Shown here: piece after piece, positions 1 through 61,797 of the stretch
Position numbering within the stretch: position 1 is the stretch's first letter
Layout: every line of letters begins with the position of its first letter
Source of the DNA: Christensenella sp. UBA1750
Lineage (GTDB): Bacteria; Bacillota; Clostridia; Christensenellales; UBA1750
Length of the DNA stretch: 61,797 nt
NCBI GenBank assembly: GCA_002315655.1
Contig: DCHO01000049.1
Location: 1-61,797 of the forward strand
Direction: 5' to 3'
Translations under genes and position numbers: made by a program
The notes under the pieces: model-generated
What the model saw: only the letters and a program-made list of their open reading frames with translations
Database searches by the model: none
Told to the model about the DNA's origin: nothing

Positions 1-37
1 CCGGCCGTGAATCGTAGATGAACAGGGCTTGCAATTC

Positions 38-66
38 TGTGTCAAAGAACGAAGTTCTTTGACACA
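38..66. repeat. Perfect 13-bp inverted repeat with GAA loop (REP/MITE-like palindrome)
   Basis: TGTGTCAAAGAAC-GAA-GTTCTTTGACACA, arms exactly complementary. Confidence 0.7.
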
Positions 67-94
67 CTGAAGCACGAAATGTGCTTATATAACG

Positions 95-140
95 AAAAAA
101 GGTGCCCGAAGGCAGTGCACAGCGCATGGCCTTCGGGCGA
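95..140 (-). terminator. Rho-independent terminator (minus strand)
   Basis: Minus strand GCCCGAAGGC...GCCTTCGGGC stem followed by ACCTTTTTT, just downstream of the 160..366 ORF. Confidence 0.7.
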
Positions 141-159
141 TTTGTGTATGGAGGGTGGT

Positions 160-366
160 TTAGGAGGGGAGGCCGGAGACGGAGCAGCAGCGGCAGGAAG
201 AACAGCCGCCCGAGCAGGAGGAACATCCGCCGGAGGCGCCGCAGGAGCAGCTGCCCTGGCAGCGGACGCCGGTGGAGGTTACGGTGATGCAGCTGCCGGG
301 GCAGGTGGAGGTGTAGCGGATCTGCCGGATGCCGGATTGGTGGTGCGAGCAGGAGGAACAGGCCAT
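160..366 (-). CDS. Small Cys/Ser/Gly-rich protein (68 aa, 13 Cys), metallothionein-like or spore-coat-like
   Basis: ATG at 366 preceded by AGAAAGGTGG (RBS), TAA at 160-162, own terminator; MACSSCSHH...CSSCSGGCSSCRCC. Confidence 0.65.
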   Translation of the reverse strand: MACSSCSHHQSGIRQIRYTSTCPGSCITVTSTGVRCQGSCSCGASGGCSSCSGGCSSCRCCSVSGLPS

Positions 367-477
367 GAAGATGCCACCTTTCTGTGTGCGGTGTGCAGAA
401 AGATTTCTGCCGCTATATCCTATGCAAGAGCGGGACAATTTGCTATAATGAGCGTAAAAGCAAAAGGAGGACAGCGT

Positions 478-1086
478 ATGGAGAAACTGATGAAGCTGGC
501 GGAGCAGCTCTCAAAAAGGGATTACAGTGCCGTGTGTTTTGCAACCGCAGAGGAAGCGAAGGCACACATTCTTTCCGAAATCAAGGAAGGAGAGAGCGTC
601 GGCATCGGCGGCAGCATGACGGTGAAGAGCTTGGGATTGGACGCGGCGCTGTCGGAGCGCGGAAACAGTGTTTTCTGGCACTGGAACGCGAAACCGGGTG
701 AAGGCTTTGCCATGCAGAAGCAGGCGGCCTTTGCTGACGTGTACCTGTGCTCCGCCAATGCCGTGACGAAGGACGGCATCCTTGTTAACATCGACCAGTT
801 CGGCAACCGCTTGGCGGGGCTGATGTTCGGCACCGGGCGGGTATATGTGATCGCTGGGAAAAACAAACTGGTGGGGAACATCGAGGAAGCGCTGGATCGC
901 ATCAAGAATGTGGTCGCGCCGCAGAATGCCCGGCGGCTGAACCTGAACACCCCTTGTGCCAAACTGGGACAATGCACCGACTGCAACAGCCCCCAGCGGA
1001 TGTGCCACGCCACCTTACTGTTGGAACGAAAGCCCGGTACGCACCCCATCGAAGTGGTGCTGGTGAACGAGGACTTGGGCTATTGA
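478..1086 (+). CDS. LUD-domain (lactate utilization LutC/YkgG-like) protein
   Basis: AAAGGAGG RBS then ATG at 478; GIGGSMT, YLCSANA, NIDxxGNR, GKNK, C-terminal PCxxxGxCxDCxSPxRMC cluster. Confidence 0.8.
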   Translation: MEKLMKLAEQLSKRDYSAVCFATAEEAKAHILSEIKEGESVGIGGSMTVKSLGLDAALSERGNSVFWHWNAKPGEGFAMQKQAAFADVYLCSANAVTKDGILVNIDQFGNRLAGLMFGTGRVYVIAGKNKLVGNIEEALDRIKNVVAPQNARRLNLNTPCAKLGQCTDCNSPQRMCHATLLLERKPGTHPIEVVLVNEDLGY

Positions 1087-1087
1087 C

Positions 1088-1576
1088 ATGAACATGGATG
1101 CAATCGAGTGTTTGGGCATCAAGCGGGTGCTGGACAGAGGCACGGCAGAGGTGCTGTTCCGGGACGAGGGAACAATCCTTGTGAAGGACACGGTTTCCGG
1201 CGCGGTGATGCTGGCTTCCGATGATGCGGAGGCGGGCAAAAAGGCTTTGACCGAAAATTACGATCTCATTTCCCCCGAGGAGCTGCGGGAAGTGATTGAA
1301 AGAGAAGCTTTGCTCATCGGGGAAAAGGACGGGGATAAAGTGGGCTTTATCGGGGAGCACCTGGAGGGCAGTATGGGACTGCTCTATGTGATCCCGGAGC
1401 ACAGAAGGAACCATTACGCGCAGGAGCTGGAAAGCATCTATGTTTCAAAAACGCTGGACAAAGGGTTTATCCCCTTCGGACAGGTGAAGGCGGGCAACGA
1501 GCCTTCCCTGCGTTTACAGGAGAAATTGGGGTTCACCAGATCGGAAACGTTGATCTATTGGATGTGGAAAGAATAA
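1088..1576 (+). CDS. GNAT family N-acetyltransferase
   Basis: GSMGLLYVIPEHRRNHYA and NEPSLRLQEKLGF acetyl-CoA-binding motifs. Confidence 0.8.
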   Translation: MNMDAIECLGIKRVLDRGTAEVLFRDEGTILVKDTVSGAVMLASDDAEAGKKALTENYDLISPEELREVIEREALLIGEKDGDKVGFIGEHLEGSMGLLYVIPEHRRNHYAQELESIYVSKTLDKGFIPFGQVKAGNEPSLRLQEKLGFTRSETLIYWMWKE

Positions 1577-1593
1577 AAAGGGAGGCAGATAAG

Positions 1594-2457
1594 ATGAACA
1601 GACGTTCCTTTTCGGAAAGGGATTATGATGCGGTTTATGCTTTTCTTCTCAAGATGAACCGTGAGAACAAGACCTACATCAACTGGAATTGGGCGCGGTT
1701 TGAATGGATGTACTGGCATCGTGACTTTGAAAAGAGCCTGGAAAACAGCATTGGCCTGTGGATGGAAAATGACGAGGTTGCAGGTGTCGCCATCTATGAC
1801 CAGTACTTTGGTGAAGGCTATGTTGGGGCATTACCTGCCTATCGTTCTTTAATTCCCGAAATTCTGCAATACGCTTATGAACAACTCAAAGATGACAACG
1901 GTTTGGGAATCGCAATCAACGATGCGGACGAAGGGATGCAGTCTGCCGCGAAAGAGCAGGGCTTTACGCTTTCGGAGCAGACGGAGAACATTATGCGCAT
2001 ACCGATTGATCATCAATTCTGCGTTCATTTGCCAAAAGGGTTATCCATACGGGAGATTGACCGGGAGAAGGACGGAGAAAAGTATGACGAGGTGCTGTGG
2101 AAGGGCTTTGACCACGGGAATGACAGAGAGGAATTCCTGCGCGAGAACACGCTGAAAATCCCTGAACGCAAGCATTACAGACAGGAATTGTGTCTGGCTG
2201 TTGCGGATGCGCAGGACAATTTCATTGCACACGCGCAAGGGTGGCTTGCAGATAACACCGACTATCTGTATGTTGAGCCGGTTTGTGTGATTCCGCAGGC
2301 ACGCGGAAGCGGCATCGGCAACTGTGTGGTGAAGGAACTGTTGAACCGCGCTGCACAACTTGGGGCAAAGCAGGCTTATGTGATCTCCGATAATCCGTTC
2401 TATGAAAAAATAGGGTTTGTAAACGATCAGCATTACACCTTCTGGTGGAAAGAATAG
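1594..2457 (+). CDS. GNAT family N-acetyltransferase (two-domain)
   Basis: GGGAGG RBS then ATG 1594; VEPVCVIPQARGSGIG and FYEKIGF motifs. Confidence 0.8.
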   Translation: MNRRSFSERDYDAVYAFLLKMNRENKTYINWNWARFEWMYWHRDFEKSLENSIGLWMENDEVAGVAIYDQYFGEGYVGALPAYRSLIPEILQYAYEQLKDDNGLGIAINDADEGMQSAAKEQGFTLSEQTENIMRIPIDHQFCVHLPKGLSIREIDREKDGEKYDEVLWKGFDHGNDREEFLRENTLKIPERKHYRQELCLAVADAQDNFIAHAQGWLADNTDYLYVEPVCVIPQARGSGIGNCVVKELLNRAAQLGAKQAYVISDNPFYEKIGFVNDQHYTFWWKE

Positions 2458-2466
2458 GAGTAAAGT

Positions 2467-4437
2467 ATGGCAGTTTGGATCTGGTACCCGCAGGATTTTG
2501 AGATTGACCTGTGCGGCAAGGTGGAGTTTCGCCGCCGCGACCACGGCATGACCTATCCGACCGTTTGGCGGTTGGACGCCCCCTCGCGCTCGGTGCATTT
2601 TGTGAAGAAATATACGCTGGATGCGCCCGGCACCATCCGCATTTTTGCGCAGGGCGAGCCGTATTGCTGCATTGACAATCTGGTTGTGCCCGACAGATGC
2701 GAAACCGTGGAGCTGCCTAAGGGAACCCACGAATTGCGGGTCGGCGTGATGAGCCTTCATTCCCTTCCTGCGCTCTACATTGACGGCGCACTGGAAACCG
2801 ATGAGAGCTTTGTCACCTCCGATGATTTTGTGCATTTCGTTCCCTGCGGCTACTCGAAGCTGTTCGACGCGCCGGAGAAACGCCCGGAGGACTATCGGCT
2901 GCCCACCAGACACCTTGACCCGGTGGGGAAGACCAAGGAAGGCTACTGGGATTTCGGTAAGGAGAGCTTCGGCTTTATTCACTTTGACGCGGCGAAGGAC
3001 GGCGAGTGCATCGTCTTTTGCGGTGAATCCGTCCCGGAATGTGACGCGGGCATGGGCGCGGAGCTGTGGGACAGGGTGCAGGTGAAAAAGGGACAGCACG
3101 TCCGCATCGACACCCGCGCTCTGCGTTACCTGCGCATTGACGGAGATGTGGAGGACGGCAGCGTCTATGTGGAGGAGGAGTACAACGGGCTTCCCTTCCG
3201 CGCTTCTTTTAAGAGCAACGATGCGCGGCTGAACAAAATTTATGATGTTTCGGCCTATACGATGGAAATGTGTACCCGCGAGTTTTTCCTGGACGGCTTG
3301 AAGCGCGACCGCTGGCTGTGGGCGGGGGATGCGCTGGAATCGGTGATGATGAACCCCTATTCCTATTTTGATTCCGAAACCACAAGAAGAACGCTGGCCG
3401 CCCTGCGCGGACGCGAGCCCTTCACCCAGCACATCAACCGCATTCTGGATTATTCCTTCTATTGGGTCATTTCCGTGTGGGAGGACTTCTTTGCCACGGG
3501 CGATGCCTCCTTCATCCGCTCCATCTATTCCAAGATGGTCTCCATGATGGAATACACGCTTTCCTGTTGCAACGAGGACGGCTTCATCGTGGGCAGAAAG
3601 CAGGACTGGGTGTTTGTGGACTGGGCGGACATGAGCAAGGAAGGCGAGCTGTGCATCGAACAGGTGCTGCTGTGGAAGGCCATGGACATTCTGCACAGGA
3701 GCGCGGAATTGCTGGACAAGGAGGAAGATGCGGCACGCTTCGGCGGCATTGCGGACAAGCTGAAAGATAAGATCATGGAGGTCTTCTGGTCGGAGGAAAA
3801 GGGTACGTTGCTGCACCAGCGACTGAACGGAAAGGTACAAGGGCACACCCGCTACGCGCCCATGTTTGCGCTGATGTACGGGATGTTGACTCCCGAACAG
3901 GAACAGTTGGTGATTGCAAACTCCTTACTGGGCGGCGATGCGCCGAAGATCACCACGCCCTATATGCGCTTTTACGAGATGGACGCCCTCATGCGTTGCG
4001 GAAAAGCGGAAGAAGTGCTTTCCGATGTGAAGGCCTACTGGGGCGGGATGCTGGACTTGGGCGCAACGACCATCTGGGAGCAGTTTGACCCGGAGGAAAA
4101 GGGCTTGGAGCATTATGCCATGTACGGCAGACCCTTCGGGCGCTCCCTGTGCCACTGCTGGGGCGCGGGCCCGATTTATCTCTGCGGGCGGTATGTGCTG
4201 GGCGTAAAGCCCTTAGAGCCGGGGTATGCAAAATACGAAGTCGCACCGCAAACAGGCGGGCTTCATCAGGCTTCTGGCTCCGTGCCGACAACGGACGGTG
4301 ATATTTCGGTGGAGATTGACGGCGAGCACGTCACGGTGAGCAGCACCTGCGGCGGGGAAGGAACCCTCATCTGGAACGGAGAAACCGTGCAGATTCCTGC
4401 CGGAACCAAAGAGAAACCGGCTGTTGTGAAATTATAA
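2467..4437 (+). CDS. Alpha-L-rhamnosidase (GH78-like)
   Basis: DGLKRDRWLWAGD, FVDWA, GATTIWE, RSLCHCWGAGP motifs. Confidence 0.85.
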   Translation: MAVWIWYPQDFEIDLCGKVEFRRRDHGMTYPTVWRLDAPSRSVHFVKKYTLDAPGTIRIFAQGEPYCCIDNLVVPDRCETVELPKGTHELRVGVMSLHSLPALYIDGALETDESFVTSDDFVHFVPCGYSKLFDAPEKRPEDYRLPTRHLDPVGKTKEGYWDFGKESFGFIHFDAAKDGECIVFCGESVPECDAGMGAELWDRVQVKKGQHVRIDTRALRYLRIDGDVEDGSVYVEEEYNGLPFRASFKSNDARLNKIYDVSAYTMEMCTREFFLDGLKRDRWLWAGDALESVMMNPYSYFDSETTRRTLAALRGREPFTQHINRILDYSFYWVISVWEDFFATGDASFIRSIYSKMVSMMEYTLSCCNEDGFIVGRKQDWVFVDWADMSKEGELCIEQVLLWKAMDILHRSAELLDKEEDAARFGGIADKLKDKIMEVFWSEEKGTLLHQRLNGKVQGHTRYAPMFALMYGMLTPEQEQLVIANSLLGGDAPKITTPYMRFYEMDALMRCGKAEEVLSDVKAYWGGMLDLGATTIWEQFDPEEKGLEHYAMYGRPFGRSLCHCWGAGPIYLCGRYVLGVKPLEPGYAKYEVAPQTGGLHQASGSVPTTDGDISVEIDGEHVTVSSTCGGEGTLIWNGETVQIPAGTKEKPAVVKL

Positions 4438-4443
4438 ACAGTA

Positions 4444-4483
4444 CACCAAAAGAGGCGGAAAACCGCTTCTTTTGGTGCTTTTT
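4444..4483 (+). terminator. Rho-independent terminator
   Basis: CACCAAAAGAGGCGG-AAAA-CCGCTTCTTTTGGTG followed by CTTTTT. Confidence 0.8.
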
Positions 4484-4566
4484 GGCGGCTTCTCTTTTGC
4501 ATCCTTCCGATTCCTGCTAATGTAATTTCAGGGAATTTTCCGGGAAATGAAAGGCAGGAGAGGAAC

Positions 4567-5358
4567 ATGGGAGAGGCAATCGTGATCACTTCGGGAAAGG
4601 GCGGCGTGGGGAAGACCACGGCAACGCTGAACATCGGCGCGGCGCTGGCACTGAAAGGCGCGCACGTTGTTCTTGTGGACACGGACATCGGACTTAGGAA
4701 TCTGGATGTGGTCATGGGGCTGGAGGAGAAGGTGACGTATGACTTGATCGACGTGCTGGAGGGCAAGTGCCGCATTCGGCAGGCGCTTGTGGACGATCCG
4801 CGCTTTTTCGGCAGGCTGCATCTTCTCCCGGCGGCGCAGACGCGGGACAAGCGGGAGATCGAGGCGGAACAGATGCGGTCTCTGGCCAAGGAACTGAAAG
4901 GAATGTTCGATTTTGTGCTCATTGACTGCCCGGCGGGCATCGAAACGGGCTTCGTGAATGCCGTGGCGGGGGCGGATTCCGCCGTGGTCGTGACCATGCC
5001 GGAGGTGTCCTCCGTGCGGGACGCGGATAAAGTCATCAGCATTCTGAAAGCTCTATCCATGCCAAAGCCGAAGATCATCGTCAACCGTCTGCGGACGAAG
5101 ATGGTGCGCCGGGGCGACATGATGGACGAAAACGACATGGCGGAAATGCTTGCCTGTGAATTGCTCGGCATCATCCCGGACGATGAGACGGTGATCCGCG
5201 CCGGGAACTTAGGGGAGCCTGTGGTGCGCGGGACAAGCCCGGTGTCGCTGGCTTACCGCAATATTGCGGAGCGTTTGCAGGGGGAAAACGTGCCTTTGCA
5301 GGTTCTCCACCGGGAAAAATTCAGCATTTTCCGCAAACTCAAACGGAAACTGGGATGA
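4567..5358 (+). CDS. minD: Septum site-determining ATPase MinD
   Basis: ITSGKGGVGKTT deviant Walker A, DTDIGLRNLD, LIDCPAGIE, amphipathic C-terminus FSIFRKLKRKLG. Confidence 0.92.
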   Translation: MGEAIVITSGKGGVGKTTATLNIGAALALKGAHVVLVDTDIGLRNLDVVMGLEEKVTYDLIDVLEGKCRIRQALVDDPRFFGRLHLLPAAQTRDKREIEAEQMRSLAKELKGMFDFVLIDCPAGIETGFVNAVAGADSAVVVTMPEVSSVRDADKVISILKALSMPKPKIIVNRLRTKMVRRGDMMDENDMAEMLACELLGIIPDDETVIRAGNLGEPVVRGTSPVSLAYRNIAERLQGENVPLQVLHREKFSIFRKLKRKLG

Positions 5359-5369
5359 AGGAGGGGCAC

Positions 5370-5618
5370 ATGAGCATTTTTCAGAGCAACAAAACGGGCG
5401 CGGCGGCAAAGGCGCGGCTCAATACCTGTCTTCGGGAAGACAGAACGCACCTGACCAACCGGGAGCTGATGCTGATTCGGCTTGATGTGCTCGCCGCGCT
5501 TTCCGAATATGTGGAAATGGAGCGGGAGAGCATGAAGGTTTCTCTGGTTCATGGAGGACAAAATGAGCCAAACTCCCTTCTGATCTCGGTTCCGATCTTA
5601 GTCCGGAAGGCAAAATGA
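5370..5618 (+). CDS. minE: Cell division topological specificity factor MinE
   Basis: AAKARL...DR motif, directly after minD; AAGGAGGGG RBS. Confidence 0.8.
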   Translation: MSIFQSNKTGAAAKARLNTCLREDRTHLTNRELMLIRLDVLAALSEYVEMERESMKVSLVHGGQNEPNSLLISVPILVRKAK

Positions 5619-5670
5619 GGGCAATTCTATCACAATAAGAAGAAATGTCATAAATCTTGCAGGAATTTGT

Positions 5671-5698
5671 TTGCATTTTTTTCCTGTTTGTGTATAAT
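5671..5698 (+). promoter_or_regulatory. Sigma-A type promoter for darA-holB-ricT
   Basis: TTGCAT-16nt-TATAAT with TG directly before the -10. Confidence 0.6.
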
Positions 5699-5740
5699 AG
5701 AAGGTGTAAAGAAATTATCCTTTCCGACAGGAGGTTTATT

Positions 5741-6070
5741 ATGAAACTCATTATCGCTATCGTTCAGGATGAAGATACGGCCCGTTTGGTCAGCAATCTG
5801 ATGAACGGCGGCTTCTCCGTCACCAAGCTCGCCACCACTGGCGGCTTCCTGCGCGCCGGCAACACCACCCTGCTCTTAGGTGTGGACGAATCCAAGTATC
5901 AGGCGGCTCTGGACATTATCGAGAAGGTCTGCAAGTCCCGCAAGCAGATCGCCACTTCTCCCTCTCCTGTGGCTGGCACCACCGGCGTTTATGTTCCCTA
6001 TCCCATCGAGGTCATGGTTGGCGGCGCGATCCTGTTCGTGCTGAATGTGGAACAGTTCATCAAGCTGTAA
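5741..6070 (+). CDS. darA: Cyclic-di-AMP receptor DarA/PstA (YaaQ, PII-like)
   Basis: MKLIIAIVQDED, TKLATTGGFLRAGNTT, VGGA; next to holB as in Bacillus. Confidence 0.9.
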   Translation: MKLIIAIVQDEDTARLVSNLMNGGFSVTKLATTGGFLRAGNTTLLLGVDESKYQAALDIIEKVCKSRKQIATSPSPVAGTTGVYVPYPIEVMVGGAILFVLNVEQFIKL

Positions 6071-6082
6071 TTCATCGTCAAA

Positions 6083-7069
6083 ATGGCATTGAAATTTAGT
6101 GAACTGCATGGGCAGCCGGGCGTGCTGGAGGAACTTAGGCGTTCCTTCACGGCAGGCTCGGTTGTTCATGCCTTTTTTATCCATGGGGATGCGGGCTGCG
6201 GCAAAAAAACGCTGGCCGAGACCCTATCTTTGGCGTTGCATTGTGAGCATTCTACGGACAAGCCCTGCATGGAATGCGGGAGCTGCATAAGGATGCTTTC
6301 CGGCAGCCATCCTGACCATATCCGGCTGAAATCCGAAAACGCCACCATCAGCGTGAAGGAGACCCGCGACCTCATTGACCGGCTTTCCGACAAGCCCTAT
6401 GAGGGCGGCAAGCGCACCGTGGTCATTGAGGACTGCGACAAAATGACCGACAGCGCCCAGAACGCCTTCTTAAAAACGCTGGAGGAGCCGGACGGGCAGA
6501 CGGTCTTCTTTCTGCTGACCGCTCATCCCGAGGCGGTGCTCACAACCATCCGTTCCCGCTGCCGCCCCATTTATATGCCGCGTCTCTCCAAGGACGTGAT
6601 CTTTGAAGACCTCATTCAAAGAGGCATTGCGCAGGAGAAGGCAACATACTTATCCAACCTGTGCGAAGGGGTGCTGGGGCGTGCGCTGGAATTGCAGAAG
6701 GACGACGACCCTTACTATGCCTATCGGGCGGAAGCGGTGCAGATGTTAAAGAACCTTCGGCACAAAGAGGATGTTCCCAAGGTTATGTCGAAAATGGATG
6801 ATAAGCGCAAAGCGGAGGATTCCTTGCAGTTCTTGTCTGTACTGGAAGCGGTGCTCCGCGATTTGTGGCGCGAAAAAGCAGAACTGCCGCTTATGGATTC
6901 TGCGATAGATGAGGAAATCAGTGACTTAGGCAGGCACTTTTCAATAGATGCGGTATCGGTCATTATGCAGGAGCTCATTTTCGTGCGCAAGCGGGTCAAC
7001 TCCCATGTGCAGTGGAAATCCGCCGTCAATCCGATGCTGCAAAGAATCGTGGAGGAAAGAACTTTATGA
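6083..7069 (+). CDS. holB: DNA polymerase III subunit delta'
   Basis: GCGKKT, CxxCxSC zinc motif, HPD, NAFLKTLEEP, TIRSRC. Confidence 0.9.
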   Translation: MALKFSELHGQPGVLEELRRSFTAGSVVHAFFIHGDAGCGKKTLAETLSLALHCEHSTDKPCMECGSCIRMLSGSHPDHIRLKSENATISVKETRDLIDRLSDKPYEGGKRTVVIEDCDKMTDSAQNAFLKTLEEPDGQTVFFLLTAHPEAVLTTIRSRCRPIYMPRLSKDVIFEDLIQRGIAQEKATYLSNLCEGVLGRALELQKDDDPYYAYRAEAVQMLKNLRHKEDVPKVMSKMDDKRKAEDSLQFLSVLEAVLRDLWREKAELPLMDSAIDEEISDLGRHFSIDAVSVIMQELIFVRKRVNSHVQWKSAVNPMLQRIVEERTL

Positions 7070-8427
7070 CAACGGTTATCGGTGTCTCCTTCAAGAGAGC
7101 CGGCAAAATGTATTATTTCGACCCCGCGGGACTGGAAATCCATCTGGGCGATCAGGTCATTGTAGAGACCGCCCGGGGCGTTGAGTGCGGGGACGTTGTG
7201 ACCGATCCCAAGCAGGTGGAGGATGAGGAGGTCGTTCAGCCCCTAAAGACGGTGATCCGTCTGGCCACCGACGAGGACAAAAAGCGCATCCAGATGAACG
7301 CCCGCAAGGAAAAGGAAGCCTTTGAGATCGGACAGGCGCGTATAGACTTTCACAAGCTGGAAATGAAGCTGGTGGATGTGGAATACACCTTCGATGTGAG
7401 CAAGATCATCTTCTATTTCACCGCCAACGGCCGTGTGGACTTCCGCGAGCTGGTCAAGGACATGGCTTCCATCTTCAAGACCCGCATCGAATTGCGCCAG
7501 ATCGGCGTGCGCGACGAGGCGAAGATGCTGGGCGGCTTGGGCTCCTGCGGGCGCCCTATTTGCTGCCGCACCTTCTTGGGCGATTTTGAGCCGGTGTCCA
7601 TCAAAATGGCGAAGGAGCAGAATCTGCTGCTCAACCCCACCAAGATTTCCGGCCTGTGCGGTCGCTTGATGTGCTGCTTAAAGTACGAACAGGACACCTA
7701 CGATGAGGTCTATCATAAAGTGCCCAAGGTCGGCAAGGAGGTCGTGACCCCCGACGGCAAGGGCATTGTGACGGAAATTGCCGTGATCCGCGAAAAGATC
7801 AAGGTTAAGGTCATCGGCAAGGAGGGCAATCCCGAATACAAGGAATACGGCTTCGATCAGGTGGCACTGGTGCCAAAGGACGGAAGCTCCGTGATCTTCC
7901 CCGAAGCAAAGCCGGAGGAGGAAGAACCCCTTGACCCCGAAATGACCGCCCTGCTCGGCGCGGAATCCATGAATCTCAATAAGGAAGAAACGGTTGTCAC
8001 TTCCGAAGCGCCTGACAGTGTCGTGGGTGAGGAAAAGCCCCGGCAGCAGGAGCGTCCCCGCCGCAGCCGCGGAGGCCGCGGGCACGGCGGAAACCGTGAC
8101 AATGCGCCACGAAGCGACAGAACCGAAGGACAGGCAAACGCGAACAATTCCCAGCAGGGGCAGGACAGGCAGCCCCGCGAGGGCGAGAACCGTCCCCGTC
8201 CCAACGGAAACCGCCCGCGCCCCAACAACGGGCAGAAGCAGGGGAACAATGACCGCAAGCCCCAGGAAAACAGGGGAGAGGGCAAGCCTGTCGGGGAGCA
8301 GCAGAATCGAGGCAACCGCGACAACCGCCGCCGGAACAACGGCGGAAGACGGGAAAACAACGGCGATCCCAACGCGGTGCGCACCATTCCCAAGCAACCG
8401 CAGCAGCCTAAGAACACAAACGAGTAA
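7066..8427 (+). CDS. ricT: PSP1-domain protein RicT/YaaT with long low-complexity C-terminal tail
   Basis: GKMYYF, GRVDFRELVKD, RIELRQIGVRDEA, GSCGRPICC, KISGLCGRLMCCL. Confidence 0.88.
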   Translation: MTTVIGVSFKRAGKMYYFDPAGLEIHLGDQVIVETARGVECGDVVTDPKQVEDEEVVQPLKTVIRLATDEDKKRIQMNARKEKEAFEIGQARIDFHKLEMKLVDVEYTFDVSKIIFYFTANGRVDFRELVKDMASIFKTRIELRQIGVRDEAKMLGGLGSCGRPICCRTFLGDFEPVSIKMAKEQNLLLNPTKISGLCGRLMCCLKYEQDTYDEVYHKVPKVGKEVVTPDGKGIVTEIAVIREKIKVKVIGKEGNPEYKEYGFDQVALVPKDGSSVIFPEAKPEEEEPLDPEMTALLGAESMNLNKEETVVTSEAPDSVVGEEKPRQQERPRRSRGGRGHGGNRDNAPRSDRTEGQANANNSQQGQDRQPREGENRPRPNGNRPRPNNGQKQGNNDRKPQENRGEGKPVGEQQNRGNRDNRRRNNGGRRENNGDPNAVRTIPKQPQQPKNTNE

Positions 8428-8475
8428 ATACGGAAAAAGCATCGAAGGGTGCTTTTTCCCCTATGGAGGAAAAGT

Positions 8476-9411
8476 ATGAAGCTGTCTTTATCATCCTGCA
8501 GTCTCAATGAATACTTAAAAGAAGGCTTGTCCGAGTACGAATCCCTTGCCGCCATCAAGGAGGCGGGCTTCAACTGCACGGACTATGACATTCACCAGTC
8601 GCTGTACTGCGACCCTGAGAAGTTCGGCAAGGAAGCCAAGGAGAACCTGGAAAAGCTGGGCATGACCGCGCCTCAGGCGCACGCCCCCGGCATCAACCCC
8701 ATGGATCCCGCCAGCAAAGAGCGGTTGGGAGAGATTCGTGACGCCATCCGCTTCTGCGGCTACGCGGGCATTCCCGGCATCGTGGTGCACCCCGGCGCCA
8801 TGGACGGCTTCACCGCAGAGGAATTTTTCGACAAGAACGTGGCTTTCTATAAATCCCTGATTCCCACCTGCGAGGAAGCAAATGTCAAGCTGCTCATTGA
8901 GAACATCGGCAACTACGCCGACCCCTACTATCTGTGGGATGGCAAGGCGCTGCGCAATATGGTGGAGGCCGTGGAGAGCGAGCTCGCTCTGGCCTGCTGG
9001 GATGTGGGACACTCCAACCACTTTTACCGCAAGGACTGCGACCCGTACCAGTCCATTCTGGATGTGGGCGATAAGCTCTACGCCACCCATGTGCACGACA
9101 ACTGCGGCTATTTTACCGACCCTATCGAGCATCACCGCATTGATATGCACGCCATGCCTTACGCCTCCGTCTGGTGCAATGTGAACTTTGACGCGGTTGT
9201 GAAGGGACTTGTGGACGCGAACTACAAGGGCACCTTCAATCTGGAATCCATTGTCTGCGCACCCCGCATCGTGAACCAGTCCGTGACGGTAAACGGCGAA
9301 GTGTTCAACCGTCTGCGCATTCTGCCCCTGCGCGCATGGATCGCCTGTAACCGCGGTTTGTACGAGGTAGGCAAAGCGATGTTGGAAGCCTACGACGCTT
9401 TCGAGGAATAA
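8476..9411 (+). CDS. Sugar phosphate isomerase/epimerase (xylose isomerase-like TIM barrel)
   Basis: QAHAP, VVHPG, LLIENI, CWDVGH, THVHDN, FNLE metal-binding pattern. Confidence 0.8.
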   Translation: MKLSLSSCSLNEYLKEGLSEYESLAAIKEAGFNCTDYDIHQSLYCDPEKFGKEAKENLEKLGMTAPQAHAPGINPMDPASKERLGEIRDAIRFCGYAGIPGIVVHPGAMDGFTAEEFFDKNVAFYKSLIPTCEEANVKLLIENIGNYADPYYLWDGKALRNMVEAVESELALACWDVGHSNHFYRKDCDPYQSILDVGDKLYATHVHDNCGYFTDPIEHHRIDMHAMPYASVWCNVNFDAVVKGLVDANYKGTFNLESIVCAPRIVNQSVTVNGEVFNRLRILPLRAWIACNRGLYEVGKAMLEAYDAFEE

Positions 9412-9531
9412 TTTTTCGGAAGAAAAGCGGAGAAGTTTTCAAAAACCCTTGCGTAAGAAACGTATATGGTGGTAAAATGAAAACAGAAACGCAGAGATTT
9501 TTCTGTGAATAAACTATGGAGGTACACTATC

Positions 9532-9702
9532 ATGGCATTCAAGATTTCTGATGCTTGCATCATGTGCGGTGCCTGCGCCGCTGACTGCCCCGTTTCCGCC
9601 ATCTCTGAAGGCGACGGCAAGTTCGTCATCGATCCCGACACCTGCATCAGCTGCGGCGCCTGCGCCGGCACCTGCCCCGTTGGTGCTCCCGCTGAGGAGT
9701 AA
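9532..9702 (+). CDS. fdx: 2[4Fe-4S] clostridial-type ferredoxin
   Basis: Two CxxCxxCxxxCP motifs in 56 aa; GGAGG RBS. Confidence 0.95.
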   Translation: MAFKISDACIMCGACAADCPVSAISEGDGKFVIDPDTCISCGACAGTCPVGAPAEE

Positions 9703-9719
9703 TTTTTCGGGTAACATCA

Positions 9720-9772
9720 AAGACCTTTGCTTTTCGTGTGCGTTCACAAAAAGCAAAGGTCTTATTCTTTTT
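9720..9772 (+). terminator. Rho-independent terminator
   Basis: AAGACCTTTGCTTT...AAAGCAAAGGTCTT then ATTCTTTTT. Confidence 0.8.
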
Positions 9773-9844
9773 ACAAATTATGGAAAAACAGGAGATAAAC
9801 CGTCTCCTGATTGTAAATATTTTTTGTCTATTTGTATATCGGGT

Positions 9845-9873
9845 TTGACCGCATGGGGGAAGTATGGTAAAAT
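9845..9873 (+). promoter_or_regulatory. Sigma-A type promoter
   Basis: TTGACC-17nt-TAAAAT with extended TG. Confidence 0.65.
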
Positions 9874-9974
9874 AGAAAACAAAATAGGGATTTTCGGAAC
9901 ATTTTTGTCCCTGTATCGTTTACAGTACAAAGTCAGCATACAGATAGAAAAGCTGTGATCAAAGGAGGATTCCC

Positions 9975-12900
9975 GTGAAGAAAAAAATCGTTTCGTTGTT
10001 GTTATCCGTGATTATACTGGTCGTGACGATCGCCATGTGGGTCCCGGGCGTTTCCGCCTCCACAAACGGCATGATTCGCGTCTGGCTCAAATCCATGGAT
10101 TATGACGGAAGCATTTATTCCACCTCCGTCACCCTTTCGGGCTCCTATTCCGTGCCCTCCAATCAGGACATTCAGTTGACCACAAGAGGAACCTATTCCG
10201 TCTCCGTTTCCACCTCGGGCACCCTGCTGCTCTCCGGCACGGGGATCGACACCCCAGTGGACATGGGCACCTCCTTCACCATGAAGACCCACGCCAATGA
10301 CGACGGCTCCATCGGCACCATTTCTTTATATAACACCAAGTACGGCAACCGCGCCTACCGCGGAGATATGCTCTTTATGGTCAACAACGGTGCGCTGCGT
10401 CTCATCAACACCGTCTATATTGAGGATTATCTCTACGGCGTGCTGGCGGGCGAGCTCTCCAACACCTTCCCGCTGGAGACCCTGAAAGCGCAGGCGATCA
10501 TTGCCCGTTCCTATGCCTACAACAAGATGCAGAACGGTTCCTCGTCCTACGACATTACCGACTGCTCCGACTGTCAGGTGTACAAGGGCTACAATTCCTC
10601 CAATGATGTCATCATCAACGCAGTGGATTCCACTGCGGGCATTCTGCTCAAATATGACGGCAGCGTGGTCAACGCCTATTTCAGCGCCTCCAACGGCGGT
10701 CAGGTGGAATTGCCCGGCAATGCCTGGTCATCGTCCACTTCTTTGGGTTGCTATGTCATGAAGGACGATTCCTACGACCTGAACAATGTTTCTTCGAGAA
10801 TCGTCACCTACACCTTCTCGTCCTCTCCCGATTCGTTGGATTCCTCTCTCTATGCGCTGATTCAGGGAAAGGTCTATACCATGCTCGGCTCTTATCCGAC
10901 CATCCTTTCCATTGACGCGGTAACGCTTTCTGACCCCATCCAGACCGACAAGCGTTCTGTCGGCATTTCCCGCAACTATCAGACCATGAACATGACCCTG
11001 ACCGTACAGGGAACGCAGACCGTCTTTGACGGAACCCAGAGCAGTAATTACGGGGATGCCCAGCAGGTCAACATTTCATTGAGCCTTCACGATGAGGTCA
11101 AATATACCGTTTTCAGCGCCGATTCCGACCTGCGCTTCTTCGCTCTGGAGCAGTCCGGCTCTTACTATTATCTGACCTTAGCCAGATACGGCCACGGCGT
11201 CGGGATGTCCCAGCGCGGCGCACAGCAGATGGCCAAAGAAGGCATGACCTACAAGCAGATCATTAACTTCTATTTTAACGATTGCTCGCTGCCCACCGTG
11301 TCCTTTACCAAGGATGCCCTGACAAAGTATGTGCCCCTTCCTTCCAGCCCCATCGGAACGGCGGAGATCACCGCCTCGTCCCTGACCGTTCGAGCTGAAC
11401 CCAGCACTTCCGCTACCAAGCTCGGCTCACTGACCAAGGGCAGCGTTGTGGATGTTTATGCCAATGACGGCTCCTGGCTCACAGTCGTTTACAACGGCAC
11501 CGTCGCCTATATCAGCGCAAGCTATGCCAACTATACCGATGGTTCCGGTACCGGCTCTTTAGGCGTCGGCACGGAAGGTGTTGCTGCCTCCGCCAGCCCC
11601 ACAGCCTCCAATTCCGCAGAGCTGCTGGCCTCCGGCGACGGCACGGCTACCGTTACCTTAAAGAGTGCTTCTTCTACCTTGAAGCTCCGCTCCACAGCCT
11701 CTTCCTCCGGTTCGGTGATCACCAATGTACCCAACGGCACCGTCGTGACCGTTCTTGCCAAGGGGACGGAGTGGACGCAGGTGATGCTTGCCAACGGCAC
11801 CAAGGGCTATATGGCGACCTCTTACTTGACCTTCAATTCCTCTACGGCCACGGAGACCGCTTCCGCAACCGCGACTGCGACGGCGACCGCCACGGCTGCT
11901 TCCGAGGACACCGTTGTGGCTTACGGCCTTATCACCGGCTCCTCCGTCAACGTGCGCTCCGGCCCTTCCACCAGCGCTTCCAAGGTCGGTTCTCTGCTCA
12001 AAGGCTCTGCCGTTGCCATCATTTCCCAGAACAACGGCTTCTATAAGATCAAGTACAACAACGGCACGGCGTATGTTTCTTCCTCCTACGTCAACGTGAC
12101 AGGAACCGCAAACACCGCAACGCCTGCGCCCTCCGCTTCCGTATCGCCTTCGCCCACACCCACCGCGTTTGTGACTCAGACTCTGATGGTCACGGCGGAC
12201 TATGTGATCGTGGCGGCGGCACCCGGCGGCAATGTCGGCTATGAACAGTGGCCCAAGGGCACGGTTGCCAATATCTTAGGGGAGAGCGGTGACTATTACA
12301 TCGTGTATTCCTCCGCCGGACAGTGCAACGGCTATGTGCCCAAATCCGGGTTCGGAACGGTGAGTGCCGAGCCGACCCAGACCATTCCCGCCGGCAGCAC
12401 CTACATCTCCGCCACATCGGCTTACCTGTATTCCTCTCCCGGAAGCAGTGTGAGAAACGCGGAGTTGTCTTACGGCACCGTTGTCACCATCCAAGGCGAG
12501 AGCGGGGATTACTACTATGTGTATGTAGCTTCCGAGAAGGAATATGGCTATGTGATCAAGTCCTCCGTCTCCACCGCATCCGCAGCGCCGACGGCGACGA
12601 CCAGCCCCTCCGGCACCACTTCCGCAGGAACCATCAAGCTGTCTTCTTCGAGCTCCACGCTCAATATGCGCGCTTCCGCCAGCACTTCTTCCGCCGTTGT
12701 GACCACCTTGAAGAACGGCGCTTCCGTCACCATCACAGGGGAGTCCGGCGACTGGTATGCCATCACCTATGGCAATTACAGCGGCTATGTCATGAAGAAG
12801 TATGTGACCACCGGGTCTTCCTCCGACACAGGCACGTCTTCTTCCAGCGGGAAATATCCTGCGACCATCAGACTGGCTTCCGCCACCTCCACGGTCAATG

Positions 12901-13271
12901 TCCGTGCGGGCGCAGGCACCAACACCTCTAAGCTGGGTACGCTGTCCCACGGCGCGGCGGTCAATGTGGTTGCGCAGAACGGCGACTGGTATAAGATTGA
13001 GTACGGCACCGGCTACGGCTATGTGTTAAAGAGCTATGTGGTGCTCTCCACCGACAGCGGCTCGTCTTCCTCGTCTTCCACTACCTCAACCACAACGGCC
13101 AAGACCACCTCCAACGTCAACCTCCGTTCTTCCGCTTCCACCTCCGGCACCAAGCTCGGAACCTATGTTTCCGGCACGCAGGTGACGGTTCTGGAAAAGG
13201 GCAGCACCTGGTCAAAGGTTTCCGTGGACGGAAAGACGGGCTACATGAAAAACGATTACCTTAAATTCTAA
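9975..13271 (+). CDS. Secreted SpoIID/LytB-domain lytic transglycosylase with about 8 SH3b repeats
   Basis: Signal peptide; IEDYLYGV...ETLKAQAIIARSYA; GHGVGMSQRGA; repeated xNVRxGP...WYxIxY..GYV modules separated by S/T/A linkers. Confidence 0.88.
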   Translation: MKKKIVSLLLSVIILVVTIAMWVPGVSASTNGMIRVWLKSMDYDGSIYSTSVTLSGSYSVPSNQDIQLTTRGTYSVSVSTSGTLLLSGTGIDTPVDMGTSFTMKTHANDDGSIGTISLYNTKYGNRAYRGDMLFMVNNGALRLINTVYIEDYLYGVLAGELSNTFPLETLKAQAIIARSYAYNKMQNGSSSYDITDCSDCQVYKGYNSSNDVIINAVDSTAGILLKYDGSVVNAYFSASNGGQVELPGNAWSSSTSLGCYVMKDDSYDLNNVSSRIVTYTFSSSPDSLDSSLYALIQGKVYTMLGSYPTILSIDAVTLSDPIQTDKRSVGISRNYQTMNMTLTVQGTQTVFDGTQSSNYGDAQQVNISLSLHDEVKYTVFSADSDLRFFALEQSGSYYYLTLARYGHGVGMSQRGAQQMAKEGMTYKQIINFYFNDCSLPTVSFTKDALTKYVPLPSSPIGTAEITASSLTVRAEPSTSATKLGSLTKGSVVDVYANDGSWLTVVYNGTVAYISASYANYTDGSGTGSLGVGTEGVAASASPTASNSAELLASGDGTATVTLKSASSTLKLRSTASSSGSVITNVPNGTVVTVLAKGTEWTQVMLANGTKGYMATSYLTFNSSTATETASATATATATATAASEDTVVAYGLITGSSVNVRSGPSTSASKVGSLLKGSAVAIISQNNGFYKIKYNNGTAYVSSSYVNVTGTANTATPAPSASVSPSPTPTAFVTQTLMVTADYVIVAAAPGGNVGYEQWPKGTVANILGESGDYYIVYSSAGQCNGYVPKSGFGTVSAEPTQTIPAGSTYISATSAYLYSSPGSSVRNAELSYGTVVTIQGESGDYYYVYVASEKEYGYVIKSSVSTASAAPTATTSPSGTTSAGTIKLSSSSSTLNMRASASTSSAVVTTLKNGASVTITGESGDWYAITYGNYSGYVMKKYVTTGSSSDTGTSSSSGKYPATIRLASATSTVNVRAGAGTNTSKLGTLSHGAAVNVVAQNGDWYKIEYGTGYGYVLKSYVVLSTDSGSSSSSSTTSTTTAKTTSNVNLRSSASTSGTKLGTYVSGTQVTVLEKGSTWSKVSVDGKTGYMKNDYLKF

Positions 13272-13280
13272 TTGATCAAC

Positions 13281-13317
13281 AGAAAGGGGCGCGGAAACCA
13301 CACGCGCTCCTTTTTCT
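13281..13317 (+). terminator. Rho-independent terminator
   Basis: AGAAAGGGGCGCG...CGCGCTCCTTTTTCT. Confidence 0.7.
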
Positions 13318-13333
13318 GTGTAACGGAGAAACC

Positions 13334-14089
13334 ATGGAAAACAGGCAACCTCTGCTTTACGAGGGAGAACGGCTGGACGATTTGCAGGTGAACGGTCTGC
13401 ACATCATCCAGCATCCCGGTAGGTTTCGTTTCGGAACCGACGCCGTGCTGCTGCAAAACTTTGCAGAGCTGAAAAAGAATGCAAAAGCCATTGATCTTGG
13501 CACAGGCACGGGGATTTTGCCCATTCTGCTCTGCGCAAGGAACGAAAGCGTTTCCTTTGATGCGGTGGAGATTCAGGCGGACTGCGCGGACATGGCGCGA
13601 CGGTCTGTGGTGCTGAACCGGATGGAAGACCGCATACACATTTATGAGATGGATTTGAAGGATGCTCCTGAACGCTTGGGCGGCGGTTATGACGCGGTGC
13701 TGTGCAACCCGCCCTACGGGAAAAAGGGGAGCGTGCTGCACAATCCCAATGATGCGCTGGCCATTGCCCGGCATGAGATTCTGACAGACCTTGAAACCGT
13801 GCTGGGCACCGCAGGGAGACTGCTGAAAACCGGCGGAAGGCTGTTCATGGTGCATCAGGCGGACAGACTGCCCGAGATCATCCGATTGGCGGCAAGGGAG
13901 AGCCTGACCCTGAAACGGTTGCGGCTTGTGTTTCCCGCCCCGGGCAAATTCGCCCAGTTGGTGCTCATGGATTTCCTCAAGGACGGGCATGAGGGCTGCC
14001 GGGTGCTGCCGCCGCTTACCATGCAGGATGAAAACGGCGATGTTGCCCAAGAGCTTCAGCGGATTTATCGCGGTGAAAAGACCGTTTGA
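13334..14089 (+). CDS. tRNA1(Val) A37 N6-methyltransferase (YabB/TrmN6 family)
   Basis: FRFGTDAVLL, IDLGTGTG, CNPPY, ALAIARHE. Confidence 0.88.
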   Translation: MENRQPLLYEGERLDDLQVNGLHIIQHPGRFRFGTDAVLLQNFAELKKNAKAIDLGTGTGILPILLCARNESVSFDAVEIQADCADMARRSVVLNRMEDRIHIYEMDLKDAPERLGGGYDAVLCNPPYGKKGSVLHNPNDALAIARHEILTDLETVLGTAGRLLKTGGRLFMVHQADRLPEIIRLAARESLTLKRLRLVFPAPGKFAQLVLMDFLKDGHEGCRVLPPLTMQDENGDVAQELQRIYRGEKTV

Positions 14090-14090
14090 A

Positions 14091-14119
14091 TTGACAAGGA
14101 CGGGAAACTGGTGTATCGT
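14091..14119 (+). promoter_or_regulatory. Sigma-A type promoter for yabM-yabN
   Basis: TTGACA-17nt-TATCGT with TG before the -10. Confidence 0.5.
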
Positions 14120-14156
14120 AAAAAACGATTCTGATTGATGTGAGGAGAAACGCAAA

Positions 14157-15761
14157 GTGAGCAAGGAAAGTAAGTCCTTTGTGGGCGGCGCGTCCATACT
14201 GGCGCTGGCGGGTCTGATCGGCAAGGTCATCGGTATGTTCTACCGCGTTTGGCTGACCGGGCTCATCACGACGGAGGGCATGGCGCTCTATGGCTACCCC
14301 TATTCGGTGTATTCCTTTTTGCTGGTGGTGTCCTCGGCGGGTCTGCCGACGGCCATTTCCAAGATGGTCTCCGAGCAGCTGGTCTCGGGGAATACAGTGG
14401 GGGCGAACGCCATTTTAAGAAAAACAAGGCGCATCCTGCTGTGCACCGGCGCAGCCTGTACGCTGATTATGGGAGTGCTGGCCAAGCCCATCGCCGCGCA
14501 GATGGGAGACGCCGCCTCCGCGCCCGGGTTTGTGGCGCTGGCCCCGTCTATCTTCTTTGTGTGCCTGCTCTCCTCCTATCGCGGCTATTTCCAGGGAATG
14601 CAGAATATGACCCCCACGGCCATCTCGCAGCTCATTGAGACCGTCGGCAAGGTTGCCTTCGGCTATTATTTCGTCCACGAATTTTCTTCTTATGGGTTGG
14701 TTTGGGGCGCGGTTGGCGCAATCGTCGGTGTGACGCTGGCGGAATTGCTCGCCATGCTCTTTATCATGGTGCGTTTCGGACTGCATAAAGCCACCTTGCC
14801 CAAGCGGGGCGACGCGGGAAATCAGGCGATCCCGGACTTCTATATGAGATTATTCGGTATTGCCATCCCCGTCACCATCGGCGCATCCATGATGCCCATT
14901 GTGAACCTTGTGGATGCCGCGTTGGTGGTCAATCGGCTCTCCAAGATCGGCTATGCGGTGGAGGAGGCACGCAACGCTTACGGCGTGCTCACCAGCATGG
15001 TCAATACTATGGTCAATATGCCTGCCGTGGTCACACTGTCGTTCTCCATGTCGCTGGTGCCCGCTATTTCCATGGCAATCGCCGCGAAGAACAGACGTGC
15101 TTTGCAAAGAACCGTGGCAACGGGGTTGAAGCTCGCGCTGATGTTCGGCTCTGCCGCCGCCGTCGGCATGGGCTTGCTCTCCAAACAAATCTTAACCCTG
15201 CTCTATTCCTCCCAGTCCGCCCAGTCTCTTGAATTGGGCGGAAAGATGCTCTCCGTCATGTCCGTTGGCATCCTGTTCCTATCCCTTGTGCAGACCACAA
15301 CCGGGATGTTGCAGGGGTTGGGAAAGCCGGGCTATCCCGTAAAAACTTTAGCTGTGGGCGTGGTGTTCAAGATCGCTCTGAACGCCGTGCTCATCGGCAT
15401 TCCCTCCGTAAATGTTTTAGGCGCGGCGTATGCCACTGTGGTTTGCTACGGCATCGCGGCAATAGGCAATGTGTTCATGGTCATCAAGCTCTCCAAGACG
15501 AAGATTGCACTGGGCGACGGACTTGTGCGCCCCGTGCTGACGGCGGCGGGCATGGCGGCTGTGGTGTGGGCGTTTGTCAGGTTTGCCGGAAATCGGTTCA
15601 GCAACACGATCGTCACCGGCGGCGGTGTGGCAATCGGCGTGCTTACCTATGTGATTCTTGCGCTTGTGCTTCGGGCACTTAATGAAAACGACTGGCAGAT
15701 GATTCCCGGCGGCAGAAAGATACTCAAGCTGTTGCACAGAAAAGGAGGTGCCTCCGCATGA
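14157..15761 (+). CDS. MOP-family flippase (YabM/SpoVB/MurJ-like polysaccharide biosynthesis protein)
   Basis: KVIGMFYR, GLPTAISK, YRGYFQG, PTAISQLIE; many TM helices; precedes yabN. Confidence 0.88.
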   Translation: MSKESKSFVGGASILALAGLIGKVIGMFYRVWLTGLITTEGMALYGYPYSVYSFLLVVSSAGLPTAISKMVSEQLVSGNTVGANAILRKTRRILLCTGAACTLIMGVLAKPIAAQMGDAASAPGFVALAPSIFFVCLLSSYRGYFQGMQNMTPTAISQLIETVGKVAFGYYFVHEFSSYGLVWGAVGAIVGVTLAELLAMLFIMVRFGLHKATLPKRGDAGNQAIPDFYMRLFGIAIPVTIGASMMPIVNLVDAALVVNRLSKIGYAVEEARNAYGVLTSMVNTMVNMPAVVTLSFSMSLVPAISMAIAAKNRRALQRTVATGLKLALMFGSAAAVGMGLLSKQILTLLYSSQSAQSLELGGKMLSVMSVGILFLSLVQTTTGMLQGLGKPGYPVKTLAVGVVFKIALNAVLIGIPSVNVLGAAYATVVCYGIAAIGNVFMVIKLSKTKIALGDGLVRPVLTAAGMAAVVWAFVRFAGNRFSNTIVTGGGVAIGVLTYVILALVLRALNENDWQMIPGGRKILKLLHRKGGASA

Positions 15762-17050
15762 TTACCGTTGTCGGACTGGGCATCACCTTGGATAACCTGA
15801 CTATGGGAGCAATCAGCGCCCTGCAAAGCGGGAAGGCCGTTCTGCTCCGCACCGATGTGACCCCGGTGGCCAAGTGGCTGCAGGAACAGGAGATTGCGTT
15901 TTCCTCCATGGATGATCTCTATGAGCAGACGGAAGACTATGACGAGGTGATTTCCTGTATCACCGCCCGCGTGTTGCGTGCGGCGGAACAGAGCGATGTG
16001 GTCTATGGCGTGCTGGGCGGCGGAGGACTGATGGACGCCACCGTGCAGGCGGTGACAAAGGCCGCAAAAGAACAGGATATTCCTTATGAAATGATTCCCG
16101 GCGTGGGGCTGTACGAACAGGCGGCCATGCAGGTGGGTGGTCTGGACAATGCCGCGGTCATTGCCGCCATTGACTTTCAAAACAGCCGTGTGGACGTTTC
16201 CCGCCCGCTGATTCTCTGCGAGCTTAACGACCGCGTGACGGCTTCGGAGTGCAAATTGCAGCTGCTGGAGCAGTATCCCGCAGAATGGGAAATTTATGTG
16301 ACGAATCAAAGGATAGCTTTGGAAGAGCTGGACAGAATAGAGCATTATGACCACCTGTCCTTTGCCGTCCTGCCCGCGTTGCCCAACGAGAAAGCGGAAA
16401 TGCTCAATGCGGAACAGCTCATGGAACGCATTGCGCAGGAGGACGAGCAGGAGGAAAGCGTCCTTAAAAACAGGCTCGTTTCCGATGCCATGCAGGTCGG
16501 AGAGGATGCGGAGGAGGGATTATCCGCGCTGCTGCTGGACATTTTCCGGCTGTGCAGATATTATACCGACAGGGACGAGTTCACCCTTTATGACCTGCTG
16601 ACAGACGCTTCTTATCTGATGACGGAAAAGGAAGCTGTGAAGGGCGGCACGGTCACGGACAGCATGAAGGACATTCCCAAGAACTGCTCCGCGCTGCTGC
16701 GGGCGGATCGGGTGCAGGCTTTGGCCAAGGCGGTCGGCTTTGACTGGGACGACCCCAAAGACGCGCTGCAAAAGGTGCGGGAGGAAGCGGATGAGACGGA
16801 GGAGGTGCTGCACAATGCGGACAAGCTCCCCGGCGAACTGGGCGATCTGCTCTTTGCCGCGGTCAATGTCTGCCGCATGACGGGCATTTCCCCGGAAACG
16901 GCACTGAACCTGACCACGGAAAAGTTCATGAGACGGTTTGCTTATATCGAACGCACAGCGTATGCGCAGGGGAAGGATTTGTGCAGCATGACCCTTGAAG
17001 AAATGGATGCGCTGTGGAACGAAGCCAAGAAAAAAGAGCAATTTACCTAA
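15758..17050 (+). CDS. YabN-like tetrapyrrole methylase/MazG fusion with degenerate first MazG domain
   Basis: MITVVGLG N-terminus; GFDWDD...KVREE..E...ELGDLLFAAVN, KFMRRF C-terminal MazG domain. Confidence 0.82.
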   Translation: MITVVGLGITLDNLTMGAISALQSGKAVLLRTDVTPVAKWLQEQEIAFSSMDDLYEQTEDYDEVISCITARVLRAAEQSDVVYGVLGGGGLMDATVQAVTKAAKEQDIPYEMIPGVGLYEQAAMQVGGLDNAAVIAAIDFQNSRVDVSRPLILCELNDRVTASECKLQLLEQYPAEWEIYVTNQRIALEELDRIEHYDHLSFAVLPALPNEKAEMLNAEQLMERIAQEDEQEESVLKNRLVSDAMQVGEDAEEGLSALLLDIFRLCRYYTDRDEFTLYDLLTDASYLMTEKEAVKGGTVTDSMKDIPKNCSALLRADRVQALAKAVGFDWDDPKDALQKVREEADETEEVLHNADKLPGELGDLLFAAVNVCRMTGISPETALNLTTEKFMRRFAYIERTAYAQGKDLCSMTLEEMDALWNEAKKKEQFT

Positions 17051-17173
17051 AAAACAGGCGAGTTTCATATAAAGTTAATATTTCTTTGAAGGAATATGCG
17101 TGGATTTTGGCGAAATCATAGAAGCAAAGCCAATGCGGCTTGCTACCATTACTTTCAGGAGGATATTTTTTCC

Positions 17174-17449
17174 ATGAATAAAGCTGAGTTGATCACCGCC
17201 GTTGCTACCAAGAGCGGTATTACCCGTAAGGACGCCGATAAGCTCGTGTCCTCTGTTCTTGACACCATCACCGAGACTTTGGCTGCCGGTGAAAAGGTTT
17301 CCCTCGTTGGTTTTGGCACCTTCGATGTCAAGGAACGCGCCGCTCATCGCGGAATCAACCCCTCCACCAAGGAGCCCATGCAGATCTCTTCCAGCAAGAG
17401 CGCTGTGTTCAAGTCCGGTAAGCAGCTCAAGGAAGCTGTCAATCCCTAA
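17174..17449 (+). CDS. hup: DNA-binding protein HU
   Basis: MNKAELI, VSLVGFGTF, GINPST, FKSGKQLKEAV. Confidence 0.95.
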   Translation: MNKAELITAVATKSGITRKDADKLVSSVLDTITETLAAGEKVSLVGFGTFDVKERAAHRGINPSTKEPMQISSSKSAVFKSGKQLKEAVNP

Positions 17450-17512
17450 GACAGAGCAAAGTAAACCGTATCTTGGAGACAAGGTATGGTTTTTATCATT
17501 TTGTGAAAAGTT

Positions 17513-18412
17513 ATGAAAAACAGAGTAAGCGCGTGCGTAACAGCGGAATATGAAGGGAAACTGCTCAAGGATTTTGCAAAATCGGTGATGCAGCTTTCTT
17601 CCACGCGCTTAAAAAAAGCCAAGCATATTGAAAACGGCATCCTGCTCAACGGGAAAAGCGTTTTCGTAAACGAGGTTCTGCATTCCGGCGATCTCATTGA
17701 GATTGCGCTGGAAGAGGATAATGCCGTGTCGGAAAATATTTTGCCGGTTTCGGGCGAGCTTTCGGTGCTCTACCGGGACGAATACTATACCGTGCTGGAT
17801 AAGCCGCCCAAAATGCCTGTGCATCCCAACGTCTGGCACCCGACAGATGCGTTGGCCAACCGTTACATAGCGCACTTCGGCGGCGTTTTCCGCCCGGTCA
17901 ATCGGCTGGATGCGGGAACCTCGGGGCTGATGATCGCGGCGGGAAACCCGCAGATTCACACGCTGCTCTCTGCGCAGATGCACACCGATGCGTTTCAAAG
18001 GGAATATCTGGCGATAACGGAAGGGATTCCTAAGAAAGCTGAAGGAAACATTGACCTGCCCATCGGGCGCGTGGAGGGCTCCTGCATCAAGCGAAAAGTG
18101 GATGCAAACGGACAGAGTGCCGTGACGCAGTACCGTGTGGAAATGGCCGGGAACGGCTTTGCGCTGGTGCGCCTGAAACTGCTCACCGGGCGCACACACC
18201 AGATTCGGGTGCACATGGCGGCCATCGGCTGCCCGCTTATCGGGGATTTTCTCTACGGAAGGGAAGATGCAACGCTCATTCCGCGCCCTGCGCTGCATAG
18301 CCACAAAATCACCTTGACACATCCCGTCACATCCGAAAAGATGGAGTTTATATCGGAGCTTCCCGAAGATATGCAAAAATTGGTCAGGAGGATGCAGAAC
18401 CATGTGGATTGA
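17513..18412 (+). CDS. RluA family pseudouridine synthase
   Basis: LDKPPKMPVHP, NRLDAGTSGL, TGRTHQIRVH, GDFLYG. Confidence 0.92.
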   Translation: MKNRVSACVTAEYEGKLLKDFAKSVMQLSSTRLKKAKHIENGILLNGKSVFVNEVLHSGDLIEIALEEDNAVSENILPVSGELSVLYRDEYYTVLDKPPKMPVHPNVWHPTDALANRYIAHFGGVFRPVNRLDAGTSGLMIAAGNPQIHTLLSAQMHTDAFQREYLAITEGIPKKAEGNIDLPIGRVEGSCIKRKVDANGQSAVTQYRVEMAGNGFALVRLKLLTGRTHQIRVHMAAIGCPLIGDFLYGREDATLIPRPALHSHKITLTHPVTSEKMEFISELPEDMQKLVRRMQNHVD

Positions 18413-19049
18413 AACCGCACAGCAGATGATGGACGAGATTGAACGCATCGGCTTTTTGCCCTACTGCGGCAGCAAAAAGGGGCTGCTGTTCACGCTGGAA
18501 AAGCGCACGCAGAACCCGTGGTTCACGGGAAGGGACAATGACCCGTGGGAGTGGCGGCACGTTGCCGCGCAGAGCGAAAAGGCCGCTTACGGCAAGTTCT
18601 TCTTGGGTTCCACAGGCTTTGTCGCAAAGGAGAACATTCCCGCGTTTATCGCCCTTCGTAGGCATAACAAAAGCGCCCGGGAGCTCTTCTCAGAAGGGCT
18701 GCTCTCTCGTCGCGCAAAGACAATCTATGATTGCTTCGACCTGTTCCCTTTTCTGGATGCGGTGGAGCTCAAAGAGCGTTCGGGGCTGGAAAAGGGCGAC
18801 TTTGACGCGGGACTTACCGAATTGCAGATGCTCTTTCTGCTCTGCATCTCCGGCTACACCCGCAAAAAGAACAAAAAAGGCGAGCCTTACGGTTGGTCGA
18901 TCAACGAATATGCCCGCATGGAGACCGTTTTCGGGGATGAACGGATGGAGGAAGAGGAAGCCGTTTCCACCCTTCTTGCCTGCGGAAAAAGAGCGGGAGA
19001 GTTTACCGATAAGGAAATCATGAAGCTGGTAAAAACAGGCAGCGTTTAG
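18402..19049 (+). CDS. Conserved hypothetical protein, possibly AlkZ-related winged-helix family
   Basis: GFLP, DPWEWR, AYGKFF...GFV pattern recalled from this family; overlaps the upstream stop; family name from memory only. Confidence 0.5.
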   Translation: MWIETAQQMMDEIERIGFLPYCGSKKGLLFTLEKRTQNPWFTGRDNDPWEWRHVAAQSEKAAYGKFFLGSTGFVAKENIPAFIALRRHNKSARELFSEGLLSRRAKTIYDCFDLFPFLDAVELKERSGLEKGDFDAGLTELQMLFLLCISGYTRKKNKKGEPYGWSINEYARMETVFGDERMEEEEAVSTLLACGKRAGEFTDKEIMKLVKTGSV

Positions 19050-19127
19050 GCCGAAAAAACTCTTTTCAAAAAGGGATGTACTGTGTTATACTAAACTGTA
19101 AATTTTTCTTCTGCGAGGGGATTTTCC

Positions 19128-19493
19128 ATGAAAGACGTCGTGACGCTCATCGTTCCTGCCAAAGAGAAAGAGCTGCCCGTGGTGCGGCTTACCACAGCGG
19201 GCATTGCCTCCCGGTTCAAAATGGATTGGGAGACCATGGAGGATGTGAAAACGGCGGTCTATGAGGCCTGCTACGCCATGACGATGCAGAAATGGAAGCC
19301 GGAAGAAATCCGCATCGACTTTTCGCTTGATGGAGCTTTTTCCGCGACCTTGACCTGCATGGGCGAAAAAACAGAGACCTTAGGAAGAGTCCCCGAGCTC
19401 AAACTGTGCAAAGCTGTGCTGGAAGCGATGATACCGTTCGTTCAGATCGAGCTTGAAGGCGATTGCATCACCTCCATCCGCCTTTCCCGCTGA
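19128..19493 (+). CDS. RsbW-like anti-sigma factor (degenerate GHKL fold)
   Basis: VPAK...VRLTTAGIASR...EDVKTAVYEAC resembles the RsbW N-terminus; directly upstream of a SigB-like gene. Confidence 0.75.
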   Translation: MKDVVTLIVPAKEKELPVVRLTTAGIASRFKMDWETMEDVKTAVYEACYAMTMQKWKPEEIRIDFSLDGAFSATLTCMGEKTETLGRVPELKLCKAVLEAMIPFVQIELEGDCITSIRLSR

Positions 19494-19510
19494 CGCATGG
19501 AGGCGGTAAG

Positions 19511-20239
19511 ATGGAACAGGAACAAAGACAAAGACTGATGGAGCGGTACTGCGCAAGCCGAAGTATTGAGTTGCGAAATGAGCTTGTGACCGCTTATCTG
19601 TATCTGGCGGAAGGGATTGCCAGACGATATGCCGGGCGCGGCATCGAATATGAGGACTTGAAGCAGATCGCCTCCGTGGCACTGATCGGCGCGGTGGAGC
19701 GGTTTGATTGCAGCAAAGGCATTCGCTTTGAGACCTACGCTGTGCCTACGCTTTCCGGCGTTGTGAAGAACTATTTCCGGGATCGCTCCCGGGTCATCAA
19801 GCTTCCCCGCGGCATCGGGGAAAATGTGCAGCGCATCACGCTTGCCGGAGAAAAGCTCTACCAGACCTTAGGGCGTGTGCCAACGGTGCAGGAGATCGCT
19901 TCTTCCGCAGGACTTTCCGAGGAAGCCGTCTTGGAGGCCATGGAAGCCACCCAGAGCGTTTCCGTGTCCTCGCTGGATGCGGAAATGGGGGAGGACGAGA
20001 CCCCGCTGATCGAGCTGCTGCGAGGCGAGGACGGTGCCTTTGAACAGGTGGAAGTTCGTGATCTGCTTGCCAACGTGCTGGAAAAGTGCTCCGATACCGA
20101 AAAGCAGATTTTGGAAATGCGGTATCAGGAGGAACTGAGCCAGCGAGAAACCGCCAAACGACTGGGCGTTTCCCAGATGTATATTTCCCGCGTGGAACGA
20201 AAACTGCTTACCCGATTCCGGGAAGCGTTCATGGCATAA
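19511..20239 (+). CDS. SigB/SigF/SigG family RNA polymerase sigma factor (SigB-like)
   Basis: EDLKQIA..ALIGAVERFD, FETYAVPT, YFRD..RVIKLPR, LSQRETAKRLGVSQMYISR. Confidence 0.88.
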   Translation: MEQEQRQRLMERYCASRSIELRNELVTAYLYLAEGIARRYAGRGIEYEDLKQIASVALIGAVERFDCSKGIRFETYAVPTLSGVVKNYFRDRSRVIKLPRGIGENVQRITLAGEKLYQTLGRVPTVQEIASSAGLSEEAVLEAMEATQSVSVSSLDAEMGEDETPLIELLRGEDGAFEQVEVRDLLANVLEKCSDTEKQILEMRYQEELSQRETAKRLGVSQMYISRVERKLLTRFREAFMA

Positions 20240-20266
20240 AAATACAAGCAAAAGGAGGGAAGAAAA

Positions 20267-21700
20267 GTGTCCAACCGTTACGGAAACAGGCCGACCTATA
20301 CAAATCTGCAGAACAGAACCAACCAGACGCGCACCGTTTCTTCCGCTCCGAGACAGCAATCCCAGGGGCAGAGAGCTTCTTCCCCCTATGCAAGAAATCC
20401 GCAGAGTGCCCCATATAGCACCCGACAAAGTGTTCCCATGCAGCGCCCGGTGCAGAGAACGCAAGTGCCTGAACCGAAGAAAAAGATCAGCATCAAGGAT
20501 TTTTTGAGTTCCAGAAACATCCGCATCAAACCCCGCTTTTTCGTTTTCCTTGCGGTGGCGTTGCTTCTCATCATCGGCTGCGTTACCGGCATGAAGCTGC
20601 TGATCAAATCCCTTTTTAAGTCCGAGGTTGAGATCACCTACGGGCGTATCGAGGATGTGACGCAGGTGGAAGCGCTGCTCATCCGCGAGGAAGAATGTGT
20701 CCGTGCGGAGGGCTACGGCAGTATTTCCTATCTCATTGACGACTTATCCTATGTGGAGGCCGGAACGCCCGTCGTCAATGTCTTCGCCTCCGGCTATTCC
20801 GAGGACAAGGAAAAGGAACTGGCCAAAGTGGAGGAGGACATCGCCGCCCGCCAGAACGATCAGGTGCTTGGCACCATCGTCAATGTCACTCTGTCCGACT
20901 TTGACACCCGTATCAAGGAAATCACCGAAAATCTGCGCGCCGCCATTGAGGACAACAGCACGAACAAGAACGATTACTATGAGCAGCTGGTCGATTTGCA
21001 GAAAAACCGCCAGAGCTATATCGAGACCATCGCGGAGGCCAAAGCGGACTCCCTGCTCAACGATTATTACTCCAACAAGACCCAGCTTACCACCCAGATC
21101 GAAACGTGGATTACGAGCTTTGCGACCCAGCAGAGCGGTCTCATCAGTTTTTCCTTTGACGGCTTTGAACCGTATCTGAGCCCCGCAACGTTGGATCAGC
21201 TCGATGTGCTTTCGGTCTCCACCCTGCTTTCCGAAAACAACCCGACGGTGCCGGAGGAGATCCGCTCCCGTCAGAACCTGTATCGGCTGGTGCAGCCAAA
21301 TTCCCTGTACTGCGCCTTTGTGGTCAAAGCTTCATCGTGGAAGATCGGCCTCAACGAATCCTGCGCGATCTATTTCGAGGGCTTTGAGGACATCACCTAC
21401 AACGCAACCGTACATACATTGAGCGGAGACAAGAACGATCTGCTGGTTGTATTGGAAATTAATGAAGACATTTCCCCGCTCATCAATGCAAGAAAATGCA
21501 AGGCCGTCATCGGCGGCAGAGTGGAGGGCATGATGGTGCCGCTTTCTGCGCTCAAGACCGAAGGCGGGCAGCAGGGCGTTTACCGCGCCGACACCAACGC
21601 CTTTGTTCCCGTCCGGGTGGTGGGGCAGGATACCCGCCACGCCCTTGTGATGCCCGTCGAGGAAGGTGCGCTGACCGGCGGAACCAGGATCATCAAGTAA
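20267..21700 (+). CDS. HlyD-like membrane fusion protein (conserved upstream of yggS in Clostridia)
   Basis: Single TM, ALLIREE, barrel-sandwich-like GLISFSFDGFE, GMMVPLSAL. Confidence 0.65.
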   Translation: MSNRYGNRPTYTNLQNRTNQTRTVSSAPRQQSQGQRASSPYARNPQSAPYSTRQSVPMQRPVQRTQVPEPKKKISIKDFLSSRNIRIKPRFFVFLAVALLLIIGCVTGMKLLIKSLFKSEVEITYGRIEDVTQVEALLIREEECVRAEGYGSISYLIDDLSYVEAGTPVVNVFASGYSEDKEKELAKVEEDIAARQNDQVLGTIVNVTLSDFDTRIKEITENLRAAIEDNSTNKNDYYEQLVDLQKNRQSYIETIAEAKADSLLNDYYSNKTQLTTQIETWITSFATQQSGLISFSFDGFEPYLSPATLDQLDVLSVSTLLSENNPTVPEEIRSRQNLYRLVQPNSLYCAFVVKASSWKIGLNESCAIYFEGFEDITYNATVHTLSGDKNDLLVVLEINEDISPLINARKCKAVIGGRVEGMMVPLSALKTEGGQQGVYRADTNAFVPVRVVGQDTRHALVMPVEEGALTGGTRIIK

Positions 21701-21728
21701 TTCATTTTCGTATAAGAAGGCGTGAAAA

Positions 21729-22430
21729 ATGACAGAGGAAGAAAAAATATTCTGCGATCATGTGCAAAAGGTTCGGGAAAAGCTGGACAGAGCGGCGGGC
21801 GGCAGAGCCTACACATTACTGGCTGCCACCAAGACCCAGAGCGCAGAGCGCATAAACCGGCTCCCTTCCTGCGGGATTTTCGACTACGGAGAGAACCGCG
21901 TCCAGGAATGGATGGAAAAACAGGATAAAATTGTCGAAAATTTGCGTTATCACCAGATTGGACGGTTGCAAAACAACAAAATAATGTATATAATAAATAA
22001 AGTTTATCTGATTCATTCGGTGGACAACCTTGAACAGGCGAAAATGATTGACCGTCTGGCTGCAAAGTGCGGGCGTGTTGTCGATTGCCTTCTTCAGATC
22101 AACCCTGCCGGAGAAGAGCAGAAGGGCGGCGTGTCGGTTCCCGATCTGCCGTATCTCTATGACGCTTGCAGGGAACTGCCGAATGTTCGGGTGACAGGAC
22201 TGATGTGCATGGCTCCGAACAGTCCCGATGAGCGCGTGGTCAGAGGCACCTTTGCCAGTGCCAGAGCGTGCTTTGAGCGACTGCAAGAGCAGGATAGCAA
22301 TATATCGGTTCTGTCCATGGGAATGAGTCAGGACGCGGAATATGCGTTACAGGAAGGATCAACGCTGGTGAGGATCGGCACATCGCTGTTCGGTGCCCGC
22401 GCTTATCCGCAAGAGATGACAACAAAATAA
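21729..22430 (+). CDS. yggS: PLP homeostasis protein YggS/YlmE
   Basis: LAATKT, YGENRVQE, IGRLQNNK, GLMCM, LSMGMS.D, VRIGTSLFG. Confidence 0.92.
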   Translation: MTEEEKIFCDHVQKVREKLDRAAGGRAYTLLAATKTQSAERINRLPSCGIFDYGENRVQEWMEKQDKIVENLRYHQIGRLQNNKIMYIINKVYLIHSVDNLEQAKMIDRLAAKCGRVVDCLLQINPAGEEQKGGVSVPDLPYLYDACRELPNVRVTGLMCMAPNSPDERVVRGTFASARACFERLQEQDSNISVLSMGMSQDAEYALQEGSTLVRIGTSLFGARAYPQEMTTK

Positions 22431-22450
22431 CAGAATAAGGAGTGAGCCAC

Positions 22451-23026
22451 TTGGCCAACAAAAAGGCATCCAAGTTTCTGAATTTCATAGGTTTCGGTTC
22501 GGCGGAAGACGGTATCGAATCCGAAGACACATACAACGAGGAGGAAATCCCCATGGCTAACAACAACCGCAGAGAGAGCAGCTACTCTTCTCCCAGAGGC
22601 TATTCCCGCCAGGATGACTACGGCTACGAGGAGCCGAACAACTTCGACGGTGGCTATGATAACGGCTACGAGCCCTCTTATCAGGAACCCCAGAACACCA
22701 CCTACGGTTCTTCAAAGATCGTGAACCATCCCTCCGTCTCTGCCCGTCATCGCACCATGATCTATCAGCTCAACACTTATGAGGATTCCAAGGATGTCAT
22801 CGACGACCTGCTGGAAGGCCATACCGTGTTGATCAATCTGGAAAATCTCGATCTGCCTGAGGCACAGCGCATCATTGACACCTTGATCGGCGCCTGCTAT
22901 GCCATCAATGCCACCATCAAGAAGGCTGCCCAGCAGACCTACCTGCTGGCTCCCGAGACCGTCGAAGTGGCTGGCACTTATGCGGATGATCCCTCCGGCA
23001 GCATCATCGGGGAATCCCACCGCTAA
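22451..23026 (+). CDS. sepF: Cell division protein SepF
   Basis: VLINLE...AQRIIDTLIGACYAINA...YLLAP; TTG start after AAGGAG (GTG 22442 is an alternative). Confidence 0.88.
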   Translation: MANKKASKFLNFIGFGSAEDGIESEDTYNEEEIPMANNNRRESSYSSPRGYSRQDDYGYEEPNNFDGGYDNGYEPSYQEPQNTTYGSSKIVNHPSVSARHRTMIYQLNTYEDSKDVIDDLLEGHTVLINLENLDLPEAQRIIDTLIGACYAINATIKKAAQQTYLLAPETVEVAGTYADDPSGSIIGESHR

Positions 23027-23041
23027 TCAGGAGCTTTATTT

Positions 23042-23329
23042 GTGATACCACGCATCGTAAGTCAGATCCTTTTGGGATTGTATTATGCCTTGCAGGTGTG
23101 TTCCTGGGCGATTGTGCTCCGCGCTATTCTGTCGTGGTTCCTGCGCCCCGATACCCCTGTCTACTCTTTTTTGCTTAAAATCACAGAGCCGCTGATCGCG
23201 CCCTTTCGTCCGCTGGCCTATAAACTGACCAACGGGCGATTGCCCATTGATTTGGCTCCGCTGTTTACTTATTTCGCCATCATGATCCTGCAGCGTGTGG
23301 TTCTCATGGTGCGCTCCTTCCTGTTATGA
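23042..23329 (+). CDS. YggT/YlmG family membrane protein
   Basis: RAILSW, ITEPLIAPFR, IDLAPL. Confidence 0.88.
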   Translation: MIPRIVSQILLGLYYALQVCSWAIVLRAILSWFLRPDTPVYSFLLKITEPLIAPFRPLAYKLTNGRLPIDLAPLFTYFAIMILQRVVLMVRSFLL

Positions 23330-24075
23330 ACGAGCAGGAGCGAAAAACCGAGGAAGCGCGCTTTGCAGACCTCATAAAAAAGGCGGAGCGAAGCGGGCGA
23401 CCTGCGTTTACGGACTTTCTCGATCCCGATGCGCAGCGGCGTTTTGCCGGATTGGCTGCCAGAGCCGGCCTTGAAACACAGGCTTTCGGCGGCAGCGACA
23501 CATACGAGCGTGCGGTGATGGGAGCTTTCCTTCCGGGATGTCTGGAAGACGAAGACCCGATTGTGAAAGTCAGGCTCTCCTGGGACGGACGGTATGCAAC
23601 CGTTACCCACCGGGATGTGCTGGGCGCGTATCTTGGGCAGGGCTTTGACCGCTCTACCCTTGGCGACATTCGCGTCAAGGACGACAGCGCCTATCTGGTT
23701 CTGCTTCCTGCCATGGCTTCCTACACCTTATCCAACCTGACCTCCATCGGGAGAGCCACGGTTCGGGCGGAGGAATACTACGGTGATCTGCCGGATGTCG
23801 AGGTGGGAAAGAAATCGGTTGTCAACATTTCGTCTCTGCGATTGGACGCTGTTTTAGCACAAACGCTGCATCTGTCCCGGGCAAAGGCGCAGGAGGTTGT
23901 TAAAAGCGGCCTTGTGCGGCTCAACTGGGCGGAGAACGACCATACCGATGCACAGATCGGGAGCGGAGATATGATCTCCGTGCGCGGTCACGGACGCATC
24001 AAAATTCACGAGATTCAAGGGGAAAGCCGCAAGGGTCGGCTTTTCATAGAGGTGGAGACTTTTCTTAGGCCATAG
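23326..24075 (+). CDS. YlmH/Sll1252 family S4 RNA-binding protein
   Basis: FTDFLDP, THRDVLGA, SSLRLDAV, GDMISVRGHGR. Confidence 0.88.
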   Translation: MNEQERKTEEARFADLIKKAERSGRPAFTDFLDPDAQRRFAGLAARAGLETQAFGGSDTYERAVMGAFLPGCLEDEDPIVKVRLSWDGRYATVTHRDVLGAYLGQGFDRSTLGDIRVKDDSAYLVLLPAMASYTLSNLTSIGRATVRAEEYYGDLPDVEVGKKSVVNISSLRLDAVLAQTLHLSRAKAQEVVKSGLVRLNWAENDHTDAQIGSGDMISVRGHGRIKIHEIQGESRKGRLFIEVETFLRP

Positions 24076-24097
24076 TCATAAAAAGGATGGTGTGCGG

Positions 24098-24688
24098 ATG
24101 ATTACCTCAGATCAGATACACGAAAAGCAATTCTCCTATAAAATGCGCGGTTACAACGAAGCCGAGGTGGATGAATATCTCGATTCGCTGGCGTCTTATA
24201 TTGACACGCTTTCCAAGGAAAACAGAGAGCTGAAGGAACGGCTGAAAAGCACCACCGACCAGCTGACCTATATGAAAAATCTGGAAACCACGCTGCGGGA
24301 TACGCTGGTGACCGCCCAGCGCAGCGCGGAAGAAACGCTCCAGAACGCTAACCAGAAGGCTGACGACATCGTGGCCAACGCCAATGCGGAGGGCGAGAAC
24401 ATTATCAAGGCTGCCAACCGCGAGGCCGACGGCGTGCGCCGTCAGATCGCTTCCCTGCAGCAGCAGGCCAGCGTCTATCGGCAGAACTTCACGATGCTGC
24501 TCAATTCCCAGATGCAGATTTTGGAGGATTCGGGTATCGGCAAGACCAAGCCCGGAGACTCTGTAGCTTCTTCTCCCCGGAGCAGTATGCAGCGCATCAC
24601 CTTAACGGAAACAGAAAGTGACACTCGCGTGATCAAACCCACACCCAGAAAGATCGTCCCGATTCCCACGGACGATGAGGAGGAATAA
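24098..24688 (+). CDS. divIVA: DivIVA domain protein
   Basis: MITSDQIHEKQF..MRGYNEAEVDEYLD; coiled coil; operon context. Confidence 0.85.
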   Translation: MITSDQIHEKQFSYKMRGYNEAEVDEYLDSLASYIDTLSKENRELKERLKSTTDQLTYMKNLETTLRDTLVTAQRSAEETLQNANQKADDIVANANAEGENIIKAANREADGVRRQIASLQQQASVYRQNFTMLLNSQMQILEDSGIGKTKPGDSVASSPRSSMQRITLTETESDTRVIKPTPRKIVPIPTDDEEE

Positions 24689-24692
24689 TGTC

Positions 24693-25211
24693 ATGTCCCT
24701 GCTCTATATCGCCATCGTCCTTGTCGGCTTCCTTGGCGACCGCCTTGTGAAGGATTGGGCGGCGGGGACACTGGTGACGGAGCACGGCGGTTCCATGCCG
24801 CTGATTTCCGATGTTTTCCAATTCACCTATTGCGAGAATCAGGGCATGGCCTTTTCCATGCTGGACGGAAAGACCTGGTTGCTGATCGCAACCACCGGTG
24901 TCATCTGTTTAGTCGGGATTTATTTCCTGTTCCTGCACAAAAAGGTGCTCCCGCCGATGCCCTCCGTATGCCTTGCAATGGCACTGTCAGGGGCGCTGGG
25001 GAACCTTTACGACCGCATCATTCTTCATTATGTAGTGGATATGCTCGATTTCTGCCTCATCAATTTTGCCATTTTCAATGTGGCGGATTGCCTGATCTGC
25101 ATCGGCATCATCGGGTTCGGAATTTGGTATGTATTTTATGAGGAAAAGCACAAGGGCAAGCTGAAAGACAGATGGACAGGGAAGAACAAAAAGCTTCCGG
25201 AGGAACCGTAA
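24693..25211 (+). CDS. lspA: Lipoprotein signal peptidase II
   Basis: ENQGMAFS, GALGNLYDR, VVDML, FAIFNVAD. Confidence 0.92.
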   Translation: MSLLYIAIVLVGFLGDRLVKDWAAGTLVTEHGGSMPLISDVFQFTYCENQGMAFSMLDGKTWLLIATTGVICLVGIYFLFLHKKVLPPMPSVCLAMALSGALGNLYDRIILHYVVDMLDFCLINFAIFNVADCLICIGIIGFGIWYVFYEEKHKGKLKDRWTGKNKKLPEEP

Positions 25212-25217
25212 TTTTAT

Positions 25218-26117
25218 ATGCAATGGACAGTAACCAATGAAAATGAAGGCATCCGCTTGGATGCTTTTTTGGTATCGCAAAGCGGCGAGACCCGCAATCG
25301 GATTTTGAAGCTCATTGACGAGGGGAACGTGCTGCACAACGGCGCAGTGCCCAAAAAAGGCGGCGTGAAAATCACCGCGGGGGATGAAGTGGAGCTTAAC
25401 CTCCCTGAGCCCGAGCCACTGGAAGCGCTGCCGGTTCAGATGGACATTCCCATCGTCTATGAGGATGAGGACATTGTGGTGGTGAACAAGCCCCGCAATC
25501 TGGTGGTGCATCCTGCGGCGGGGCATCAGCAGGACACGCTGGTCAATGCCCTGCTGTTCGCCTGTGACGACTTATCCGGCATCGGCGGCAAGGTGCGCCC
25601 CGGCATTGTGCACAGGCTGGACAAGGACACCACGGGGCTTCTTGTGGTTGCCAAGAACGACGCCGCCCATGTGAACCTCTCCCAGCAGATTTCCGTCCAT
25701 TCCGCCGGGCGCGTCTATTGGGCGTTGGTGGAGGGGCATTTCAGGGAGGATTCCGGCACCATTTCCGCGCCCATAGGCCGCCACCCGAAGGACAGAAAAA
25801 AGATGGCGGTTGTGCCGAACGGCAAGGAGGCCACGACAAACTGGCGCGTGGTGGAGCGCTTCGCCAAGACCACGCTGGTGGAGTGCCGCTTGGTCACGGG
25901 CAGAACCCACCAGATTCGCGTGCATATGCTCTCCAAGGGGCATCCTGTTTGCGGCGACCCCATCTATGGCTACGCAAAGTCCAACGCCGGGAAATGCCCG
26001 CTCATGCTTCATGCGAAGGAACTGCACATTGACCACCCGCGCACCGGGGAGGCCATGTACTTTACAACCGAGCTGCCGGAGGACTTTAAGGAAGTTCTGG
26101 AAAGACAGCCAAAGTAA
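25218..26117 (+). CDS. rluD: RluA/RluD family pseudouridine synthase with S4 domain
   Basis: VVNKPRNLVVHP, RPGIVHRLDKDTTG, TGRTHQIRVH; follows lspA. Confidence 0.88.
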   Translation: MQWTVTNENEGIRLDAFLVSQSGETRNRILKLIDEGNVLHNGAVPKKGGVKITAGDEVELNLPEPEPLEALPVQMDIPIVYEDEDIVVVNKPRNLVVHPAAGHQQDTLVNALLFACDDLSGIGGKVRPGIVHRLDKDTTGLLVVAKNDAAHVNLSQQISVHSAGRVYWALVEGHFREDSGTISAPIGRHPKDRKKMAVVPNGKEATTNWRVVERFAKTTLVECRLVTGRTHQIRVHMLSKGHPVCGDPIYGYAKSNAGKCPLMLHAKELHIDHPRTGEAMYFTTELPEDFKEVLERQPK

Positions 26118-26210
26118 AGAAATGATGAAAAGGGGAACATAGAATCCCCTGTCTCGTTTATTTTTATGAACGACCCAAGATAAGGTCGTATCATAAGGAG
26201 GAATAAATTT

Positions 26211-26453
26211 ATGTACGGTCACATGGGTGGCCACGGTTTCCATGGGCACGGCCCCGGCAGACCCGGTATGGGTTTCCCCGGCGGGCACGGTATGCCCCCG
26301 CCCCCGATGGGCGGCTTCTTCGGCAGAGGCTTCGGACGCGGCTGGCGCAGACCCTATCGCCCCGGCGGCTGCGGCTGTATGGGGTGCTTAACAATGCTGG
26401 TGATCCCTGCTTTGCTCATCGGCTTTGTCCTGTCGCTGCTCTTTCTGTTCTGA
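26211..26453 (+). CDS. Small Gly/His/Pro-rich membrane-anchored protein
   Basis: AAGGAGG RBS; 80 aa with GCGCMGC then a hydrophobic C-terminal helix. Confidence 0.7.
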   Translation: MYGHMGGHGFHGHGPGRPGMGFPGGHGMPPPPMGGFFGRGFGRGWRRPYRPGGCGCMGCLTMLVIPALLIGFVLSLLFLF

Positions 26454-26573
26454 AGGTAAAGCAGTGCTGTTCATGGCACACGATCATCTCGCGATTGGGG
26501 AAAAGCTTTCTTTGCGGAACAGTTTATGGTAACGAAATTAAAATGGATTGATGATAATCAGGAGAATAAACGG

Positions 26574-27116
26574 ATGCAGTACGCCATCGAGCTCTACTTT
26601 GATAAGGAAACCGAGAACAAACTTTGGGAGATTCCCAATGCCATTAAGGAAGCCGGGTTTTCCACAAAATATCACGAATGGGGAACCCGTCCGCACATCA
26701 CTTTGGCGTGCTTTTCCGATGTGGACGAGAAGGATGCCGCACAGCGTCTATATGCCTTTGCCGAGCAGCAGAGCGTGATGCCCGCCTACTTGGGCTCGCT
26801 TGCCATGTTCACCGACACCAAGGTCATTTTCGCCGCGCCTGTCATGCGGGAGGAAATGTACGCCATGCAAAAGGGACTGCACAACGCCATGGAGGGCTTT
26901 GACACAAAGGGCTGGGAATGGTATCTGCCCGGGCGTTGGGTGCCGCACTGCGCCCTTGCGCTGATGAGCGAGGATGCGGAGGAAAACTATTTCAAGGCCT
27001 GTAATCTTGCCCTGCGCAGGTTCCGAAAGCTTGCGGGAAAGTTCACCTCCATAGGATTGGTGAAGATTTCCTTCCCGGTTCAGGAGCTTTGTACCTTTGA
27101 ACTCAAAGAGAAGTAA
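26574..27116 (+). CDS. 2H phosphoesterase (2'-5' RNA ligase superfamily) protein
   Basis: PHITL and WVPHCAL HxT/S-type motifs; AGGAGA RBS. Confidence 0.8.
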   Translation: MQYAIELYFDKETENKLWEIPNAIKEAGFSTKYHEWGTRPHITLACFSDVDEKDAAQRLYAFAEQQSVMPAYLGSLAMFTDTKVIFAAPVMREEMYAMQKGLHNAMEGFDTKGWEWYLPGRWVPHCALALMSEDAEENYFKACNLALRRFRKLAGKFTSIGLVKISFPVQELCTFELKEK

Positions 27117-27265
27117 CAGAAGGTAACTATGCCCTTCTCCGAAAAATTCAGAGAAACATGAAATCCTGCCGGACAGAAAGCCGGAACGTATCGAAATCGT
27201 ATCTTCCCTGTATGACGACCCGACCATGCCCTGCGTTTTTCGCTTTCGTTTTCTATAAAACAGTT

Positions 27266-27302
27266 CATCCCCGAGAATTGCTTGAAAGGATTCTCGGGGA
27301 TG
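27266..27302. terminator. Hairpin between convergent genes (probable terminator)
   Basis: CATCCCCGAGAAT...ATTCTCGGGGATG. Confidence 0.65.
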
Positions 27303-27310
27303 ATTTTGAT

Positions 27311-27820
27311 TTATTGGATTGTATAAAGGGTTTCCTGATAGTCGCTCTCGATGAGGATAACGTCCTTCCCGAAATCCTCCACCATTCTGTGATTCTCGCG
27401 TTTGAGCAGTTCCGGGGTCACATAGGTGTCGTCCAGCCGCTTCTCCACGTCGTTGGCGTGGGCGGTGATGACGGAGAAGTTTTCGTCAATGTAACCATCG
27501 GACAGCGCCAGGCAGATGAGACGGATGTGGGGAAGATACTGCTTCTCAAAATCCTGCCGCCAGTTTGCGGGGATGTAGCAGCCCTCCACAATGAGGTTCT
27601 GCCCGTTCTCGATGGCGGTCTTCACCATCTCCCGAACGATCGGCCAAAGATAGCCCGTGAGTTTGTCCTCATCGTTTACGGTAAGGGTGGTGTTTCCGCT
27701 GCGGATGAGCCCCATTTTTAAGTGGTCAATGGAAAGATAGGGGATGCGGTGCCGCTCCAGCAGCCGTTGTGCCAGCACGGTTTTGCCGGTGTGCGTGGCT
27801 CCTGTGATGAAAATAATCAT
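27311..27820 (-). CDS. P-loop kinase (adenylate/2-phosphoglycerate kinase-like)
   Basis: ITGATHTGKT, SIDHLKMGL, LIVEGCYIP. Confidence 0.75.
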   Translation of the reverse strand: MIIFITGATHTGKTVLAQRLLERHRIPYLSIDHLKMGLIRSGNTTLTVNDEDKLTGYLWPIVREMVKTAIENGQNLIVEGCYIPANWRQDFEKQYLPHIRLICLALSDGYIDENFSVITAHANDVEKRLDDTYVTPELLKRENHRMVEDFGKDVILIESDYQETLYTIQ

Positions 27821-27823
27821 TTC

Positions 27824-29563
27824 TTAGCCCTCCTGCGTAAGTTTTCGCACCAGTGTTTCGTCCGGGGTGACATAAAGCGTTCTGTTGTTCGTGAAAATTA
27901 CGAAGCCGGGCTTGGAGCCGCCGGGCTTTTTTACGAATTTGCGGGGAACGTAGTCCACGGGCACATTTTCCGAGTTCTTGCCCTTGGAGAAATACGCCGC
28001 GAGTTTTGCCGCTTCCAGTATGGTTCTCTCGTCCGGGTGGGTGGATTTGATAATGACGTGGCTGCCCGGCATATCCTTGGCGTGGAGCCAGATTTCATCC
28101 CCTGATGCCGCGCCGGTGAGCCTGTCGTTCTGCACGTTGTTCTTTCCCACAAAAATTTCCGTGCCGGAGGTGGAGAGGAAGCGGTAAGGCCGGGACTCGG
28201 GAATCTTCGGGGCTTTTTTGCCCTTGGGCGTGGTGTCGCGCATCAGCCCTTGACGGATCAACTCCTGTCGGATCTCCGCCAGCTCGTCAAAGGTCGTGCA
28301 GATGTCCAAATTTTCCAACTGTCCTTCGATGTAGGCAATCTCGCTTTCGTTGGCGGTCATCTGGTCGATGACGAGATCGGAGGCGGCTTTGAGCTTGTTG
28401 TATTGCTTATAGTACCGCTGGGCGTTCTCGGCGGGAGAGAGCGCGGGATTCATGGCAATCTCCACGTTCTTCATCTCGGGGTCGTAATAGTCCGGCACAA
28501 CGGCCTTGGTAGCGCCACGGGGAATCATGTGGATGGAGGAGGTGATGAGGTCGCCCATCTTGCGCAGCTCGTCCATGTTCTCCGCGTCCAGCAGGGTCTG
28601 CTTCTGAATTGCCAGCTTCTTTTCGTCACGCTCCAAGGCGTTTTGCAGGGTCTTGCGGATGGTGTGCGCGTGCTGCGTCATGCGCTCCTTGAGGTCGCGC
28701 TGGGCGTAGAAGGCATCCATGGCCGCGGATAGGCTTTCGCAGGTCTTTTGGCGAGTATAGTCGCGGGAAAGATAGACAAAGGAGGTCACATCCAGCGGCA
28801 GTCCGCTTTCGTCCACAAGAAGTGTGGGCGTGTCCGTCAGATGGGTGAAGAAGGAATAACATTTCTCCGCAATGGCAGGCAGATTTTCTTCGCTTAATGC
28901 GGCGTTTTCGTTCTCGGAAACGCGGTAGGCGATCTCCTTTGCCGCCTGGGAGGACAGCCCGGACAGCGCACCCTGCAAGGCCTTGTCCATGCGCAGCCCC
29001 ACCTGAGAAGAAAGCGCTTCTGTGAAATCGGACAGGTTCGCGCCGACGGGGTTCAGCTTATCCTGTGCGGGGGGCGTTTCGTAATTCAGCCCAGGCAGCA
29101 CCTCGCGCACCCGGGAAATGTCCTCGGTGATATGCCGCGCACATTCCAGTATGCGCCCGGTTTCGTTGGTCAATATGATATTGGAGTGCCGCCCCATGAT
29201 TTCCACAATGAGACGGCGTTCTTTCAGGTCGCCTAATTCGTCCAGCCCTTCAAAGTGCAGAATCAGCACGCGGTCGCTGCCCAACTGCTCCGCCGACAAA
29301 AAACGACTGCCTAATAAGAACTTGCGCAGGATCATGCAGAAGTTCGGCGGCTGGTCGGGGGACTTTTTGTTCTGCGTGGTCAGATGCACCCGGGCGTGGT
29401 TGGGAGAGGAGGAAATCAGCAGCTTCTGGTTTTTCCCCAGAGCGCGGAGGAGCAGAATTACCTCATCCCGCTCGGTCTGCTGCACCCTGTCCACACGCCC
29501 GCCCACAAGGAGGCTGTTCAGCTCCCTTGTCATGGCGCCCAGCGTAAGTCCGTCCATCGGCAT
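27824..29563 (-). CDS. rqcH: Ribosome quality control NFACT protein RqcH/FbpA
   Basis: MDGLTL, EIMGRHSNIIL, NAQRYYKQYNK, VGKNNVQND, WLHAKDMPGSHV. Confidence 0.92.
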   Translation of the reverse strand: MPMDGLTLGAMTRELNSLLVGGRVDRVQQTERDEVILLLRALGKNQKLLISSSPNHARVHLTTQNKKSPDQPPNFCMILRKFLLGSRFLSAEQLGSDRVLILHFEGLDELGDLKERRLIVEIMGRHSNIILTNETGRILECARHITEDISRVREVLPGLNYETPPAQDKLNPVGANLSDFTEALSSQVGLRMDKALQGALSGLSSQAAKEIAYRVSENENAALSEENLPAIAEKCYSFFTHLTDTPTLLVDESGLPLDVTSFVYLSRDYTRQKTCESLSAAMDAFYAQRDLKERMTQHAHTIRKTLQNALERDEKKLAIQKQTLLDAENMDELRKMGDLITSSIHMIPRGATKAVVPDYYDPEMKNVEIAMNPALSPAENAQRYYKQYNKLKAASDLVIDQMTANESEIAYIEGQLENLDICTTFDELAEIRQELIRQGLMRDTTPKGKKAPKIPESRPYRFLSTSGTEIFVGKNNVQNDRLTGAASGDEIWLHAKDMPGSHVIIKSTHPDERTILEAAKLAAYFSKGKNSENVPVDYVPRKFVKKPGGSKPGFVIFTNNRTLYVTPDETLVRKLTQEG

Positions 29564-29578
29564 AGTATCAATTTCTCC

Positions 29579-30922
29579 TTAAACTTTGTTTTTGAGCCAT
29601 TTGTCGCCGCAATAGTGGCGCACAACGCCGAATGCGGCGCGGAAGGCAAGATTGATGGAGTTTGCCATGAAGATGCCCATAACGCCCCAGTGGAGCTTGA
29701 AGCAGAAAATGTAGGTCAGCGGCAGACGCACCAGCCAGACGAAGGACAGCGTGGTGAACATGACGAATTTCACATCCCCTGCGGCGCGCAGCTGCGGGTC
29801 GTTGGAGTTGATGATGCAGCCGAAAAAGTTATAGAGCAGCAGCACCCAGACCAGAGAGGAAGCGGAAGCAATGGTGCCGGAATCGTCGGAATAGATGGAG
29901 CAGAGCGGCTTTGCAAAGATGATGCACACCACAGCCAGCAGTACCGATGCGGAAACGCTGATGATGGTGATTTTGAGGCCTTCTTTTTTCGATTCTCTGA
30001 TCTTTCCCGCGCCGATGAGCCGTCCCACAATGGAGAGCCCCACAGGGGAGACGATGCTCTGCGGCAGTCCCACAAAGGAAGATAAGGTGTTGAGAATCTG
30101 ATAAACCGATGCCTCCTGCGTGCCCAAGGCGATGGACATGGAATTGGCCAGAAGATACCCAAGCTGACAGAAAACGCTTTCCAGCCCGCAGGGAACGCCC
30201 ACATGGAGCAGACGCTTGATGGTGGAAAAATGGGGCTTTACCATGTTGCCAAGTTTGAGCACAAAGAAGCGGTGATCCTTCATTACGATGATGAACATCA
30301 TTATAAAGCCCACAAAGCGGCAGCAAACATAGGCAAGCCCTGCGCCGATTTCTTCCAACCCCAGCACTTTGATAAACAGGAAGCCGAAGCCCACCTGAAA
30401 GACATTCATCACAATGGTAACGATCATAGGGGATTTGGAATTGCCCATGGAGCGGACGGCGGAGGAGAGAATGCTGTGCAAGATCAATGTGGGCAGGGAG
30501 AGCATGAGCATACGGAAATAGCGAACCGCCTCGGAAAGCAGCTTGTCTTCCGCATTGGGCATGGTGAGGGAGAGAATCGGAGTAGCAAGGGTAAAGGACA
30601 GCAGCATCATCAGAACGGTGGTGACAACGCCGAACAGCATGGCCTGTTCCAGCGTCTCTGCTGCGTCCTTGTTCTCCTTTGCGCCGATCTGTCGGGAGAC
30701 CAGCACGGAGGTGCCGGTGGTCAGCATCCCGAAGATGGCATTGATAAAGGTCTGCACGATGTTGGCAGAGCCTATGGCTGCTAATGCGGAGGAAGAAATG
30801 GTGGAAATGATGCGGGAGAAAACCAGACCGATGAATATGGTCAGTGTGTTTTCCAGTATCACGGGGATGGTGAACCGCAGGTTTTGACTGCGGATTTGTC
30901 GGGCTTCGTCAGAACTTGGCAT
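29579..30922 (-). CDS. MATE family efflux transporter
   Basis: About 12 TM helices, ISSSALAAIG, RSMGNSKSPM, LRAAGDVKF. Confidence 0.85.
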   Translation of the reverse strand: MPSSDEARQIRSQNLRFTIPVILENTLTIFIGLVFSRIISTISSSALAAIGSANIVQTFINAIFGMLTTGTSVLVSRQIGAKENKDAAETLEQAMLFGVVTTVLMMLLSFTLATPILSLTMPNAEDKLLSEAVRYFRMLMLSLPTLILHSILSSAVRSMGNSKSPMIVTIVMNVFQVGFGFLFIKVLGLEEIGAGLAYVCCRFVGFIMMFIIVMKDHRFFVLKLGNMVKPHFSTIKRLLHVGVPCGLESVFCQLGYLLANSMSIALGTQEASVYQILNTLSSFVGLPQSIVSPVGLSIVGRLIGAGKIRESKKEGLKITIISVSASVLLAVVCIIFAKPLCSIYSDDSGTIASASSLVWVLLLYNFFGCIINSNDPQLRAAGDVKFVMFTTLSFVWLVRLPLTYIFCFKLHWGVMGIFMANSINLAFRAAFGVVRHYCGDKWLKNKV

Positions 30923-31024
30923 AGAGAGGATCCCTTCTCCGGGCACTTTTCGCGCCCAGCTCATTTATTATAGCATAATGAGACGTGTCTGAACGTGAAA
31001 TGTGTGCTAATTGTGGCAAAATAT

Positions 31025-31068
31025 GAACCCATATCAACATTTTGATGGTCGATATGGGTTCGGCTTTT
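31025..31068. terminator. Hairpin downstream of the ECF S-component operon
   Basis: GAACCCATATC...GATATGGGTTC. Confidence 0.6.
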
Positions 31069-31588
31069 ATACAATCAGATTTTCGATCACAACGCGATAG
31101 GCGGGGGCATAGGCCTCATGAAAAGCCGCACTGTGGGAGACCATCGGATAATCCTGCTTTGCATATTCTTTGAGATAAGTAAGCAGGTCTTCTTTGGAGA
31201 AGCAAAAAGGGATTTCCTCAAAGTGGCCTGTCAGAATCTCCAGCTTTTCGACAAAGTTTTCTATGCTGCCTGTGTGCGCCTTGGAGGATTCCACAAAGAT
31301 TGAGTTGAGCGTTTCCAAGGGGAGGATGTTTTCATCCAACGCCTGAAAGTGCACCCGCGCCATGCCGTTTCCGATGGGTTCGATGAAGATGTGGTTGTTC
31401 TCATGGGGCGTTTCGGCGTATTCCTTTCGGATGTAGACCAGGCTCCAAGCTGGGTCTTTCACCAGATGCCCGCCGCCGAACTCGTTCTGATAGAGCAGCT
31501 TCACTGCGTCGGTTGGCTGCATCTGCGGGTAGCGGCGTGCGTGGGTGATGAGGATTTCCAACATTTCAAAAAGCGTTTTGTCGTCCAT
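31067..31588 (-). CDS. Conserved hypothetical protein
   Basis: RYPQMQPTDAVKLLYQNEFGGGHL; 1 bp downstream of the ECF S gene, so co-transcribed. Confidence 0.7.
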   Translation of the reverse strand: MDDKTLFEMLEILITHARRYPQMQPTDAVKLLYQNEFGGGHLVKDPAWSLVYIRKEYAETPHENNHIFIEPIGNGMARVHFQALDENILPLETLNSIFVESSKAHTGSIENFVEKLEILTGHFEEIPFCFSKEDLLTYLKEYAKQDYPMVSHSAAFHEAYAPAYRVVIENLIV

Positions 31589-31589
31589 G

Positions 31590-32132
31590 TTATTCCATCA
31601 GTCTCGCTTTCTTCAAGGCCATGACCAGCAGGGGGATGAGTACGATCTGCACGATGATGCCGGGAATGGCCTCCATGACGGCACCGGCAAGAAAGGCGGA
31701 GAAGGGGAAGGAGCCGGCGGTGAGCCCGGCGATGATGAAGCGTACAAAGCCCCAGATGACGCGCCCTGCAATCATGGCGACAAGGAGAGAAATATAGATG
31801 TTGATATTCTTTTTGGGCAGAGCCTTATACATCAGCCCGGAAATGAGACCGTAGGCCGCCAGCTCAAAGGCCATGGCAAGCCCCACGGGCATGAGCGGCG
31901 GCATCCCAAAGAGCACAAAGCGCAGCAGCGGCGCGATGAAGCCCACGGCCAATCCCCATAAGGGGTCGCAGAGGAAACCGCAGAGCAGCACGGGAATGTG
32001 CATGGGGCAGAGCATGGCGCCGATCTGGGGAATCTGCCCGGTGACAAAGGGCAGAACAAGGGCAAGCGCCAGACAGATGGCGGCGAAAACGAGTTTGCGG
32101 ATGGCAATGCGGGATTTTGTCATTTCAGTCAT
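31590..32132 (-). CDS. ECF transporter S component
   Basis: LALVLPF, PMHIPVLLCG, APLL..LFGMPP, about 6 TM helices. Confidence 0.85.
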   Translation of the reverse strand: MTEMTKSRIAIRKLVFAAICLALALVLPFVTGQIPQIGAMLCPMHIPVLLCGFLCDPLWGLAVGFIAPLLRFVLFGMPPLMPVGLAMAFELAAYGLISGLMYKALPKKNINIYISLLVAMIAGRVIWGFVRFIIAGLTAGSFPFSAFLAGAVMEAIPGIIVQIVLIPLLVMALKKARLME

Positions 32133-32151
32133 GAGAATCTCCTTTTCAATT

Positions 32152-32280
32152 AAAAAAAGAATCGCTTTTCCGATACACGGAAAAACGACACCTTCGTGGT
32201 ATCTATTTCGTTTGGGATTCAGGCTGTTCCTTTGCTCCCTTGCTTCTGCACGGGAAACACCGGCTTCTGCCGATGTTTGC
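32152..32280 (-). ncRNA. Candidate cis-regulatory leader RNA (riboswitch/attenuator) of unknown class
   Basis: Two AGAA-loop hairpins, then mutually exclusive antiterminator and 11-bp terminator with U-tract ahead of the RBS. Confidence 0.6.
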
Positions 32281-32286
32281 AGATAA

Positions 32287-32315
32287 ATATTATCATAAAC
32301 ATAAAGGATTGTCCA
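32287..32315 (-). promoter_or_regulatory. Sigma-A type promoter for the ECF S gene
   Basis: TGGACA-17nt-TAATAT with extended TG on the minus strand. Confidence 0.65.
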
Positions 32316-32513
32316 GCGCTTTTTTGTAAAGCATACAGAAGATTCGGTGTTTATTGAAAAATGAGGATTTCCGAAGTTATGGTATTGCCATTGCGGTGGA
32401 AATGTGGTAACATTTACTTGTAATTAGGTGTTTTATGGATTTTCTGTGAACAGAAAAAGATAATCTGATTCTTTTTCGCCATACACTCCGACTGAGCAAA
32501 GGATGGGATACTG

Positions 32514-33608
32514 ATGATCGAGCTGCAGCATCTGAAAAAACAATATGATTCGGCAACGCCGCTGGAGGATGTGTCCGTCACAATCAATCAGGGCGATGTC
32601 ATTGCGGTGATCGGGCCGTCCGGCACGGGAAAATCCACCCTTCTGCGGTGTCTGAATCTGCTGGAAACGCCAACCTCGGGACACATCCTTGTGGACGGCG
32701 AGGACATCACATCGCCCAGGTGCGATCTGAACCGCGTTCGCAGAAAGCTGGGCATGGTGTTCCAGTCCTTCAATCTCTATGAGCATCTGACCGTGGTGGA
32801 AAACTGTATGCTCGCCCAGACCAAGCTGCTCCATCGTTCGCACCGCAAGGCCTATGAAAAGGCCATGGAGCTGCTGCGCTCGGTTGGCATGGAGAATCAG
32901 GCCATGCGTTATCCCTCCCAGCTCTCCGGTGGGCAGAAGCAGCGCGTTGCGATTGCCAGAACGCTGGCCACAGACCCTGATATTATCCTGTTTGATGAGC
33001 CGACCTCCGCCCTTGACCCGCTGACCGTTGACGAGGTGGAGACGGTCATAGCAAAGCTCTCCCGGCAGGGGCGCACCATGATGATCGTCACGCACAGCAT
33101 GGACTTTGCCCGTCGGGTGTCCAACCGTGTGTTCTACATGGATCAGGGCGGCATTTATGAGGACGGCACGCCGGAGCAGATTTTCGAGCATCCGCAAAAG
33201 GAGCTTACCCGCCGCTTCATCAACAGACTCTCTACGCTGGATATGTTGATCACGGAGGAAAATCACGATCTGGAAGAGGAAATCAACAGAATTCATACCT
33301 TCTGCACCGTAAAGGGGCTGTCTCCCCACCGTATCGTGAATGCGTGCAGTGTGTATGAGGAAACCTTGAGTATCTTCTATAATTATTTTACGAAGGGAAG
33401 CAAAACACTGCATTATGTCTTTGTTTACAATGCAGCGGAGGACTTGCTGACCTGCACGCTCACGCCTTACACCTCTACCAAATGGGAGGAAGTCGCAACC
33501 AAAGTGCTCACTTCTCTGGAAACGAAGCTGATTACCCACTCGATCAAGCGATACTGGGAGGACAAAACCGAAGAGGGCAACGGTTTCTCCAGCGTTTATG
33601 AGATATAA
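32514..33608 (+). CDS. Polar amino acid ABC transporter ATPase (GlnQ-like) with extra C-terminal domain
   Basis: GPSGTGKST, LSGGQKQRVAIAR, FDEPTSALDP, VTHSM; about 120 extra residues after TRRF. Confidence 0.88.
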   Translation: MIELQHLKKQYDSATPLEDVSVTINQGDVIAVIGPSGTGKSTLLRCLNLLETPTSGHILVDGEDITSPRCDLNRVRRKLGMVFQSFNLYEHLTVVENCMLAQTKLLHRSHRKAYEKAMELLRSVGMENQAMRYPSQLSGGQKQRVAIARTLATDPDIILFDEPTSALDPLTVDEVETVIAKLSRQGRTMMIVTHSMDFARRVSNRVFYMDQGGIYEDGTPEQIFEHPQKELTRRFINRLSTLDMLITEENHDLEEEINRIHTFCTVKGLSPHRIVNACSVYEETLSIFYNYFTKGSKTLHYVFVYNAAEDLLTCTLTPYTSTKWEEVATKVLTSLETKLITHSIKRYWEDKTEEGNGFSSVYEI

Positions 33609-33620
33609 GGAGGTGGGAAT

Positions 33621-35162
33621 ATGAAACGACTTTTACCGGTACTCATTGTCCTTTGCTTTCTCGGCGCGGTTTTTGTCTGTCTGCCGAAAAGCAGTGTCAC
33701 TGAGCGTTCTATCAGCACTTTGGAGGATGTGAACAGCTGCACCGTCGGCATTCAGGGCGGCACAGGCTATGAAAGCTATCTTGCCGAGGTCTGTCCTAAT
33801 GCCCAGGCTGTGTTTTTTAATGAGTTTGCCTCTATTTATCCCGCCTTGCAGCAGGGCAAAATTGACGTGATGCTCACGGAGAGCATTGCCTTTGCTGTGG
33901 AAAAGACGGAAATCAAGTCGCTGGTTGCGGTGAAGGAACCGATCACCGTACTGGATTACAGCATCGGCATTGCAAAAAACGCACAGGGCAGCACTGTCTA
34001 TCAGCAGCTTAATGAATTTATCGCAAAGTGTCGCGCAGACGGCACACTGGACGAATTGAAGGATTACTGGCTCGATTCCTACGACCGGGATAACGTTACC
34101 GTGGATAAGTCCGGCATCACGGGAGAGAACGGCGTTCTGCCCATGGCGATGGAGGCCTCCTTTGAACCCATGTGCTTTGCGGGCAAGGGCGGCGAGCTCA
34201 TCGGCTGCAACATCGACTTTATTTACCGCTTCTGTCGGGAATACGGCTATGAGCCGGAAATCAGTATGCTGGACTATGACGCCATGACCGCGGCACTTTC
34301 CGCCGGGAAGATCACCATGGCCGTGGGCGTGATCCCCGACGAGGAGCGCTCGGAAGCGGTTCTCTTTACGGATCCGTTCCTTGACTTTGAGGTGATTGCG
34401 GCTTACGACAGCGGCGAGACAAGCGCAGAGAGCTTTTTCGTCAAGCTCGGCGGCAGCATCCACAAAACCTTCATCCGCGATTCCCGCTGGCAGATGTTTG
34501 TGCAGGGCGCTGTAACCACACTGTTGATTGCTGTGCTGGCGGTGATTTTCGGGACGGTGTTGGGTCTGCTTCTTTATCTATGGTGTATGCACGGCAAAAA
34601 GGCGGAGCAGGCCGTGACCAATGTGCTGTGCTGGCTCATGAGCAGCACGCCTACCGTCGTTCTGCTGATGATTCTTTATTACATCATTTTCGGCGCTTAT
34701 GCCGTCAGCAACATCGCCGTGGCAGTGGTCGGCTTCTCGATTCTGTTCGGCTGCAGCTTCTATGAGCGCATCGTTTCCGGCATCAAGGCTGTGGGAATCG
34801 GGCAGGAGGAGGCCGCCAGAGCGCAGGGCTTCAACATGAACCAGACCTTCTTCCTCATTCAGCTACCTCAGGCGGCAGAGCATTTCATGCCCAGCTTCCA
34901 GGGAGATGTGGTCACGCTCATTCAGGACACCTCCGTTGTGGGCTATATCGCCATATTGGACCTGACCAAGATGAGCGACCTTGTGCGCGGCAGAACCTAT
35001 GAGGCCTTCTTCCCGCTGATGGTCACAGCCGGGATTTATTTCCTGCTGATCTGGGTGATGACCCTCCTGCTCAAGCGCGTCAGCTTTGCCGTCAACATGA
35101 AGAATCGCAAACCGGAAAAGATTCTAAAACGCCTCACAAAAGGCGAGATAAAGGACGAGTAG
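33621..35162 (+). CDS. Polar amino acid ABC transporter, fused tandem substrate-binding domains plus permease
   Basis: Two SBP_bac_3-like repeats, then GQEEAARAQG EAA loop, IQDTSVVGYI, DLTK. Confidence 0.85.
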   Translation: MKRLLPVLIVLCFLGAVFVCLPKSSVTERSISTLEDVNSCTVGIQGGTGYESYLAEVCPNAQAVFFNEFASIYPALQQGKIDVMLTESIAFAVEKTEIKSLVAVKEPITVLDYSIGIAKNAQGSTVYQQLNEFIAKCRADGTLDELKDYWLDSYDRDNVTVDKSGITGENGVLPMAMEASFEPMCFAGKGGELIGCNIDFIYRFCREYGYEPEISMLDYDAMTAALSAGKITMAVGVIPDEERSEAVLFTDPFLDFEVIAAYDSGETSAESFFVKLGGSIHKTFIRDSRWQMFVQGAVTTLLIAVLAVIFGTVLGLLLYLWCMHGKKAEQAVTNVLCWLMSSTPTVVLLMILYYIIFGAYAVSNIAVAVVGFSILFGCSFYERIVSGIKAVGIGQEEAARAQGFNMNQTFFLIQLPQAAEHFMPSFQGDVVTLIQDTSVVGYIAILDLTKMSDLVRGRTYEAFFPLMVTAGIYFLLIWVMTLLLKRVSFAVNMKNRKPEKILKRLTKGEIKDE

Positions 35163-35345
35163 GTATAACAGACTGTGTTCCATGATATATGTGCGCCCCG
35201 AAGGACAGAATCGCATTGTTCTTCGGGGTATATTTATGAATAAACAACTCTGTGACGGTTGTTTGTCAAAAAAACATTTGAGCAAGTAAACCCATTATGC
35301 TATAATCATGGTGATAAAATACAAGCAAAGATTTGGGGAGGAACA

Positions 35346-36770
35346 ATGGACAGAATCATCGAAACGAAAAACGGAAAGGTCAAAGGATTCCTGAAAGAGA
35401 ACTGGCAGTGCTTCCTGGGGATTCCCTTCGGGGAAGCGCCTGTGGGGGAATTGCGCTTTCAGCCGCCGCAGCCCGCGAAGAAATGGGAAGGCGTGCTGGA
35501 CGCCACGCAGGACGGTGTTCGCCCCTGCCAGAAGATCGCGCCCTGGGTGCATGACGGGGAAAGCCACACCTACGGCGAGGATTGCCTGAACCTCAATGTG
35601 TGGATGCCCGATGCGCCCCATGAGAAGCTGCCGGTGCTGGTGTTCATCTTCGGCGGCGGGCACATGGAGGGCTCCAACTGCGAGGAGAACATGGAAGCGA
35701 AGAATTTCATGGGTGACCGCCCCTGCATCATGGTTGCGCCCAATTACCGTGTCGGTGCGTTGGGTTATCTGTATCTGGAACATCTGCTCGGGGAAAAGTA
35801 CGCATCCTCCGGGAGCCTCGGCACCCTGGATCAGATCCTTGCTCTCCTTTGGGTGCAGGAGAACATCGAAGCCTTCGGCGGCGACCCGGACAATGTGACC
35901 ATCATGGGACAGTCTGCCGGTGGAAAATCCGTCTCCTGCCTGCTGGCCACGCCTCTGGCGAAAGGCCTTTTCAAACGCGCCATCACCATGAGCGGCGGTT
36001 TGCAGTGCATTAAGGACATTGAAACCGAAAAGAAGCTTACCGCGAACTTCATGCAGGCGGCGGGCATCACCGACGCGGAAGAATTGCTGACTCTTTCTCC
36101 CGAAGCCATCATTGCGGCGCAGGAAAAGGCAAACGAGACCTATTTCAAGGCAGAATCCTACGGCCCCACCGCGGACGGCGCAGTCTTTGATAAAGACTTG
36201 GAAAAGCAACTGGACGCGCTTGACCTGCACGGTATCGACATTTTGATGGGCGGCACGGCAAACGAATTGTATCTGAACCCCGGCGAGGATGCAAAGCCCT
36301 TTACCGATGAGGAAATGACGAAAAGAATGCACTGGAAGTTCGGCAACAATGCCCAGCGCGTGCTGGATGTATATTTTGACCGCAAGCGTGCCTTCGGTTT
36401 TGAACAGGCTTACAACGAGACGGTCACGGAATACACCTACATTCAGCAGCTCTATCGAACCGCTTCCATCTTCGCCAAGGCGGGCGCAAATATCCACCTC
36501 TATCGCTGGGACTACCACGATGAAGGCGAACTGGCCAAGCACACCTCCGATCTGGAAACGGCCTTCCGTGTACGGCAGCCGAAGGATACGGCGGTGGGCG
36601 AGCATCTGCGGGAAACCTTACTCACCTTCATCGAAACCGGGAAGGTGAATTGGGAGCCTTCCACGGAGGACACCTTTAACCGCATGGCACTGAACAGCGA
36701 AAACACAATGCTGACCTTCACAAAGGCGGACATTGATGAGCAGTTCCCCTTACAGGTCTTCACTCTGTAA
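35346..36770 (+). CDS. Carboxylesterase type B (alpha/beta hydrolase)
   Basis: FLGIPF, GEDCLNLNVW, FGGDPDNVTIMGQSAGG catalytic Ser motif. Confidence 0.9.
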   Translation: MDRIIETKNGKVKGFLKENWQCFLGIPFGEAPVGELRFQPPQPAKKWEGVLDATQDGVRPCQKIAPWVHDGESHTYGEDCLNLNVWMPDAPHEKLPVLVFIFGGGHMEGSNCEENMEAKNFMGDRPCIMVAPNYRVGALGYLYLEHLLGEKYASSGSLGTLDQILALLWVQENIEAFGGDPDNVTIMGQSAGGKSVSCLLATPLAKGLFKRAITMSGGLQCIKDIETEKKLTANFMQAAGITDAEELLTLSPEAIIAAQEKANETYFKAESYGPTADGAVFDKDLEKQLDALDLHGIDILMGGTANELYLNPGEDAKPFTDEEMTKRMHWKFGNNAQRVLDVYFDRKRAFGFEQAYNETVTEYTYIQQLYRTASIFAKAGANIHLYRWDYHDEGELAKHTSDLETAFRVRQPKDTAVGEHLRETLLTFIETGKVNWEPSTEDTFNRMALNSENTMLTFTKADIDEQFPLQVFTL

Positions 36771-36793
36771 ATATAAAGAATTTGGAGGATAAA

Positions 36794-37453
36794 ATGATGA
36801 AAGTTTTGCTTGTCTGTGATGATTTGTGGCATCCCGCTGAGGTGATCGAGCGCGGAATCAGCACCATGGATGCGGAGGAAATGGAATTTGACGTGGTGAA
36901 AACGGCAAAGGACATCCTTTCGCCCGAATTTGTCAAGCGGTACGATGTGCTGGTGAACTGCCACGGCGGTTCCATCAACGCTTCCAACAGCAACCCCTGG
37001 TTTGAGCCCACCGTAACCGAGTTCGGCCCCGAGGAGTTCCGGGACTATGTGGCGCAGGGCGGCGCACTTGTGGTGGTGCATTCCGGCCTCACCATCGGCG
37101 GCAGAAACCATCCCGAACCTGCCTATACCGAGGTGGTGGGCAGCTATTTCTTAGGCCACCCGCTGCGGTGCATGACGCACGTTAGCATCACCAAGGAAAA
37201 CGAGATCACTAAGGGCGTGGAAAACTTCTCCGAGCGGGACGAGCATTACCAGATCGCCGTCACGGCCAAGGACGCGGAGCCCTTCATGGAGACCACCTCC
37301 GCGCAGGGCGGTACCTTTATCAGCGGCTACACAAGAACTTACGGCAATGGCCGCGTGGCAGTCCTCACCCCCGGGCACACCCTTGCGGTGTGGGAAAATC
37401 CCAACTTCCGGAAGCTCTTCAAAAACGCAATTCGCTGGGCTGCCGGAAAGTAA
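36794..37453 (+). CDS. ThuA-like (trehalose utilization/GATase1-like) domain protein
   Basis: DDLWHP, GGALVVVHSG, FLGHP, DEHY, GNGRVAVLTPGH, AIRWAAG. Confidence 0.8.
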   Translation: MMKVLLVCDDLWHPAEVIERGISTMDAEEMEFDVVKTAKDILSPEFVKRYDVLVNCHGGSINASNSNPWFEPTVTEFGPEEFRDYVAQGGALVVVHSGLTIGGRNHPEPAYTEVVGSYFLGHPLRCMTHVSITKENEITKGVENFSERDEHYQIAVTAKDAEPFMETTSAQGGTFISGYTRTYGNGRVAVLTPGHTLAVWENPNFRKLFKNAIRWAAGK

Positions 37454-37493
37454 AGCATTTTTCTTCGCATTTATGAAAATATCATAGCAAAAG

Positions 37494-37529
37494 AAACCGA
37501 CCTTCGGACGATTACGAGGGTCGGTTTTT
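37494..37529. terminator. Bidirectional terminator between thuA-like gene and his operon
   Basis: AAACCGACCTTCG...CGAGGGTCGGTTT with A/T tracts on both sides. Confidence 0.75.
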
Positions 37530-37540
37530 GACAGATTCGG

Positions 37541-38926
37541 TTATTTGCGCAAGCGGTTTTCAATCTCCGCCCAGATGTCTTCCCAGCTCATGCCCTGATC
37601 GACCAGCAGCACGGAAAGGTGGAACAGAAGGTCAGCAACCTCGAAGGAGAGGTTGGCTTTGTCGCCGTTCTTTGCGCCGATGAGCGCTTCGGCGGCTTCC
37701 TCGACCACCTTTTTGCCGATCTTGTCCGCGCCCTTGGAAAGCAGCATATTGGTGTAGGAGCCTTCCTTGGGGTTTTCCTTGCGGTCTAAGATGAGCTTGT
37801 ATTCTTCGATCAAGGCCTGCATCCCAAGAGTGGAGCTTCTGCCGCCGTCCAGCGTTTTTAAGCTGTTGAAGAAGCAGGAATAGCTGCCCGTGTGGCAGGC
37901 CGCGCCGTCCTGATCGACCTTGAGGAGGATGGTGTCGCCGTCGCAGTCGTAGCGGATCTCGCGGACGTGCTGGAAGCAGGAGGAAGTCTCGCCCTTGACC
38001 CAAAGCGCCTGACGGCTGCGGGAGAAATAGGTGGCAAGCCCGGTTTCCAGCGTCTTTTTGAGGGATTCCTCGTTCATGTAGGCAAGCATGAGCACCGTGC
38101 CTGTTTTCGCATCCTGCACAACGGCGGGAACCAAGCCTTTGTCATCGAACTTGATGCCGGATAAATCTACTTCGCCGCGAAACGTCGCAATCCCATTAGA
38201 CTCCAAAACCTCTTTGACCTGCGCAATCGAGAATTTTGCGGAATGGAAAACGGAGGCGGCCAGAACGCCCTTGGCTCCGGCGAGCTTTACGGCATCGACA
38301 AAGTGATTGAGTTCTCCCGCGCCGCCGGAAGCGGTGACAGGCAGGGGAGAGGCTTCGGCGGCGATTTTGGTGGCTTCCAGATCGTAGCCGGTCTTTGCGC
38401 CGTCCTGCATGGTGGTTAATAGGATTTCACCCGCGCCCCACTCGGCGAGCTGCTTGACCCATGGTGCGAGCAGTTTACCGGAAGGCGTCTGCCCGGCACC
38501 CATGACCTCGTATTCGCCGTTGGCGTTCTTGAACACGTCCACCAGCGCGGTGACGGCCTTGGGGCCGTATTTGTAGCTGGCGCGGCGGATAAGCTCGTCG
38601 TTGGTCAGGGACGCGGAGCCGATGCCCACCTTGGAAGCTCCCGCCTCCATGATGGCGTCCACATCGTCCAAAGAGGCGATGCCGCCGCCGATGCACAGCG
38701 GCACGGTGCAGATGGCCGCTGCCTTTTTGATCATTTCCAGATTGGTCTTGCGGCCTTCCTCGCTGGCCTTGATGTCCAGCATCCAGACCTCGTCCGCGCC
38801 TTCCTTGCAGTAGCGGGCGATGCACTCAGCGGGGTCACCCGCGTCGATCATACCTTTGAAGTGAACGCCCTTTACAATGCGGCCGTTCATCATATCGAGA
38901 CAAGGGACAACTTTGACAGGTTCCAT
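37541..38926 (-). CDS. hisF: Trifunctional HisF-HisI-HisE fusion (IGP synthase cyclase, PR-AMP cyclohydrolase, PR-ATP pyrophosphatase)
   Basis: VVPCLD...GAGEILLT...ASGGAG...LAASVFH (HisF); [14 protein letters not shown]...WVKGETS...DCDGD...ACHTG (HisI); SYT..L...KKVVEEAAE...EVADLLFH (HisE), one uninterrupted frame. Confidence 0.92.
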
Positions 38927-38930
38927 AAGA

Positions 38931-39644
38931 TTATTCCTCCTCTAAGGTAAGCGCATCGGAAAGTTTCACTTTACCGGAATACAGAGCCTTTCCGATAATA
39001 GCTCCGGCGCATCCGGCATTTTTAAGATCAATCAGATCCTGCAATGTTCCCACACCGCCGGAGCCGATGATGTTCATATTGGTATCTGCAATGAGCTGCT
39101 TTGTGGATTCCACATTGGGGCCCACCAGCATTCCGTCCCGGGAAATGTCCGTGTAGATAATGTCCGTGACCCCGAAGGCCTTCATTTTCAAGGCCAGGTC
39201 TTTTGCGGTGATGGTGGAGGTTTCCACCCAGCCCTTTACCGCGACCAGCCCGTTTTTGCAGTCGAGCCCCACGGCAATATGCCCGGGGAATTTCCTGCAC
39301 GCTTCCTCCACGATTTCAGGGTGATTGAGCGCCACGGTGCCCAAAATCACGCGCTGCACCCCGGCGCAGAGCCGCGCTTCGATGTCTTCCATCGTGCGGA
39401 TGCCGCCGCCGGTCTCCACGGGAAGCCCGGTCTGCTTGACGATTTCCTTCAAAATGGGCAGGTTGCGCCCGGAGCCTTCAAACGCGCCGTCCAGATCGAC
39501 AACGTGAAGATAGGTCGCACCCTGATTCTTCCAGTCCATTGCGGCGGCAACGGGGTCACCGTAGTCGGTGACGGCATTGGCTTCACCTTGGAGCAGGCGC
39601 ACCGCCTTGCCGTTTTTGATGTCTATTGCGGGATAAATTTGCAT
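38931..39644 (-). CDS. hisA: ProFAR isomerase
   Basis: [32 protein letters not shown]. Confidence 0.95.
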
Positions 39645-39653
39645 AATTTCTCC

Positions 39654-40235
39654 TTACAGTACACCCTTTGTGGAGGGGATGCCCTTCACACGGGGGTCGA
39701 TGGCCACGGCGGCCTTGAGTGCGCGGGCGTAGGCCTTGAACAGTCCCTCTGTAATGTGATGGCTGTTCTTGCCGTCGGCTTTCAGGTGCAGTGTGGTGCC
39801 GGAGGCCACTGCCACGGCGCGGAAAAATTCCTCCGTCAGCTCAGTTGCATAGTCGCCGCACATGGGCGCACCGAACTCCGCGTCAAAGCGGAGGAAGGGG
39901 CGGCCGGAAATGTCCAGCGCACAGAAGCACAGGGCTTCATCCATGGGCATCCAGCAGGAGCCGCAGCGCTCGAGGCCGGACTTGTCCCCCAAGGCAGAAG
40001 CGATCGCCTGTCCCAGCACAATGCCAGTGTCCTCGACGGTGTGGTGTCCGTCCACCTCCAAATCGCCCTTACAGGTGACAGTGAGGTCGAACAGTCCATG
40101 CCGGGCAAAGGCGGAAAGCATATGGTCGAAAAAGCCGATGCCGGTATTGATTTCGTATTTTCCTTCGCCGTCCAGATTTACGGAGACGGTGATTTCGGTT
40201 TCCCCGGTCTTGCGGGTAATCGTTGCTTGTCTCAT
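39654..40235 (-). CDS. hisB: Imidazoleglycerol-phosphate dehydratase (monofunctional)
   Basis: RKTGET, TGIGFFDHML, DGHHTVED, MDEAL, NSHHITE. Confidence 0.95.
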   Translation of the reverse strand: MRQATITRKTGETEITVSVNLDGEGKYEINTGIGFFDHMLSAFARHGLFDLTVTCKGDLEVDGHHTVEDTGIVLGQAIASALGDKSGLERCGSCWMPMDEALCFCALDISGRPFLRFDAEFGAPMCGDYATELTEEFFRAVAVASGTTLHLKADGKNSHHITEGLFKAYARALKAAVAIDPRVKGIPSTKGVL

Positions 40236-40237
40236 AA

Positions 40238-41527
40238 TCAATACTCCTCAAAGCGGATGGACGCGGAGCGGGCGTGGGCTTCCAGCTCCTCGGCTCTGGC
40301 AAAGCGGGCAATATCCTGATAGCTCTCCTTGAGCTTTTCCTCCGAATAGTAAACGATGGAGGACTTCTTGACGAAATCCATGACGCTCAAGGGGGAGAAG
40401 AAGCGGGCAGTGCCGGAGGTCGGCAGAACGTGGTTGGGTCCCGCGAAATAGTCGCCCAGCGGTTCTGGGGAATAGTGTCCCACAAAGATCGCGCCGGCAT
40501 TCTTCACCTTGTCGATGTGCGTGAAAGCATCGGAGAGCGACAGTTCCAGATGCTCCGGGGCAACGGCGTTGGCAAGGTCGAAGGCGGTTTGCAGATCATC
40601 CGCCACAAGGATGCAGCCGTTGGAATTGACCGATTTTTCCGCAATCTCCTTGCGGGGCAGGTTGTTTAGCTGTCTGTCCAGCTCAATGCGCACCTTCTCG
40701 GCCAAAGAAGCGGAGGTGGTGATGAGAATGGGCGCGGCCAGCGCGTCATGCTCGGCCTGTGAGAGCAGGTCGGCGGCAACGAACTTCGGTGTAGCGGAAT
40801 CTTCCGCGATGATGAGCACCTCGGAAGGCCCCGCGATCATGTCGATGCCGACCAGTCCGTACACCGCGCGCTTGGCGTTGGCCACATAGATGTTGCCGGG
40901 GCCAACGATCTTATCCACGGGCTTGATGGACTGGGTGCCGTAAGCAAGCGCGGCAATGGCCTGTGCGCCGCCGCACTTGTAGATTTCCGTTACGCCGCAA
41001 AGATCAGCGGCGATCAGCATACAGGGATTGACCTTTCCGTCCGCGCCGGGCGGGGTCATCATGACGATGCGGGAGACCCCGGCGACCTTGGCGGGGAGCA
41101 CGTTCATGAGCACGGAGGAGGACAGCGGTGCGGTGCCGCCGGGAACATACACGCCCACGTTTGCAATGGGGCGGATGAGCTGCCCCAGCGCGGAGCCTTC
41201 CTGATAGTCAATCCACGATTTCTCTTTTTGCTTCTCGTGGAAGGCGGTGATGTTGTCGCGGGACTTGGTCATGCTGGCAACCAGCTCGGAAGAAACCATG
41301 GAATAGGCTTCCTGAATTTCCTCGGGCGTGACTTTCAGGGTTTCCTTGGTCAGTTCCGCTTTGTCAAATTTCTTGGTCAGCTCGATTAAGGCGTCATCGC
41401 CCTCTGTGCGAACCTTCTGAATGATCTCGTTGACCGCGGCAGTCACATCTTTCTGCGTTAATTGCGAGCGCAGTTTCAGCTTGTCCGGCAGGCCTTCGCC
41501 GCGCTTGATGTTGAAAATATCAATCAT
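40238..41527 (-). CDS. hisD: Histidinol dehydrogenase
   Basis: GVYVPGG, GGAQAIAALAYG, GPGNIYV, IDMIAGPSE, DLLSQAEHD, GPNHVLPT. Confidence 0.96.
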   Translation of the reverse strand: MIDIFNIKRGEGLPDKLKLRSQLTQKDVTAAVNEIIQKVRTEGDDALIELTKKFDKAELTKETLKVTPEEIQEAYSMVSSELVASMTKSRDNITAFHEKQKEKSWIDYQEGSALGQLIRPIANVGVYVPGGTAPLSSSVLMNVLPAKVAGVSRIVMMTPPGADGKVNPCMLIAADLCGVTEIYKCGGAQAIAALAYGTQSIKPVDKIVGPGNIYVANAKRAVYGLVGIDMIAGPSEVLIIAEDSATPKFVAADLLSQAEHDALAAPILITTSASLAEKVRIELDRQLNNLPRKEIAEKSVNSNGCILVADDLQTAFDLANAVAPEHLELSLSDAFTHIDKVKNAGAIFVGHYSPEPLGDYFAGPNHVLPTSGTARFFSPLSVMDFVKKSSIVYYSEEKLKESYQDIARFARAEELEAHARSASIRFEEY

Positions 41528-42167
41528 GGTCGTTGCTCCTTTTCTCAATCTGTTCTTTCAGCCCTTCAATGAGCGGGCGAATCTGGCTCTCCTTGGTTTT
41601 GAGGCTCACACGGTTGACCACCAGCCGCGCTGAGCAGGTGCAGATTTCTTCCAAGATAGAAAGCCCGTTGGCGTGAAGAGTCGCGCCGCTTTCCACAATG
41701 TCCAAAATCACATCGGAAAGCCCGATGACGGGACCCAATTCCACAGAGCCGTTCAATTTGATGATCTCGATGGAGGAGCCTCTTGTGGAAAAGACCTGCG
41801 AGGCAATGCCGGTGTATTTGGTGGCCACGCGGATGTGCGCGTTTTTTAGGGGTTCTTTTTCGGCATATCCTGCAATGCAGATGCGGCAGGTGCCGAAGCC
41901 CAAGTCCAGCATTTCGTAAAGGGGGCGGTTTTCCTCCATCAGCGTGTCCTTGCCCACGATGCCCACATCCGCAACGCCGTGATCGACGTAGGTTGGCACA
42001 TCGGAGGGCTTGACCATGATGAAGCGATAGGAATGGTCGCCGGAATAGAACACCAGTTTGCGGCTCTTTTCCTTTAAGGCGGAAACATCAACGCCCATGT
42101 TTTCCAGCAGGGTCAGTGTTTCGTCCGCCAAGCGGCCTTTCGCCATCGCAATGGTGATGGGCTCCAT
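41520..42167 (-). CDS. hisG: ATP phosphoribosyltransferase, short form
   Basis: IAMAKGRL, DVPTYV, GIVGKDTL, KLNGSVEL, DIVESGATL. Confidence 0.95.
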   Translation of the reverse strand: MEPITIAMAKGRLADETLTLLENMGVDVSALKEKSRKLVFYSGDHSYRFIMVKPSDVPTYVDHGVADVGIVGKDTLMEENRPLYEMLDLGFGTCRICIAGYAEKEPLKNAHIRVATKYTGIASQVFSTRGSSIEIIKLNGSVELGPVIGLSDVILDIVESGATLHANGLSILEEICTCSARLVVNRVSLKTKESQIRPLIEGLKEQIEKRSNDHD

Positions 42168-43337
42168 TTATTCCACCTCCCGCAAGACCAATCCCGGGTG
42201 TCGGGCGGTCAAGAGATTCTGTATCTTTTCTTCGTCGGTCTCAAAGACCAGTTCCACGGTCTTTCCCGCTGCCCTTAAACTCTGCGCCGCGGAGAAGGTT
42301 CTGGAAAGCTCCTGTTTTCCGGCTAAAATGAGCACATCCACAGAAACACCGCTTTCCTTTGGCGCATCCAGCGCTTCCAGCAGACATTCCAGATTCATGG
42401 CAAAGCCGACGGCACTCATGGGGCGCCCGAACTGGGAAAGCAGTTCGTCATACCGTCCGCCGGACAGCAGCGGCTGCCCCAAGGAGGCGGAAATGCCCTG
42501 AAAGATCATGCCGGTGTAGTAGCCGATGGAATGAACCATGCCTAAATCAATGGAAATATGCTCGGCATAGCCGCAGGAACAGACCATATCGTAAATGGTG
42601 CCGAGATTGCGAAGCGCGGACAGGCACTTGGGATAATCCGTGAGCTTTGCGGCTTTTTCCAGCACGTCCCTGCCGCCGAAGAGCATCGGCAGCTCGCGGA
42701 TGCGGGAGGAGACGGCTTCCTTTTCCCCACTGCCGGAGAGCAGCAGGTCGATGGCCAGCATATTTTTTTCCTCCACGAAGGAGCGCACCTTTTCGGCGGT
42801 CTCGGAATCCAGCCCCGCTTCCTCCATGAGCCCCTTGAAGAAATCCACCTGACCGATCTCGATCATATAATTGGAAAGCCCCGCGTTCTTCATGGCTTCC
42901 AGTGCCAGCAGAACGGCTTCCGCGTCGGATTTGGGATCGTCACAGCCCAGCAGCTCGATGCCCGCCTGGGTAAATTCCGCCTGTTTTTTCGCGCTCTTGT
43001 CCTTGGGGTCGGCGTAGGCCGAACCGATGTAGCAGATGCGCAGCGGGGGAACTTCGGAGAGCAGCTTTGTGGCGGCAATGCGGGCGATGGCGGTGGTGAA
43101 GTCCGGGCGAAGCACCAGAATGCGTCCGGTGTGGTCTAATGTCTTGATCATGTCCTCCTGCGCGTGGGCGCCAATGCCGGAGGCGTAGGTATCGTAATAT
43201 TCCAGCCCGGCAGGGGAGACTTCCCGATAACCGAAGGAGAGGAACTGATTGCGCAGTGTGCCTTCCAGCGCGATTTTGCGGGCGCAGTCGTCCATCAGGA
43301 GATCCTGCACGTTCTTGGGCAGTTGAGGCGTTGTCAT
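42168..43337 (-). CDS. hisZ: ATP phosphoribosyltransferase regulatory subunit
   Basis: LVLRPDFT..IAR, EFTQAGIEL, YYTGMIF, GGRYD, AVGFA. Confidence 0.93.
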   Translation of the reverse strand: MTTPQLPKNVQDLLMDDCARKIALEGTLRNQFLSFGYREVSPAGLEYYDTYASGIGAHAQEDMIKTLDHTGRILVLRPDFTTAIARIAATKLLSEVPPLRICYIGSAYADPKDKSAKKQAEFTQAGIELLGCDDPKSDAEAVLLALEAMKNAGLSNYMIEIGQVDFFKGLMEEAGLDSETAEKVRSFVEEKNMLAIDLLLSGSGEKEAVSSRIRELPMLFGGRDVLEKAAKLTDYPKCLSALRNLGTIYDMVCSCGYAEHISIDLGMVHSIGYYTGMIFQGISASLGQPLLSGGRYDELLSQFGRPMSAVGFAMNLECLLEALDAPKESGVSVDVLILAGKQELSRTFSAAQSLRAAGKTVELVFETDEEKIQNLLTARHPGLVLREVE

Positions 43338-43359
43338 AGGGGTGTTCCTTTCTTTGACG

Positions 43360-43383
43360 ATTTATCGTGATAAAGCGATAAAG
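43360..43383. promoter_or_regulatory. Candidate HisR (TrpR-like) operator
   Basis: Palindrome TTTATC-GT-GATAAA plus an extra CGATAAAG half-site between the his promoter and the hisZ RBS. Confidence 0.65.
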
Positions 43384-43392
43384 CATGGCTTC

Positions 43393-43421
43393 ATTATAAT
43401 AAAAGAGGTTTTATCTGTCAA
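43393..43421 (-). promoter_or_regulatory. Consensus sigma-A promoter of the his operon
   Basis: TTGACA-17nt-TATAAT on the minus strand. Confidence 0.85.
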
Positions 43422-43488
43422 GGGGGCATAACGTAAAAAGCAGATAAACTCAAAAAGGCCTGGGTTTTGTGCCAAGCCTTTGCTTTTT

Positions 43489-45243
43489 TTATTTTCTTGT
43501 TGGGGGTGTGGTGCTAAACACATCGCTTCTCTGCGGCGCTTTCGGTGTGGGCTTCGGCGGTTCGGATTTGGTGCCGAAGGTGCGCGTGTGCGTGGCGGAG
43601 GGGGATGCGGTGGGACGGGACGATGCGGGAGAAGCGTTTGGACGGGACGATGCGGGAGAAGCGTTTAGACGGGTAGGCGCGGAGCCGGACTTTCTGCCCT
43701 GCCGTATGGGATTCCTGCCGTCCTGTGTCATACGGTCATAGGTGCGCAGCGCTCGTTCCCGATTGACGGCTGCAGTGCGGGCGGCTTTGGCGCGTTTGCG
43801 CTTTTCCTGTTTGGCGCGGTTGATCTCCGCAATGAGCCAAATCAGCAGGATGACAAAGAGCACAAGGGGAATGATGACCAGCAGATAGAGATTTGACCAG
43901 CCGCCTTCCTTGACGGCAATTGTGGAGATTTTAAGTCCCCCCTGGGTAACGGTGGCGGGCGCGGGGGTGGCCTGCGTTTTATCCTTGGTCTTGATGGCGG
44001 AGGCCACGGTGCGGGAGGCAAGCAGCGGCACTTCCACATCCTCCATGTCCTCCATGGAGAAGAACAGTGTACCGACCTCGGTATCGGCTTGAATGGGCGC
44101 GGTCAGCTCGCTTGGATATTCCGCGTGAATGTAAAGCGCTAAACTGCTCGAAATGGCGGAAATCTCCTCATCCGTACACAGAACAGAGGAAAGTTTGTCC
44201 GCGCTCTTAGAATCGAGAGAAAGGAGCAGATTGCCGTCGTCCTCCTCAGATGTGCCGGATACCTGAACGGATAAGGGGCTTGCCTCGTATATCTCTGCAA
44301 AGGGCAGCGTGCGGTAGGTGGCAAAGCAGTAGTCCGCCAGGTGCATGGTGTCATACCATTTGCCTTCCTTGGTGTCCCCGAAGACGACCGTGATGATGCG
44401 GCGGCCTTCGTTTTCGCAGACGGAGACAAAGGCGTGCTGGGCGGCGTCGGTATAGCCGGTCTTGCCGCCGATGATGTTTTCATAAACGTATTCACCGCCG
44501 TATTCGGGCAGCAAGGCATTTGTGTTCTTGACGGTGTAGGTGCGTGTACCGCCGTCGGCTTTTTCGATGGACAATTCGTATTTGTAGGTGCTGACGATCT
44601 CGATAAATTCCTCATGCTGCGCCGCTTCCCGCACGATCTTGCCGTAGTCGGAGGCGGTGGTGTAGTGCTCGCTATCGGGCAGACCGTTGGAATTGGTGAA
44701 ATGGGAATCGGTGCAGCCCAATTCCACGGCGCGCTGGTTCATCAGGGTGGCAAAGTCCGCTACGGAGCCGGACACGGCTTCTGCCAGCGCAACCGCTGCG
44801 TCGTTGCCGGATTTGAGCAGCAAGCCGTACAGCAGGTCGCGGACGGTGATCTTTTCGCCTTCCTCCAGATAGATGGAGGATTCACCGACCATGCAGTTGC
44901 GGGAGACCTCCACGACCTCATCCAAAGAGAGTCTTTCAATGGCCAGCAGGGCGGTCAATACTTTTGTGGTGGAGGCGGGGTAGATTTCCCTGTCAGGGTT
45001 CTTGGAAAAGAGCACGCGCCCGGTTGCGGCGTCCAGCGCGATGGCCGAGGTCGCAGAGAGCATATTTTCCGTCAGATTCCCGGGATGGGAGGAAGAAAAG
45101 TGATCCGGGTCGGAATTTGGATGCGCTTTTCTGTTGGTGTCCGCGCTCAATGTCATAGTAGACGCAAGCAGGGACAGGATCAGCAGAAAGAGCAGAATGC
45201 TGCGCCGGATGCAGCGAATATGGGGTTTATCTGAAAAGTTCAT
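43489..45243 (-). CDS. D-alanyl-D-alanine carboxypeptidase (peptidase S11) with TM anchor and basic cytoplasmic tail
   Basis: ASTTK (SxxK), SGNDAA (SxN), GGKTGYT (KTG); AAGGAG RBS before ATG 45243. Confidence 0.88.
   Translation of the reverse strand: MNFSDKPHIRCIRRSILLFLLILSLLASTMTLSADTNRKAHPNSDPDHFSSSHPGNLTENMLSATSAIALDAATGRVLFSKNPDREIYPASTTKVLTALLAIERLSLDEVVEVSRNCMVGESSIYLEEGEKITVRDLLYGLLLKSGNDAAVALAEAVSGSVADFATLMNQRAVELGCTDSHFTNSNGLPDSEHYTTASDYGKIVREAAQHEEFIEIVSTYKYELSIEKADGGTRTYTVKNTNALLPEYGGEYVYENIIGGKTGYTDAAQHAFVSVCENEGRRIITVVFGDTKEGKWYDTMHLADYCFATYRTLPFAEIYEASPLSVQVSGTSEEDDGNLLLSLDSKSADKLSSVLCTDEEISAISSSLALYIHAEYPSELTAPIQADTEVGTLFFSMEDMEDVEVPLLASRTVASAIKTKDKTQATPAPATVTQGGLKISTIAVKEGGWSNLYLLVIIPLVLFVILLIWLIAEINRAKQEKRKRAKAARTAAVNRERALRTYDRMTQDGRNPIRQGRKSGSAPTRLNASPASSRPNASPASSRPTASPSATHTRTFGTKSEPPKPTPKAPQRSDVFSTTPPTRK
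43613..43666. repeat. 2 x 27-nt in-frame tandem repeat
   Basis: GGACGGGACGATGCGGGAGAAGCGTTT twice, encoding a repeated NASPASSRP in the tail. Confidence 0.85.
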
Positions 45244-45330
45244 CGGGAGGGACTCCTTCACGAAAAATCGTTACTATTATATCATGCGCGAAATACGATG
45301 TATAGAATATAGAAAAGAAAAATAAACAAA

Positions 45331-45347
45331 GTAACAAAATTGATACA
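45331..45347 (-). promoter_or_regulatory. Candidate WalR-type direct-repeat box
   Basis: Minus strand TGTATC-AATTT-TGTTAC versus TGTWAH-N5-TGTWAH (11/12). Confidence 0.5.
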
Positions 45348-45458
45348 TTTTTCATTGTTTTTGCGGCGTGATAATGATACAATAGAGGCAAAATAGGGAA
45401 GGTGTATATAAAGGACACCGAAAGAACAGATTGTCAGGCGAGAAGGGGGCTGAAAAAG

Positions 45459-46151
45459 TTGGCAAAAAAGATACTGCTTGTGGACGATGAACCCGCGATC
45501 ATCAAAGGACTCAAATTCTCCCTGGAACAGGACGGCTATGAGACCGTCACGGCCTACGACGGCGGCGAGGCGATCAAACGCTTTGAGGAAGGCGGTATTG
45601 ACCTCATTTTGCTGGATGTGATGCTGCCCGTGCTGGACGGCATCGAGGTCTGTCAGCGTATCCGCGAAAACTCCGATGTGCCCATCATCATGCTCACCGC
45701 CAAGGGCGAGGACATGGACAAAATTCTGGGACTGGAATACGGCGCGGACGACTACATGACCAAGCCCTTCAACATTCTGGAGGTCAAGGCGCGTATCAAA
45801 ACCATCCTGCGCAGAACCGGCGTGAAGGTCGAGCGTCCTGCGGATTCCCATGTGCTGCGTGCGCGGGAAATGGAGGTCAATTCGGAGCTGCGGCAGGTCA
45901 AGCTGCGCGGCGAGGAGATCAATCTGACCGTCAAGGAATTTGATATGCTCTGGCTCTTTATCACCAACCGCGGCAAGGTCTATTCCCGCGAAAACCTGCT
46001 GGAAATCATCTGGGGCAGCGAGTACAACGGAGATTTGCGCACCGTGGATGTGCACATCAGAAGACTGCGCGAAAAGATCGAGCCGACCCCTTCCAAGCCC
46101 GAGTACATTATGACCAAGTGGGGAGTTGGGTACTATTTCACTGAAAAGTAA
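45459..46151 (+). CDS. OmpR-family response regulator (WalR-like)
   Basis: ILLVDDE, LLDVMLP, IIMLTAKG, GADDYMTKPF, RTVDVHIRRLREKIE, TKWGVGYYF. Confidence 0.9.
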   Translation: MAKKILLVDDEPAIIKGLKFSLEQDGYETVTAYDGGEAIKRFEEGGIDLILLDVMLPVLDGIEVCQRIRENSDVPIIMLTAKGEDMDKILGLEYGADDYMTKPFNILEVKARIKTILRRTGVKVERPADSHVLRAREMEVNSELRQVKLRGEEINLTVKEFDMLWLFITNRGKVYSRENLLEIIWGSEYNGDLRTVDVHIRRLREKIEPTPSKPEYIMTKWGVGYYFTEK

Positions 46152-47628
46152 GCCTAAGTTCAGCCTGCGCTTCAAGATGGTGCTGGTCAATCTGACGCTT
46201 ACCGTCATTGCCTTTTCCCTGGTCATCTGGGCGGCGCTGAATGTGACAGGCAAATATCTTGTGGATAAAAAGGTCAGCGAAGAACTGTCCGTTGTGGATG
46301 AGCTGGCTTTGCAGGTGTCCGCTTCCGTGCAGGAGGCGGACGCCGAAGCGCTCTATGCCCTGATGACCGAAAAAGGCCGCCAGTACGGCGCGAGAATGCT
46401 GGTGCTGGATGCGGGCGGCACGGTCTGGGTCGATACCTTATCCGAGCTCAACGGCGTTTCCTTAGGTTATGGGGAGGTATCCGATGTGACCTCTCTGCGC
46501 ATGGATCGCTCCTACGGCTTTCATCGTGTGGTAACAGGCTCAAAAAAGGTGAAGGACGGGGAGTGGATCGGCTATTACTGTTCCGCCGTGACCGGAAACA
46601 GCGGGTGCATCGGCGTTGTCATGATGGTCTCGTCCCTCAAAGAGCTGACTGACTCCTTACGGGAGATTCAGATCAGCTTAGTCGTGTTTTTTGGCGTTGT
46701 GGTCATTCTCATCGTCTGGGCAATGCTGGTGTTTTCCTCCGTTATTACCCGACCCATCAACGAGCTGAACAACTTAATGCAACAGACCGCGCGCTCCGGC
46801 TTCACCGCCCGCGCCAATCCCAAGGGCAATGACGAGATCGCCATGCTGGGAAAGACCTTCAACATGATGAGCGAAAAGCTGGAAAACATGGATCAGATGC
46901 GCAACGATTTTATTTCCAGCGCCAGCCATGAGCTAAAGACCCCGCTTTCCGCCATGAAAATACTGATCGAATCGCTGCTGTCGCAGGACACGCCCGACCC
47001 AAGCGTGACACGGGACTTTCTTTCCGACATCAACCGGGAAATTGACCGTTTGAGCGCGATTGTAGGCGACCTGCTCACCATTGTGCGCTTTGACAGCCGC
47101 AACGAGAAATTGCAGATGGAACCCATCACGCTGGACGAGCTGCTGTTTGACACCCTAAGCCGCCTGCAGCCTGTGGCGGACAAGGCGCAGATCGCGGTTG
47201 AACCCTTCTGTGACGAGGTCTGCTATGTCAATGCCGACCCCATCAAATTGCAGCAGGCCATTTACAACTTAGTCGATAATGCCATCAAATATACGCCCGC
47301 AGGCGGCCATGTGTGGGTGAAGCTCTTTACGCAGGAGGACAACTGCGTGGTGGAGATCAAGGATGACGGCATCGGCATCCCGAAGGAGAGCCTGCCGCAC
47401 CTCTTTGAGCGCTTCTACCGCGTGGATAAGGCGCGCTCCCGCTCTACCGGCGGCACCGGCTTGGGGCTGTCCATTGTGCGGAGCATCGTGCTCATGCACG
47501 GCGGCGATATTTTTGTGGAATCCGAGGACAATGTGGGCACCACCTTCCGTGTGGTGCTGCCGAAGGCAGAAGACCCGTACAGCGATTTTGTGGATGAGGA
47601 GGATTGGGAAGATGAAAAGAACGATTAG
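46126..47628 (+). CDS. HAMP-domain sensor histidine kinase (WalK-like)
   Basis: Two TMs, ASHELKTPL H-box, NLVDNAIKYT, DDGIGIP, FYRVDKARSRSTGGTGLGL. Confidence 0.9.
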   Translation: MGTISLKSKPKFSLRFKMVLVNLTLTVIAFSLVIWAALNVTGKYLVDKKVSEELSVVDELALQVSASVQEADAEALYALMTEKGRQYGARMLVLDAGGTVWVDTLSELNGVSLGYGEVSDVTSLRMDRSYGFHRVVTGSKKVKDGEWIGYYCSAVTGNSGCIGVVMMVSSLKELTDSLREIQISLVVFFGVVVILIVWAMLVFSSVITRPINELNNLMQQTARSGFTARANPKGNDEIAMLGKTFNMMSEKLENMDQMRNDFISSASHELKTPLSAMKILIESLLSQDTPDPSVTRDFLSDINREIDRLSAIVGDLLTIVRFDSRNEKLQMEPITLDELLFDTLSRLQPVADKAQIAVEPFCDEVCYVNADPIKLQQAIYNLVDNAIKYTPAGGHVWVKLFTQEDNCVVEIKDDGIGIPKESLPHLFERFYRVDKARSRSTGGTGLGLSIVRSIVLMHGGDIFVESEDNVGTTFRVVLPKAEDPYSDFVDEEDWEDEKND

Positions 47629-48580
47629 ATGCACGCTCCTGCTTGTCCTGATATTGTGTGTCCTTTCCGGCTGCGCGGATCGCTTTGTCGGCGGCATTAC
47701 CGAGAGAAACGACGGCGACCCCAACGCCTATACCGACGCGATTTTGCCCGAGAGCGGCAATGATGTGCTGGGGGATGAGGTGAAAGCCACGCTTTTCTTC
47801 CGCTACCTCAACGAAGAAATGCTGGCGGGAGTGGAGAAAACCTTCCGCGTGACCAACGATAAGACCATTGAGGAACTGGTGGTGCAGGCGCTGATCGACG
47901 GCCCGGAGGAGAATGACTATCGCTTCTCCCGCCTGATTCCCGACGACACGAAACTGATCTCCGTCAAGGAGCAGAGCGATTATCTTTCAGTCACCCTGTC
48001 CGGCGCGTTCTTGGAGCGCGTGGAGGACGACATCACCGGCGAGGTGGTGCGCAAGCAGCTGGCGGTGCAGTCCATCGTGAACTCGGTGACGGCGCTGGGC
48101 AATTATTCCCGCGTGGTCATCCTGGTTGACCAGAGCGGGCAGGGCAACGGGGCGCGGCTCACCTATACCCAGGCGGGCTGGGAGGACAAGGGCGACCTGT
48201 CCGTCGAACCCCTTGGCCTGGACTTTTCCGTAGTGCTGACCCCCGACAATGTGATGGAAAAGGTTATGGATAACTTAATGGAGCTTAATTACGAAGACCT
48301 TATCACCTATCTGGCCGAGCGGGACACCGACGGAACAGCCGGTCCCACGCTGCCGGAAATTGCCGAGGCCTTAGAGAAAAAAGCGTCTTTTGTCAGCTTT
48401 TCGCTGTCCCAGCCGGTGCGTGTTTTATCCGGCGGCACCTCTGCCGTGGCGCTGCTGGACATCACCTACAACTCGGGCAGCGGCGGCACCTATACACTGA
48501 CGGATCAGCCGGTGCGCATGGTCTTTGAGGATGTGTGGAAGGTGTCTTTCCGTTCGCTTTCCGCCATGCTGCCGGAGTAA
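47612..48580 (+). CDS. GerMN-domain lipoprotein
   Basis: Lipobox LSGC; TLFFRY, LIDGP, VTLSGAF, VQSIVNSVT. Confidence 0.75.
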   Translation: MKRTIRCTLLLVLILCVLSGCADRFVGGITERNDGDPNAYTDAILPESGNDVLGDEVKATLFFRYLNEEMLAGVEKTFRVTNDKTIEELVVQALIDGPEENDYRFSRLIPDDTKLISVKEQSDYLSVTLSGAFLERVEDDITGEVVRKQLAVQSIVNSVTALGNYSRVVILVDQSGQGNGARLTYTQAGWEDKGDLSVEPLGLDFSVVLTPDNVMEKVMDNLMELNYEDLITYLAERDTDGTAGPTLPEIAEALEKKASFVSFSLSQPVRVLSGGTSAVALLDITYNSGSGGTYTLTDQPVRMVFEDVWKVSFRSLSAMLPE

Positions 48581-48583
48581 GCC

Positions 48584-49239
48584 ATGATAAAAGCCGTTAT
48601 TTTCGATCTGTATGAAACTCTGATCACCTTGACGAAAACGCCGCCGTATTTCGGGGCGAATATCGCCAAGGACGCGGGGCTTGTGAAAGAGGATTTCCTC
48701 CGCATCTGGCGGAGACTGGAAGACGACCGCACCTACGGTCATATCACGTTGGAAAATGCCTTGCGCAAATGCGGTGTGTGGGACGAACAGGTTTTGCGGG
48801 ACATTGTGCGCAAGCGTCGGGAATCCCGTGCGGAATGCTACAACGTGCTGCACGAAGGGATTCTGCCCATGCTTTCCGGTCCCGGGAAAAGGGGCTGAAA
48901 TTGGGGCTTCTCAGCAACTGCTTTGATGAGGAGGCGGAGGCTTTCCGGGAAAGTCAACTGCGGCCGTATTTTGACGAAGTGACGCTCTCCTGTGAGGTTC
49001 GCATGAAAAAGCCGGAGCACCGCATTTTTGAGCATTGCATAAAGAGTTTGGGTGTGCAGCCGGAGGAATGTCTGTATATCGGCGACGGCGGCAGTCATGA
49101 GCTGGAAGCGGCGCGGGAAATGAGGCTGCGCCCCTATCAGGCGGTATGGTATCTGAAAGAAAACTCCGTGCAGCCTGTTTCCCGGCTTTCGGGATATGAG
49201 CATCTGGAAAGCCCGATGGATGTACTGAAACTGATTTGA
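48584..49239 (+). pseudogene. HAD-superfamily hydrolase split by a 1-bp frameshift near 48,880
   Basis: AVIFDLYETL motif I in the frame ending 48898; LLSN...KKPE...YIGDGG..EL continues in another frame. Confidence 0.8.
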
Positions 49240-49249
49240 AAACAAGGGG

Positions 49250-50698
49250 GTGAAGCGGTTGAAATTTGTGAAAAAGTCGGCCTTTGCGTTGGCACTTCTG
49301 TTTGTGCTCCTTCTGCCCCTGCAGGCGGCTGCGGGAAGCACGGCAAAGATTTACGGGGATGACAGCGTGGCGCACAGAGTCACGGCAGTCATTTATTGTT
49401 TGAGCGATGATTACAACCGTTTAAGCCCAGAGGTGCGTACCTTTTCCGTGCTCTGCGGACAGAGCCTTGCCGAAGCCTTGACCGATCAGGTGCTGCGGGA
49501 TGCGGAGAAGAAGGACAATATTTCCGCGCTGCCCGTGCGCTCGGATCTGAAACTGCTCTCCGCCGTGATCACGGGGAATATCGCCACGGTGAATTTGGGC
49601 GGCGACAAGGAACTGTTGGAAAACTATGAGCTGTTCTGCTTAAAGGCGGCCATCACCAACACCCTGATCGAGGCGGGAGAGGCCAACTATGTCAATGTTC
49701 TGCTGAATGGGCGCGAAGTGACCACCAACGGTCTGCCGACCGGCACCATGACCCACTTTGACGAAGACCTGCAATCCGCCTGGATCGCCCACGAAAACGA
49801 AGGCGATGCCGCGCTGCGTTCCCAGAGCTATTCCTTTACCCGCTTTGTGACCCTGTATTTCGCTGCGCAGAATGACAGCCTTGTGCTGGCCGAGGTGCGC
49901 AGGATCACCATGAACCGCACAAATTTAGCCATTCCAGTGATCTCCGCGGTGCTGGCGGGGCCGAACGATTCCGCCACCATGACGCGGACATATCCCTCTG
50001 CGTCCAAGGTGCTCGGCGTACCGGATCGTGACGAGGAAGACGAACGGATAATAGACATCAACCTGTCCTATCAGATGAGCCTGATTGCCTCGGGCACCCC
50101 GGAGGAGCGCAGGTTGTGCTTGGCGCCGCTGGTTCTCACCCTGACCACCTTCCTGCCCGACCTTTCCGCGCTGCGCCTGCACGTCAACGGGCGTTTGGTG
50201 CAGCCGCTGTACAATCGGGGCGAGATCAACGATTATCTGCTCTACGGCAGTGAGTTTCAGGGAATGATCGGCACCACGGTCTCTTTGTACTATCCCGTCG
50301 GCGACGGGCGGCAGGTGCAGGTGACACAAGCGGTCTCCCAACAGAAAAAGACCCTGCGTGACCTTATTGAAGAATTGATGGCTGTGCCTTCGGATATGGA
50401 CGTGCAGCCCGTTTTCCCGGACGGTTTTTCCTCCGCGCACATCATCGGCATTTTCCAGACCGATGACACTGCGGTGGTTAATCTTACGCAGGAAGGCGCG
50501 AGCCTGCTTCGGCAAATGAGCGACGACAGGGTGCGGGACTGCATTTACTGCATCGTCAATACGCTGACCGATGTGCACGGCATTTCCCGCGTGCAGTTTT
50601 TAACGGAGGGCAACCGAATCAACGAACGGTTCGGGGACATTTCCCTCGGAAATCCGTTGGTGCGCTCCTCCGGTGTGATCCGCATATTGCCCGACTGA
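49250..50698 (+). CDS. Secreted multi-GerMN-domain protein
   Basis: N-terminal signal; repeats ATVNL...AITNTLIE, TLYF...VLAGP, SLYYP...LIEELM...AVVNL...IVNTLT...VQFL.EG. Confidence 0.75.
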   Translation: MKRLKFVKKSAFALALLFVLLLPLQAAAGSTAKIYGDDSVAHRVTAVIYCLSDDYNRLSPEVRTFSVLCGQSLAEALTDQVLRDAEKKDNISALPVRSDLKLLSAVITGNIATVNLGGDKELLENYELFCLKAAITNTLIEAGEANYVNVLLNGREVTTNGLPTGTMTHFDEDLQSAWIAHENEGDAALRSQSYSFTRFVTLYFAAQNDSLVLAEVRRITMNRTNLAIPVISAVLAGPNDSATMTRTYPSASKVLGVPDRDEEDERIIDINLSYQMSLIASGTPEERRLCLAPLVLTLTTFLPDLSALRLHVNGRLVQPLYNRGEINDYLLYGSEFQGMIGTTVSLYYPVGDGRQVQVTQAVSQQKKTLRDLIEELMAVPSDMDVQPVFPDGFSSAHIIGIFQTDDTAVVNLTQEGASLLRQMSDDRVRDCIYCIVNTLTDVHGISRVQFLTEGNRINERFGDISLGNPLVRSSGVIRILPD

Positions 50699-50710
50699 TG
50701 AAGGAGATTT

Positions 50711-51745
50711 ATGCTGAATTATAAGGAATTTTTTAACCTCCTGCGCGGCGGGGATTTTCCCCGCGTTATGCTCTTTGACGGTGAGGAGGAATACATCAAG
50801 GATTCCGCCCTGCACCAGCTGCGCGTAAAGGTGCTGCCGGAAGGGCTGGAGGAAATGAACGAGACGCTGCTATCGGCGGCGGCTTCGCCCCATGAAATCA
50901 TCGAGGCCTGCGAAACGCTGCCCTTCTTATCGCCCAAGCGTCTTGTGGTGGTGCGCGGCAGCGGGCTTGTGCAGAAGCTCTCCGGGACTGTTAAGGAAGA
51001 CGGGCTGGACGACCTGCTTTCCTATGTGTCCGCTCTGCCCGATCATGTGATTTTACTGTTCTTCAACCGAGGGAAGGCAGAGCACACCAAAAAGCTCACC
51101 GCCCGCATCGAAGCGATGAGCGGCAGGGTGGGCTTTGAGCCGCTATCCGCCCCGGAAAAGGAAATGTGGCTCTCCCGGGAATTAAAGACCCACGGAAAAG
51201 CCATGACCAAGGAGGCTGCGTCTCTGTTCCTCTCCCGGTGCGACCCGCTGATCGTCCCGACTTTGCAGGAGCTGGAAAAGCTGCTGTCCTATGTGGGCAC
51301 GCGGCTCAACATCGAAAAAGAGGACATTGAGGCCGTCATTGCCCCGTCGCTGGAAGACCGGCTGTTCATGCTCTTTGACGCGCTCATTACGGGCAATGCC
51401 TTTTCTGCCATGACCATTCTCAAAGGGATGTTGAGCGGCAAGGATTCTTCCACCGTGCAGCTTTTGACCCCGCTGACCCTGCGCATTCGGCAGATGCACG
51501 ACTATAAGGTGCTCAAAATCAAGGGAACGACGGATAAGGAAATCGCCGAATACACGGGCATCCGCTCCAATATGATGTGGCTGTATGAAAAGCAGACCCG
51601 CGCCTTTTCCGAAGGCGAGCTGGAAGAGCTGCTGGAAGACTGCATCCGCATGGACTATGAGTTCAAGAGCGGGCAGATTGCCGAGGACAGCGCATTGGAC
51701 ACCGTTGTGATGCGGCTTATCAACCGCAAAAAGGGCAGAAAATAA
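50711..51745 (+). CDS. holA: DNA polymerase III subunit delta
   Basis: LFDGEEEY, ETLPFLSPKRLVVV, ELEKLLSY, DYEFKSG; precedes rpsT as usual. Confidence 0.88.
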   Translation: MLNYKEFFNLLRGGDFPRVMLFDGEEEYIKDSALHQLRVKVLPEGLEEMNETLLSAAASPHEIIEACETLPFLSPKRLVVVRGSGLVQKLSGTVKEDGLDDLLSYVSALPDHVILLFFNRGKAEHTKKLTARIEAMSGRVGFEPLSAPEKEMWLSRELKTHGKAMTKEAASLFLSRCDPLIVPTLQELEKLLSYVGTRLNIEKEDIEAVIAPSLEDRLFMLFDALITGNAFSAMTILKGMLSGKDSSTVQLLTPLTLRIRQMHDYKVLKIKGTTDKEIAEYTGIRSNMMWLYEKQTRAFSEGELEELLEDCIRMDYEFKSGQIAEDSALDTVVMRLINRKKGRK

Positions 51746-51789
51746 GAGCCATCCTTTCCCGGGTGGCTCATATTATGTGAGGGAAATGT

Positions 51790-52872
51790 ATGTCTTTTTC
51801 CGAAGCGATTAAATGGATTATGATGATTTTTGCCATCTTGGGCGGCGTGGATGCAGCCATCGGCAACAAAATGGGGCTGGGGGAGAGCTTCAAGCAGGGC
51901 TTTATGACCATGGGTGCGCTTGTGCTGTCCATGGTCGGCATGAACACTGTGGCTCCGCTGATCTCCGACAAGCTCTCGGGCGTGCTGTCCCCTGTGTTTG
52001 CCATGGTGGGCGCAGACCCGTCGCTGTTTTCGGGAATGCTGCTGGCCAACGACTGCGGCGGCTACACGCTTGCCATGAACCTGTGTGCGGATGCGGCCGT
52101 CGGCAGTTTTTCAGGCGCGGTGGTATCTTCCATGATGGGCGTCACCATGACATTTACCATTCCCTTCGCTTTTTCCGTTGTGAAAACCGAAACCGGGCGC
52201 AAAAATCTTTCCAAAGGGTTGCTTATCGGTATTTCTACTATTCCGTTGGGCTGTCTTGCCGGCGGTTTGCTCTGCAAAATGTCGTTTTCCGCTTTGCTTT
52301 TCAATCTGCTGCCGCTTATTGCCATGGCGGGCATCCTCATTTTCTGCCTTCTCAGATTTCCGAAGGGCAGCATTGCTGTGATGGAGGTGCTGGGAAAAAT
52401 ACTAAGCGGGATGCTCATTTTATTTCTGCTGCTGGCCGTTCTTAACCACCAGTTCGGGATTCTCGCGTGGAACATCACGCCCTTTTCGGAGAGCCTTTCC
52501 GTGATCGGCGACATTGCGATTGTTTTAGCCGGTGCGTTCCCGCTGCTGGCGATCCTCAAAAAGCTGTTAAGCAATCCCCTGCAAAGGCTCGGAAAGCGGC
52601 TTGCCATTCAGGATAACTCCGTTTTCGGGCTGTTCACCACGCTGGTCAATGCCATTCCGACCTTTTCCGACTTGGATTCCATGGACGGCAGGGGACAGGT
52701 GCTCAACGCCGCCTTTGCGGTTTCTGCCTCCTTTGCGCTGGGCGACCATTTGGGCTTTACCGCCGGGGCGTGCCCGGAAAACCTGCTGCCGATGCTGGTG
52801 GGGAAGCTGGTGGGCGGACTCTGTGCGTTCCTTTTGGCACTTATAATGACGCGGGAGAAAAAACAGGCGTAA
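51790..52872 (+). CDS. EutH-family (ethanolamine utilization) transporter
   Basis: ADPSLF.G.LLANDCGGY, MMGVTMTFTIP, AFAVSASFALGDHLGF, KLVGG. Confidence 0.8.
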   Translation: MSFSEAIKWIMMIFAILGGVDAAIGNKMGLGESFKQGFMTMGALVLSMVGMNTVAPLISDKLSGVLSPVFAMVGADPSLFSGMLLANDCGGYTLAMNLCADAAVGSFSGAVVSSMMGVTMTFTIPFAFSVVKTETGRKNLSKGLLIGISTIPLGCLAGGLLCKMSFSALLFNLLPLIAMAGILIFCLLRFPKGSIAVMEVLGKILSGMLILFLLLAVLNHQFGILAWNITPFSESLSVIGDIAIVLAGAFPLLAILKKLLSNPLQRLGKRLAIQDNSVFGLFTTLVNAIPTFSDLDSMDGRGQVLNAAFAVSASFALGDHLGFTAGACPENLLPMLVGKLVGGLCAFLLALIMTREKKQA

Positions 52873-52888
52873 AGCGGAATATACGAAA

Positions 52889-52917
52889 AAACGACCCTGC
52901 ATTTTGCAGGATCGTTT
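52889..52917. terminator. Terminator between convergent eutH-like gene and rpsT
   Basis: AAACGACCCTGCA-TTT-TGCAGGATCGTTT. Confidence 0.65.
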
Positions 52918-52929
52918 GATTTCGTCTGA

Positions 52930-53196
52930 TTAAGCGTTGGCCTTGGCGGCAGCCTTAGCGAGCTGAGCCTTTTTGCGAGCAGCAGCATTCTTGTGCATGG
53001 TGCCCTTGGCGGCAGCCTTGTCAACAGCACTGGAGGTAACGCGGAGCTGGCTCTCAATCTGAGCGGCATCACCGGCAGCAACAGTAGCGTCAAACTTCTT
53101 GATGGCGGTCTTAACGGAGGACTTCACCATACGATTCTGAAGATTCTTGGTCTCAGTGACCTTGACGCGCTTGATGGCAGACTTGATATTCGGCAT
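52930..53196 (-). CDS. rpsT: 30S ribosomal protein S20
   Basis: MPNIKSAIKRV...KGTMHKNAAARKK. Confidence 0.97.
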   Translation of the reverse strand: MPNIKSAIKRVKVTETKNLQNRMVKSSVKTAIKKFDATVAAGDAAQIESQLRVTSSAVDKAAAKGTMHKNAAARKKAQLAKAAAKANA

Positions 53197-53352
53197 TCTT
53201 TTCACCCCCTCCGTCCAAATCGACAGTTGCTATGATACCATAACACCAAAGGAAATGCAACCCAATTTCAAAAATTATCATAGTTTTAACGACTGGATTT
53301 TCCACTGTTGACAAAAGCTAATCCAAAGTCCGGCAGGCAGGGAGGAAAAACG

Positions 53353-54195
53353 TTGATTTATTCGGATTTGGCCATGGAAACAAGAGCAGGCTGCGGCAAA
53401 ATTCCCGGCATCTGTGTGGAACAGGAAAAAGCGGAGGGAAGGACGGTCACGCGGGTCACGGTGGAAAATAAGGATGCGGCAACATTCATCGGGAAGCCCG
53501 TCGGAACCTATGTTACCATTGAAGAAAAGGGATTGACTAATCTGGAAAGCTGTGAGCGGGAAGCCTTTTCAAAAGCCCTTTCGGCGGAAATGCGGGCTCT
53601 GTTTGAGAATAAGTCGTTTTCTTCCGTGCTCATTGCGGGCATCGGAAACCGAAACCTGACCCCGGACGCGCTGGGGCCGAGATGCGTAGAGGGCATCCTT
53701 GTGACGGGGCATTTGCGGGATGCTGACGGCTGCAAAACCTTTGTGCTGAACCCCGGTGTGACCGGGCAGACAGGTATCGAAACAAAAGGATTGCTGGCTT
53801 CTGTCATCGGAACGGTTCGCCCGGATTTGGTGATCCTTGTGGATGCGCTGTGCGCCCGCGCCACGGACAGAATCCTTTCCACCGTGCAGCTCACGAACGC
53901 AGGGGTCGTGCCCGGCAGCGGACTTGGCAACCGCAGATGCGCCCTCAACAAAGAGACGCTTGGAATCCCGGTTCTGGCGGTGGGTGTGCCCACGGTCGTT
54001 CACGCTTCCACCATCATTGAGGATGCGCTGGAAAGCCGGAGCATCGAAAATATCGAATTGACAGACCTATTGGAGGAAGAAAAGCTTGTCGTAACCCCGG
54101 CGGATATTGACGAATCCCTGCAGATCTGTGCGGAAGTGATCGCCCATGCCATCAATCTCTGGCTGCATCCCGATTTTTCCGAAGCACAGGCATAA
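53353..54195 (+). CDS. gpr: Germination protease GPR
   Basis: YSDLAME, GIGNRNLTPDALGP, PGVTGQTGIET, VDALCAR, GVPTVV, VTPADID; GGAGG RBS and TTG start. Confidence 0.9.
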   Translation: MIYSDLAMETRAGCGKIPGICVEQEKAEGRTVTRVTVENKDAATFIGKPVGTYVTIEEKGLTNLESCEREAFSKALSAEMRALFENKSFSSVLIAGIGNRNLTPDALGPRCVEGILVTGHLRDADGCKTFVLNPGVTGQTGIETKGLLASVIGTVRPDLVILVDALCARATDRILSTVQLTNAGVVPGSGLGNRRCALNKETLGIPVLAVGVPTVVHASTIIEDALESRSIENIELTDLLEEEKLVVTPADIDESLQICAEVIAHAINLWLHPDFSEAQA

Positions 54196-54218
54196 ACCTT
54201 AGGTTCCTTGCATATACA
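54190..54218 (+). promoter_or_regulatory. Candidate sigma-E promoter of spoIIP
   Basis: GCATAAA-14nt-CATATACA resembles the sigma-E consensus. Confidence 0.45.
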
Positions 54219-54237
54219 TTCCCCAAATGAAGGAGGA

Positions 54238-55218
54238 ATGGTTATGGTACACATGAAGGTCGTGCGGTTGAGCCAAATTATTTGGGTTGCGGTGCTTGTG
54301 GGAAGCGTGATTCTGACGGTGATTTTCGGGGTGATGCTGTGGAAAAAGAACACGCAAGCCCCGCAGACGATGAAAGCGGCATCGGTGCAGACCGATGCTG
54401 CCGCAGCGGACAAGCCCGAAACTGTGTTTACAAAAGAGAAGGAAGCACAGCTTTTGTCTGGCAGGATAGAGGCTGTGCCCGTGACGGCGGATGCGGATAC
54501 ATCGGACAGCCCCGATTCAATCGAAAAGGTGGTCGTGCAGCAGGTAAAGACGGAGCGGGAGGAAACGGATACGGAGATAGAAGACAGTACGGACAAGCCC
54601 TGCCGGGTGCTCATCTACCACACCCACAACACGGAGGCGTATGAGAAGCAGCCGGAGGATAAATATGAGGAATCCGATGCGTGGCGCACGGAGAACAACG
54701 CCTACAACATCGTAGCCGTAGGGGAGAGACTGGCAAAGGAGCTGGAAGCTTTAGGCATAAAGGTCGTCCACGATGAAACGTCGCATGAGCAGCCCAAATT
54801 GAGCACGGCCTACGAGCGGAGTTTGAAAACGCTGAAACAATATGCCCCGGAGGATTTTGATCTCATCATTGACCTGCATAGGGACGCGGCAAGTGCCCGC
54901 AACACCAGTCCTTCCGTCGTGACATACAACGGGAAAAGCTGTGCGCGGCTGATGCTGCTCATCGGCAATGGCAGCAATTTTTCTACGGAGCACCCGTGGA
55001 AGGAAAACTACGCTTTGGCGGAAGCCCTCACGGCGGAACTGAACGGGCTTGCGGACGATCTGTGCCGGGATGTGATGGTGAAGGATGGGCGGTACAACCA
55101 GCACATTTCGACAAAATGCGTGCTGATTGAGGTGGGGCACAACGAAAACACATTATCCGAAGCGCTCAACGCCTGCACGCCTTTGGCGATTGCCATTGAA
55201 AAAACAATCCGCAGATGA
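54238..55218 (+). CDS. spoIIP: Stage II sporulation protein P (amidase/endopeptidase)
   Basis: LIYHTHNTEAY, IDLHRDA, RYNQH, LIEVG...NT. Confidence 0.9.
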   Translation: MVMVHMKVVRLSQIIWVAVLVGSVILTVIFGVMLWKKNTQAPQTMKAASVQTDAAAADKPETVFTKEKEAQLLSGRIEAVPVTADADTSDSPDSIEKVVVQQVKTEREETDTEIEDSTDKPCRVLIYHTHNTEAYEKQPEDKYEESDAWRTENNAYNIVAVGERLAKELEALGIKVVHDETSHEQPKLSTAYERSLKTLKQYAPEDFDLIIDLHRDAASARNTSPSVVTYNGKSCARLMLLIGNGSNFSTEHPWKENYALAEALTAELNGLADDLCRDVMVKDGRYNQHISTKCVLIEVGHNENTLSEALNACTPLAIAIEKTIRR

Positions 55219-55276
55219 AATTTTCTGAAAAGTGTGCTATACTGAAAGCCTGAACATCGTTTGCGGAGGCTTTGGT

Positions 55277-56026
55277 ATGGAAAGACCCATTGGCATATTC
55301 GATTCCGGCGTGGGCGGCATCAGCGTACTCCGTGAGGCCGTGCGCGTGCTCCCGGAGGAGAAGTTCCTGTTTGTCGGGGATAACAAAAACGCGCCCTACG
55401 GCAGCAAAACAAGAGAAGAAATCATTACCTGCGTGGATTCTGTGGTGGAACAGCTCTTGGAGCAGAACATAAAAGCGCTGGTGATTGCCTGCAACACCGC
55501 CACCGCTGCCGCGGCCAAGGAGCTGCGGGCGCGGCTGCCCATTCCCGTCATCGGCATGGAACCGGCCTTGAAACCTGCGCACCTCATCCGCAAGGAGGGG
55601 CAGATCATCGTTCTGGCCACCCCGGCGACGCTGCGCATGGAAAAGTTTGCGGATCTGATGGAAAAATACGGCGAAGGCGCAGTGCCCGTCCCCGGATGCG
55701 GCATTGTGGAGTGTGTGGAGAGCGGACACATTGACGATGCAGAGATCGAAGGCGTGCTGCACGGGCTGCTGGATGCGCCCCTGCGGAACAAAACCGACGC
55801 CATTGTGCTGGGCTGCACCCATTATGTGTTTGTGAAGAACGCGCTGGCGCGTGTGGCGCCTCATGTTCCCCTTGTGGACGGAAATATGGGCACGGTGCAA
55901 CAGCTCAATCGCGTGCTCAAGGAAAGAGGCATCCGCAGGGCAGAGGGAAAAGGGTCGTATGCGCTGGACACGACCGGGGACAGAAAAGTTTATATCCCGC
56001 TTATGGAAAGACTGATGAATCTATAA
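55277..56026 (+). CDS. murI: Glutamate racemase
   Basis: FDSGVGGISV, APYG, IACNTAT, VLGCTHY. Confidence 0.95.
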   Translation: MERPIGIFDSGVGGISVLREAVRVLPEEKFLFVGDNKNAPYGSKTREEIITCVDSVVEQLLEQNIKALVIACNTATAAAAKELRARLPIPVIGMEPALKPAHLIRKEGQIIVLATPATLRMEKFADLMEKYGEGAVPVPGCGIVECVESGHIDDAEIEGVLHGLLDAPLRNKTDAIVLGCTHYVFVKNALARVAPHVPLVDGNMGTVQQLNRVLKERGIRRAEGKGSYALDTTGDRKVYIPLMERLMNL

Positions 56027-56044
56027 GTAATTCTGCGTAGAATG

Positions 56045-56077
56045 AAAGCATATCGCAATTTCGCGGTATGCTTTTTT
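56045..56077 (+). terminator. Rho-independent terminator
   Basis: AAAGCATATCGC...GCGGTATGCTTTTTT. Confidence 0.65.
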
Positions 56078-56115
56078 GTGTGCCTTCATATCCTGTACGG
56101 AAAGGAGGGGGACAG

Positions 56116-56979
56116 ATGGATGTGACCGACCTTCTGCCGGGGCAGTACAGGAATTTGATTGCCTCGTACATGACCGATTCCGTCCGGGAGATTCGCTTTC
56201 GCATCGGGCGGGAATGTGTGCTGTGCGGGCAAAACAATGTATTCGTGAAGGATTTCAAGCCTTCTGCAGAGGATGTGCGGAAGCTTCTTCTGCATCTGTG
56301 CGATTACGCGCTCTACGCTCACGAAGAACAGCTCAAAAGCGGTTATATGACCCTGTCCGGCGGGCATCGCGTGGGCATCGCAGGGAGCTTCGTCACGGAA
56401 AACGGAAAGCCTGTGCGCCTATCGGACGTGCAGAGCCTTTGCATCCGCGTAGCGCGTCAGATTCCCGTGCGCAAAGAGGTGAGCGATCTGTTCTTTGCGG
56501 GAAAAGAGCCGCTGTCTTCGCTGATTCTGTCCCCTCCGGGCATGGGGAAAACCACCCTTTTGCGGGAAATTGCCAAAATCGCGGGGGACAATGGGATTCA
56601 GACCGCCATTGCGGACGAGCGTGGGGAGCTGGCGGCGTGCTTTCGGGGTGAACCGCAGTTGGATGTGGGCAAATGCACCGATGTGATGGAGAATCTGCCT
56701 AAAAGCGCGGCGATTCCGATGCTGGTTCGTGCCATGTCACCGAGGCTCATTGTATGCGATGAGATCGGGTCGATGGAGGACAAAACCGCCATTGAGGAGG
56801 CGGTGCGCTGCGGATGCAAGGTGCTGTGCAGCGCCCACGGAAACGGGATTCCCGACGCGAAGAAGCGGCACAATCTGTCCGGGCTTTTGCAGGAGCGCGT
56901 TTTTGACCGCATTGTGGTGCTGGGCGTGGAGGTAGGGCGGGTGTGCGGGGTCTACGACGGGGAGGGAAAGCCGTGCTGA
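56116..56979 (+). CDS. spoIIIAA: Stage III sporulation protein AA (ATPase)
   Basis: EIRFR, GYMTLSGGHRVGIAG, SPPGMGKTTLLR, ADERGE, MSPRLIVCDEIG. Confidence 0.92.
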   Translation: MDVTDLLPGQYRNLIASYMTDSVREIRFRIGRECVLCGQNNVFVKDFKPSAEDVRKLLLHLCDYALYAHEEQLKSGYMTLSGGHRVGIAGSFVTENGKPVRLSDVQSLCIRVARQIPVRKEVSDLFFAGKEPLSSLILSPPGMGKTTLLREIAKIAGDNGIQTAIADERGELAACFRGEPQLDVGKCTDVMENLPKSAAIPMLVRAMSPRLIVCDEIGSMEDKTAIEEAVRCGCKVLCSAHGNGIPDAKKRHNLSGLLQERVFDRIVVLGVEVGRVCGVYDGEGKPC

Positions 56980-57449
56980 AGGTGCTGGGAATGATTCTGT
57001 GCAGTCTGTCGCTGTGTGTTTTAGGTTTCCTGTCGGTGTGGCTCTCGAAGAAGCGATTGGACGCGGGAAAGGATGCCGTCCACTGCCTGAACCTGCTTGC
57101 CACGGAGATCTGCGACCTCAAAAAGCCGATAAGCCGCGCTCTTGCCGACCTGTCTTTTGCGGGAAATCTGATTAAAATCATCAGTCTTGTGCCCCAGCCC
57201 TGGACGGAAGAAACACTGAAAGGAAAGCTCAAAGAAACAGGCTTGGGCGGGGAGGAAACTTCCGTTGTGGCAAAGCTGCTTATGGAGATTCCCGCCATGC
57301 CGACGGGGCGCAGGGAGGCCTTTTTGACGGCAATACAGGAACTCAACGCTATTGTGACCATGCGGCAAGAAGCGCTGAAAAACACGGGGAGCTTATATCC
57401 GAAGTTAGGGCTGCTCTCGGGGGCACTGTTGCTTTTGCTGTTTCTGTGA
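56973..57449 (+). CDS. spoIIIAB: Stage III sporulation protein AB
   Basis: Position and size; C-terminal LYPKLGLLSGALLLLLF. Confidence 0.75.
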   Translation: MLKVLGMILCSLSLCVLGFLSVWLSKKRLDAGKDAVHCLNLLATEICDLKKPISRALADLSFAGNLIKIISLVPQPWTEETLKGKLKETGLGGEETSVVAKLLMEIPAMPTGRREAFLTAIQELNAIVTMRQEALKNTGSLYPKLGLLSGALLLLLFL

Positions 57450-57464
57450 CATAGGAGGACGAAA

Positions 57465-57671
57465 ATGAAGCTTTCGGTTGAACTGCTTTTCCGGGTGGCG
57501 GCCATCGGGCTTGTGATGGCGCTGGCTTCCACCATATTAAAAAGTGCCGGGCGGGACGATATGGCCATGCTCTGCTCCATCGGCGGGCTGATACTGGCCA
57601 TGCTGCTGGTAGCGCAGGGAATATCCTCCCTGTTTTCCCAGGTGCAGGAGCTGTTCCCGCTGTATGGATAA
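57465..57671 (+). CDS. spoIIIAC: Stage III sporulation protein AC
   Basis: LLFRVAAIGL...ILKSAGRDD.A; 68 aa with two TMs. Confidence 0.85.
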   Translation: MKLSVELLFRVAAIGLVMALASTILKSAGRDDMAMLCSIGGLILAMLLVAQGISSLFSQVQELFPLYG

Positions 57672-58048
57672 TGAACCTGCTGAAAATTGCCGGAATCACT
57701 CTATGCGGTGCGGCGGCTTGCCTGTTTTTGCAGGCCACGGGGAAAAAGGAGCTGGCGATTCTTGCCGAGCTGACCGCCGGAATCGTGCTGTTTGCCTACG
57801 GGCTGTGCGCCGCAAAAGCGCAGCTCGGAGACATGAATCTGCTGTTTTCCGAGGACGAAACGGTTGTGCTCGCGTTCAGAATGACGGGCATTGCGCTGTG
57901 CATGGAACTGATGGTGCAGCTTTGCCGCGATGCGGGGCTGAACACGTTGGCGCAAAAGGCCGAATTGTGCGGGAAAATTCTGCTGCTGTGCCTGTGCGTT
58001 TCCGCGCTAAAGGAGGTGCTGTCCTCTGCGCTGTCCTTGCTCTCCTGA
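57671..58048 (+). CDS. spoIIIAD: Stage III sporulation protein AD
   Basis: LCRDAG...LAQKAELCGKILLL. Confidence 0.88.
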   Translation: MNLLKIAGITLCGAAACLFLQATGKKELAILAELTAGIVLFAYGLCAAKAQLGDMNLLFSEDETVVLAFRMTGIALCMELMVQLCRDAGLNTLAQKAELCGKILLLCLCVSALKEVLSSALSLLS

Positions 58049-58944
58049 TGGTGTTTTTCCCGAAACCCGTTTTTGCCGTTTCCATCGAGGAAGAAACCCG
58101 GCATTTGCTGAAAGAGACCGATTTGACGGCTGTGGAGGAAGCCCTGCCGAATCTGAACGTAAAAGAGCTGCTGGAAAACGCCCTGCGCGGGGAAGGGCTG
58201 GCGGATGCGGAAACATGGAAACAGGCTTTCCGCAAGGCACTCACGGGGAGCGCGGAGGAACTGCTGCCGTCCCTTCTGCGCCTGTGCGGGTATGCGATCC
58301 TGTGCATCACGTTGTCTTTGCTCACGAAGGAGGAAGGTGTCGGCACACTGGCGCAAAGTCTTTTGCACATTTCCGCCCTGCTGCTGCCCGCAAGACAGGC
58401 TGTTGCGCTGATTGTGCGGGTAGGGAACACATTGGACGGCATCGGGAAGCTGTGCGGCGCTGTCACACCGACGGTCTCCGCGCTGCTGCTGGCGGAGGGG
58501 AGCGTGAAGCTCTCGGCGGGCGGACAGGCGGTGGCTTTGTTCGTGATGGACACACTGCTTTCCTTCGCCCAAAGGGTGCTGCTACCTCTATTGAAGGGCA
58601 CGGCGGTGCTGGTGTTGTTTTCTGCTGCCGCTCGGAATCTGCCGCTGAACAAGCTGTGCAAGCTGCCGCTGTCCTTTGCCAAATGGAGCTGCGGCATCGG
58701 CTTTGCGGCGTTTTTAGGGCTGCTGACGGTCAAGGGCATCCCTGCTGTGCGCTATGACGGCGTGACGGTGCGGGCGGCGAAATACGCGGTGGAAAAGCTG
58801 GTGCCGGTGGTCGGGGGCATTTTCAAGGACACCACCGACACCCTGATTGGCTGCGTGCTGCTGCTGCGCGGAGCTTTCGGGATAATAGTTATAATAGGAG
58901 CAAACCGAGAAAAGTGGCTATTTTCAAGGGTTTGCGGCTACTAA
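57994..58944 (+). pseudogene. spoIIIAE: Stage III sporulation protein AE, 3'-truncated at about 58,885 (start uncertain; ATG 58048 is an alternative)
   Basis: DGVTVRAAKYAV...VPVVGG...DT..TLIGC..LLRGAFG, then runs into AT-richer foreign sequence; spoIIIAF-AH absent downstream. Confidence 0.8.
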
Positions 58945-59067
58945 GTCAAATATCGTTATTTGTTTTTACTTAACGGGAAAGACGGCGACAATCCTTGAAA
59001 CAGCTAATAGTTTCTTGATTGCTCTCTGTTTAGCCCAACAACGGAGTGAAAGTGAATAAAGGTATTT

Positions 59068-59110
59068 GACAAAGTAGCCGGAGGCGTAAATGCACCTCTG
59101 GCTACTTGTC
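59068..59110. repeat. Imperfect inverted repeat
   Basis: GACAAAGTAGCCGGAGG...CCTCTGGCTACTTGTC. Confidence 0.6.
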
Positions 59111-59160
59111 GTGCAAAAATACATTTGGCGAAATAAGAAAAATTAAACGGAGAAATGCGT

Positions 59161-59694
59161 ATGAAGACAATAAAACCATTTGAGAAAAAGATTTGGTTAT
59201 CTTCTCCGACAATGCACGGAAAGGAAATTGAATTCGTTACCGATGCCATTGATAAGAATTGGGTGACGACAGCCGGCGAAAACATCAATGATGTCGAGGA
59301 CACTATTACAAAAATTGTCGGTTGCAAATACGCAGTTGGACTTTCCTGCGGCACATCTGCACTTCATCTTTGCATGAAGCTTGCCGGAGTTAAGCCGGAA
59401 GATCTGGTCTTTACCTCCGACACCACTTTCGATGCAACTGTCAACCCCATCACGTATGAAGGCGGTGTCCCTGTTTTCATCGACACCGAATACGATACAT
59501 GGAATATGGACCCGGTGGCGTTAGAAAAGGCGTTTGAAATATATCCACAGGTTAAAGTCGTTGTTGTTGCCAATCTGTATGGCACTCCTGCAAAGCTGGA
59601 TGAAATTGTTGCCATCTGTAAAAAGCATGGAGCAATTTTGATCGAAGATGCCGCTGAATCACTCGGTGCTACATACAAATGCTTGCAGAGCTGA
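59161..59694 (+). pseudogene. 5' fragment of DegT/DnrJ/EryC1/StrS PLP aminotransferase
   Basis: LSSPTMHG, CGTSALHL, LYGTPA, IEDAAESLGATYK, then sequence switches; the PLP-lysine region is missing. Confidence 0.82.
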
Positions 59695-60194
59695 GAACAC
59701 CGGACAAGCAAAAGCTATGGAGTCAGGTGCTATACGGCTACAACGCAGGAAATGAAGATATTGTGGTAATCGCTTTGTCACAGATCGGCAATGTGGGCGG
59801 TGGACCGTACTGGAGTTGGTACGGCTTTAACTCCCGTGTGGAGTGGTGTGCCTGCTTTGTTTCTTGGTGTGCAAATGAAGCCGGATATATTGAGATCGGT
59901 GTGATTCCGAAATTTGCCGGATGCTGCAACGGCGTTGATTGGTTCAAAGATCGTGGTCAGTTCCAGGATAACTCCTATACGCCGAATCCCGGAGATATAA
60001 TCTTTTTCGATTGGGACAGCCCGAATGGTTCATCCGGTCCGCAAGACGGACTGGCAGATCATGTCGGTATTGTCGAAAAGGTTGAGAACGGTATCGTTTA
60101 CACAGTCGAAGGAAACACAAGCGACAGTTGCAGAGAACGGCAATATTCTGTTGGGTATTATGAGATACTTGGCTATGGATTGCCGAGCTATTGA
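59679..60194 (+). pseudogene. 3' fragment of conjugative-element CHAP-domain peptidoglycan hydrolase
   Basis: ALSQIGNVGG.PYWSWYGF..RVEWCACFVSWCA, PGDIIFFDW, DHVGIVE, TVEGNT; no N-terminal part and no clear RBS. Confidence 0.75.
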
Positions 60195-60372
60195 GCGATT
60201 TTTGTTGAAAATATAGAGGTTACAAGAAAAATTAAATAAAATGTTACAGAAACCCATTTGAATGATGTGCGGAACAACTTGATTTTTGCGTGTGAATGTG
60301 CTATAATGCTATTAGAATAGGTTTACTGTATCTAATGGCAAACGAGAAGGGCTTTGAAAGGAGCGTTTATAT

Positions 60373-61797
60373 ATGACATCACTAAAAAAACTTCCGGTAG
60401 GGATTGAGGACTTTTCGGAAATCACGAACGGACGCTATTATTATGTGGATAAGACTGCGTTCATTCGGGATTTGGCGTTAAATCACGACAAGGTCAACCT
60501 GATTACCCGTCCGAGAAGATTCGGCAAAACCCTCAATATGAATATGCTCGAAACCTTCTTTGCCATTGGTGGCGACAAGACGGCTTTTGACGGTCTTGAA
60601 ATCTCAAAGGATAAGGATTTCTGCAATACCTACATGGGAAAATATCCGGTTATCTCTATCAGCTTAAAAGAACTCGACGGTCTTTCTTTTGAGAGCGCTT
60701 TCAAATTGGTAAAAAACTATATTGCTGATGAAGCAGGAAAATTTCTTTTCCTTGCTGATAGTGATAAACTTGATGCAAAAGATAAAGCAGATTTTCAGGC
60801 GTTGTTGCTCAAAGATGAATTCGGAGTGTCCATGATGGACGATGCAGCATTAAAAACAAGCTTGAAATTTCTGTGCGGTCTGCTTTATAAGCATTATGGT
60901 GTCAAACCGATTTTGCTGATAGATGAATACGATGTTCCTTTGGATAAGGCAAATCAGCATGGCTATTATGACGAAATGGTGGATTTGATCCGCAAGCTGT
61001 TCGGAAACGCTCTGAAGACGAATATAGATCTTGAATTTGCGGTTTTGACCGGATGCCTTAGAATTTCCAAAGAGAGTATTTTCACCGGACTTAATAACTT
61101 CTCTGTTTTTCCTGTCAATGAGCCAACATTTTCTGATTATTTCGGCTTTACTGACAAGGAAGTTCGGGATATGCTTGAATATTTCAATTTCACAGACTTG
61201 TATCCCATGTTAAAGGAGTGGTATGACGGTTATCATTTCGGAGATACCGAAATCTATTGCCCGTGGGACATTATCAAATATTGTTCTGATTTGCTGAGAT
61301 TACAGCAGAGAAAAGCGGATGCTACTCTTGAACCCAAAAACTATTGGATCAATACCAGCGAGAATACCGTTATCAGACAGTTGATCGTTCAATCTGATGA
61401 ACAGACAAAAGAAGATATAGAGAAGCTGATTGCGGGCGAATCCTTGCAGAAGGAAATCAATGAATCTCTCACTTACAGCGACATCAATAAGGACGAAACA
61501 AGCATTTGGAGTTTGATGCTTGCAACCGGGTATTTGACCTTTGATTCTTATTCTGGACATACTTATTCCATAAGAATCCCGAATACTGAAATCCGCAGTA
61601 TCTTTGCCGAACAGGTCATGAAATGGTTTAATGACGAAACCGGGAAAGAGCCGGAACGAATTGAGGTACTATGTTCCGCTGTTGAAAATGGAGATGCACA
61701 GGGCTTTGAAAAAAGCTTTTCGGATTATCTTCTTGACACTATCAGCATCCGTGACACGAGTGTACGCAAGTTGAGAAAAGAAAACTTCTATCATGGA
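60373..61797 (+). CDS. AAA-ATPase-like protein (family usually carrying a C-terminal PD-(D/E)XK nuclease), runs off the window end
   Basis: LPVGIEDF, YYVDKT, TRPRRFGKTL, LIDEYDVP, LTGCLRISKESIFTGLNN, WYDGY, NYWINTS; open frame to 61797. Confidence 0.88.
   Translation, partial: MTSLKKLPVGIEDFSEITNGRYYYVDKTAFIRDLALNHDKVNLITRPRRFGKTLNMNMLETFFAIGGDKTAFDGLEISKDKDFCNTYMGKYPVISISLKELDGLSFESAFKLVKNYIADEAGKFLFLADSDKLDAKDKADFQALLLKDEFGVSMMDDAALKTSLKFLCGLLYKHYGVKPILLIDEYDVPLDKANQHGYYDEMVDLIRKLFGNALKTNIDLEFAVLTGCLRISKESIFTGLNNFSVFPVNEPTFSDYFGFTDKEVRDMLEYFNFTDLYPMLKEWYDGYHFGDTEIYCPWDIIKYCSDLLRLQQRKADATLEPKNYWINTSENTVIRQLIVQSDEQTKEDIEKLIAGESLQKEINESLTYSDINKDETSIWSLMLATGYLTFDSYSGHTYSIRIPNTEIRSIFAEQVMKWFNDETGKEPERIEVLCSAVENGDAQGFEKSFSDYLLDTISIRDTSVRKLRKENFYHG

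Follow-up and report, generated by a model that had tools for sequence, protein, structure and literature searches.

What kind of control element precedes the ECF S-component gene on the minus strand of this Christensenella sp. UBA1750 contig, and what reads it? The initial annotation of the window (the whole stretch of 61,797 nucleotides that was analysed) had described a minus-strand promoter, tandem AGAA-capped hairpins, an antiterminator overlapping a terminator, and a ribosome binding site, and all of these are present, within a few bases of where they had been placed. The terminator stem, given as 11 bp, has 12, and the AAAC/GUUU extension that had been drawn into the antiterminator (32213-32183) is possible, with the core of that hairpin formed by a shorter helix. 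In order of transcription, the features of the locus are:

32287-32315, minus strand: sigma-70-type promoter, TGGACA (32315-32310), a 17-nt spacer and a TG-extended TAATAT (32292-32287)
32255-32278, minus strand: HP1, AAACAUCGGC-AGAA-GCCGGUGUUU, a 10-bp hairpin with an AGAA tetraloop and a C-G closing pair
32237-32254, minus strand: HP2, CCCGUGC-AGAA-GCAAGGG, six pairs with one G/A mismatch, C-G closing the AGAA loop
32214-32236, minus strand: linker between HP2 and HP3, variable in sequence and length among relatives
32183-32213, minus strand: HP3, the antiterminator, core GAUACC-ACGAA-GGUGUC (32203-32187), optional AAAC/GUUU extension
32152-32194, minus strand: intrinsic terminator, GUCGUUUUUCCG-UGUAU-CGGAAAAGCGAU (32189-32161), extendable to 32194-32156
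32130-32144, minus strand: ribosome binding site AAGGAG (32144-32139) and start codon ATG (32132-32130)
31590-32132, minus strand: ECF S-component gene, 180 aa, PF12822 (E = 1e-20)
31067-31588, minus strand: U173 gene, 173 aa, starting one nucleotide after the S-component gene
31017-31061, minus strand: terminator-like hairpin and U-run, GAACCCAUAUC...GAUAUGGGUUC then AUAUUUUG, read from sequence

The promoter boxes match the consensus at 9 of 12 positions, with a TG preceding the -10 box. The whole leader folds at -55.7 kcal/mol, compared with -36.6 +/- 4.2 kcal/mol for shuffled sequences (z = -4.6, 0 of 200), and folding energies were also obtained for HP1 (-13.5 kcal/mol, z = -6.6) and the terminator (-18.5 kcal/mol, z = -6.9), the 12 pairs of which include 5 G-C pairs and are followed by a UCU7 tract at 32160-32152 (U7 at 32158-32152); HP2 is weaker at -6.8 kcal/mol. 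The 3' arm of HP3 doubles as the 5' base of the terminator, as can be seen from the overlap of 32203-32187 with 32189-32161 (the terminator being extendable to 32194), and of these two competing structures the terminator is far the stabler, HP3 reaching only -6.3 kcal/mol; the thermodynamic fold never opens the terminator. Attenuation by a leader peptide was rejected, as the sole ATG 5' of the hairpins overlaps the -10 box and is therefore not transcribed.

That no known riboswitch class fits this leader, as the initial annotation had it, was borne out by catalogue searches. Rfam 15 gave no match at the gathering score anywhere in the 61.8 kb window, and when the leader was searched at E <= 10 only chance-level hits to snoRNA, miRNA and sRNA models were returned (E >= 1.2, the best being 1.2); the models for TPP, FMN, THF-I/II, cobalamin, SAM, preQ1, NAD+, HMP-PP, pan, NiCo and T-box elements were among the Rfam 15 models without a match. 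Our literature search found no description of the RNA element, of a function for DUF3842 (the protein family discussed below) or of nickel-pincer salvage. Three known classes were considered individually and rejected. Guanidine-II (RF01068) has no model match at E up to 10, the HP1 and HP2 loops are AGAA and not ACGR, and the gene context is another one; the NiCo riboswitch has no Rfam match, the wrong loops and the wrong gene context. The loops of an ANTAR target RNA are hexanucleotides with A1 and G4, whereas those found here have 4-5 nt (AGAA/ANGAA), and the ANTAR regulator (PF03861) is missing from 21 of 32 motif genomes, the window's own among them; what the leader has in common with ANTAR targets is a hairpin competing with an intrinsic terminator, a shared logic only.

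The leader is nonetheless one of many. We defined a family by two covariance models, R1 and R2, keeping the window leader out of the seed alignment, and the model tested on the window was built only from leaders of other genomes. It scored the window leader at 45.2 bits (E = 6e-7), in an alignment that starts at 32259, such that HP2 of the window corresponds to the first hairpin of the model and HP1 lies outside the scored match. This is the single R1 match in the 2.65-Mb genome, and a scan of the same genome for a second copy, in the form of clustered C-A(N)GAA-G hairpins, returned only chance-level pairs. The cluster scan also encountered an unrelated hairpin array on contig C4. In the class sample, 15 of 400 genomes were positive for R1 with exactly one match each; the R2 search covered 40 selected genomes. 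The motif spans at least 14 family-level groups, and at most one copy was detected per genome.

Structural conservation among these leaders is strong and is accompanied by covariation. In 14 leaders aligned with MAFFT, the four-hairpin fold is 93% paired and 16 of its 25 pairs show compensatory changes, a result reached by 0 of 500 shuffles, and the alternative terminator fold is equally well supported: the terminator helix of the family is 94% paired, with compensatory changes in 4 of 10 pairs. Across 42 copies aligned to the model, 23 of 25 pairs are compensatory and the covariation score is 0.69, versus 0.29 when shuffled. HP1 carries AGAA loops in 21 of the 42 copies and UGAA in 5, and all eight pairs of its helix are compensatory; HP2 carries AGAA in 26 of 42 and UGAA in 9, with a closing C-G in 35 of 36. 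The HP3 loops are AUGAA (17), AGGAA (5), ACGAA (4) or (C)AGAA (5) and its helix is 96% paired, one of the six pairs varying on one side only (U-G, U-A, C-G), consistent with a strand that serves two pairing partners. The loop of the fourth hairpin, UGUAU in the window, is only about half conserved. Relatives differ in their stems, in hairpin count (2 to 4) and in the length of the linker, which is A/U-rich, unalignable and about 8-75 nt long, and in these relatives the motif begins a few nucleotides 3' of a near-consensus -10 box. Among the marks of the family are two or more short NGAA/ANGAA hairpins with a closing C-G pair, and the window has three, HP1 and HP2 being of the form C-AGAA-G and HP3 of the form C-ACGAA-G. 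We therefore regard the leader as very probably a genuine attenuator belonging to an uncatalogued family of Clostridia. The proposal that it is a new riboswitch or a protein-binding attenuator is supported by the conserved, covarying structure, the lack of an Rfam family and the overlap of terminator and antiterminator.

The genes behind the leader give an indication of the signal. Because the terminator-like hairpin follows U173, the regulated unit appears to consist of two genes, the S-component and U173. Homology to the S-component yielded only generic ECF matches and no substrate: the folate-family model TIGR04518 reaches 32.7 bits where its cut-off is 60, and the nearest of the solved S-components matches at E of about 0.02. 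U173 (AlphaFold model, pLDDT 89) matched no Pfam or NCBIfam family and no PDB fold. Most relatives have it as the N-terminal half of a protein of ~350 aa, the other half being a PRK/uridine-kinase-like P-loop kinase; the window's own genome encodes that kinase half separately (G000:C5, about 32230-32808). Neighbours that recur among 80 S-component loci are DUF3842, the kinase fusion, a lipoprotein and a DUF4129 membrane protein.

The set of targets in the family comprises the S-component with U173/kinase, lar genes and nickel importers, the first of which follows the leader in the window. Of the other 14 class-sample genomes with the motif, 12 have the S-component and U173/kinase behind it. 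In G010 and G108 it stands before two small membrane proteins and larE-larB-larC, in G205 before the same membrane pair, short larE/larB-like matches and larC, and at locus L111 a hairpin leader of the same type, recognised by eye, precedes nikM/cbiM. This gene context is not that of a classical vitamin; relatives have the leader in front of lar genes, and a leader of related type precedes a gene for a nickel ECF importer, which makes the status of nickel or of the nickel-pincer cofactor the probable signal.

The gene most consistently associated with the motif encodes DUF3842: 31 of the 32 motif genomes have it, and within the class sample it occurs in 14 of 15 R1-positive genomes compared with 125 of 399 overall (p = 6e-7). 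In 9 of these 14, among them the set's two lar cases, DUF3842 ends about 40 nt 5' of the motif, so that the adjacency is kept when the downstream genes switch from the S-component to lar. Of 80 S-component loci, 41 have DUF3842 upstream of the S gene. At three loci (L003, L015 and L024) HP1 and the stop codon of DUF3842 overlap, and no promoter separates gene and motif. The order regulator gene, attenuator, target genes is that of hutP, and at these three loci DUF3842 would take the regulator's place in it. Dependence points the same way: among genomes that carry the transporter module, the motif is present in 29 of 44 with DUF3842 and in 1 of 12 without (p = 6e-4), a test in which the carriers lacking DUF3842 stem from only about four lineages and so represent few independent events. 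The lone motif genome without DUF3842 is 81% complete, and no copy was detected in the other 11 module carriers without DUF3842, which are 85-100% complete. Two DUF3842-less S-component operons that we read have short, plain leaders with no such hairpins.

Other observations speak against DUF3842 as the reader. It is far commoner than the detected motif (125 versus 15 genomes in the class sample, before the R2 search), and at about ten S-component loci it directly adjoins or overlaps the S gene, leaving no motif in between. At nine of these a binding-protein-like gene runs up to DUF3842, and the tenth, L014, has a promoter followed by a leader that lacks such hairpins; in this arrangement DUF3842 resembles a protein that works with the transporter more than one that regulates it. 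Nickel-importer operons of other Clostridia contain it as a pair with the nickel chaperone CooT, which also fits a nickel-handling role. CooT was considered as a reader of the leader because it adjoins DUF3842 in those Clostridia, but it was missing from 15 of 15 motif genomes tested. The DUF3842 gene lies directly 5' of the attenuator in most relatives but not in the window's own genome, where it is unlinked to the leader (G000:C23:79438-79824, plus strand; PF12953, E = 2e-45), and adjacency would also fit a non-regulatory partner.

DUF3842 is a mini-Rossmann protein of ~135 aa (model pLDDT 93) with an invariant DGQGGxxG at the beta1-alphaA turn, a glycine-rich loop of the nucleotide-binding type. 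It has no sequence match in the PDB, Foldseek retrieved only generic Rossmann domains (TM about 0.5 or lower), and the fold resembles dinucleotide-binding enzyme domains and not any known RNA-binding protein; R63 alone among its basic residues is nearly invariant. We see the case for DUF3842 as the reader of the leader as evenly balanced.

Between the two possibilities raised by the initial annotation, the anatomy of the leader favours an attenuator read by a protein, since the conserved positions are those of the loops and closing C-G pairs, the stems, the linkers and the number of hairpins differ between copies, and the motif is closely tied to the DUF3842 gene. Since the terminator is much stabler than the antiterminator, such an attenuator would be off by default and opened in trans. 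Left to itself, the RNA would form the terminator and transcription would halt before the S-component gene; in the ON state, a trans-acting factor would grip the A(N)GAA loops and hold the antiterminator, allowing RNA polymerase to enter the S-component/U173 operon. The best candidate for this factor is DUF3842, which we infer would bind RNA in one state of a nickel-related ligand and let go in the other; Ni, a pyridine-nucleotide precursor and the nickel-pincer nucleotide are possible ligands, and what the signal is and which way the response runs are conjectural, as is the RNA binding. Taken as a whole, the model of an uncatalogued Clostridia attenuator, off by default and antiterminated by a loop-binding factor with DUF3842 as the best candidate, has in our judgement an even chance of being correct.

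The main rival to a protein-read attenuator is a true riboswitch, in which the A(N)GAA hairpins would themselves sense a nickel-linked ligand (Ni2+, the nickel-pincer nucleotide or a precursor) and DUF3842 would only handle nickel or the cofactor. A compact, covarying RNA that is coupled directly to a terminator and matches nothing in Rfam would suit this reading, guanidine-II offers a precedent for tandem tetraloop hairpins with variable stems and linker, and the targets, nickel import, cofactor synthesis and possibly salvage, make up the coherent set that is the classic pattern of cofactor riboswitches; the occurrence of DUF3842 without a detectable motif and within transporter operons agrees with it as well. 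We nevertheless consider a riboswitch somewhat unlikely, because the conserved nucleotides are found only in terminal loops and closing pairs, with none in junctions or internal loops, because the hairpins range from 2 to 4 in number and roughly 8 to 75 nt in spacing, and because all-purine AGAA loops cannot make Watson-Crick loop-loop pairs in the manner of guanidine-II. Moreover, the conserved antiterminator exists in the ON state only, so that a ligand would have to induce genes of uptake and cofactor synthesis, the reverse of the usual feedback, and a self-sufficient RNA is hard to reconcile with the 11 DUF3842-less module genomes in which the motif was undetected, two of which keep the S-component operon behind plain leaders.

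It is also conceivable, and to our minds improbable, that the attenuator depends on another protein or a small RNA, and that DUF3842 co-occurs with it through a shared set of nickel and nickel-pincer genes. The leader anatomy suits a protein-binding site, DUF3842 has no recognisable RNA-binding features, and no regulator gene adjoins the leader in the window's own genome; however, no other gene is consistently found beside the motif, CooT and ANTAR proteins are ruled out by their absence, and DUF3842 stays at the motif's side when the targets change from the S-component to lar. That the hairpins are no switch at all, and represent a constitutive partial terminator or elements of RNA stability or processing, might be argued from a strong terminator that the thermodynamic fold never opens, but seems highly improbable given that loops and closing pairs are conserved, with covarying stems, over at least 14 family-level groups, that a conserved alternative hairpin shares a strand with the terminator, and that a conserved operon would be silent if the terminator between it and its near-consensus promoter never opened.

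A further speculation concerns the transporter, which may salvage the nickel-pincer cofactor or a precursor of it. A salvage role is suggested by the window's own genome, which encodes a canonical LarA and neither LarB nor LarC. The transporter/kinase module is enriched in genomes without the nickel-insertion enzyme LarC that have LarA-family enzymes, when every protein that passes the Pfam cut-off is counted; the LarA enrichment in module carriers is significant only on that count, the strong matches alone (E < 1e-40) occurring in 16 of 49 carriers versus 6 of 37 (p = 0.13, not significant). The fullest reading joins both ideas: the leader and DUF3842 would form a new ribonucleoprotein switch, with DUF3842 founding a group of nickel- or nickel-pincer-sensing antiterminators, and the S-component, U173 and PRK-like kinase would constitute the first route for nickel-pincer or riboside salvage. 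We think it unlikely that both halves hold together. Were they to do so, they would explain how LarA can be active in gut Clostridia without LarB and LarC. If the attenuator model itself holds, the nickel and nickel-pincer genes of many anaerobic Firmicutes would be under RNA-level control by an element outside Rfam 15 and the literature found, a regulatory layer missed by reconstructions of DNA-based (NikR-type) regulons. DUF3842, present in about 30% of sampled Clostridia, would gain a concrete and testable role, and because the regulon flags an orphan transporter/kinase module, the scavenging of nickel-pincer cofactor from the gut in the way of a vitamin would become a question open to experiment.

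Several known systems share parts of the proposed mechanism. IRP1/aconitase is a protein with an enzyme fold that binds the loops of iron-responsive elements when its metal cofactor is missing and thereby raises metal acquisition; the analogy is functional only, that system being eukaryotic and post-transcriptional and its protein and RNA unrelated to those described here. The NiCo riboswitch (czcD motif) likewise ties an RNA-level response to nickel and cobalt homeostasis, but it is a four-way-junction aptamer that switches on metal exporters, whereas the present leader has a quite different architecture and precedes genes of import, synthesis and possibly salvage. Guanidine-II (mini-ykkC, RF01068) resembles it in its tandem small hairpins, conserved only in the tetraloop and closing C-G and separated by a variable linker; its ACGR loops, however, require loop-loop C-G pairing of which AGAA is incapable, and it controls guanidine export and degradation genes, usually at translation, in contrast to the nickel context and terminator found here.

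In the HutP/hut, PyrR/pyr and TRAP/trp systems of Bacillus, a small ligand-sensing protein binds repeated RNA elements beside a terminator or antiterminator, and hutP and pyrR head their own operons, with the attenuator between the regulator gene and the genes downstream. The HutP/PyrR layout matches the placement of DUF3842 in most relatives, although HutP, PyrR and TRAP have no sequence or fold kinship with DUF3842, and the elements recognised in that class are single-stranded triplet repeats, whereas here they are hairpin loops. Leaders targeted by ANTAR proteins such as EutV, NasR and AmiR contain two hairpins with hexanucleotide loops bearing A1 and G4 (Ramesh et al., 2012; PMC3369931). 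They differ from the present family, which has AGAA tetraloops or A-N-G-A-A pentaloops closed by C-G and up to four hairpins in place of two. In both, tandem hairpins are, or would be, read through loop residues and a closing pair while stems and linker vary, and one hairpin excludes the terminator; the default of ANTAR leaders is termination, and binding of an oligomeric protein brings about antitermination, the same logic that we propose for the leader in the window.

Between a divergent ABC-transporter ATPase gene and the gene for an ECF S-component (hereafter the S gene), reading along the minus strand, the window has a 380-bp gap, within which lies a 183-bp leader. The initial annotation had described tandem hairpins, an antiterminator and a terminator here, and the elements present, together with a fold far more stable than shuffled controls (z = -4.6), indicate that this observation was correct to within a few bases; the AAAC/GUUU extension claimed for the antiterminator is also possible.

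Features of the leader and its neighbours (the last two lines lie outside the window, on other contigs of the same genome)
32315-32287, minus strand: promoter TGGACA, 17-nt spacer, TG-extended TAATAT (sequence)
32278-32255, minus strand: first hairpin, HP1, AAACAUCGGC-AGAA-GCCGGUGUUU (sequence, folding)
32254-32237, minus strand: second hairpin, HP2, CCCGUGC-AGAA-GCAAGGG (sequence, folding)
Between HP2 and HP3, minus strand: 23-nt linker
32203-32187, minus strand: antiterminator hairpin, HP3, GAUACC-ACGAA-GGUGUC, AAAC/GUUU extension possible
32189-32161, minus strand: terminator, 12-bp stem, then U-tract
3' of the U-tract, minus strand: ribosome-binding site AAGGAG, then ATG
31590-32132, minus strand: ECF S-component gene, 180 aa (PF12822, E = 1e-20)
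31067-31588, minus strand: gene for the 173-aa protein U173
G000:C5 about 32230-32808, plus strand: separate, unlinked kinase gene
G000:C50:5072-6421, minus strand: LarA, canonical lactate racemase (E = 3e-122 to 5HUQ, the L. plantarum enzyme)

A scan against Rfam 15 agreed with the earlier failure to match the leader to TPP, FMN, THF, cobalamin, SAM, preQ1, purine, T-box or PyrR-binding-site families, and the NAD+, HMP-PP, pan, guanidine-II and NiCo families were likewise unmatched. At the gathering score the entire window gave no matches, and a permissive scan of the leader alone gave nothing beyond chance level (E of at least 1.2). Full-text searches of openly accessible literature found no published description of the RNA.

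Relatives sharing 56-67% identity with the S-component were collected from 80 loci, almost all in uncultured Clostridia and all in metagenome-assembled genomes; about 30 of these loci have the same leader design immediately upstream of the S gene. A near-consensus promoter is followed by one or two hairpins topped by C-AGAA-G or C-UGAA-G, an unalignable linker of about 8-75 nt, and a hairpin topped by C-A(N)GAA-G whose 3' arm doubles as the base, on the 5' side, of a long terminator, the apical loop of which is often another AGAA. The conserved, covarying structure that the initial annotation had proposed looking for in orthologous leaders was found: in a MAFFT alignment of 14 copies, made with no structure fitted, 93% of cells were paired and compensatory changes occurred in 16 of 25 pairs, covariation reached by none of 500 shuffles, and the terminator fold was equally well supported. 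A covariance model built from this alignment (R1), with the window absent from its seed, scored the window's leader at 45.2 bits (E = 6e-7), the first hairpin of the model aligning to HP2 and HP1 falling outside the scored match. A model-based alignment of 42 rows (40 genuine copies plus two chance matches on the reverse strand) raised the compensatory pairs to 23 of 25, a count biased toward the model's own structure, whereas the MAFFT-based counts are free of such bias. Closing C-G pairs are nearly invariant in these rows; the HP1 and HP2 loops of the family are AGAA or UGAA, those of HP3 are AUGAA, AGGAA, ACGAA or AGAA, and the terminator loop, UGUAU in the window, is kept in no more than about half of them. 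Seven loci (L005, L010, L013, L021, L043, L049 and L079) have a shorter leader before the S gene, with only a C-AYGAA-G hairpin, continuing into a hairpin whose loop is of the UCAAG type, and lacking a U-tract; in L021, CUCCC could pair with the GGGAG Shine-Dalgarno sequence, which hints at a translational version.

The 2.65-Mb genome (93% complete) holds exactly one R1 copy, as does each of the 15 genomes with an R1 match in a class sample of 400. A weak match at 60667-60774 on the minus strand of the window (18.6 bits, E = 0.33), not recovered genome-wide at E <= 10, is probably due to chance, and the gap between pth-like and mfd-like genes (G000:C4:8050-8330) contains an array of some eight palindromic hairpins, all different and each bracketed by GTGAAAT/ATTTCAC, that is unrelated to the AGAA motif. 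The motif precedes an S-component orthologue in 12 of the 14 other R1-positive genomes, where the next gene encodes a protein of about 350 aa, its N-terminal half homologous to U173 and its C-terminal half a P-loop kinase of the PRK/uridine-kinase family. These halves are split in the window's own genome, with U173 after the S gene and the kinase on contig C5. The U173 family has invariant D, K, Q, FG, H, E, R, HS, P and Y residues, and its confident AlphaFold model matched no PDB fold. The motif is also found before nickel-pincer cofactor (lar) genes, from which a pair of small membrane proteins (about 137 and 111 aa) separates it in three genomes (L103 223-952, L104 267-1003, L153 622-1350); in one such genome, G205, this pair is accompanied by short matches resembling LarE and LarB and by LarC. 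The two membrane proteins matched nothing in Pfam or NCBIfam and might constitute a so far undescribed transporter for nickel or a precursor. By eye, and unscored by the models, a similar hairpin leader in L111 has a DUF3842-cooT pair on one side and, on the other, a nikM/cbiM-type gene whose product begins with HIPDG.

A gene tightly linked to the motif encodes DUF3842 (PF12953); neighbour clustering placed it upstream of the S gene at 41 of the 80 loci. By statistics that, here and below, ignore phylogeny, it is present in single copy in 14 of 15 R1-positive genomes versus 125 of 399 class-sample genomes (p = 6e-7), the exception being the 81%-complete G301, and in 44 of 56 genomes carrying the U173 module (56 of 400 overall) versus 81 of 343 non-carriers (p = 4e-15). 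In nine of these 14 R1-positive genomes, including both lar-operon cases of that set, the gene stops about 40 nt short of the motif, so the pair stays constant while the regulated genes change; in L003, L015 and L024 the stop codon of DUF3842 overlaps the first hairpin and no promoter intervenes. When 40 module carriers were searched with a broader covariance model (R2), 17 of the 29 with DUF3842 had the motif and none of the 11 without; 16 of these 17 matches are placed precisely before the S gene, so that even weak R2 scores are validated. With both models combined, the motif occurs in 29 of 44 DUF3842-positive and one of 12 DUF3842-negative carriers (p = 6e-4, the latter representing about four lineages), and in the two DUF3842-less genomes where the S-component operon persists, the leaders have no such hairpins. 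In G073, two C-AUGAA-G hairpins and a terminator precede a DUF3842-cooT pair (L119 1375-1433, plus strand), suggesting that DUF3842 may itself be under motif control in some genomes. Other recurrent neighbours upstream of the S gene are a lipoprotein of about 318 aa with no Pfam match (about 19 of 80 loci) and a DUF4129-like membrane protein of about 378 aa (about 18 of 80).

An AlphaFold2 model of DUF3842 (pLDDT 93, 35-sequence alignment) shows a five-stranded Rossmann-like domain in which DGQGGxxG, at the first beta-alpha turn, and a Cys are invariant. Foldseek matched only NAD(P)-binding Rossmann domains, at TM about 0.5 or lower, making a nucleotide-like ligand plausible; it matched no RNA-binding protein, no relative was found among PDB sequences, and the predicted fold neither supports nor excludes RNA binding.

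In the LarA of this genome, the His residues of catalysis, the Lys that tethers NPN and the His that serves as Ni ligand align as conserved, and tblastn of this 93%-complete genome found neither LarB nor LarC, only an isolated LarE-like gene (C7:1102-1899). LarC occurs in 120 of 399 class genomes but seven of 56 module carriers (p = 0.0015). Among LarC-less genomes, 31 of 49 module carriers versus 10 of 37 controls have a LarA-family match that passes the Pfam cut-off (p = 0.001); for strong matches only, the difference (16 of 49 versus six of 37) is not significant. Three module carriers (G090, G164, G244) gave no LarA-family match at all. Vitamin salvage usually combines an S-component with a trapping kinase. 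LarA without LarB and LarC, the class pattern and this gene arrangement make cofactor uptake a testable idea, and it is conceivable, if speculative and rather doubtful, that the transporter takes up the nickel-pincer cofactor, either as such or in the form of a riboside precursor.

Computed energies (-18.5 kcal/mol for the terminator versus -6.3 for the antiterminator hairpin alone) indicate that RNA without a helper should terminate. In the hairpins of the read-through conformation, selection acts on loops and closing pairs, while stems, linker and even hairpin number vary freely; a multimeric RNA-binding protein leaves such a signature, a ligand pocket does not. The reading we therefore prefer is an attenuator that is off by default and is opened by a protein, for which DUF3842 is the best candidate. 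Unassisted, the leader would form the terminator and transcription would stop; DUF3842 would be expected to bind the RNA while its nickel-related ligand is scarce, permitting read-through and raising uptake, synthesis and possibly salvage genes together, a direction of response and ligand identity that we infer.

Three observations count against DUF3842 as the reader: it occurs far more widely than the motif can be detected, in about 10 loci it directly adjoins or overlaps the S gene and the motif is missing from between them, and in other genomes it is paired with CooT within nickel-importer operons. All three would also fit a nickel- or cofactor-handling protein, which is why two alternatives are retained. 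Direct ligand sensing by a riboswitch seems unlikely, given where conservation falls, and an attenuator read by some other factor appears less probable still. CooT, absent from all 15 motif genomes tested for it, and ANTAR proteins, absent from 21 of 32, were rejected as readers. Nine of the abutting loci, from higher-GC Clostridia (L009, L020, L029, L030, L032, L036, L053, L056 and L077), share a frame with a binding-protein-like C-terminus running up to DUF3842.

The guanidine-II riboswitch relies on loop-loop pairs, which the purine-only AGAA loops of this leader cannot form, arguing against a riboswitch of that kind. Similar in design are the targets of ANTAR regulators, multimeric RNA-binding proteins that leave the same signature: there, as in this leader, loops and closing pairs are conserved while stems and linker vary (PMC3369931).

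Follow-up and report, generated by a model that had tools for sequence, protein, structure and literature searches.

Imidazole glycerol phosphate (IGP) synthase is a textbook case of ammonia channelling and of a glutaminase and a synthase coupled by long-range allostery. Glutamine amidotransferases have ammonia-dependent counterparts (AsnA vs. AsnB, the NH3-dependent NadE, and TrpE acting alone with ammonia), and the arrangement proposed here for the HisF domain of a Christensenella his operon would resemble them, as a glutaminase-free synthase used where ammonia is plentiful and, at times, present beside the glutamine-dependent form.

Mutants of two bacteria provide the closest functional precedent. 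In C. glutamicum, deletion of hisH leaves the cells prototrophic, and the hisF of this species complements hisH mutants of E. coli (PMC3896937). In E. coli, amplification of the his operon suppresses a hisH deletion in a hisF-requiring manner (PMC13540730), and rescue of the deletion by multicopy hisF is among the earlier results that this paper cites. HisF alone thus supports histidine synthesis in vivo, presumably on ammonia, as proposed for our locus. Both organisms, however, still encode a functional HisH and their HisF interface is intact, whereas the lineages described below have dropped hisH and their interface has drifted. Canonical HisF uses ammonia poorly at neutral pH, according to the statement of Klem and Davisson (1993) that PMC3896937 quotes.

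Fusions of HisF, HisI and HisE have been described (PMC9413887) and share the three-domain architecture of the protein analyzed here; they are common in Thermoanaerobaculia and others. They mostly keep D98, Q123 and C124 (T. maritima HisF numbering) and lie in operons with hisH, unlike the clade studied here and a few fusion lineages. In the literature searched, no description of a natural glutaminase-free or hisH-less IGP synthase was found.

The his operon and its fused HisF domain

The draft genome of Christensenella sp. UBA1750 (2.65 Mb, 83 contigs, 93.4% complete) carries a his operon in the window (the whole 61,797-nt stretch of contig DCHO01000049.1 that was analyzed). Open reading frames and family models yield the order hisZ-G-D-B-A-hisF/IE on the minus strand (Table 1), as read in the initial annotation, which had also correctly described the hisB-hisA gap as a ribosome-binding site. 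The order in canonical relatives is hisB-hisH-hisA, the usual place of hisH in canonical Firmicute operons; the spacer between hisB and hisA corresponds to that hisH slot. Upstream of hisZ, an Rfam search detected no leader, T-box or attenuator, and control by a T-box or another leader was discarded in favour of the consensus promoter only. PF01502 and PF01503 both match the HisIE part of the fusion, corresponding to PR-AMP cyclohydrolase and PR-ATP diphosphatase, which would perform steps 2 and 3 of the pathway.

Table 1. Positions of the his operon features in the window, with the supporting family model or other remarks.
Feature	Position	Strand	Remarks
Terminator-like hairpin of the upstream gene	43481-43454		Precedes the promoter-like site of hisZ
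Promoter-like site, TTGACA-17-TATAAT	43393-43421	-	12/12 matches; ~55 nt upstream of hisZ
hisZ, regulatory subunit of ATP phosphoribosyltransferase	42168-43337	-	TIGR00443, 304 bits (cut-off 271.65)
hisG, short form	41520-42167	-	TIGR00070, 194 bits (cut-off 75.75)
hisD, histidinol dehydrogenase	40238-41548	-	TIGR00069, 552.7 bits
hisB, imidazoleglycerol-phosphate dehydratase	39654-40241	-	NF002111, 274 bits (cut-off 231)
hisB-hisA spacer, GGAGAAATT	39645-39653	-	9 bp; contains GGAG ribosome-binding site
hisA, ProFAR isomerase	38931-39644	-	TIGR00007, 270.4 bits (cut-off 228.95)
hisF/hisIE fusion, 461 aa	37541-38926	-	hisF start 4 bp past hisA
HisF* domain, residues 1-250	38177-38926	-	TIGR00735 best match
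HisIE domain, residues 251-461	37541-38176	-	NF002747, 251.3 bits (cut-off 187)
ThuA-like ORF	36782-37453		PF06283, GATase1-like fold; convergent with the operon

The HisF domain of the fusion (termed HisF*, together with its clade) is colinear with T. maritima HisF over residues 5-246, with no indel ahead of residue 130, and matches HisF entries of the PDB with E values of 1e-54 to 1e-69. It retains D11 (38894-38896), K19, E46, K99, D130 (38537-38539), E167 and D176, and the phosphate-binding residues G81-G82, G177, G203, G205, A224 and S225 are all present; D11, K19, D130, D176 and the phosphate-binding residues are invariant in the clade. At D98, Q123, position 124 and K4/R5, the positions that activate or contact HisH, HisF* has S98 (38633-38635), K123 (38558-38560), A124 and V4-K5 (38912-38917). 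Alignment to T. maritima HisF upheld the earlier reading of D11, D130 and the substitutions at 98, 123 and 4-5, with every codon correctly placed. These substitutions are not chance variation, because 54 of the 55 canonical HisH-partnered HisFs keep D/E98 and Q123.

Inward-facing residues of the ammonia channel are changed in HisF* as well (V48W, 38783-38785; T78C, 38693-38695; S101G, 38624-38626; N103G, 38618-38620). Changes near the active site comprise N103G (residue 103 is Gly, as in HisA), G144A, R146Q and a one-residue deletion at D174. The domain scores 200 bits with Pfam PF00977 (cut-off 23.6) and 233.4 bits with TIGR00735, under the curated cut-off of 294.55. Given this sub-cut-off score and the near-active-site changes, it is possible that the chemistry of HisF* differs from that of canonical HisF. 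The AlphaFold model (mean pLDDT 89.3) contains eight strand-helix units in a (beta-alpha)8 barrel, and Foldseek aligned it to 4EVZ, 1THF and 1GPW with TM scores of 0.89-0.92; the predicted structure is that of a normal HisF barrel.

When compared with the HisF-HisH heterodimer (T. maritima, 1GPW/7AC8; E. coli), HisF* is alike in fold, catalytic residues, phosphate-binding glycines and pathway position after HisA. It differs in its genome without HisH, its replaced contact positions, its altered channel, its low family score and its fusion to HisIE. The fused domain is not a second HisA, since the HisF model scores 233 bits vs. 103 bits for the HisA model and the genuine hisA lies just ahead. 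The WbuZ and AglZ "HisF2" paralogs of glycan amidation are HisF-like barrels too, but they work with a HisH2 of their own and are encoded in glycan loci, whereas HisF* is in a his operon and is far under both cut-offs (193.1 vs. 299.7 bits for WbuZ, and 177.3 vs. 310 bits for AglZ-HisF2).

hisH and the interface residues across the order

The TIGR01855 model had no match at E<=0.01 in the whole 2.65-Mb, 93.4%-complete genome, and it matched in 14 of 14 control genomes. An HMM constructed from the HisH of 39 relatives matched only a peptidase-C26-type protein in the genome (E=0.002). A hisC gene outside the operon (C31:5976-7010, 278.7 bits, cut-off 276.55) and a hisJ-family phosphatase on C81 (96.6 bits, cut-off 90.2) were found, so HisH alone is absent from the pathway. 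Of the two absences put forward in the initial annotation, hisH is gone by both models and from its syntenic site (see below), and hisC is missing from the operon with a copy located elsewhere by the genome-wide search.

Among 401 genomes of the order, 179 lack hisH and just 17 of these keep hisF. In the hisH-less set (these 17 and one Oscillospiraceae MAG, n=18), 12 HisFs have lost D98 and/or Q123, when compared with 1 of 55 HisH-partnered HisFs (Fisher p 1.2e-8). The association is not absolute, because canonical D98/Q123 remain in 6 of the 18 hisH-less genomes; some of these six cases may be assembly gaps. Independent contrasts were concordant in 4-5 cases, with typically none discordant (sign-test p ~0.06-0.125, too few contrasts for p<0.05). 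The proposal that loss of D98/Q123 tracks the absence of hisH thus gave a positive outcome in the phylogenetic test. The fusion to HisIE was rejected as the cause of interface loss, since D98, Q123 and C124 are kept in most HisF-IE fusions.

Nine other hisH-less HisFs without D98/Q123 were scored for residue drift at 98 canonical positions with conservation of at least 85%. Mean retention was 85%, and the lowest values were those of Q123 (0%), C124 (11%), D98 (22%) and R146 (22%); at these four positions, retention among HisF* sequences is 0-4%. These data indicate that relaxation in hisH-less HisFs is targeted. The comparison picked out D98, Q123 and position 124 with no prior information on them, and it adds R146 as a new candidate HisH-dedicated residue. 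If HisF* works as proposed, natural loss of the glutaminase would offer an evolutionary read-out of the HisF residues that serve HisH only.

Measured against a 94%-identical relative, HisF* has a dN/dS of 0.029, vs. 0.055-0.10 for the other his genes; purifying selection on it is very strong, and no other part of the operon is as constrained. In species with both HisF* and a canonical hisH-hisF pair, dN/dS is 0.07-0.16 for HisF*, 0.10-0.20 for canonical HisF and 0.19-0.26 for HisH.

Nitrogen donor of HisF*

We consider it probable (roughly 0.65) that HisF* is a HisH-independent, ammonia-using cyclase. The domain would be the sole IGP cyclase of the genome, would work without a glutaminase subunit, and would convert PRFAR and free NH3 to IGP and AICAR. 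Cyclase activity on PRFAR is suggested by the completeness of the pathway together with purifying selection, and free ammonia is the likely nitrogen donor by elimination. The V48W, T78C, S101G and N103G changes may reshape the former ammonia channel and perhaps block it, in which case NH3 would reach HisF* from the active-site face. HisF* would be a variant of a known enzyme. Such a natural stand-alone cyclase, if active as proposed, would allow ammonia kinetics and the channel to be compared with those of the classical enzyme.

An unlikely alternative, and the one that survives best, is that a different protein supplies the nitrogen, either by docking on HisF* or by raising the local ammonia concentration; it could be a distantly related class-I amidotransferase, or else a glutaminase or amidase with no kinship to HisH. 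The genome does encode a stand-alone C26-type class-I amidotransferase with the Cys/His motif (C67:7804-8502), the gate residues E46, K99 and E167 are kept in the HisF* of the genus, and a canonical HisF that is poor with free ammonia at neutral pH, in the words quoted in PMC3896937, would favour an outside source. The C26-type protein, however, scores 21.5 bits vs. a cut-off of 105.4 in the HisH search and has no linkage to the his genes. No additional conserved gene was found in or beside any hisH-less operon examined; the ThuA-like neighbour, considered as a stand-in glutaminase, is absent near the operons of relatives and was set aside as a coincidence. Positions 98, 123 and 124 of HisF* are hypervariable, with many different amino acids at 98 and 123, a pattern that speaks against docking of a new, conserved partner at the former HisH site.

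A HisIE-fused paralog and reciprocal losses

HisF* sequences form a single clade (SH-aLRT 99), separate from the HisH-linked HisF clade of the family (99), and HisF* is an old HisIE-fused paralog spread across the family. Most congeners bear a second, canonical hisH-hisF pair directly after glnA, with the gene order glnA-(ANTAR)-hisH-hisF-LCP in four of them (G001, G002, G003 and G007). The corresponding site of Christensenella sp. UBA1750 (C50:6469-10792) holds glnA, a 209-aa membrane ORF and LCP, and no remnant of hisH, hisF or the ANTAR gene was found in the 1.7-kb glnA-LCP gap.

Three species have HisF* only (G000, G008 and G012), two have hisHF only (G011 and G018, where the HisF* domain lacks D11 and D130), and six have both systems; one genus (g6) contains all three states. 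This distribution indicates that (i) HisF* and canonical hisH-hisF replace each other by reciprocal losses within one family; and (ii) the HisF* interface was already shed while a canonical hisH-hisF pair coexisted, a pair that Christensenella sp. UBA1750 later lost. The initial annotation was right that this HisF lacks its HisH contact residues, but by the same comparison the interface was not shed after the loss of hisH in this organism.

The draft state of the genome bears on a quite improbable explanation, that hisH and a canonical hisF sit in its unassembled or unbinned ~6-7% and that two systems exist as in the congeners. Completeness of 93.4% over 83 contigs leaves room for such genes, and hisHF is present in five of the six congeners that bear a his operon. 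The congener hisHF site, however, lies here within one unbroken 198-kb contig with another gene in its place, and G008 and G012 (96-97% complete) are independently HisF*-only. Even with a hidden hisH, HisF* would stay a paralog without a HisH interface and under strong selection.

It is very improbable that HisF* is not an IGP cyclase but a neofunctionalised or structural domain in a histidine auxotroph, or in an organism with a step-5 bypass, whose operon is decaying: clear degeneration is seen in the HisF* domains of G011 and G018 and in the HisF-like N-terminal domains of Lachnospiraceae HisIE, HisF* is under the HisF family cut-off, and ~160 of the 179 hisH-less genomes of the order are apparent auxotrophs, but the catalytic and phosphate-binding residues of HisF* are all kept, its dN/dS is the lowest in an operon whose remaining his genes are intact and under selection, auxotrophs of the order lose the full pathway rather than hisH alone, and the degenerate domains are confined to genomes with canonical hisHF.

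With HisF* as an ammonia-using cyclase, congeners with both systems might use it for ammonia-replete growth and the glnA-linked HisH-HisF for nitrogen limitation. A wider and more doubtful extension, advanced tentatively, is that members of this family, and perhaps anaerobic Clostridia elsewhere, could hold two isozymes deployed by nitrogen status, a monomeric ammonia-using HisF*-HisIE from the his operon and a glutamine-using HisH-HisF that is co-transcribed with glutamine synthetase (glnA-ANTAR-hisH-hisF), with species dropping one or the other by niche. HisF* would then be an adapted stand-alone enzyme, its channel filled by W48 and its kinetics with NH3 superior to those of canonical HisF, and not a leftover subunit. 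If so, gut anaerobes would have their histidine synthesis coupled to nitrogen status through the paired isozymes. An ammonia-rich niche such as gut or rumen, as suggested in the initial annotation, would suit such an enzyme; in a habitat search of the sequencing runs, whose names were coded, only 15-17% of words matched.

Rule sets that require HisH (such as the histidine rule of PMC9026213 and the separate hisH step of GapMind) would presumably count organisms of this kind among the histidine auxotrophs, a call that natural hisH-less lineages would correct. In four more HisF-IE lineages without D98/Q123, the operons examined run hisB-hisA-hisF/IE and leave no place for hisH, and in two of the four a TrpR-type HisR repressor gene heads the operon.

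The his operon and HisF domain of the window

The window carries a single his operon on the minus strand, in the order hisZ-hisG-hisD-hisB-hisA-hisF/hisIE. Open frames and family models bear out this order and the 9-bp hisB-hisA spacer (GGAGAAATT), both reported in the initial annotation; the gap from hisA to hisF is 4 bp. The HisIE part of the fusion scores above its own family cut-off, and the HisF domain reaches 233 bits against TIGR00735, under the curated cut-off of 294.55. A promoter-like site of perfect consensus sigma-70 form (TTGACA-17-TATAAT) is located ~55 nt 5' of hisZ and directly follows the terminator-like hairpin of the upstream D,D-carboxypeptidase gene. The hisZ leader is only ~50 nt long, and no Rfam leader, T-box or attenuator was found upstream of hisZ. 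A ThuA-family ORF (PF06283, class-I-amidotransferase-like fold), convergent with the operon end, is not kept at this position in relatives.

Coordinates of the features discussed (window positions unless a contig, C, or locus, L, is given)
Feature	Position	Strand	Remark
hisZ	43337-42168	-	above family cut-off
hisG	42167-41520	-	above family cut-off
hisD	41548-40238	-	above family cut-off
hisB	40241-39654	-	above family cut-off
hisA	39644-38931	-	above family cut-off
hisF/hisIE fusion, 461 aa	38926-37541	-	residues 1-250 HisF barrel, 251-461 HisIE
Terminator-like hairpin, then putative hisZ promoter	43393-43481	-	
ThuA-family ORF	36782-37453	+	
hisC	C31:5976-7010		278.7 bits, cut-off 276.55
hisJ-family histidinol phosphatase	C81:440-1159		96.6 bits, cut-off 90.2
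Peptidase-C26-type amidotransferase	C67:7804-8502		21.5 bits on HisH model, cut-off 105.4
glnA, source genome	C50:6469-7821		
LCP gene, source genome	C50:~9536-10792		
glnA-linked hisH-hisF of congeners	L014 7272-10508; L015 7476-10694; L016 7122-9874; L017 4930-7885		
Degenerate HisF remnant on HisIE	L093-L149; e.g. L124 9729-11039 (Enterocloster lavalensis), L107 (Blautia caecimuris), L133 (Dorea sp.)		
HisH + HisA in one protein	L036 1945-3267		440-aa open frame

The HisF domain aligns with Thermotoga maritima HisF over residues 5-246, and the two numberings coincide as far as residue 130. It keeps D11, K19, E46, K99, D130, E167 and D176, and carries V-K at positions 4-5, Ser at 98 and Lys at 123. 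The alignment thus upholds the intact catalytic D11 and D130 and the three replacements read earlier, and the codon coordinates were all correct. HisFs with a HisH partner (n=55) have near-invariant K4, R5, D/E98, K99, S101, N103, S122, Q123 and C124. Among 27 distinct sequences of HisF*, the clade of HisIE-fused HisF paralogs that includes the window copy, the residues seen are S, A, R, K and T at position 98 and N, A, E, G, S, K and Q at position 123; A predominates at 124, and V/I then K at 4-5. In HisF*, D11, K19, D51, G81, G82, D130, G145, D176, G177, S201, G203, G205 and A224 are invariant, and relaxation is limited to HisH-contact positions. D98 is needed for glutaminase activity. In the activated complex fD98 (f, HisF; h, HisH) shifts toward HisH and touches hN12 (PMC8115485), and fQ123 lies within a network reaching the HisH oxyanion strand at hV51 and hG52 (bioRxiv 10.1101/2021.10.21.464958).

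The hypervariable contact positions suggest that constraint was released, and nothing in them points to a newly conserved interface. The best-supported reading of these sequences is that HisF* would be a glutaminase-independent cyclase, with free ammonia as the probable nitrogen donor. That an unrelated glutaminase or ammonia-generating partner serves HisF* is unlikely, as the former docking site is hypervariable and no conserved extra gene lies beside any hisH-less operon examined. Fixed changes in HisF* are V48W (or C), T78C, S101G, N103G, A117S, G144A, R146Q and a one-residue deletion at D174. From strand-residue alternation, residues 48, 78, 101 and 103 are predicted to face the barrel interior; Trp48 would occupy the room left by the two glycines, thereby remodelling or plugging the ammonia channel.

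hisH search and the glnA-linked site

In the source genome (a 2.65-Mb draft, 83 contigs, 93.4% complete), TIGR01855 (HisH) gave no match at E<=0.01, with 14/14 control genomes positive. A second HisH HMM, built from 39 relatives and run unfiltered over all open frames, matched only a peptidase-C26-type amidotransferase (E=0.002). The hisH gene is therefore missing, as first proposed; hisC, correctly described as outside the operon, sits elsewhere in the genome. HisH is the sole histidine-pathway function missing, and HisF* is the only HisF.

Five of seven congeners (G001, G002, G003, G005 and G007) have hisH outside the his operon. All five also have the hisZGDBA-hisF/IE operon, whose fusion protein shares 72-80% identity with that of the window, and a separate hisH-hisF pair (hisHF) whose stand-alone HisF is ~40% identical to the window domain. 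In all of them except G005, the pair lies 3' of glnA on the same strand and is followed by a LytR-CpsA-Psr (LCP) gene; an ANTAR-domain gene (G002) or an ORF at a like position (G001) lies between glnA and hisHF, and the 50-bp glnA-hisH gap of G007 contains a GC-rich hairpin. This linkage suggests that glutamine synthetase and the glutamine-dependent IGP synthase are expressed together under nitrogen control. The two congeners without hisH, G004 and G006, also lack HisF* and HisIE altogether and are apparently histidine auxotrophs; the rest of the genus retains either one IGP synthase system or two.

In the source genome, glnA and LCP are on one 198-kb contig, and the 1.7-kb interval between them holds one ORF for a 209-aa membrane protein; hisH, hisF and the ANTAR gene have left no trace there. 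The pair is thus absent from its ancestral site, and not lost at a contig break. A hisHF pair hidden in unassembled DNA is quite improbable, given this contiguous, empty site and the same pattern in two more-complete species.

Reciprocal loss of HisF paralogs and selection on HisF*

In a maximum-likelihood tree, the HisF domains of the fusion proteins group together on a long stem (HisF*, SH-aLRT 99) and the HisH-linked HisFs of the family form a separate clade (SH-aLRT 99); both are therefore old in the family, which comprises 20 species representatives. Six species have both systems (G001, G002, G003, G005, G007 and G019), three have HisF* alone, without hisH (the source genome, G008 and G012), and two have hisHF alone (G011 and G018), their HisF* domain being shortened and devoid of D11 and D130. 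All three states are represented within genus g6. This pattern is as expected if either system alone supplies the IGP synthase step, and HisF* and hisHF have been interchangeable in evolution.

Relative to L164, a 94%-identical metagenome contig with the same operon, dN/dS is lowest in the HisF* domain (0.029), followed by hisB (0.055), HisIE (0.068), hisD (0.074), hisG (0.079), and hisZ and hisA (~0.10). In two-system species, the values are 0.07-0.16 for HisF*, 0.10-0.20 for canonical HisF and 0.19-0.26 for HisH, so that constraint on HisF* equals or exceeds that on the canonical pair. An AlphaFold model from 38 sequences (mean pLDDT 89) has eight strand-helix units and matches HisF structures at TM 0.89-0.92; at a pTM of 0.57 it does not define how HisF* and HisIE are oriented. 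With its active site intact and strongly selected, HisF* is probably functional. A non-catalytic HisF* in a histidine auxotroph is the least probable alternative in view of this selection, the residue conservation and the retention of the entire pathway.

For an ammonia-dependent HisF*, the niche would be ammonia-rich. E. coli HisF alone runs the reaction with ammonia in vitro. Amplification of the his operon suppresses the auxotrophy of an E. coli hisH deletion, with hisF strictly required, and rescue by multicopy hisF has been cited (PMC13540730). C. glutamicum deleted for hisH stays prototrophic, and E. coli hisH mutants can be complemented with C. glutamicum hisF (unpublished observations in PMC3896937). 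Because of these precedents the chemistry is plausible in vivo.

The HisF fold, its reaction and its in-vitro ammonia activity are already known, and HisF-I-E fusions have been noted before. Our literature search found no description of natural hisH-less lineages keeping a selected pathway, of a HisF clade having shed the HisH interface, or of such a paralog coexisting or reciprocally lost with glnA-linked hisHF. The proposed role bears on auxotrophy prediction and on which HisF residues serve HisH, and is directly open to complementation and enzyme assay.

Many Lachnospiraceae HisIE proteins begin with a ~220-aa domain, a heavily degenerated relic of HisF. Its score is 40-85 bits vs. 350-430 for real HisF, and it aligns over the first half alone, has Y, F or G at position 11 and has lost D130; hisH is found elsewhere in all sampled genomes of this type except that of L114. 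This remnant is a conserved pseudo-enzyme domain.

hisH loss and interface residues across the order

The order was surveyed in 401 genomes, nearly all >=90% complete; hisH was present in 222 and missing in 179. When hisF was sought in 160 of the 162 newly sampled hisH-less genomes, it was found in 10, giving with seven earlier ones 17 genomes that keep hisF without hisH, most with hisB-hisA-hisF-hisIE and no hisH slot. The majority of the other hisH-less genomes searched lacked hisF too, which suggests that auxotrophs drop the pathway whole, not hisH alone.

With one Oscillospiraceae MAG (L087) added, all 18 hisH-less HisFs kept the catalytic set. D98 and Q123 were both lost in 10 (G000, the source genome; G008, G012, G014, G149, G156, G137, G242, G416 and G374, the last also HisIE-fused, under the cut-off and devoid of the gate residues too), Q123 alone in two (G052 and G076), and neither in six. 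The initial annotation had called for a phylogenetic check that this loss tracks hisH loss, and it does: 12/18 hisH-less vs. 1/55 partnered HisFs are affected (Fisher's exact test, p=1.2e-8; p=1e-5 when non-partner HisF* copies count against the association), D/E98 and Q123 being kept in 54/55 and the sole partnered HisF with Q123 replaced (Tyr) occurring in G046. The tree requires a minimum of 7 changes in residue state and 12 in hisH presence; among independent contrasts, 4-5 pairs were concordant and typically none discordant, a clean direction in an underpowered test (p ~0.06-0.125).

In nine other hisH-less HisFs with D98/Q123 lost, the least retained canonical positions were Q123 (0%), C124 (11%), D98 (22%) and R146 (22%), the mean for 98 conserved positions being 85%; the four emerged without prior input. 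Position 146 is Arg/Lys in 95% of HisH-partnered HisFs, is retained in 22% of independently hisH-less HisFs, and is Gln in 27/27 HisF* sequences (window codon near 38489-38491). R146 follows the pattern of D98, Q123 and C124, and is a candidate for a HisH-coupling residue so far overlooked.

Four metagenome HisF-IE lineages with D98/Q123 lost (P0033, P0035, P0036 and P0029) also lie in operons without hisH; two of these begin with a TrpR-family gene, likened to the HisR repressor (PMC9413887). HisIE fusion was rejected as the cause of interface loss, since most HisF-IE fusions, e.g., those of Thermoanaerobaculia, retain D98, Q123 and C124.

G032 (97% complete) has a hisZ-G-D-A-IE operon in which hisB and hisF were undetected, and a solitary canonical hisF elsewhere (L069, contig C12; L049, contig C4). 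It has no hisH, yet its HisF retains D98 and Q123; hisH may have been lost recently or may fall in an assembly gap. In G046, a single open frame combines HisH and HisA and is part of a hisB-(hisH/A)-hisF-hisIE operon.

Follow-up and report, generated by a model that had tools for sequence, protein, structure and literature searches.

Several elements that interrupt sporulation-related genes have been described. In sigK, the skin element of B. subtilis is served by SpoIVCA and skinCd of C. difficile by CD1231 together with a directionality factor (PMC5025042). SPbeta lies in spsM (SprA/SprB; PMC4191935, PMC5499854), gin in gerE (GirC/GirX; PMC5595907) and yin in yabG of C. botulinum (PMC10747680). 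Our literature search on sporulation gene-intervening elements did not find spoIIIAE named as a target, and the case described here thus adds, from a single observation, a new target gene to a known class of events. Recombination by large serine recombinases (LSRs) leaves a 2-bp core that is not palindromic and does not duplicate the target. Where their cognate site is missing, LSRs, for example phiC31 and the multi-targeting LSRs, integrate at pseudo-att sites that partly resemble attB.

The window, 61,797 nt, is the entire contig C54 of a scaffolded, 93% complete MAG (assembly G000; 83 contigs, 2.65 Mb). A mobile element is inserted in its spoIIIAE gene. Taken as a whole, our explanation, which we consider probable, is that an LSR element entered spoIIIAE at a GG dinucleotide, most likely as a secondary site, with the consequences for sporulation considered below.

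A precise split of spoIIIAE

The window contains the following features:

56068-58048, + strand: spoIIIAA, spoIIIAB, spoIIIAC and spoIIIAD, intact (Pfam Spore_III_AA, Spore_III_AB and SpoIIIAC, the last in two ORFs)
58021-58880, + strand: 5' part of spoIIIAE, ~287 codons (Pfam Spore_III_AE, profile 2-250 of 321)
58879-58880, + strand: GG crossover core of attL, common to the host empty site and the element
58881-59679, + strand: 799-nt left arm of the LSR element; contigs from unrelated metagenomes match it at 92-99% identity
58901-58935, no strand: imperfect inverted repeat GCAAACC...GGTTTGC, just inside the left junction
58945-59160, + strand: conserved, strongly structured non-coding leader, 216 nt, upstream of DegT (-74.9 kcal/mol, z = -7.9)
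59161-59679, + strand: 5' half of the element's DegT/PglE-like aminotransferase gene (Pfam DegT, profile 3-155 of 360)
59680-60194, + strand: 3' part of a CHAP-domain gene of conjugative-element type (Pfam CHAP), probably misjoined to DegT
60373-61797, + strand: AAA-ATPase_like gene (PF09820), running off the contig end and contiguous with the CHAP piece in other metagenomes

A whole-genome profile search placed the two parts of spoIIIAE on different contigs, with Pfam PF09546 (Spore_III_AE) matching C54:58156-58896 (profile 2-250) and C80:2277-2504 (profile 245-320). An earlier note on this DNA had remarked that SpoIIIAE homology ends at a drop in composition, and this is the case: GC content falls from ~0.60 to ~0.40 at 58880. 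The split that the note put at ~58,882 is genuine and its position needs a small correction, as the last host bases are the GG at 58879-58880 and foreign DNA begins at 58881. Past the break the frame runs through 21 foreign codons (IIVIIGANREKWLFSRVCGY) to a stop at 58942-58944 and the C-terminal part is lost, in agreement with the first reading of a stop at 58944. The start codon of spoIIIAE is uncertain, the reading frame being open from 57664.

As had also been noticed, spoIIIAF-AH do not follow in the window, where the break is succeeded by the 5' half of a DegT aminotransferase gene, a CHAP-domain fragment and the AAA-ATPase_like gene (Pfam). The earlier note advised a search for the 3' half of spoIIIAE with spoIIIAF-AH, and both are present on contig C80. 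The missing 3' quarter of spoIIIAE begins at C80:2279. After it come, in order, two ORFs that occupy the places of spoIIIAF (a short one) and spoIIIAG, and then SpoIIIAH (Pfam match). Both spoIIIAE halves are undamaged. Joined at the common GG they give an in-frame ORF of 1101 nt and 366 aa, to which C80 contributes positions 2279-2519, and the joined SpoIIIAE matches the profile from 2 to 320 in one stretch with 171 bits versus 128 bits for the truncated form. On paper, precise excision thereby restores the SpoIIIAE ORF with a full-length PF09546 match and a spoIIIAA-AH operon. The register was taken from intact SpoIIIAE proteins of same-genus genomes, ~40% identical to this one, and reads ...RGAFG/TVAVIGLL..., where the slash marks the break.

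Both attachment sites, whose definition the note had called for, could be written out around the GG core. The attL site is GCTTTC-GG-GATAATAG with its core at window 58879-58880 and attR is CATCAGGA-GG-TACGGTGG with its core at C80:2277-2278. The empty site is present in a relative ('organism B', from public runs of one 2024 study) that is ~92% identical over the spoIIIA operon and has an uninterrupted junction in contigs from two runs of that study. The X20 contig (3615 nt) tracks window positions 56909-58880 and then reads TACGGTGGCG..., with TACGGTGGCGGTGATCGGGCTTCTGTGGGT corresponding to C80:2279-2308. The X22 contig gives the reciprocal view, matching C80 from 2277 and preceded there by GGCTGTGTGCTTCTGCTTCGCGGGGCTTTC. 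The attB in relatives is GCTTTC-GG-TACGGTGG (GCTTTC-GG-TACGG), from which it follows that the insertion added no duplication and removed nothing. GG is thus the 2-bp core common to attL, attR and attB, and there is no target-site duplication. Because a 92%-identical relative lacks the insertion, the event is recent.

Across 401 genomes of the same order, spoIIIAE is present in 337 and is split by foreign DNA in G000 only. In the same genus it is uninterrupted in all six genomes with a match, the seventh giving no match of any kind. Apparent splits in G135, G166 and G323 were rejected as contig-end truncations, and a partial match in G366 was rejected as a split as this genome carries two full copies, the second a paralogue. 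The insertion is documented as one instance in one 93%-complete scaffolded MAG.

Element ends, usual target and cargo

The foreign sequence is found in metagenomes from horse gut, wastewater, sludge, bioreactor and gut, and none of the other metagenomes that hold it has the host part beside it. X2, X19, X28 and the ENA contig L014 match the window from exactly 58879, with 96-99% identity around the left end. Their left flanks are four mutually diverged sequences, ...PQLVINILLK, ...ELPQIFNILK, ...ELPQILNIIK and ...SLDELPEAFNILK, each a version of the LPQLFNVLKG motif that is conserved in bacterial sugar transferases (Bac_transf, PF02397). At the other end, X2, X24, X25 and X27 match C80:1485-2278 at ~99%, and the sequence after C80:2278, recorded in X2, X24 and X27, differs from C80 in each. 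The right flank in X2 (ACAGATGAGTTTTATCGGGCCGAGACCGCT) reads G-QMSFIGPRP and that in X24 reads G-DMS. In X27 the right end is followed by GATGTGATATGTCATTTACTATTGATGGGA, unlike the usual G-DMS-x-VGPRP, and the site may be decayed or belong to a third class of target. X2 shows both junctions, with a sugar-transferase gene split between LKG and (D/Q)MS, again at GG.

Identical element termini therefore occur in independent insertion contexts whose flanks differ, the two ends matching at 98-99% in unrelated metagenomes. As the same ends flank the sugar-transferase motif elsewhere, the left end in the window and the right end on C80 are the termini of one element family. The usual target of this family is the LKG/DMS motif codons of PF02397 genes. 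Exact-pattern scans of genome, viral and metagenome contig collections with both element ends returned nothing, and the foreign tail had no match to phages and plasmids by megablast.

The imperfect inverted repeat that had been seen just inside the junction is indeed there, and its inner segment, AGTGGCTATTTTCA (58912-58925), has an inverted partner, TGAAAATAGCACT, close to the right end (C80:2220-2232). The two ends also share an exact 15-nt direct repeat, ATAATAGGAGCAAAC, at window 58891-58905 and C80:2123-2137, 11 nt in from the left end and ~140 nt in from the right end. This 15-mer could be a binding site for an accessory protein.

The cargo is best seen in L014, a 5335-nt MEGAHIT contig that starts with 95 nt of the 5' part of a sugar-transferase gene, followed by the element end and leader. 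Next come genes for a 411-aa DegT aminotransferase, 95% identical to the window fragment, for a protein of the APH family and for an NAD-dependent epimerase/dehydratase. They are succeeded by a complete PF02397 transferase of 241 aa, whose motif sequence is a different one (DELPELVNIMVGDLSICGPRP), and by a PglD-like acetyltransferase. Exact look-ups of these cargo proteins returned L014 only. By its domain content, the cassette looks like a diacetamido-sugar (bacillosamine-type) module, and the same content suggests that its transferase replaces the resident transferase that the element disrupts. The leader ahead of DegT is 98-99% conserved across unrelated metagenomes, versus 92-96% for the adjoining coding sequence, and a search of Rfam with positions 58945-59160 gave no match. 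The leader may act as a regulatory RNA with a defined structure, or its DNA may be required for recombination.

The element family looks like a plug-in surface-glycan switch, or replacement module, for gut and digester Clostridia. We judge this LSR-borne aminosugar cassette, which carries its own initiating transferase, to be the more useful by-product of the analysis.

The recombinase fragment and the blunt joints

The earlier note had anticipated a neighboring large serine recombinase, and a probable fragment of one does adjoin the attR junction. This ORF, at C80:1485-2006, is read towards attR and stops 270 nt short of the core. It has no direct Pfam match of its own. In an exhaustive phmmer search, C80:1485-2003 aligned to residues ~369-524 of 536-aa proteins (E 1e-14 to 1e-18, ~35% identity) that carry Resolvase, Recombinase and Zn_ribbon_recom domains, the aligned part being their post-zinc-ribbon C-termini. 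Three LSR genes on contig C55 have similar C-termini. Given its alignment to LSR C-termini, we assign this ORF as the probable last third of an LSR. Only this third of the expected gene is there: C80 holds the C-terminal 173 codons, and the N-terminal two thirds are absent from the whole assembly. The ORF runs on upstream in X24 and X25 (...AGKHSNCSSA/HIPLSF). A length-padded word search did not find the full-length recombinase, and a related-locus search found no relatives of the fragment in genome or metagenome contig collections.

G000 has further LSR genes, namely three in tandem at C55:~150-5500, one cut by the start of C60 (C60:1-963) and another at C79:1828-2115, as well as a DUF4368 remnant that contains an in-gene TAG (C25:49736-49888, close to the contig end). 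Given these extra genes, there may be further gene splits by LSR elements in this genome.

On each contig the element arm ends in a blunt joint. At 59679/59680 of C54, DegT stops and is fused, with no shared bases, to the middle of the CHAP-domain gene. In X2, X3, X28 and L014, DegT continues beyond 59679 as GGTCGTCAGACGGG..., and in X1, X2 and X28 the CHAP piece is preceded by AATATCATTTTACAGACGAGCAGAAAGAAC. By tblastn the CHAP piece matches CHAP and lysozyme-family genes of Oscillospirales and Enterococcus plasmids. At 1484/1485 of C80, the recombinase fragment is fused to a truncated phage tape-measure gene (C80:1-1484). That the tape-measure piece and the CHAP piece (59680-60194) are parts of one gene was considered and rejected, the former matching phage tape-measure genes and the latter CHAP/lysozyme-family genes of conjugative plasmids. 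The natural continuations of the DegT, LSR and CHAP genes are absent elsewhere in the MAG.

The joints lie at similar distances from the core, 799 nt on C54 and 792 nt on C80. G000 contains 118 N-gaps, 2-215 nt in length and in many cases less than 1 kb from a scaffold end, C80:954-971 being among the sites. Joint spacing and N-gaps together point to paired-end scaffolding into a repeat common to other community members. The joints have no shared k-mer and in this respect differ from a simple de Bruijn chimera. Words spanning 59679/59680 were in no public run, weak evidence given that two words were sampled. On balance we lean towards a technical origin of the joints. The terminal 2-3 kb of such MAG scaffolds can be patchworks of small contigs, a warning for their interpretation.

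Readings of the spoIIIAE insertion and known systems

In the reading that we favor, an LSR-moved integrative element would have entered spoIIIAE by conservative recombination at the GG dinucleotide and, without its cognate PF02397 gene, would most likely have taken spoIIIAE as a pseudo-attB. PF02397 is present in 9 of 14 control genomes and was not found in G000, a 93% complete genome whose unassembled 7% could hold the gene. A secondary site is the simplest reading because G000 has no PF02397 gene. The right half-sites of spoIIIAE and of the X2 sugar transferase are identical at 11 of 20 bases, including ATCGGGC at +14 to +20 from the core, and the left half-sites show no resemblance. The insertion removes the last ~80 residues of SpoIIIAE and parts the operon promoter from spoIIIAF-AH and the 3' end of spoIIIAE, with read-through into them possible from the co-oriented recombinase gene. 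With the element in place, sporulation would be blocked at stage III, if B. subtilis spoIIIA genetics are a guide. The insertion thus reads as an off-target landing, probably disabling sporulation in one strain.

The earlier note proposed a different role, with spoIIIAE as another programmed, skin-like target. Here the LSR and a directionality factor would excise the element in the mother cell, rebuild spoIIIAE and gate the SpoIIIA-SpoIIQ channel. The spoIIIA operon is a mother-cell operon in B. subtilis, the LSR gene adjoins attR and reads towards it, and the two undamaged halves of spoIIIAE are restored exactly by excision on paper, all of which fit such a developmental element. However, the same element resides in non-sporulation sugar-transferase genes in at least four other contexts, and the insertion is unique among the ~400 genomes of the order, same-genus relatives being intact. 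The empty site in the 92%-identical relative makes the insertion recent, and spoIIIAE acts early, at the sigma-E stage, which leaves little time for an excision step. Moreover, neither a directionality factor nor a sporulation promoter nor a complete recombinase was found in the assembled parts of the element. Developmental excision is accordingly unlikely, and a programmed rearrangement is not supported, with no positive support and several points against it. We regard as distinctly improbable the version in which the element is complete in the real genome, mother-cell excision gates the SpoIIIA-SpoIIQ channel and the forespore keeps the element with its glycan cassette. If true, it would amount to sigma-E-stage gating by DNA excision, earlier than any known rearrangement target.

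The remaining readings turn on the joints. If these are real, the recombinase is dead and spoIIIAE permanently broken, and the element would be a decayed, immobile remnant with ~800 nt left per end and a truncated LSR, in a lineage that is losing sporulation. Sporulation loss is common in gut Firmicutes, in the assembly as given DegT breaks off at codon ~175 and the LSR retains its final 173 codons, and joints that have no k-mer overlap are unusual for graph chimeras. Yet the near-equal distances from the core of two independent breakpoints (799 and 792 nt) suggest a length scale of technical origin, their partners are unrelated fragments (phage tape-measure and conjugative CHAP), each truncated mid-gene, and the genome is a paired-end scaffold with its 118 N-gaps often close to scaffold ends. 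The failure of the two sampled 59679/59680 words to occur in any public run weighs weakly in the same direction, and we consider a remnant rather unlikely. The opposite view, for which the earlier note had raised a chimeric contig, is that spoIIIAE is intact in the real genome and that the assembler attached foreign tails at 58880. Although the contig ends are demonstrably patchworks and mixed communities commonly contain the element, the same GG is the breakpoint in two separate contigs, each break is an exact element terminus in independent metagenomes, and a mistake by the assembler would not recreate the two LSR att junctions with base precision. Because the far half, the LSR fragment, the att sites and the empty site were all found, a plain chimera at this position is very unlikely.

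An off-target LSR insertion would share with skin the precise splitting of a mother-cell sporulation gene by an LSR-bearing element, and clean excision would restore the ORF. Skin, however, has become fixed in its lineage and is excised in connection with sporulation, whereas the spoIIIAE insertion is a single recent occurrence of an element that normally resides in a non-sporulation gene, and the assembled parts show no sign of regulation. SPbeta, gin and yin are likewise gene-intervening elements in sporulation-related genes, SPbeta and gin being moved by serine recombinases, and gin demonstrates that non-phage elements also qualify as intervening elements. For SPbeta and gin, excision during sporulation has been shown experimentally, while that of the spoIIIAE element is hypothetical.

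Partial site resemblance, a 2-bp core and the lack of target duplication are features in common with LSR integration at pseudo-att sites, although the spoIIIAE case would be one natural event, read from sequence. Set beside the sugar-transferase insertions, it would give a natural pseudo-site versus cognate-site pair for one recombinase. Among clostridial elements, Tn4451/Tn4453 (TnpX) and Tn5397 (TndX) are similar to the spoIIIAE element: they carry cargo, are not phages, have their LSR at one end and cross over at a 2-bp site. These transposons differ in having a GA core and resistance or conjugation genes, in contrast to the GG core, sugar-transferase motif target and glycan cassette of the family described here.
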